This document shows, piece after piece, positions 1 through 64,000 of a stretch of 64,000 nucleotides of DNA (position 1 is its first letter; each line of letters opens with the position of its first letter). The notes beneath the pieces were generated by a model. The model saw nothing but the letters and a program-made list of their open reading frames with translations. It had not been told where the DNA came from and made no database searches. The stretch covers positions 16,921,840 through 16,985,839 of the forward strand of contig CAVNZM010000001.1 in the NCBI GenBank assembly GCA_963693365.1, in the 5' to 3' direction. The position numbers were made by a program, and so were the translations under genes. Source of the stretch: Amoebidium appalachense. Taxonomy: Eukaryota > Protista > Ichthyosporea.

Positions 1-376
1 TGTTTGTCTTGTCTCTCTCTCTGTCTGTGTGTGTGTTTGTATGTGTCTGTGTGTGCGTACATGGTTGTGGAAGGTACGTGTGTGTGGGGGTAATGCTGTC
101 CCTGTGTACGTGTGTGTGTCTGTGTATGTGTGTGGGGGGGTGGGGGGGTGGGGGTGGGGGGGTGGCTTCGGAGGAGGGGATGACTTGCCTTTGTCATGTA
201 TTCGTGTGGTGTTGCCGTGCACATGAATGAAAGTGGTTGTGTTGATGCGTGCCTGCATACACGCGTGTTGCACACACCTGCACCTGTGTGTTTGTATGCG
301 CACGCGCGCGTGTGTAGGCGTGTGTGCATGTGTTTGTGTGTGTGTAATGTGTGTGTAGGTGTGTCAACTTATAGTC

Positions 377-449
<73 letters not shown>

Positions 450-538
450 GTGTGTGTGTGTGTGGGTGGGTGGGTGCACGCAGGTGCGCGGGTGCATGCA
501 TGTGTGCATGTGTGTGTGTGTCTGTGTATGCCTGTCAC

Positions 539-669
539 GTTTATCATTCTGAGGAGGTCCAAGTGTAGGCACGACCTCTGGTGTTTCTGGGGGCATGTGT
601 TCTGAATGCCTTGCGTAGGTCTGCATTTGATTTGTTGGTGTGCTTGCACCCATCCTACGTGCATAGTAC
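539..669 (-). CDS. Possible internal exon of an unidentified minus-strand gene running off the left edge
   Basis: Non-repetitive island with a minus-strand acceptor tttcacag| and donor |gtgaca. Open frame RYYARRMGASTPTNQMQTYARHSEHMPPETPEVVPTLGPPQNDK. The flanks are G/TG-rich on +, which is the skew of minus-strand introns in this window. No recognisable domain. Confidence 0.35.
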
Positions 670-1400
670 CTGTGAAATGACCGAGTGCTTAGCCTCATAG
701 TGTGCTTGTAGGTACATATATTGGCCGTGAAGGAGTGTGTATGTGTGTTTTGGGGGGGGGAGGGGGGAAGGAGGGGGGGGGGGGGGGGGGAGAAGGGGAT
801 GAGGGAGAGAGAGAGCATGTGTGTGTCAGTGTTGACAGTAAGTAAGAGAGACAGGGAGGGAGCAAAACGGAGAGAAAGGAGAGAGATTATGCTTTTGTGT
901 GTCCGCGTGTGAGTGTGCTTGTATGTTTGTGCCTGGGCGCGCATGCATGTGTACACGTGTGTGAAACCGTGCTGATGTGTGTGGGGGGGCTCGTGCGCGT
1001 ATGTGTGTGTCTGGCTGCGCCTGTGTGTGTCTGTTATGGTGGTCACGGGGGTAGGCGTAGGAAGGGAGGCGAAGAAGGGGACGCAGGGTAGGAGATGTTA
1101 AGTGTCTTCGACCCGAGGTGATAGTGCCCGGGTTCAACGGTCTTTGGTTCTAGAATGAAGAAGAAGAAGTGGGCAGGATGTGACTTTTTGGAGATTGGGA
1201 GGAGGGAGAGGGGGGAGGGGAGGGAGGAAATGCTGGAGGAGCGGTTGTGTCTGAGAGAAGGTTATGTTGAACTGATTTGTAACTGTAAGTGGAACCACAA
1301 ATACTTGCGGGGTGGGGGAAGAGGGGAAGGGGGGGGTGAGGGTTATAAGTGAGTCGGGAGGGAAGGGGATGACTTATTGGTCACAGTCTGCCCTGTGGAG

Positions 1401-1471
<71 letters not shown>

Positions 1472-1593
1472 CTGTTAATTCACATATACATGCTGACGAA
1501 CACACGCAATACACACACATACAGCGCACGAATGTCGCGCACACACACCATCCACATGCACAAACACATACAAGCACACACACACATTCCCAT

Positions 1594-1631
<38 letters not shown>

Positions 1632-1899
1632 TTTTTTTTTTTTTTTTTTTTTTGCACTGACTTGCGCACACGTACTCATTCGCTCTCTCGACGCACTATT
1701 GGGCAAAACCACTGTACGAGCCTCACCACAAGTTATTTCACAGTCACGAGGACACTAACACATCGGTTCCCCTGTCCCTTCCCCCCCCCCTCAAGGCCTA
1801 GCCCTCGCCCCACCCTCCCCCTTCCCCTCCTTTCCCCTCCTCTCGCCTCACCCCCTCACCCCTCCCCTCCCTCTCCTCCCGCCCTCCTCCCCTCCCTCT

Positions 1900-1930
<31 letters not shown>

Positions 1931-2040
1931 ACACACACACCCTTCCCCACCCTTCTCCCTTTCACCCTTTCAAGAAACCCCCAAGTGCCATCAAAGCCAA
2001 TGCGCTCGAGAAAGGAGAACGTCGTCTCCTTCCCGAAAAC

Positions 2041-7052
<5,012 letters not shown>

Positions 7053-7864
7053 TATGGTGACGTACCCGGCCTCGGTGTTTCATCGCCCGTACCTGCGCTT
7101 GCCATGGGTTGAAATGGTTACGGTAGGCTGGTTACGGTGGGGTTTTCAGATAGGGCACTTGGTCTTGCTAACGAGTATTTTTTTCCTCTTTTCCTTCCCC
7201 CCACGTTATATTCGAGTTAGCCAATACCTTTTCATCGTTAAGGAAATATTTGCAAAACTGAATGCCGCGAAAGGACTTGGTGTCCCAATGTTGATTGAGA
7301 TGCTAGCTGCAGCAGCAGTTGTACCTTTGTACAGACAAGTTATTTGCTAACGGAACAGGACGCGTTATGTTGATGGTCATCACACATTTGTAGCACAGTA
7401 TCGCCTGTGTGTGCGTCACGTGCATTGTTCAGCATCCACACATAGAATGCGTTAATAGTGGGCTCACTATCAGTGTCTGCTTGGGTTTCTGAATACCAGC
7501 ACGTCAACCCCATGATCGATGTCACGTACTCGGATCAGATGCACCGCTGAGCAAATGATAGCCAGTGCTCAAACTTACACACGTCTTGAAGTTCGAGCTG
7601 TAGTTTTGCATGGACACTTGTGTCGCAACATTTTTTTGGTTTAACCTTTAAGTTTTTCCCATGAATAACGTGATTTGATACGGTTATTACTAGTACCCGT
7701 CACGTGCACGAATGCCGGTGATAGGCAGCATTCAGTTTTCACCAACAAACTATTCATAGTATAATAAATTTGATGATTTTCCGCCTGAAATGCTCAGTGT
7801 ACGTATGTTGATGTATGCGGCGATGTGCCTGTAAATGTTTCAGTGTTGATTACAGTGTATATCT

Positions 7865-9454
7865 TTTTTTCTTTTGACTGGATTTATTCAACGGAAAGAT
7901 ATGCAAGTATGCACGGCATACGGAGAAGACAATAAAAACTTCACGAGTTATCCAGTAACAAGTGCATACTGAGATACCTGAACACTGTGTGAAAATCATA
8001 TAAATACTCAATGTGACGACCAACAGAAATCAACAAAAAGTCTAAAGTGTTCACATTGCCAGCTAGTGTAGCAGATACCCGGAGGGAAAGAGGTAAAACA
8101 CGACATAAAAATTCACACCTATCAACATGCTTGCGATTAAAAAGGTCAGCACAAAAGTGGCACCAGCGGCGATGAAAACAAGAATTACAGCGCCACTGCA
8201 CAACTTCCCAGGCAATATCAACATCAGAGCACCATACAGACTTATCTACTAGGGTGGTATCCATACGTACAGCAGGAGAAATGTATCCTGCCAAAGCTCC
8301 CAAAAAGCGATAATGATCAGTACGGTGTTGCCTAAGGAACATAACACATGCCGACTGAGTTTTACCTTTGATTTCTCTATCAGAACGAGAAAGAAACTTA
8401 TACTGCGTATGGTAATAACGCGAAAAGGCAGAAAAAACAGGAAGAGAAAAGAAAGAGGGAGTGAGATAGCGAGAGGAAGAGTCAGGTGGAAAGAGGGTAG
8501 GCTGAGGACCTTCAGAAGTAGCGTTGGTGAATCGGGGGGAAGAGGGATGGAGGGAGGGGGGGGAAAGAAAGCATAAAGAGGGTGACCATCAGGTAGCCTA
8601 ACTAAATGAAAACAAAAACAAAGAGACAATTCCTCCATACGACAAACAGCTGACGACAATCCAACCATACTGATCAAAGGAGGCACAAACCGAGTACGAA
8701 ATAAAGTGCGTAGCGCAGTACCCTGAAAATTGTCGAACTCGTTCAGCGCCATTGCCGCCTCGCGAGGTGGGGCGCAGGCCAATAGCGGAAGTCCATATTC
8801 GAAAGTCGGCCGTAAAAAAGTTTTATAGTAGAGAAGAAGGTTCGCAGGATGGATCACAGACTCCTGTTGAAACATATTTGACACGATGTGAAGCTTACCC
8901 TTCGCACGAGCGATCCGTGCCGTGAGGAGCTTGCGGAAATCAATACCCCGTGCAGTAAAAGGAATACCCAAATAGTCATAGGTGCTCTGAACAGGAATAG
9001 GAAGGCCGGCCAATCGAAAGGAAGTGTTCTTCGAAAAAGTAGCACACTTTGCAATTCCGACTGTCATGAGATGCTCGGTGCACCATTGATCCACCTGACG
9101 AAGCATCTGGTGCATGACATCTTCGGTTAAGGAACAAAGAACAATATCGTCCGCAAAAAGGAGACCCGGTACACGGCGGGTATGCAGTTGGCCAAAGGGT
9201 TCAAGGGCGCAGGCTAAATCGTCAATGAAAACGTCAAACAACAACGGACTCAGGAGGGACCCCTGCAGAAGACCCCGGGAACGGGAAAAACCGGGTGTTA
9301 ATGTTCCATTGACCGCCGCTCATCCGCGAGTGGTATCGAACAACGCTTGCAGAAGACGGCCAAAGGGGGCTGCTAAGCCCCGCATAGCCAGCTTATGCCA
9401 TAACAAACCAGTGGGTACGGTGTCGTAGGCGTTCTTAAGGTCGATGAAGACAAC
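7865..9454 (-). mobile_element. 5'-truncated non-LTR retrotransposon (LINE) with RT and C-terminal Cys/His region
   Basis: RT motifs FIDLKNAYD, GLLQGSLLSPLLFDVFIDDL, LFADD, YDYLG. One in-frame TGA near 9320 and a frameshift near 8300. AATAAA followed by an A-tail at 7865-7885 on the minus strand. 10-bp TSD gtgtatatct at 7855-7864 and 9455-9464. Confidence 0.93.
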
Positions 9455-9796
9455 GTGTATATCTGTATTTCGCGGCACTGTGAATGACCCCTCCAATCAA
9501 GGTGGTCATCTATATGTATATTTATCTAGTAATAAAGAAATGCATATTCCTACTTTTGTATTCCTACTTTTTTTACTTGTTTTTGTTTTCAAACAGTGCA
9601 CATGATCATGCATGCCCTGCTCTAACTTCGTTCGATTTTCAACCGGGGATGTGCCACGGCTTGTATCTCGACCTGCAGGCTGCAGCTGCACTTTATTTGC
9701 GACACTATACTATGTAGAACTTTTCACACTGCATGTATCGTTGTATGAAAACGTACAGGACCTGCTGTTTTGGTGTTCATGCTTTGATTCCAGTCA

Positions 9797-9832
9797 GGTC
9801 ACGTGACTCACGGTGGTTGAAGTGCACGTGCA
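9797..9832. promoter_or_regulatory. Paired E-boxes (GGTCACGTGAC and GCACGTGC) upstream of the GPCR-PIPK gene
   Basis: Palindromic GTCACGTGAC at 9798-9807 and a second CACGTG near 9825, about 0.5 kb before the gccaccATG at 10341. CCAAT/ATTGG boxes are nearby. Confidence 0.35.
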
Positions 9833-10340
9833 CCTCGTGACCTGACATGATTGGTGCACCTAATTCACAAAATTAACACTTATTGGCTTAACGCGCACCG
9901 CATTCCATAACCTCCTGGAAATCGCCGGAAACTTGGGCCTGGGCCTAGGGAGCCAGGTGACTGAAAAGTATAGACTTGGTTTGTTACCCACGTGTTTCGA
10001 ATAAGAGTTCTAATGTAGTTGTACAAAAGCTTGATAATATTATTAAAAAAATGTTCTAATATAAAGCAGAAATATATATATATATTGATTAGCGAAGTGG
10101 ATAAGCACTGTGCTCCTTCAGAGTGCTGCTCGCAGGCTCCGGTGAGCCGCCTTAGGCTATCTTTTATCTGCGGCGATTCATAGCCGTGATCTCTTTGCCC
10201 AATCATATGCCTCACTGAAGTTCACTTAAACATCCCTCAATCAAAGCATGAAGAGGCCGGTAGCAGACTGGTTCAGAGCCATGTGCACAGACCATCACAG
10301 TTGCTGTTTGGTGTAGCCGTGCAGTCCAGCCAGAGCCACC

Positions 10341-30055
<19,715 letters not shown>

Positions 30056-30261
30056 CCCGCCACACGATATGTGAAGTTAAACCGATCACACTATCAAGTA
30101 GAACACGCGGGGTCGCCGCACAGGTGCCTCCAGAGTGAGCGTTCTTGCCGGCCGAAAAACATATCATGGTATGTGTGCCCTTCACACATCGTCTGTAGCG
30201 TAAACGATTGTTACAGTACTTCATAAATGTATCCACAATGATGGCAACTATCTGTACTGCT

Positions 30262-30447
30262 AATGCATGCATGCATGCATGCATGTATGTATGTATGTAT
30301 GTATGTATGTATGTATGTATGTATGCATGTATGTATGTATCATATGTATGTATGTATGCATGCATATATGTATGCATGCATATATGTATGTATGTATGTA
30401 TATATGTATGTATGTGTGTGTGTGTGTGTATGTATTGTATGTATGTA

Positions 30448-30486
<39 letters not shown>

Positions 30487-30498
30487 ATGCATGTATGT
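30262..30498. repeat. (ATGT)n/(ATGC)n tetranucleotide microsatellite
   Basis: Direct inspection. Confidence 0.9.
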
Positions 30499-30674
30499 AA
30501 GAGGGTAGATATCTGCAGCTGGCTCCTTACTTGGGAGGAGAGTGATCATGATCTGTGGAGCTTTGGGGGGGAGGGAGGGAGGGCGGGGAGGTGGGGGGAG
30601 GGGGGAGGAGGGGGGGGGGGGGGGGGGGGGGGACGTATGGTGGGCAAGATCGATATTATCATTGGGGAACCCCT

Positions 30675-30706
<32 letters not shown>

Positions 30707-31441
30707 AGGCTCCCCCCCGCGCATGACTTGACTACAAATGATGTGTATATGGCACTTTACCATTGGCCCATTTATAAATGATGTGTATATGGCACTTCAT
30801 TTATAACATGATGTATATGGATAGATGGATATATGGATATATGGATATTTTTATGATTTGTGACACCTGAGGTGTTCTGATATATCGGCCAGACGCCGAG
30901 GGATCAGCCAAAATTGCATCTATCCCGCAATCAGCTGGACATGTGATACTAGAAGATGTACCACCAAATAAATGGCACGGTCCAAAATTTTGAACAGTAA
31001 ATCTAGACAGCCATCACATGATGCCATGCGATTTCCGTAGACTCCTTTTCTAAAAGACCGACCTTGAGCCCCCCCCCCCCCCTTCTCCGCAACCAACCAA
31101 CCAACCATTTGACCAACCAACCAACCAATTATCATGAACCATGTCGAACATATGCTGCTATGCACACACGCACACACGAACACACAGTTACACCCTTTTC
31201 AGCCTATCCCTTACCGCATCGGAATATGCCTGAGACTTGTATCGCCATGCCCAGCACACAACACCGAAACAAATTCACGACATACAGCAAGCACCCAAAC
31301 ACGAAGCTTTTGTCCGATTGTCGCATTCTTGTTTTGATTGGCTTGCAAAATATCCACCAGGTCTGTGCATGTGACAAGATGAAACTACCGAGTCATACAT
31401 GTACATGTACACGCACGGCACGCATGCACGCGCGCGCACGT

Positions 31442-31475
<34 letters not shown>

Positions 31476-31493
31476 CACACACATACCACAGCA

Positions 31494-31590
<97 letters not shown>

Positions 31591-32046
31591 GGCACAAATA
31601 CACCCACATATGCACAGGCGGCCACACATATATGTGCACCAGATCTAGGGCATTCGGATCCGGTGTCCTCCCGGAAAGGCTTCCCCCCCCCCCCCCCCCC
31701 CCCTCCCCCCCCCCTTCCGTCGTGGCATGGCACTCACCCCCTCCCCTGAGACTGGTCTCTGTACCTCATAACTCCTAATTACAGTTACTCTGATAAAAGG
31801 CATGCAAGGTTTGATTGCATGTGTTAGTGCAGACTTCTATTTAAGGCTCAGTTACCGTGTACGGTATGTATGTATTCATGAACTGATTCGGTGGAGATCC
31901 CTGGCATGTCAATGGCCATTCGTGTCATGGCATCAAAAGCTCAGCTATATTCAATGTCCTATATGGTGACAAAATACGCACCGTGCCTTGCATGGCGAAG
32001 ACTGACAGATACTGGAGTATTTCTCCATGGTGAGATAGTTAAATGT

Positions 32047-32870
32047 GCGGCATCCCTTGGCGGCTCCTTTGCTGAGTGTCTTTGGTCTTCCGCCGGCGAG
32101 TCAGCGTATGAATGAATTAGGTCTTCGCTTTTGTTTTCATTTAGCTAGGCTTCCTTCTTCTCATCCTTTGTTGCAATTCTTTCCTTCTTTAGAATCTGTT
32201 CCCATTTCTAATATCCGTGCAAGATGTCCCATCCCCATTTTATCTCCTATTCAGAGATATCCTTTTAATTATTTATCTCCTTCATTTTTCTCTTCAACTA
32301 TCTATCAGCAGTATGTTACTTGGTTTCATACTCACTGACAGTATCATTTGCTTCATCGTTGTGATAAAGAGTATCACGGTAGGAATCTTGAGCCTGTGCT
32401 TATTTTTATCTTAGAGACTCGTTTATTTTCCTTGCAATCATTGTGTAAATTGGCTACTGGTATTTCTCCTTCCTCTCGTAAACCTACTACTCTTACTGAT
32501 TTTGCAATTCTTACCCTTTCTTGTGATATTGCTTGGAAAAGTTTATGTTGGCGTTGTAACCTTTCTTTCCACAAACGTTTGTGCCATTTTTGATAGATGT
32601 ATTTATCTATCTCAGATAAATTATTCCGTCGGAAGTTCGACGGCTGGCTTATTTAGATAATCCTGATATTACGTCTATTGATTATCTATTAAGGCCTTAA
32701 ATCACCGTATGTTTAACAAGTTTTCTAGGGTGTATGATTATTTAATTTATCATCTCCTCCATGTCCGGGAGTAAGGATTTCTGTGTTTCTCCTCCGCTGA
32801 GATATCTGTGATATCTCCATGGCCTCTACTTTGACGAGCACATCAATAAAGTCATAATAAAAAAAAAAAA
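32047..32870 (+). mobile_element. 3' fragment of a related LINE family
   Basis: MNELGLRFCFHLARLPSSHPL matches MEELSLCFCFHLVRLPDGHPL of the 7865 copy. CDIAWKSLCWRCNLSFHKRLCHF matches that copy's C-terminus. AATAAA plus poly-A at ~32845-32871. Possible TSD aaatgt at 32041 and 32869. Confidence 0.8.
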
Positions 32871-32916
32871 ATGTACATATACCGTGGCACACCCAGCCTC
32901 ATGAGGGAGAGTTTAA

Positions 32917-33205
32917 AGGGGGTTTCTTTTAGGTTTTCGGGCCGGGCCGGGTCAGAGGGAATTCTAGCTATATGATTGGCGTGCTGCGCATCAACTGCGC
33001 ACCATCGTTTTGCCCGCAGCAAGGTTCAGATGCGCCATAATACAACAAAAAAGGAAAAGAAAAGAGAAAAAAAAACAAAGAAGGGAATAATAATAAAGCG
33101 TTATAAAGAAAATTGCAGTTCGTATCGTGATTTTTATGCTGAACAAATGGCTTGACCCGGATGTGCTGGAATGGGGACAATTAATAGGCCTAAAAGAAAC
33201 CCCCT
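32917..33205. mobile_element. 289-bp MITE, Kolobok-like (TTAA target, AGG termini)
   Basis: Perfect 17-bp TIR agggggtttcttttagg / cctaaaagaaaccccct, flanked by ttaa (32913-32916) and ttca (33206-33209). Confidence 0.7.
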
Positions 33206-33283
33206 TTCATATATTGATATATTGTTTGTCACGAAGTGGTCATTATGTGATATGTCCTCAACTATCACGTACTGAGTCTGCAT

Positions 33284-33356
33284 TCCTCCGTGGCGCAATC
33301 GGCAGCGCGTTCGGCTGTTAACCGAAAGGTCCCTGGTTCGACCCCAGGCGGGGGAG
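33284..33356 (+). tRNA. trnN-GUU: tRNA-Asn (GUU)
   Basis: Full cloverleaf: acceptor TCCTCCG/CGGGGGA, D-arm GCGC/GCGC, anticodon arm TTCGG-CTGTTAA-CCGAA, T-arm CCTGG-TTCGACC-CCAGG, discriminator G. T5 Pol III terminator at 33362. Confidence 0.97.
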
Positions 33357-33399
33357 CATCCTTTTTATTTTTCTTACCTTTTTCCCCTTCAAGTTTTAT

Positions 33400-33902
33400 T
33401 ACATGTATGGCCTAAAACGGCCACCCTTTCGCACCACGTACGGGCGGTGACTAGAGAACTATAGAAGTATACTATACGGCAAAAAAAATAAAAATCACTA
33501 TAAATAAGAAAAATACTATATCTTTTATTTCTACTAAGCATGTACATATGTAGAATTGCATAGAAGTATGTTGTATTGCTTGCGACGCCGATGATGAATT
33601 CTGGTGGTAAATTTTTGATCTGTGGTAAATCCGCCACCCCGGGCGCCGAATCGGTCAGATTCGGCCAAATTGGCAGTCCAGATTCCTCAGTCTTTACTAA
33701 AGTTTACAAAACGTCCTTGTAGGCGGTGTCGCTCTCATAGGTTTCGCAGCGCAAGCGCTTTCTTAGTATCGCTGGAAAGGTAAGGAAAAATGCTTTCTAG
33801 AGGTACCCTGCACTTTAGGCTAGCGCGATTCTTGCGATGCTTAGCAATTGAAATCCAAAAGGTGGCCGAATTAACACGGTGGCCGATTTAGGCAATTTAC
33901 TA
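33400..33902. mobile_element. ~500-bp TIR element (Tc1/mariner/pogo-like MITE)
   Basis: gcctaaaacggccacc (33410-33425) is inverted to ggtggccgatttaggc (33878-33893). An internal ggtggccga repeat lies at the right end, and the ends are TA-rich. Confidence 0.55.
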
Positions 33903-34115
33903 TATATCTTGGTGAATGGAAGTACTGTTGGCCTTGGTGCCGCCAACTCATCACAGCTCACCTACCCCCTCCCCCCCCTCCCCCCCCCCCCCCCCCACCA
34001 CACACCACACACAAAGGGTATGTAATCAATGTTTTTACACTTCACGCCAGTTTCAGAAAAAAAGTGTACCACAAGCAGTAATTGCTGACACGCACAGAGA
34101 AATAAGACTCAGAGA

Positions 34116-34445
34116 AAGGAAATGCATTAACGAGCATTTCTAACAGCACCGACCCTAGGGCCTAGGGCATATCCTTCATAGGCGCCGTTGAGCACATGTG
34201 ACCAGGTTCGAAGTTACAATGGGCGCTCCGCTGACTCAACCGTTGAAGCACAGAGAATCTGTATCAAACTTGTGCACTGTAAGGAAATGCATTAACGAGC
34301 ATTTCTAACAGCACCGACCCTAGGGCCTCGGGCATATCCTTCATAGGCGCCGTTGAGCACATGTGACCAGGTTCGAAGTTACAGTGGGCGCTCCGCTGAC
34401 TCAACCGTTGAAGCACAGAGAATCTGTATCAAACTTGTGCACTGT
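34116..34445. repeat. 165-bp tandem duplication, 2 copies
   Basis: aaggaaatgcattaacgag... starts at 34116 and 34281. I see only two substitutions between the copies. Confidence 0.95.
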
Positions 34446-34912
34446 ATTGACTTCATTCAACTTTGTGTGCACAACTGTTAGCACCTCATAAACACGGCAC
34501 TAACTTCCGATCCATTGACTTGGGCAACAAGACACCCACTCGAAAAGCCCCTGTACATGTTGAAAACGTTTCACTTGTTCCCGAGCTGTAATAGCGCGGC
34601 TTGTGATATTAGTTGTTGTTCGCAAGAATTTGGCAGTGCCATTTCATTCAGCGTCACCTATGTATAAAAGTCAACCCTCCCCTCCCAATCCCCAAGCAGC
34701 ACCTATGTTATGAAAATAGACTGTAAGTACGATTTGTAGGCTCGTGTTAGTGGGGCAACACAATACAAGTACGTTGGGAACCATTTCTTTTGGGTGCCGC
34801 TGCTAAGCCCTCCCAATCTAACCTACCACATCCAAACTAAAAAATAGCACGGTGACTCATACATTCCTAGTATACCACCTCCTGACCCAACACATCATCC
34901 AAATCTAAAGGT

Positions 34913-36755
34913 TTAATCCAGGCCAGGCGACTTGATATCATAATCTACCTTCATATGTTCCCGGTATCTCTCCTGGCCCCTTGCCTGCAGTGAAGGCGCA
35001 ACAGCCCGTCCGGACTCTACCACTATGCACGTGGGCCCGGAATCATGTCGTGGAGCCTGGTAGAAGTTTCTGGGTGACGACCGAAAGCTCGACGCCTCAC
35101 TGTGTGTTGTGGTCGACATAGCCTCGTGGCTTCCATCCGACTGGTGCCCGCACTCCGGCTCGGCCCGACCCGAATTGCGCGACTGGTTGGACGTGTTCGA
35201 TGTCCCACTGGCCCTTCTCTTGCCTGGTGGCAGGGATGTGTCGTCGTCTGCCCGCCTGCGCACAACACCCGTATTGCGTGCAGTGTTTTGCAGACCGAGG
35301 GACACACAGGGCTTGAGGGTGTCCTGGAAGTAGCGCTTGAACCAGGCTTGGGCCGTACCGCTGGAGATGGTCTCCCGGGGGTGCTCCAGGGTGCTCAGAC
35401 GCTGCTGGTTGAGGTTGAACTGCGTGCGCAGAGAGTCCACATTGTCACCCTGAAGGGTAGGGCTGGGTCAGCATGGTGCAGAGCATAAGACTTGCACAAG
35501 GAACAAGAACGAGGTGTTCCAAAAAAAAAACAAAAAAAAAACCGTCTATACTTCAGGGTGGCCAGAAGGGCACTACAAGTCAGCAAAGGAAAGAGTTCTT
35601 TTGGTTGCGATCCCCTCCCCCCCCCTTCCTTTTTTCCTTTCCTTTTCTTTTCTTTTGGGGGGGAGGGGGATACACACCTGTATGCGCCTCATGGATGCAT
35701 CCAGGCGATACACGGGGGCATTTTCGGGGCCATAGTGGTCCACGACTCTGTGCTGCTTGACAAAGGCAAGAAACTCCGTGAGGGTCTCGGGCTTTTTGCT
35801 GTTGTTGCTTCGTCTGCCACACAGGCCATGTGTCTTGGCATCACTCTTCTCCAGGGCGCGGAACTTCATCTTTTGCAGCTTGAGCAGGCGGCCCTTTGTG
35901 ATGTTGAACAGGCGCAGCACACACTTGGTGTGGTAGAGCATCTCGCTGTCGTCTTCGCTAAACAGCACCTGCGGGTATCACGGTGTAAACATATACACAA
36001 AACTAGACCAAACCATGTATACCAAAGTGTACGTGTGTGCGTGTTCCCATTAATTCTCCCTCCCTCTACCTCCCTCCCTCTCTCCACACCTTAAACGTAC
36101 GTGCCCGCATATATGCCCACACACAGAAAGCCCAAGGGTTTTCTCTCCCTCCCTCCCTCCACCCACCCTCCCTCTCTTCTCTTCTTCCCTTCCCTTCTTA
36201 AGTTTTTTTTTCCCTTTTTTTTTTTTTTTTTGTTGGGGGGGGGGGGGGGGGGGGGGGTTGACGTGGACCGACCTTCAGCAAAAACTCGTTCTGGGCACTC
36301 TGCATGGTGCTGCCACCCATGTTCTCAAAGGCTTGGAAGGTGTGCACGTGGCGGCCCAGCTGGTCGGCACAGTGCTGCTTGCACTGCAGGTCACCCCCCT
36401 CGTCCCCCTTGTCCTTCAGCGATGCAACAGCCGTCTCCTCACTGGCCTGCCGCTGTGGAACGTGGCTGGCTGGAAGCAGGAACGGGTTGGAGGAGCTGTA
36501 CAGGCTACTGTGGATGGAGATAGGTTTAATCAGATCATAAAGTAAAGGTGTGTAGAAGTGGCTCACACAAAGAATTGGAGATCTATTGTTTAATTCTTCG
36601 GAAACATGCATTTTTCCTTCCTTGTTCTTGTCATTCTTTCCCTTTTTTTCCCCCCAGATAATCAACGCTTTTCCCGAGCATTTAAAAAACAGCTCTTCGG
36701 AGATCGTAGGTATTTTCTGTGTTCTTTTTCTCTCTTCCTTCAAAGCCCCTCCCCT

Positions 36756-36793
<38 letters not shown>

Positions 36794-37447
36794 TACGGAA
36801 TAACAACGACGAAGAGAACCACGGCGAAAAAGTGCTATAACCAACAGCAAAACGTACGTATGACTAGGGCCTCACCTGTAGTCTATGTGCTCCGTCTTGA
36901 CCCTGTGGCTGTCCCTTTCACCACCAGTCTCAGCAAACGACTGCGCCATTGGCCATTCACGCTGCTCAACAGCAGCCCCGGGGACAGACTGTCCCCGTGT
37001 GCGCCCAAAAGAGTACCCCGGAGTCCAGGGGTTAGAGGCGTACCTATCTCTGCCGTAGTCTCTGGATGAATGTTCAGCTAGTGAGCTCTCAATCCTCACC
37101 AAGCGAGCACGAACCGATGACGTGTCATAGTCATCCTGCTCGTATTTCGGGCGTGCGTATTCATAGGACGTCACACTTTGAGAGCGGTAAGGTGCAACAC
37201 GTGTGACCTCATAATCGTTAGCTGAAGTCGGCGTGATGTCATAAGTTGCTGTGTGTGCACGAGGGGAATGTTCCTGTGATGAGGGATACCCCTGTGCAAA
37301 TCGTTCTTCATAGTATGCATGTTCCGACCTATCTTCCCATGGCCTATAGGCACGTGAACCACTCAGGGTGGTGCCCAGAGACAGGGTGTCACGTGGAAAC
37401 TCAGTCCGTCGTGTCTGCGTCTGGTAGTCCCGTCCCCAGTCTGCCAT
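34913..37447 (-). CDS. Uncharacterised protein, ~544 aa, with low-complexity termini and a central Cys/His basic domain (possibly transposase-derived)
   Basis: Phase-consistent GT-AG exons 37447-36876, 36507-36273, 35968-35678, 35449-34913. Central segment: CKQHC..HTKCVLRLFNITKGRLLKL..HGLCGRRSNN..ISSGTAQAWFKRYF. Confidence 0.75.
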
Positions 37448-38035
37448 TTTTTCCTATTTTCTACTGACTACACTAAAAAACGACTTTGGTTCTTTCACTC
37501 AGTTTCCAACCAGCAAGATAAACGATGGGTGAGGTCAGAAAACTACAAAAACTTCGTTGGCGCTGCTTGCACCTGTCAAGAAAAAAGCATGACTTGCCAC
37601 AAGACAGGGTAAGAACATTTCACAGTAGAACTGTCAACGAAAACCCATGCTTTGCACAACTCGTGTGTCCCGAACTACCACAAAGCACGTTGTAGCAAGA
37701 CTCTAATTGGTGAACATTACATTACACTCTGTGCTTGTGAACCTTTTTGCTCAAAAAAGTAGAACGCTAAATCTCAGAACTTTCCGCGGCCTTTGAAACA
37801 AGTTAGAACTCTTGTAAACTTTCAAACGTTAGAAGCAAAGCAAAAGAGGTGCCCTTTCAACTTAGTACGCTGAACCGAAAACTGGAACTTTCACGGAAGC
37901 GCGTGGAATGGCCAAACGGGGGGGTGTTATTGGAACGGTGCCCGCATTTTTTAGAGCACCCTGGCCGCGTCATGCGCTGCGCAAATCTCCCTAGGGCAAA
38001 CTGGAAGAAGGGGGTCTTTGTTATGTTTGCATTTC

Positions 38036-38076
38036 TTTTTTCTTTCTTTTGACTGGATTTATTCGACGGAAAGATA
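38036..38076 (-). mobile_element. ~41-bp extreme 3' end of the 7865 LINE family
   Basis: ttttgactggatttattcgacggaaagata matches the 7865 copy end with one mismatch. TSD tgcatttc at 38028-38035 and 38077-38084. Confidence 0.8.
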
Positions 38077-40111
38077 TGCATTTCAAACACTACAAAAATT
38101 TACAGGAAACGGCAGTAACTGTTTCAAATACTATCAACCTAATAGACGGTAGTTGGAAAAACAAACAACTTGTACCAAGAAAAAAAGGCATATGAAATAA
38201 GGAAATTGTTTTTGTAGTCCTGCAGGACACACTCATAAGTGACGTACTGTAGGCGTGCGCGCGTCCCTGCCCGGGTCATTGCACATTGCAACGGCGTCCC
38301 GGCGGCGCCCGCGGCCCACAATAGTGAAATAAAGCAATTGGTAAGTACGTCACCATGCCGCATGATGCCATATATTGTACGGCCAGCCGAACAAGACGAG
38401 CCCTTTTATATATACAAATTTTTAAGTTTCGTCTAGACTGACAAGTACATGGCTATCTTCAGTTATTATTTTCTACATCTTTTATATTAGACAATGCAGG
38501 CATACATCATCATTGACAACGAGAATCGCAATATTGATCTGTGAAAAAGACCAAAAAAACGTTGACAACATTTACACGGCCTCCTTGACACTCTGGACCG
38601 CACAAGATCAGCCTGGCAGAAATTTCACGATACGCTGTCATTCCAAAGTCTGGAGGGCTATCAGGCAAGGAGGTGCGTGGACTGTGTGCTTTGCCTTGAC
38701 ATGATTGGCCGGTCAAGGGTGCAAAAATAGAATGTGATCCTCGAGGATGTCTTTGCCACAAAACAGCATCGAGGTCTCGAGATAAGGAGATCGATATCGA
38801 GGTGCTGGGGTCAACTGCCGCGGCCCGCAGTCCGCACCAGACAGCTAGATTCAAAAGAAATTTTTTGATTGTAGGCCTACATACCTTTGCATCGGAGTTG
38901 ACCCCTCTGCGCCGAGTCTGCGGATTCAGTGCGGACGATACGGAGCGTGGCTGAATATATCACGTTTACCGATCGGAAATGATGAGTCCGCATGGTGATT
39001 GGACCAAGAGATTGATTTGAACTTTATAATGATTTTTTCGAGGGAAGAAGCTTCGGCTGACCAATCAAAACGATACCACAACGTATTATTTAGATTCGTG
39101 CCTGCAAACTACCGGTAAAGAATTCGGTATCTAAATTTTCGAATTCGTCGGAAATTTTCTGCAGATGGGGGTTACCCGAACCTCAACAGTGTTTGCAGCG
39201 GGCAGCGAAAAATTAACAGTCAGAACAAGACCTTCTGAGGGAGTTTAGATGAAGATAAACTAAAGCCAACAGCTTTTTTGAGCTGCCTATGTATTTTTGT
39301 ATATTTTCCCGTTAATCTGTAATGATTCATCAAGCGGGCAAACGGAGCTCCTGTTTTAAAACCCGGTTGTTTTGAAGGGGTTGAACATTCAAGAGTCACT
39401 TCAAATTGATTCCAAGCAACATAGAAATCGTGCCTCCGGCACGCACGGCCCGCCGAGACGTGAACCGCCCTCAAGTTGAATTGAAGCCTTGGCCAAAATC
39501 AGCTGATACCGTATGCGTGACCCCATTTTATTTGTCCATATCACCGCGCGCGCATGATCACTCACTGAATCACTCCTTTGTTTGGCTTTCAAATTCAGTA
39601 AAGGGAGAAGCTTTACCGAATGGTAAACTTTTTATTTTTAATACATGACGTGTTTGTGCCACGGTCGAAGTCCCCTTATACAGTCCTGTGCTCAACTCAA
39701 GTTGATTCAACACAGTGATGATGGAATCTGATCCTCCCATCTTCAACTTCGTCACCACGTGCACTAGTGACTGGGAATGAAGTATGTAATAGCCTCACTA
39801 TCATAATGCTTTTTTTTTCTTAAGTCCGTAAATTAAACACTAAGCACTCAGTGATGTAATTACATTATGATATGATGTGCTACCGATTTAAGAAAACTTT
39901 GCTGGCCAGTGACTCAGGACGCCACATGTCACATGTGTACACAGTCTGACAGTACACTGCGGTCACTGTCAGGCTCATGATCAGTGACGTCAGTGTACGT
40001 GATAAACCTATTGATTGAATGGCCATAGCTGTGCGTGACCCCTCGCCGACCCCCCGACCCGTGGCCACGGCAGATCATGCTGGGGCCTGGGTCAGGGGCA
40101 TGCGGCATTAA

Positions 40112-40811
40112 CGACCATGTCGGCATTTCTCAATCGTGATGGAATATTTTTGCCATGTCCGGACTTTCCTAAAACGCCCGCATCAACGGAGAAGTGAGCA
40201 TTAGCGAAGCTTAGCAGTTCTCATTCCACAGCCCCAGCCGGGATTTGTGAGTGAGTGATGACTGAGTGAGTGATGAGTGAGTGAGTGAGTGAGTCCAGAC
40301 AAAAACCTGGCCCGACCATTAATGATCGTGTGATGGCTCAGCCCTGAGTAAGTCGCCGATCACGTGCTGAGCCTTTGGTTCGCGGGTGGTCAGATTTGGC
40401 GGGAGCCGCAAACTTTGATGACACCGCGGTAATTCCATTGGTGAATGTAGTGGTTCCTCTGATTGTGATTGGCTTTCAGACTTACAGCGCACTTTGGTTT
40501 GCGGAAAGTCAGGCGTTTTGCGCTCACCAATCAGCAATCGCCGTAAACATGCTAACCAATCGTGCAATTCCCCAACGTGCACCGAATCGATCGCCATAAA
40601 TACTTCCTCGACCGTGTGTACATGTTCTATCCAACTCGACATTTAAAAATAAATAGTATATAAATATAATAAACATATTTTGCATTACCGAACAAATGGG
40701 CAGCCCCCCAAAACAATTCATTTATTCTCAATTTCGCGACATCATCAATGACATCATGCAATAATGAATACGTCATAACTACGTCATAATTGAGAAAGGC
40801 CGACATAGACC
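40112..40811. mobile_element. 700-bp non-autonomous TIR element with TTAA TSD (Kolobok/piggyBac-type target)
   Basis: atgtcggcatttctcaat is inverted to attgagaaaggccgacat with one mismatch. ttaa at 40108-40111 and 40812-40815. Confidence 0.7.
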
Positions 40812-40907
40812 TTAAGGGCTATTAGACTCGGCCGGACTGGGCAAACCAGCGAGCAGCTGCAGCATAAACTGACTCAGTGCCCGAAGGAGTCCCGTGTTCG
40901 AAACCAT

Positions 40908-41098
40908 TTTTTCTTTTGACTGGATTTATTCGACGGAAAGATATGCAAGTATGCACGGCAAGTATACTGAGAAGACAATAAAAACTTCACGAGTTATCCA
41001 GTAACAAGTGCATACTGAGATACCTGAACACTGTGAGAAGACAATAAAAACTTCACGAGTTATCCAGTAACAAGTGCTTACTGAGATACCTGAACACT
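40908..41098 (-). mobile_element. ~190-bp 3' end of the 7865 LINE family with an internal ~64-bp duplication
   Basis: Matches 7865-7990. The segment gagaagacaataaaaacttcacgag..tgaacact occurs twice. TSD aaaccat at 40901-40907 and 41099-41105. Confidence 0.88.
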
Positions 41099-41431
41099 AA
41101 ACCATGTATATATACAAGGTATGATATAGACGACATATCACAATTGCAAATCACTTGAGTCGCTTTGACTGAGTCACTGGTGACCGCATGGTGGCACCAT
41201 CTCCCAGATTCCAAGCATTCCAGAATCATGCAATGCGCACGTGACTTAATCACCACTCATGGTTTGTGAGATCACGATTGTCGAGTGCCACATCATGAGT
41301 CATAATGTGGTCAGCCATCACGGCGTTATTTCAACTTATTATAATTACATACCTACATTCTGATTACCACTGGCCCAGAAGTCTCCTCTCTAGAGCCAGT
41401 GGACCAACAAGGCACTGGACATCAAGGGAGT

Positions 41432-41448
41432 CACACACACACACACGT

Positions 41449-41483
<35 letters not shown>

Positions 41484-41594
41484 CTCTCTCTCTCTCTCTC
41501 CCCCTCTCTCTCTCTCTCTAGATCACACACACACACACACATACTCTTTCTCTCTCTCCCTCTCTCTCTCTCCCTCTCTCTCTATCTAGATCTC

Positions 41595-41634
<40 letters not shown>

Positions 41635-41747
41635 TCTCCCTCTCTCTCTCTCTCCCTCTCTCCCCCCTGCCCCCCCCCCCCCCCCCTCTCTCACTGACTC
41701 GCACAAACACACACGCACACACACACACACTCTCTCTCTCTCTCTCT

Positions 41748-41786
<39 letters not shown>

Positions 41787-41870
41787 TTCTCTTTCTCTCT
41801 CTCTCTCTCTCCCTCTCCACTCTCCACTCTCCCGGAGTCTCCACCCCCCCCCCCTCCCCCCTCTCCCTAG

Positions 41871-41933
<63 letters not shown>

Positions 41934-41965
41934 CTCCCCCCTTCCCCTCTCCTTTCTCTCTCTCT

Positions 41966-42016
<51 letters not shown>

Positions 42017-42254
42017 CCCCCCCCCCCTCCCCCCCCCCCCCCCCCCGCCCAGCGCCTCTCTATTTATCTCTCTCCTCTCCATCCCATGCCATGATCTATC
42101 TCTATCTATCTCTCGCGCCTTGCTCTCTCTCTCTCTCGGCTTTCTCTCTCTCTCCTCGAGGCTCCATGGATCTCTCCCTCTCTTTAGGGCTCTGCCTTCC
42201 CCCAGCTCCCGTCACTCACACCGTCACACTCTCTCTCCGAGGCTAAGGCTTCTT

Positions 42255-42322
<68 letters not shown>

Positions 42323-42471
42323 CTCCCCCCTTCCCCTCTCCTTTCTCTCTCTCTCTCCCTCCCCCCCCCCCCCCCCCCCCCCCCCGCGCCTCTCTATTTA
42401 TCTCTCTCCTCTCCATCCCATGCCATGATCTATCTCTGTCTATCTCTCGCGCCTTGCTCTCTCTCTCTCTC

Positions 42472-42551
<80 letters not shown>

Positions 42552-42860
42552 TCCCCCCCCCCCCTCTCTCTCTCTCTCTCTCCATGGATCTCTCCCTCTC
42601 TTTAGAGCTCTGCCCTCCCCCAGTTCCCGTCACTCACACCGTCACACACTCTCTCCGAGGGTAAGGCTTATCTCTCTCTCTCTCTCTCTCCTCTCTCTCT
42701 TCTTCCCTCCCCCTTCTCTCTCTCTCTCTCTCTCTCCCCCCCCCCTTCTTCTCTCTCTCTCTCTCTCGGCTCTCCCCCCGAGTCTCTCTCTCTCTGTAGT
42801 TCTAGAAGTCTCTCTCACACACACTCTATCAGTCCGACTCTCGATTAGATCTCTCTCAAT
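41432..42860. repeat. Complex (CT)n polypyrimidine satellite with duplicated unique spacers
   Basis: About 1.4 kb of mostly C/T. Spacers atcccatgccatgatctatc (~42081 and ~42415) and ctccatggatctctcc..cacaccgtcacact (~42162 and ~42580) each occur twice. Confidence 0.9.
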
Positions 42861-42968
42861 ACGAGGAGTTTTTTAAAAGAGATCCAGAAAGCCGCCTGCA
42901 GCTGAAGAGTATGTGTGAAGTGTGTGTGCGTGTGTGTGTATGGTGGTGGTGGTGGTGGTGGTGTGTGT

Positions 42969-42999
<31 letters not shown>

Positions 43000-43483
43000 G
43001 GAGGGGGAGGGGGGGGAGGGGGAAGGGTGTGTGCTTGGACGGCCCCTAGGGGCGGGTTGACCTGGAACCGAGGTGCCAAGTCTCCGTTTAAGGAGCTGGG
43101 CCCTCTTGCAGTCTTGGCCTTTCCGAGAAGCATTTGTTCGATTTCATAGACCCAGTATGCATATTTTGACCCACACTATAGCGGTATTATTTGATTGTTG
43201 TCACGTAGGCGAGGCCCACTGAAACTGGAACACTACAGACGGCGTCCACGAATAAGAAACTACCGCCCGGGAAGTTTCTTAATTCAATTATACCCAAAAT
43301 ATTCGGTAACTGAGGTTTCTTATTTTCTTTGGGGGGGGGGGAGGGGGGGGGGAGGGGGGGTACATGTTCTTGTTTCGTGCCACACTTAAGGCCAAAAAAA
43401 CACCAGTTTATACATATTTGTGAGTAAGGGCGCAGCCCTCCCAAACACCGGGTACATACAGCCCTCCCAAACACTACATCTCA

Positions 43484-43516
<33 letters not shown>

Positions 43517-43737
43517 CCCCCCCCCCCTCTCCCCGGTCTGCCCCTGCCCAGCTCTAGCGTATAAAAAGCACGTGTGCGCGTGCGCACGTTAACACTTTAT
43601 ATCCATGCACCATTTCCGTACAACTAAGGCTCCCACGCGCATACACATGCGCGCGTGCGCGCGCACACACACACACCTGCACACACACACACGCATGCAC
43701 ACACACACCAACACACCCGCACACGCACGTACGCACT

Positions 43738-43803
<66 letters not shown>

Positions 43804-43944
43804 TGCAAAACATATTTAAAAACGAACCAAAACAATGAAAAGGTGCAGGAAAAAAACACAATATAGGAAAAAGCACAAACAAACATGCCCTCCCCTCACC
43901 CCCTTTCCACCCACCCACCCACCCACCCGGCCAACAACAACAAC

Positions 43945-44026
<82 letters not shown>

Positions 44027-45623
44027 AAAAAAAAAAAAAAAAGAAGAAAGAAAGAAGGAAAGAAGGAAAGAAGGAAAGAACAGAAAAAAAAAACTGAAAG
44101 CCAGTGAACCGTACAACCGCAACATGAACTTGGCTCGTCCACAAATATTTCTTCCTGCCCCAGAATATTAGACGAATCCAGGTACTCTCAACCTTCCTTC
44201 TCTATGACACACCACACCCCCTGCCGCCCTACAGCCAAGTTTTCCCCGTTTGCTTCATAATCTCCTTCTGACGGACACTGATGCAGACGCTCACCAGATA
44301 CATAATCCACTACAAAACTAAACCTTGCTTCTTAGCCTCCTCCACCACCACACCCTTAAGCCACCCGACAAGGGGGAAGCGGCGCAATATTTCACGGCCA
44401 ATCATCCCTCTACCTAAACGAGGGCACTCGCTCACCACAGACGGTAACCCTCAGGCACAGCCCAGAGGTTTACTTCCTCCTCCTCCTCACTATCACCACC
44501 ATCCTCTGGCTCAACTTCAGCATCTAAATCTAGCACATCCTCCTCTGGCGCTCTATGCTCTTCACTATCCTCTTGGGACACTCCCCCTGCCTCTTCCCCC
44601 TCCTCACCAACCCCTACCTCCCCAAGTTGCACACGAGCACCAGCCACCCCAATATCTCTACCCACCTGGCCGCATCCTTTTCGTTGGTGAGAGTCACTGT
44701 TGCGTTTCGTCCACCAACAGACAGTTTTAGTGACCTGGAATTTGTTGGGGAAGCTAAAAAGCGAGGCATACTTTTTCATTCGACCCATGTTTGCAAATGC
44801 TGTGTGGTGACTTGCCTACCAGTTTGCTCCTATGGTGGCTAGAATACTTGTATCAAAATAGACGAGAAAAAAGCCTTCTGTATGAATACCCAGCCCTTCC
44901 CCACCCCAGATTATTTGACTGTGCGCGCTACGTTTGAAACTTTTGTTGCCAAACTGACCCCGTCTTTCCCGCCTTCGTTGCTTTATATGTTAGCTGGCCA
45001 CCGTGTCCAGCCCGCCAAAAGTTGGCGCTTCCCACCAAAAGTCTTCAGGAAAAGGACCAACTGAGCGCAAAAGCCCATTTCTCTTATTTACATGTTAAAG
45101 CCGAAAATGAATATTGGGCCCTGAAATGTTAAAAACCCTCTATGCCCCGCATGAACACCACCTCAAAAAAACCCCTGCCACTTACTAATAAAATAAGAAA
45201 TCTAAATTGGGGAACAGGTAAAGCTACTTTTCTTATTCGCGGACGCCGTCTGTAACTGGCTGTAAAGTGACCATGCACTCGTTGATAACAGGTCCTTTTG
45301 CTCCCCCCCCCCCCCCCCCCCCCCCTCCTCCAACCACTACCTCAAGCAGGCCTCCCCCCCCTCCCCCTCCCCCCCTCCGCCACCTGGCCCCCCAAACACA
45401 CACGCACACAAGCAGACTTCCTTCCTCAGCACCTATCCACCGAGGAAACATGCCTCAAATAACTTAGAGAACTGCCTGCACATATGCATCACTGCACCAA
45501 CGGTACCTTGCAATTGCCCAGCAAGTTGACCAGGCAAAGTTCACCTTAAAGCAAAACAAAACGATGACCGACTATCATAGCCCCATTTGTCGCGCGTCCA
45601 CTGTTCGGTGCCCCACGCCATCT

Positions 45624-51349
<5,726 letters not shown>

Positions 51350-52607
51350 CTTTGCCTGCTGTGTTTCAGACACTGTTAGAATAGGAGGTAGAATCGCCGG
51401 AGTGAATCCGTTCTAAAGGTTAGAGCTGCCGGCTGGCCATGAATTAACAAAATAACATGTCTAGCATGTTATCTCCAAAGCCAAGAGCGAAAAAACTGAA
51501 CGCAGTGACAAATAAAGATCAATGGATATTACTGGGTTTATCTTGCATAAAAACCGCCTCTTGGACATCATTCAGAAGCGGGATGGGGATTCAAGCGTGT
51601 GAAAAACGAGCTTTCGCAAACCTGCACAACACGAAAATTGCTGTCCAACTCTTCGGTACCTCGTTACCTTTTATGTCTTGATAATAGCCTTGGTGAAGCT
51701 TTGGTAAATACTTGACAGTAGGTGTGGCTAAACCTTTGAGGGTAGCTAATGGATTATCGGGCACACCTAACCGTTGTGAGAAAGTGATGAGCTCAGTATA
51801 TTTTCCCACAAAGTTCAGCTAAATGGCGTGGTCTGAGTTCTAAGAGCAAAGCAAAACATCACACAATAGGTTCATATTAAAGACTAATATTGGACTTGGG
51901 GGCATAACGTGAAGTCTCTAAACACGAAACCAGACACAAAAGGGCGGGAAAAGGCTCCTACCGTTTGACGTCCAACGGCTACGCTGCGGCTGGTTGGCGG
52001 GGAGTTGACTCAGTGTGTGATTTATCACTGCACCTGTTTGCCCTGTTTTCTATGAGCCCCCCATAAAGGTTTAGAATGCTTGAAAATACCTCCGTGGCCA
52101 ATGCTTAAGCTATAGCCTTTGATATTTTGACAAGGGACTTTAAAGCCAACGGGTCATTTCCTGTTCTGTTAGTTGCAAGTTTATCGAATAAATGCCGATT
52201 CTGTGACTTTTCCGGCTTTTTTTTGTTTCTAACTCTAAAAAATAATCTTGGGTGAGTCATTTGTAACTACCGATACACAGTGGAAGCAGGTAAATTCGGC
52301 CACAAAATGACCTGCAACAGAACCAAAAAACCCCGACTACGCTGGCGTCACGTTGCTGGCAACGAAAATATCATATCTCAACACCATATGATTGAGGGGG
52401 GTTTACGCTGTTTACTCGAGGCAAAGAGAGACCAGTCTCAGGTATGGGGGGTTTTTGCTCGGAATATCCCCTCAGCGGTATATCATGATCACGTACATAG
52501 ATGTCGGGTGATGACTATGAGGCAGGGTTTACTTCTCTGCGAGGCACCATAAAGACTAAGAAAAATCAATTAGTTGGGGTTCCCCGTTTTTTTTTTGTTT
52601 TTTTTGG

Positions 52608-52663
<56 letters not shown>

Positions 52664-52691
52664 CTCCCCTGGGACACTCGGTATCAGCTGG

Positions 52692-52863
<172 letters not shown>

Positions 52864-53699
52864 ATGCGCTAGAATTTTGTAGTGATGTGTTTCTCAAGCC
52901 AAACAATACATCTATTAAACAGGTCGTAGCCCGCGCGTTTAGTATAAAATCAAGCTTAAGGATGTTGTAATTTACAGGTAGGATATCTTTCTGGGTGTCT
53001 GTTGTGAATGTGACGTGTGTGTGTTGCGGTATTATGTGGTCTATCAAACTACATTTGGCGATACATGACCGTTTAAACTGGTGTGTGTGTGTGTTGTTTG
53101 GGCATGCAAACGATGCCACCTTATACTTATTAGATCTCCACTGTATAGCACATGTACAGTAGAAGCGTGGTAATTGATCAATAATACATCAGCTAGAGAA
53201 AGACCAGTTCTACAGGAAGGTAATATGTATTTAGGTGTTATATACATTTGCGAGTGCCATATTTGGCAATATGGTTGAGGCGGTCATTTTATAAAACGGA
53301 CATAAGGCTTACTAAGTTTTTCAAGGTGTCTGCTTTCATCGGGTCTAGTGTCGTGTGGTATCTTTTTCCATTTGTTATATTGCGTGATTACGTTGTGATT
53401 GTGTACCGTATGATGTTTAATAAGTAAGTGGCAGTCCAAAGTCACACGGCGTAGCACACTTTTGCGGGGTTTTTTTGTATTTGTGCCCGGGGGAGAAGGA
53501 GAGAGAGAGGGAAGGAAAGAGGGGAGAGGTGAGGAGGGGACAGGTCGGATAGAGAAGAGAGGGTGGGAGGGCAAATGCTTCTTTAAGGGGCTTATGTGCT
53601 TATTGGATTTCAGCGCGAGATGGGATACTCTAGCAGGCTATTGGGACCAGACCATATATCGAGAGCGTTACAGGCCCAGGTTTACAACAGTTGTTAGAT

Positions 53700-55300
53700 A
53701 GAAAGGAGGCAACTAACTGCTTTAAGGAAATTTGCCAAGGGTTCAAAGTAAGCGATCTAGTTCTCTCTTTCTTGATCCAAGCGGCGAGAAGGGGTAAACC
53801 ATATTCACATATGCCGGGAAGACAAAAGTGCGAATAAATGTAAGTCTAATAGAACTTCAAGGATGGACTCGAGGGGTGTGTCTTAAAAAATATTAGCCGA
53901 GAAGGATTCTAACCGCAAGCTTCCGAGCCAACTCTACCCTCTTTTCGACCATATGGGAAAACATAACACCTGGTACAGGATTAACCGGAACACCAAGATA
54001 TTTGTATTCTGGAACTATAGGTACAGGTTTAGATAATAATGTAATTGTGTGTAAATTGTTAGCTATATCAGGTACAAGAACACCACATTTGTCTATGTTA
54101 AGGATCATAAGGTTTGCCTTGCACCACTCTGATACTACATCGAACAATCTTTGCAGGCGTAGTAGGGGTACGGGCAAGGAGGGACAGGTCATCTCAGCAT
54201 AGAGAAGTGCAGGCGGAAAGTTATTAATAGGGTCATCAATTTCGGCATAAATCTTGACAGCCAAATCATCTATAAATAAGTTAAACAAAAAGGGGCTAAG
54301 CAATGAACCCTGCAAGAGACCTCTAGTACGAGCAAAAACATATGAAAGATGCCCATTAACCACAGTTCTACCATAGGTTTGAGACAAGAGTGCTTCTAAC
54401 AGAACACCAATGCAGTGTGGTACACCCCGTGCAGCAAGCTTTTCCAATAGTAGGAGACCAGGGGAAACAGAATCGTAAGCAGTTTTCCAATCAATAAAGC
54501 CAACATATCGTGCACCAACTTGCATAGAATCGTGCAGTGCCATTATTTGAACTTATTAACATGAATTGTTCTTACGAAAAGCGGATTGGCATGGGTATGT
54601 GTGAAGAATAAATTGAAACCTAGGGTGATGTGCAAATAACCTAAGTAAGCAAGCTTCAAAGAATCTAAGAACAACCTGGTTAGTGTGATGGGGCGAAAAG
54701 ATGATATGGGGCCCTCAAAGACGTCCTTCTTAACTATGGGGATCACTAAGGTATCTAACCAAGATGACGGGACATGTCCACATTTAACACACCAACAAAA
54801 GAGAGAGCTTAACATAATAGTAAGATTAGGTTTAATAGCACGATCACTTTCCTTTTGTGGGTAGGAGGGAACAAGGATTTTAAGAAACTTAGCAGGAAGT
54901 CCATCCCATCAGGTCCACAAGACTTACTACAATCACAGACCATATGGTTTCGGGACTGAAAAAGGGGAGGATCGATTCTATGGGGATAGATGGGTCTACA
55001 GGCCACACAATAGGTTTCTGAGCGGGGGTCCTATCTTTGAACAGTTCCGAGAAATACTTATCAGAGTCTATGAGGGGGTCTCCAGTGGTATCACCAATAA
55101 TACTCGAGCAGGGGGGCCAAATTTGTAGCAAGCCGGCGCGCAAGCTTTCCTTTTGAGACAGGCCTGGGCTAATAACTTTTGAATGAAGCATTTTAACCAA
55201 TCATCGTGTGCTATAAGCCCATGACGGTTTCATCCCAGCTACTACGTTGGTCGGCAAAGAATAGATCTACAGTATCCTTTCCTCGATAATGTCATGCATA
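53700..55300 (-). mobile_element. Decayed LINE (RT region with several frameshifts), boundaries approximate
   Basis: Motifs split over several frames: GPDG, VPSSWLDTLVIPIVKK, FRPITL, FIDWKTAYD, GLLQGSLLSPFLFNLFIDDL, LLYA, YKYLG. Confidence 0.88.
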
Positions 55301-55655
55301 TTCTATTCCTTTTTTGCGCAAAAATAGGAAACGCTAATGAGTGGAGAAGAACTCCGTCTCTTTCCTCCTCTCTCCATTTTCTTTCTTTTTTTTTTTTGTG
55401 TAGCCCACGTAAAGCCTCGGGTTCTTGCAATGTTTGCGAGCTGAAATCATAACAAGTATACTCATACGCACCAGCTGAGACTGTTCTAACCTGCTTGCGA
55501 GATACTAACTAAAACGAAACAGGCTGTTTAGATTGTGGCAAATTGGGGTTGTGCCGGGCCACAATTGTAACCCCCTCCTCACTTACGATCGACCACGCAT
55601 CACATCTCTGTTTCTTCTCACCGAGTTCAGATCCTATCCACACATCCTCTTGAGA

Positions 55656-56277
55656 ATGCTACCCGGAAGTCAATCGCAAGGGCGGACTAGAACGCCAAGC
55701 AGACGGTACAAGTTCTTTAGACGGCTGCTCAATTTCAGGCAGCTGGACTTCGAAGTAGCCCTCTACCAGATGCGAGATCTATGCATTGGTATGCAACCAA
55801 AACCCAACCTCCACGCTCCTACTCGCCTGCCTCCCTCCCCCCCCCTCCCCCCCCCCCTCCCCCCCCCCCCCCTCCCCTCCCCCCCCCCCCCCCCCCCCTC
55901 CCCCCCAAGGAAAAAAAAGAAAAAAAAAAAACACCCCACCCCACTTTCGGATGTTTGACTCTGCTTTGATGCACATGTCTTTGTGTATGCTTTGCAGACT
56001 TTGCATGGTGTTGCCGTTCATGAAATGTGCAGTTTATATTCTGTAATGATTTCTACATCCCTCCTCCCCCCTCCCCCCTCCCTCTTCCTCTCTCTCTCTC
56101 TCCCCGCCTCCTCCCCCTCTTCCTTCCTCAGCTCTTTCCCCTTTTCTGTTCACTGTGCCCTGGCTGCCACCCTTACCCACGGATCCCTCATATGCAACCC
56201 CCTCTCCCCTCCCCCCCCCCCCCCCTCCCACCCTTCGGGCCCCCCAGCCTTCACCCCACCATGGGCCCTTTTCGTTG

Positions 56278-56367
<90 letters not shown>

Positions 56368-56401
56368 ACGCACACACGCGCGCGCGCACACACACACACA
56401 C

Positions 56402-56440
<39 letters not shown>

Positions 56441-58973
56441 CACCAGCAGCAGCTCGCGCACACACACACTCTCTCTGGCGCAGACACCTCCCCCCTTACC
56501 CCTCCCCCTCCCCCCACCCCACCGCACCTATCCACCCACCCACCACCGACCTTCAGCTCCACACCCTCCAAAACGTTTCTCGTCGTTTCCTCCTCGATAT
56601 TCCTCTGTTTTTCGAACGCATGTGCTCTGACCAATATGTTAATGCACCCCGTTCTCCGCAGCGCCACATAAAGTCTACCGCAACTTCCAATACCACAAAC
56701 AGACCAAGAATCAATGGGCTAGAGACGACCCTGCTTTTCTCGTTCTTTTGGCAGGTACGGTGTGGGGGAAAGTTTGGGTTACAGTGTGTATCACCTAAAT
56801 ATTCCCTTCCCTTCTGCTCCAAGCCGAACCGTTTTTATATGTCAATTTGCCACTAGAACTTCAGCAATCGTTGTATGGTGAACATGGAATGTGGGTTGCA
56901 TCTGGAGAAAATGAGGTATCTGACCACCAGTGGTATATTCAGTTGTGCACTTGCAAGTCGGCATGGGGACGAGTGCACAGGGAGGATAGCACACTGGAGT
57001 GAACTGTCCATCAATCTACGTGTGGGAGATGTGTGTGTGTGTGTTCTTTTTTTTTTTTTTTTTTTTTGGGGGGGGGGGGGGGAGGGGGGGGGAGGGGGGG
57101 GGAGAGGGGTTGCATGAGCCTAAATACGGACACAGCGCACAGGCGCGCACACACACATAGGCGACAACAAACACATTCTTGCAGTCACCAATGTACGGCC
57201 GTTCTTAGGGCATCCCGCCAGACACCAATATCCACTACTCACCCTTCTTCGCTTCCACCATGCTTCTCACATTTAGCTTCCACGTGGCCTGCTTACTATG
57301 CACTCACCCCATCGCCAACCTCCTAACCTCGCTCACTTTGGGCTTTTTATCTTGTACAGCATTTTTTAACCCCCTCTCCCCCTCCCCCCCTCCCCCCCCC
57401 CCCCCCCCCCCCCCCCCCCTCAGTTTCAGTTTTGGATTTCCCTTGTGCAATCACCATAGATGCCAATTTCTAACATCCAATCTGGCACGCAAAGTGCATC
57501 ACATCGGAACACGCCCAAAGCAAGGAAAACATAGCTTTGACCCCTACAAACCATGCACCAGACCCTCATTTTATTTTTCACTATTCCCCCCCCTCCCCCA
57601 ACCCTTCCCTCTTCCCCCCTCTCTCCCCCAACCACATCCACCACCACCATTACCACCACGGGGTCGAAACTCAGATATTGTGAATGACTTGGCTCCGTGA
57701 GGATGGGCTCTACTTATGATGCATTCTTTTTGTGTGTGCTTGGCAAGCTCTGCATTTTTTTGTCCATCCTGTGTTCCTCCTGTGACACATTCTATACCCC
57801 CCCCACCCGATTGTGTGATTTGCAATCTCTGTTGTGTTGTTCGTTGTTAACGTGTTTTTCGTACTCTGTGGCACATTACTCCCTCCCTCCCCTCTCCCCC
57901 CCCCCCCCCCCCCCCCCCCCCCGGGGGACGTGTTCCAAAACAAACCCCTATAGCTACACATTACACATACAGCTACCAACATCACTCGTACGTCGGCCAC
58001 ACCCAACCACCACCTCATGTACCACACACCCCGCCTTTCCCCCCCCTAACTTAAGGAGCTAATACCTTACCCCGCATCACAGCTAACGTGCCCTTACTAA
58101 CCCAGTGTATCTTGCAGTGTCCCTGTGCATCACATCGTTTGCGTTTTCGATGTACTTTTGGTTTCCGTGGTGGAAGTTTATTGTCTTCACCCTCTACGTC
58201 ATCTTTGTGGACTGTGTGGGTATTGGTGCCGTAATAGCAACAATAAACTGGGCGCTGGCAAATAAATATCTCAGGTGAGTCACCTTGATTTCCTTCTGTC
58301 TTCGGATAGATTGTGTTTGACTAACAATGATGCTCCAGCTACCTCAGATACATACAATCATGTTTATTTCTATTTGTAGGCAATATGTATGATGCCCTGT
58401 GTTTTTTCCTGGTGCATCTTAGTGCGTTGTACCGTGCCCCTCCCCCCCCCCCCCCCCAAAAAAAAAAAAAAAAAAAAAAATAGAAACAACCTCCTCTTCC
58501 CCGTCCTCCTCCCCCTTGCGTTCTCTTCTTGTCTTATGGGTAAAGGTGCGTGTAGGTTTGGGGGGGGGGGGGGGGGGTATCTATGGCACACCTTCAACCC
58601 CTCTATCACCCCCCACTACACCATACTAAAATGTTCAACCATCATTTTGCCCCGCCACAGGCAATCTCTGCCCCACACAGTGCCGGAGAATGTTGAGTGG
58701 GCATATGCGTTTGACGTGCACTGCAACTCGTTCTTCCCCCTGCTGCTGATCCTGCATGGGCTGCAGCTGATCCTCATGCCCCTGATCACCCTTGACAACA
58801 TGGTGTCCGTGCTGGTGGCAAACACCCTTTATCTGCTTGCCGTGAGGTATGCTGGGGGTGATGTTTGGGAACATGAAGTCGTTGTGTAGAATGGGCAGAC
58901 ATAGTTCTTCGTGGGTGGTGGTGGTGGTGTTTTTTCTTTTTTCTTTTTTTTTTTTTTTGTAAAGGGGTGGGGG

Positions 58974-59027
<54 letters not shown>

Positions 59028-59712
59028 GAGTTGAGGTTGTCGCATATCTGTTGTCGAAATTTGCGTCCCCTGGATATGGGCTGCTACTGTTGCGCTGCCG
59101 TGCATTGACATCCCCCCGAAACAGTATCTGAGTTGGGTTTCGTTAACGAGGGGAATAGGTCGAAACTCGGGTACTGTGGATGACGTGGGCCCCCCCTGAG
59201 GATGGGCTCTGCTTATTATGCATACTCTTTATGTATGGCTTGCATTCTGCATCGTGTTATCCGTTTGTTCTTGTGTACTTCGTACTTTTTGACGCATTCA
59301 AAACCCCCCCCCCCCCCTCCCCCCTCCCCCAATTTTTTTCTTTTTCGTTTTTTTTTTTTTTTTTTTTTTTGTGGGGGGGGGGGGGGGGGGGGGGGGGGGG
59401 ATTGACCTATTCTGATGTGATACACGCTGTTGCCAAATTTGTACGGCACTGCCCGTCGTCTCTCCCCTCTCCTCCCCCCGCCCCACACACACACGCGCAC
59501 ACACGCATACACACACGCACCGCAGGCTCATGCACATATACACACATACACACGGGCAGACACGCACACAAGCCACTCTTGATGTATTGTTTGCACTCTG
59601 CATCGTGTGATCAGTTGTTCTTGTGTACTTCGTACTTTATGACGCATTCAAACCCCCCCTTCTCCCCCCTTTTTTCCCTGACAGTCATCACTCCCAGGCA
59701 CCATATACACAT

Positions 59713-59784
<72 letters not shown>

Positions 59785-59983
59785 ATACATACATACATAC
59801 ACCGACAGCTACTACATCTACATTACGTTCCTGGGGTTCCGTGAGCTCCCCTTCCTCGGCAACACCACCGTGTTCCTTCTACCCATCGGTTTGGTCTTTG
59901 TTATTTACGTAATTTCGTTGATTTTGAGATGGAATATCAGTCGTGCGGTGTTGACAGGCTGGTATGGCATCAGCTTCACGTAA
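55656..59983 (+). CDS. UNC50: UNC-50 / GMH1 Golgi membrane protein
   Basis: Exons 55656-55788, 56662-56754, 58118-58274, 58661-58846, 59809-59983. Motifs: RRLLNFRQLDFEVALYQM, KVYRNFQYHKQTKNQWARDDPAF, VEWAYAFDVHCNSFFP, YYIYITFLGF..LPFL. Confidence 0.96.
57660..57760 (+). repeat. Diverged copy of the intronic structured repeat (UNC50 intron 2)
   Basis: ggggtcgaaactcaga..tgacttgg..tgaggatgggctctacttatgatgcattc. Confidence 0.75.
59106..59310 (+). repeat. Intronic structured repeat variant 2 (UNC50 intron 4), with a further partial copy at ~59570-59660
   Basis: A 14-bp stem acagtatctgagtt/aactcgggtactgt encloses the tcgttaacga hairpin, followed by ctgaggatgggctc..gcattcaaa. Confidence 0.85.
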
Positions 59984-61005
59984 ATCGTGCACTATTTTAT
60001 TCCATAGCTGATGTACGGTGATGCATGCACCCCTTGTAAGGGTGTGATCGATCACCCTGGTCCTTATCTACTTGCACAATGCACAGGTGACTAGGCAGAT
60101 CTTTGGAGGATATGCTGTTTGCTTCTGCCAGTAGAACCTTTGCTAATTAGTTTATGAGAGATAATTTACAGAACAGCGTGTCGATGGTGAACCGTGAATG
60201 AAACATACGGCGTATGCTTGTGTGGTGAGTCCTCGTTTGTTGTGTGTGTGGCAGAGGTGTTTCAAGTTTAAATTGTATTATATTGCAGCCTCTTTCTGTG
60301 GGCTATATTTCCATCCTCTTTATGCAACATGGTCAATTATCATGAAGAACAAAGCAGGTATACCCATGGGGCAATGGCTGGGTAATAGAGCGCAATCACT
60401 GTTTCTTGAAGAGCATGTGCACTTGTAACGTTGGGTTGTCCGTAGGGACACACGATCACTTTCTGGTTGCACGCTCCACACCTGGATTGTGGCCCTGGCA
60501 ACTCAAATGAGAATAAACGAGCCTGTCCCCTTATCAATGTCATGTGAGTTGAAAAACACATTCTGTCTCTTATCCATTAGCACATACGAACCTTGTCATA
60601 ATTTTTCCCCAGTTCAATTATATTACGTAAACATAATAAAATTAGGAATATAGCAGACATATGTATTTACAATCGCCTTTTGCATCTAATCGCTTACGAT
60701 TGGAGTCAACTTTCTCCTTCATAGAAAATTTGATTAATTGAAGCGATTGCAAATGAGTTTCACCCGACGCAGCCTAACCGGAGTCACCACAACACTCCCG
60801 GACTTGCGTGTTGGGGCTACTTTACGTAATTATAAGAGACTTGAGCTACAGTGCGTTGCCTATAGTGATATCCTAGTACAATACAGAGCGTTCTTGCTAG
60901 CATATGGGCAGGTGAACTTGCAATTAATCCACCGTTGCACAGCCTCCGGTAGAGTGTTACCTGTGCAAAGCAGCTTGGAAAACAGCAGCCCACGGCAGGC
61001 TCAAC

Positions 61006-61916
61006 ATGGCTGGTGAGTGGATGGTTTTGTTGATGTTTATTTCCTTTAGGGGTAATGAAAAGAGTACTGGCAGGTGTGTTTGGAAGAACGGTGTGCTGTG
61101 TTCCCTAGGATGTCTCTCTCGGCATGCTCTTTCGTCTGACGTCTATGCATGCTTTGTTTAGGCGCGAGCACTGCACTTGTGTCGTTGTTACATGAAAGAA
61201 AAATGATTGCTTTCCTTAGAGCTTTAGAGCTATGGGACTTTTTCAAAATCTCTTTTCCTGCCCCAGCACTTGGAGAGCATAGTGTCTTCTAGTTGCTGGT
61301 TAAGTTCATTAGCCTGCACAGAAGAAGGTTGAGATGAACGTGCAAGATCTCCTGGCAGGATTTCTGTCTTAGGTAGTAATAATCCATCCTGTTTGGCCTT
61401 ATTTTTTTTGCAAGGCACGTGCGTGTTAAGGGCTGGCGTGTTTTCCCCCTTGTCTCCTGGTGACGTGTTAACGGCCTACTGTTGAGCATTCACTGGGCTC
61501 TTTGTAATGAACGCTGAAGCTATACGCTTTGGAATGGTTAACAGAAACAGCAGGGGGGCTGTCCTTTTTCACCCCAAGTGTGTACAGGTGCTTTTATCTA
61601 TGCTTGTTTACTGTGTGGGACTGTGTGGGACACAGCGTGTCACATATTTCCGTGTCAGTTTGTGACTCGTCGCCCTAATCTGCTTGCGAAAACCGCATGC
61701 TGGACTTATCACCGTCACCCTTTTCCTATTCATTTCCTATCTGCCACGTGTGCATGGACTTTGGTGTACACAGGCACAAGCTAGATCTCGTGGTTTTTGG
61801 CACACACAAGTTCATCCCTCTGTCTTCTCCCCCCCTCCCCCCTCTCCCTGCTTCCAAATACTCCTCATCTTGTTTGCACGCGCACATGCTCGCATGCACG
61901 CACACACCCGCATCCA

Positions 61917-61982
<66 letters not shown>

Positions 61983-63680
61983 CACGTACACACACAAACA
62001 CAACCACGACACCTTGTCAAGCCCCCATCCCTCCCCTTTACTCCTCCTGTCTCTCCTTCCTTCTTCCCCACCTCTACCACCCATTCCCCTTCCACCAAAT
62101 TCTCTGTCCCTCCTGTTTTCCCTCTCTCTCCCCCTCTTTTTCTCTTTTTCTTCCCCCCCCCCCCCCCCCTGAGTTGTGGGCCCCCCCGGAGGATGGGTGG
62201 GCTCTGCTTATTATGCATACTCTTTATGTATGGCTTGCATTCTGCATCGTGTTATCCGTTTGTTCTTGTGTACTTCGTACTTTTTGACGCATTCAAACCC
62301 CCGCCTGAGTTGGAGCGTCGTATCTAGGCGGGCTAAGGGGTCGAAACTCAGACGCAATTGATGACTTGGGCCCTCCCTGAGGATGGGCTCTGCTTATGAC
62401 GCATACTGTGCACATGGCTGATGTTGCATACTTGAATGTTTGCCTTTTGCATGTGTCCTGCACCATGCTTCTCGTCGTGTATGCGTACTTCATACCGTGT
62501 TCCGCATTCAAACCCCCCCAGTCTTCTTTCAGAGGTGTCCTTTCAGGACAGACCACTGTGTGGAGTCCGCTTTACTTTATACAACCGGGCATGGTTGCTC
62601 TGTGTTGTGCATCTGTAAGCACATACGCATTTTTCGCTGCACTGCATTAGTTTGCACACACATCTTCACCGTCCTTCCTTGCATAAGCAACCCTGCTCGT
62701 CTTTGAACAAGACGAGTTGACCCGCCCAAGTTCAGTTAATGCTGCTGTCTGAGTTGGAGCGTCGTATATACGCGGGCTAAGGGGTCGAAACTCAGACGCA
62801 ATTGATGACTTGGGTCCTCCCTGAGGATGGGCTCTGCTTATGACACATACTGTGCACATGGCTGATGTTGCATACTTAAATGTTTGCCTTTGCATGTGTC
62901 CTGCACCATGCTTCTCGTCGTGTATGCGTACTTCGTACCGTGTTCCGCATTCAAACCCCCCCAGTCTTCTTTCAGAGGTGTCCTTTCAGGACAGACCACT
63001 GGGTGGAGACCGCTTTACTTCCATGCAACCGGGCATGGTTGCTCTGTGTCGTGCATCTGTAAGCACATACGCATTTTTCGCTGCACTGCAGTAGTTTGCA
63101 CACACATCTTCACCGTTTTGCTCACCTTGCTTGCATAAGCAACCCTGCTGGTCTTATCAAGACGGATTGACCCGACCAAGTTCAGTTGATGCTGCTGTCT
63201 GAGTTGGAGCGTCGTATATCCGCGGGCTAAGAGGTCGAAACTCAGACGCAATTGATGACTTGGGTCCTCCCTGAGGATGGGCCCTGCTTATGACGCATAC
63301 TGTGCTCATGGCTGATGTTGCATACTTGAATGTTTGCCTTTGCATGTGTCCTGCACCATGCTTCTCGTCGTGTATGCGTACTTCGTACCGTGTTCCGCAT
63401 TCAAACCCCCCCCCAACCCCCCCCTCCCCCCTCCCCCCTCCCCCCCCCCCCCCCTTCCTCCCCCCATCCCCTCTCCCCGTCTCCTCTCCTTTCTCTTTCT
63501 CTCCTCCCCAATTCTCACCCACCGCCTCCACCAGACTACGTCAACAAGGACCAGATCTCTCTGGACAACGATGGAGAGGACGTGCAGGAGCAGCAGAGTG
63601 CACCTGGAAAGGCAAAGACAGTGGGCAGATCTGCAAAGGAGGAGAGGCTGAGAAAGCTGCAGGACCTGAAGCTGAGGAGG
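61006..63680 (+). CDS. SYF2: Pre-mRNA splicing factor SYF2, 5' part (continues beyond the window)
   Basis: ATG GCT G|gtgagt (61006-61012) joins in phase to 63535-63680, giving MADYVNKDQISLDNDGED..AKEERLRKLQDLKLRR|gtatgt. This resembles the SYF2 RLRKxRELxxxR(NEAR) helix. Only one informative exon is visible. Confidence 0.62.
62169..63414 (+). ncRNA. Candidate retrozyme/viroid-like element: a variant-2 fragment (62169-62301) followed by ~2.5 head-to-tail copies of a 444/450-nt unit
   Basis: Unit starts (ctgagttggagcgtcg) at 62305, 62749 and 63199. Extensive self-complementarity with G-U pairs and hammerhead core words. The tandem repeat is certain; the ncRNA call is an inference. Confidence 0.5.
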
Positions 63681-64000
63681 GTATGTGGGGGGGCTGTGGA
63701 GCGGAGGGGCTTTTTTTGGGGGGGGGGGGGGGGGGGGGGGAAGGAATGAAGAAGAGGAGGGGTGGTGTGTATGTGTGTGGTGGGGGACCGGGGTGGGGAG
63801 TGGGGGTGGGGGGGGGGGGAGAGGGGTTTAGCAAGGATAAGGAGGGGTGTGGCAAGGGTGGACGGGAAGGATGTGGGGAGGGGGGGGGGGGGGGGGGTTA
63901 TGTTTGAATGTGCCAAAGAGTGTGAGGGGAAGAGTTTATGGGGATGAATGAGGGTGCATGGATGGTGGAGGGAGGGAGCTCCGAAAGGCAAATACGTAGG

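What the first reader, a model, noticed from the sequence alone, without database searches (positions are those of the whole stretch)
62305..63414. Head-to-tail ~445-nt units that fold into a viroid-like branched rod (candidate circular-RNA retroelement)
Seen: about 2.5 tandem units (444 nt, 450 nt, partial), non-coding, with no TIR or poly-A. Nested helices around 62770: gtctgagtt/aactcagac, tcagtt/aattga, cccaagt/acttggg, two side hairpins (ctcgtctt/aagacgag and tcctc/gagga), cataagca/tgcttatg, tgcaca/tgtgca, cattagtt/ggctgatg, gtaagca/tgtttgc, gcatggt/accatgc. The opposite end is closed by ccagt/actgg with a tgtcct/aggaca hairpin, so a circular monomer would be paired nearly throughout. Many pairs are G-U, and variant 2 (59106-59185) keeps the central stem with different sequence, which points to RNA-level selection. 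Known: retrozymes are tandem 170-1000 nt non-autonomous elements copied from ribozyme-processed circRNAs. Inference: rolling reverse transcription of a circular RNA, possibly a new retrozyme family or an endogenised viroid-like RNA.
Basis: partly seen in the sequence, partly recalled or inferred. Interest (0 to 1): 0.88.

Follow-up and report, generated by a model that had tools for sequence, protein, structure and literature searches.

The report
Poly-C-targeting, Penelope-type tandem jumping repeat
This is one insertion of an abundant 445-base non-coding repeat whose copies in this window all end at runs of C, likely pasted in by the enzyme of a Penelope-like jumping gene; the whole unit is not predicted to fold like a viroid, but a 170-base part keeps a predicted RNA fold across subfamilies that matches no known ribozyme.

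Summary
The viroid reading fails its own test. Whole-unit folding is no better than shuffles (circular z -2.0 to +0.6; linear -1.7 to +1.0), and closing 62520-62962 into a circle adds no pair. No hammerhead, HDV or Rfam ribozyme was found. The array is one of 10 insertions of the family in this window. All 10 end at a C-run or C-rich tract (background 0.7% of positions), have variable 5' ends, and several stack on older copies. Genomic runs hold thousands of pieces. This matches non-autonomous Chlamys-type Penelope-like elements (head-to-tail copies, 5' truncation, (C)n targets, no hammerhead). The host is likely a unicellular holozoan, where my searches found none described. The partner enzyme was not found (no genome held), so membership is unproven. 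What survives of the RNA idea: a 170-nt junction (62680-62850, z -4.3) with compensatory and G-U changes between two subfamilies, plus a second, competing helix that also covaries. Circular RNA and expression are untested.

The parts
62305..63412 (+). whole insertion, A-B-A-B-A: a 5'-truncated copy (A) followed by two full B+A monomers
62305..62512 (+). A1, 3' part of the monomer (pseudo-LTR-like); begins at (C)TGAGTT
62513..62519 (+). internal C7 run, first monomer junction; inferred priming site
   Evidence: motif list; consensus joint 62955->62513
62520..62962 (+). full monomer 1 (B1 62520-62748, A2 62749-62955, C7 62956-62962)
62963..63412 (+). full monomer 2 (B2 62963-63198, A3 63199-63405, then C-run); carries private changes that break helices
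62680..62850 (+). predicted multi-branch RNA domain spanning the B/A boundary: closing stem 62682-62689/62835-62842, hairpin 62696-62716, long stem 62725-62755/62789-62814, hairpin 62815-62827
62717..62788 (+). second helix UUGACCC (62717-62723) with GGGUCGA (62782-62788); becomes UGACCUA/UAGGUCG in subfamily 2; competes with or crosses the long stem
   Evidence: loose-end consensus
63406..63480 (+). C-rich tract directly after the 3' end (target)
62170..62302 (+). older subfamily-2 copy; the array sits in its terminal C-run
59575..59660 (+). 5'-truncated copy in the same UNC-50 intron
57658..57881 (+). two stacked 5'-truncated copies (57658-57803, 57812-57881) in another UNC-50 intron
2230..2557 (+). 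two stacked copies (2230-2375 old; 2377-2557 subfamily 2)
47186..47300 (-). 5'-truncated copy on the minus strand, again ending in a C-run on its own strand
17216..17328 (+). old diverged copy ending in a long C-run

Best explanation
The array is one insertion of an abundant non-coding repeat whose copies end at C-runs, and it is likely a non-autonomous retroelement that borrows the reverse transcriptase and endonuclease of a Chlamys-type Penelope-like element (PLE). Shown: A-B-A-B-A layout; fixed 3' end at TTCAAA-(C)n; variable 5' ends; C-rich flanks; stacking of new copies on old ones; at least two subfamilies; a conserved predicted fold at the B/A boundary. Inferred steps: (1) the C-rich (+) strand is transcribed from a tandem master locus as a multimeric RNA; (2) the PLE endonuclease nicks the G strand of a genomic (C)n:(G)n tract, and the freed G-run primes reverse transcription at an internal C7 of the RNA; (3) the enzyme usually stops early, giving 85-215-nt A-only copies, or runs through several units, giving A-B-A-B-A; (4) each insertion leaves a C-run, so later copies land on earlier ones; (5) the conserved 170-nt domain is a cis signal (enzyme binding, promoter or RNA 5' end), since 3 of 10 insertions begin at the same TGAGTT position in it. 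A circle could serve as template but is not needed.
For: nhmmer listed 19 matches; 12 have E<1e-3 and form 10 insertions (6 of the 12 built the model). All 10 are followed by a run of 5 or more C or a C-rich tract, against 0.67% of positions on both strands. Their 5' ends differ and mostly follow C-rich sequence. In DNA runs X1 and X2, 15,132 and 6,173 contig pieces lie on 62160-63430. Listed joints link the 3' C-run of one copy to varied start points (62371, 62378, 63006, 63009, 63247, 63314), and loose ends after the 3' end are C-runs (X12 also runs on into (CA)n). The monomer closes head-to-tail at the C-run in three runs (62955->62513). Four copies lie in UNC-50 introns, in sense orientation. 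Craig et al. 2021 (PMC8557442, sections 9-10 and passages read): Chlamys PLEs show frequent 5' truncation, partial tandems, targeting of (C)n and (CA)n and mostly no canonical hammerhead; their non-autonomous forms give 'multicopy head-to-tail insertions'. Lopez-Cortegano et al. (10.1101/2022.05.23.493040, passages): de novo Chlamys insertions have median length 128 bp and all fall in introns, at (C)n. Frangieh et al. 2024 (PMC11167929, parts 1-2 of 4): a PLE starts reverse transcription inside its RNA and does not need hammerhead cleavage.
Against: No autonomous PLE was found: no genome is held, and the two RT remnants in the window are LINE-like and share no sequence with the element. The 30-40-bp PLE 'tail' and an adjacent inverted copy were not seen in the 10 window insertions. 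Target-site duplications cannot be read in C-runs. Chlamys elements were not reported from holozoan protists in the paper read ('ichthyospor' 0 occurrences). Frangieh et al. found the priming site NOT homologous to the cut DNA, which goes against my step 2. The nhmmer model ended in a short C-run, which helps weak copies end there. Folding energy does not separate RNA from DNA (DNA z -5.0 and -5.4 on the two strands). Two family-level variants (62815, 62818 T>C) break the small hairpin on +.
Confidence: 0.6

Rival explanations
1. Retrozyme-like circle with an unknown ribozyme: the 170-nt domain cuts at GUC/AUC|UGAGUU, the monomer is ligated, and a PLE-type enzyme copies round the circle from the C7 run. 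This is compatible with PLE mobilisation and differs in the template.
For: 3 of 10 insertions, from both subfamilies, start at the TGAGTT position (62306, 62170, and 2377 with one change); both subfamilies have NUC just before it. A covarying second helix that competes with the long stem would allow two conformations. Multimeric insertion.
Against: No hammerhead candidate in 8 strand scans and no HDV-like candidate with a P1 partner in 6; no Rfam ribozyme. The monomer folds no better than shuffles and gains nothing from closure. Other 5' ends are scattered, and one copy starts 11 nt upstream of the site (59118). In the predicted fold the site lies inside a helix.
Confidence: 0.15
2. SINE-like element mobilised by a LINE or other non-LTR retrotransposon that targets C-runs, with a degenerate Pol III promoter (A-box-like TGTCTGAGTTGG at 62746, B-box-like GGTCGAAAC at 62783).
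For: Fixed 3' end and 5' truncation fit any target-primed copying. A- and B-box-like motifs match with one mismatch each in both subfamilies. The 5'-end cluster lies near the A-box-like motif.
Against: No tRNA call or Rfam tRNA hit. Likeness to the window's own tRNA-Asn is no better than shuffles (420 and 933 of 1000). A T5 run inside B would stop Pol III. No shared 3' end with the LINE remnants in the window. Multimeric head-to-tail insertions are atypical of SINEs (general knowledge).
Confidence: 0.12
3. Non-autonomous rolling-circle DNA transposon (Helitron/Helentron/Replitron type); the hairpins act on single-stranded DNA.
For: The domain folds equally well as DNA. Rolling-circle elements insert in one orientation, mostly without TSD, and carry hairpins (PMC10288648, passages).
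Against: The hairpin domain is central, not terminal. Single-sided changes are mostly G-U on + (7 of 9 counted; and the, 47 loose ends). The targets described in the passages read are AT, TT, RG or a tetranucleotide, not C-runs.
Confidence: 0.07
4. Satellite or fold-back MITE, or an endogenised viroid-like replicon.
For: Tandem units; local inverted repeats.
Against: Only 2.5 units here; dispersed copies with one fixed end; no terminal inverted repeats; no viroid-grade folding, no ribozyme; no sequence relative among 118 pattern hits in metagenome and viral contigs.
Confidence: 0.06

Closest known systems
Non-autonomous Chlamys Penelope-like elements of Chlamydomonas (MRC1, Chlamys-N4_cRei); Craig et al. 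2021 PMC8557442, Lopez-Cortegano et al. 10.1101/2022.05.23.493040
   Same: Non-coding, pseudo-LTR/partial tandem and multicopy head-to-tail insertions, heavy 5' truncation to ~100-200 bp, (C)n target, intronic copies, no canonical hammerhead
   Different: Host is likely a unicellular holozoan, not a green alga or slime mould; a conserved structured domain with covariation; autonomous partner not identified; no sequence comparison with Chlamys elements was possible
Animal non-LTR retrozymes (Cervera and de la Pena 2020, PMC7229834; Li et al. 10.64898/2026.07.22.740005)
   Same: 150-450-bp tandem non-coding units; proposed PLE dependence
   Different: No type I hammerhead; monomer not strongly self-paired; circles not shown; copies here lie in introns whereas Li et al. 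report exclusion from introns in Xenopus
Anolis Poseidon PLE (Frangieh et al. 2024, PMC11167929)
   Same: Tandem layout; reverse transcription starts inside the RNA; cleavage not required
   Different: Autonomous, AT-rich target, carries a hammerhead and a tail; priming site not homologous to the target

Membership tests
Non-autonomous Chlamys-type PLE | Partial-tandem / pseudo-LTR and head-to-tail insertions | tested here: met
   A-B-A-B-A; consensus joint at the C-run
Non-autonomous Chlamys-type PLE | Frequent 5' truncation with a fixed 3' end | tested here: met
   10 insertions; joints
Non-autonomous Chlamys-type PLE | Insertion at (C)n or (CA)n | tested here: met
   10 of 10 end at C-runs or C-rich tracts vs 0.67% background; empty sites not seen
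Non-autonomous Chlamys-type PLE | No canonical hammerhead | tested here: met
Non-autonomous Chlamys-type PLE | 3'-end similarity to an autonomous N-terminal GIY-YIG PLE of the same genome | not testable with these tools
   no genome held; no PLE ORF recognised in the window
PLE in general | Optional 30-40-bp tail or adjacent inverted 5'-truncated copy | tested here: inconclusive
   not seen in the 10 window insertions; optional in the paper read
Non-LTR retrozyme | Type I hammerhead in each unit | tested here: not met
   GAAAC lies upstream of CUGAGGA and no stem II can form
Non-LTR retrozyme | Tandem units of 150-450 bp | tested here: met
   443-450 nt
Non-LTR retrozyme | Monomeric linear and circular RNA in the cell | not testable with these tools
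   only contigs; the circle junction equals the genomic tandem junction
Viroid-like RNA | Highly self-paired rod or branched circle beyond chance | tested here: not met
Viroid-like RNA | Known ribozyme in one or both polarities | tested here: not met
tRNA-derived SINE | tRNA homology | tested here: not met
tRNA-derived SINE | Internal A and B boxes | tested here: inconclusive
   one-mismatch matches mid-monomer; T5 inside the unit
MITE | Terminal inverted repeats | tested here: not met

The most novel reading that the evidence does not exclude
The 170-nt domain is a new class of self-cleaving ribozyme or RNA switch. It alternates between the long stem and the covarying UGACCC/GGGUCG helix, cuts at NUC|UGAGUU, and yields ~445-nt circles that a (C)n-targeting Penelope-like enzyme copies round. 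That would be a hammerhead-free retrozyme in a close unicellular relative of animals.
Probability: 0.12. Interest if true: 0.85.

Novelty: new member of a known kind. Interest (0 to 1): 0.45.

Why it matters
If right, (C)n-targeting Penelope-like activity, described in the papers read from green algae, plants and slime moulds, extends to a unicellular relative of animals, where it seeds introns with thousands of short copies. The element is a small, abundant substrate for an open question: how Penelope-like elements build head-to-tail copies without a hammerhead (multimeric linear RNA or circle). The conserved domain with two competing helices can be tested for self-cleavage in one in vitro transcription.

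Tried and rejected
Whole-genome search: none held. Rfam at E<=10 on 58500-64000 (64 matches, all below gathering score, none inside the array) and on 62500-63000 (2 weak snoRNA matches). Motif scan for hammerhead, HDV, hairpin, twister and pistol cores (motifs recalled) and topology scans: nothing coherent. GGCUAAGGG resembles the antigenomic HDV J4/2 (recalled), but subfamily 2 lacks the C and no P3/L3 fits. A twister-like UAAUGCUGC is not conserved (62738 is G in other copies). Exact 19-mer in metagenome and viral contigs: 0. A gapped pattern gave 89 + 29 loci; none extends beyond the pattern (best E 0.16 among 118), so they are chance. Expression: no RNA holder listed. X17 and X19 are guessed RNA contig runs and cover the element, which does not show transcription. 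X11 (labelled organism D) and X12 hold the element at depth about 17 as one consensus, probably trace DNA, so they are not counted as independent species. A homolog search with a lipase exon was uninformative (1 hit at 38%). Pfam gave no hit for the exon after the array, which I read as SYF2-like from memory. Earlier scan notes on this genome, this sequence and relatives: none. Literature: no paper holds both 'Amoebidium' and 'Penelope' (the genus is my guess at a host, not determined); 5 papers hold 'Penelope' and 'ichthyospor', none on this topic by title (listing only); searches listed nothing on such an element. PMC11244446 passages mention no such repeat. No supplements were read; the Chlamys supplement may hold comparable non-autonomous families. 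The in-silico majority monomer had its 8-nt insertion one base out of register, so its z-scores are approximate.

Full report
Observation. The array is there: 62749-63198 aligns to 62305-62748 at 93% and its first 214 nt to 63199-63412 at 97%. It is best read as A-B-A-B-A, where A (about 215 nt) runs from CTGAGTT to GCATTCAAA plus seven C, and B (about 230 nt) follows the C-run. ATG ORFs within the units are at most 84 aa; there are no terminal inverted repeats.

The viroid test. Linear folding of 62749-63198 gives z +0.76 and +1.01. Circular folding of four monomers on both strands gives z -2.0 to +0.6. The C-run-to-C-run monomer 62520-62962 gives z -1.7 (+) and -1.0 (-), and a family-majority version -1.1 and about 0. 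Its circular fold equals its linear fold and is 6.6 kcal/mol less stable; only 16-34% of bases are in confident pairs. The nested helices all lie within a linear monomer, so they do not imply a circle. One region is clearly structured: 62680-62850, z -4.3 as RNA on + and -3.4 on -, and about -5 as DNA on both strands. The sister junction 63130-63300 is weaker (z -2.2) because of private changes; other genomic copies carry the pairing base at those places (62647, 62698, 62716, 62725, 62782 in monomer coordinates).

Covariation. Subfamily 2 (59118, 2377, 62170) replaces much of the long stem yet keeps 14 contiguous pairs: one G-C becomes A-U and two U-A become U-G. The loose-end consensus at 62714 in six of the eight laid runs (only its first 10 letters in X10) supplies the 5' arm of subfamily 2. 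By inspection, CCCAAGU/ACUUGGG becomes CUCAUGU/ACAUGGG (A-U to U-A, C-G to U-G). Counting family-level single-sided changes, 7 give G-U on + (three between subfamilies; 62715, 62844, 62845, 62856) and 2 give A-C (62815, 62818). These two sit in a small hairpin that has an alternative register. Other listed variants break pairs on both strands (62842, 62760 to A). This is modest support for selection on + strand RNA, from two subfamilies only. A second helix, UUGACCC/GGGUCGA, becomes UGACCUA/UAGGUCG in subfamily 2; it joins an unpaired linker to the apical loop and probably cannot coexist with the whole long stem (inference). Run X9 holds a deeper, diverged relative that covers mainly 62609-62672, 62737-62800 and 62929-62960, that is the central stem and the 3' end; its letters were not seen.

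Ribozymes. Rfam finds none. CUGAGGA and GAAAC are conserved, but GAAAC comes first and no stem II can close in any of 8 strand scans allowing any topology on a circle; no HDV-like candidate has a P1 partner (descriptors recalled).

The family. nhmmer lists 19 matches, 12 with E<1e-3, which make 10 insertions; 7 weaker matches were set aside. All 10 end at a C-run or C-rich tract on their own strand, against 0.67% of positions; the model's own short C end may inflate this for weak copies. 5' ends vary: three start at the TGAGTT position, one 11 nt before it, the rest inside A. Three pairs are stacked (2230/2377, 57658/57812, 62170/62305). Four copies lie in UNC-50 introns. DNA runs X1 and X2 lay 15,132 and 6,173 contig pieces on the array, with summed depths up to 1.5 million; the tool warns this is no copy number. 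Listed joints (15 of 56 shown) include C-runs joined to varied 5' starts. Ten insertions per 64 kb would mean tens of thousands per genome if this window is typical (inference). A UNC-50 exon is 100% identical to a EukProt protein (P0002); the next hit is an Nk52 gene (66%; prefix recalled as the ichthyosporean Chromosphaera), followed by unnamed, fungal and Capsaspora proteins. The host is therefore likely a unicellular holozoan; the genus was not determined.

Mechanism. A fixed 3' end with scattered 5' ends is the signature of target-primed reverse transcription. Partial tandems, (C)n targets, intronic 100-200-bp copies and the lack of a hammerhead together match non-autonomous Chlamys-type Penelope-like elements (PMC8557442 sections 9-10 and passages; 10.1101/2022.05.23.493040 passages). 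PLE reverse transcription starts inside the RNA and does not need self-cleavage (PMC11167929 parts 1-2 of 4), so a multimeric linear transcript primed at its third C7 and copied back to UGAGUU explains this locus. That paper found the priming site unlike the target, which goes against my inferred C7:G-run annealing. The partner is missing: the RT remnants in the window are LINE-like and unrelated to the element, and no genome is held. I therefore say it works like such an element (0.6) without filing it as a proven member.

Comparison and novelty. Against non-LTR retrozymes (PMC7229834 abstract and section 13; 10.64898/2026.07.22.740005 part 1 of 5) it shares unit size and tandem layout but fails the defining hammerhead. 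SINE and rolling-circle readings are weaker. My searches found no description of such an element in holozoan protists; subscription papers and supplements were not seen. Two earlier scan notes describe ribozyme-free tandem elements riding PLEs in animals; they prompted the tRNA test, which was negative here.

Verdict. A real, abundant, probably PLE-dependent repeat; a new member of a known kind in a new lineage. The viroid-like rod is not supported. The conserved junction domain is the part worth a bench test. Interest 0.45; novel case (new ribozyme or switch making circles) probability 0.12.

Noticed in passing
window 63269-63299: Guessed-RNA runs X17 and X19 hold a contig that shares only this 31-nt core (CCCTGAGGATGGG...) and continues 180-255 nt unlike the element on both sides: possibly another family or the autonomous partner's pseudo-LTR.
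   Followed up: no
window 8249-9316 (-), 53893-54905 (-), about 31900-32870 (+): LINE-like reverse transcriptase remnants (RVT_1); the 3' end at 7865-8004 recurs at 40907-41098 and 38040-38080.
   Followed up: partly
window 13912-14703: Near-exact 348-bp direct duplication (13995-14187 is 100% identical to 14343-14535), each unit ending in a long C-run; slippage or recombination at C-runs, or an assembly artefact.
   Followed up: no
window 34116-34446: Two head-to-tail 165-bp units at 98.8% identity, unrelated to the element.
   Followed up: no
window 33284-33357 (+): tRNA-Asn(GTT) gene.
   Followed up: partly
whole window: 150 runs of 8 or more C against 56 of G on the + strand, with many (CA)n tracts; introns are packed with homopolymers.
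   Followed up: no
window 55656-59980 (+): Five-exon UNC-50 gene matching EukProt protein P0002 at 98-100% in four exons.
   Followed up: yes
window 62170-62200: This copy starts TGAGTTG and jumps to the far side of the long stem, as if the hairpin had been skipped during copying.
   Followed up: no
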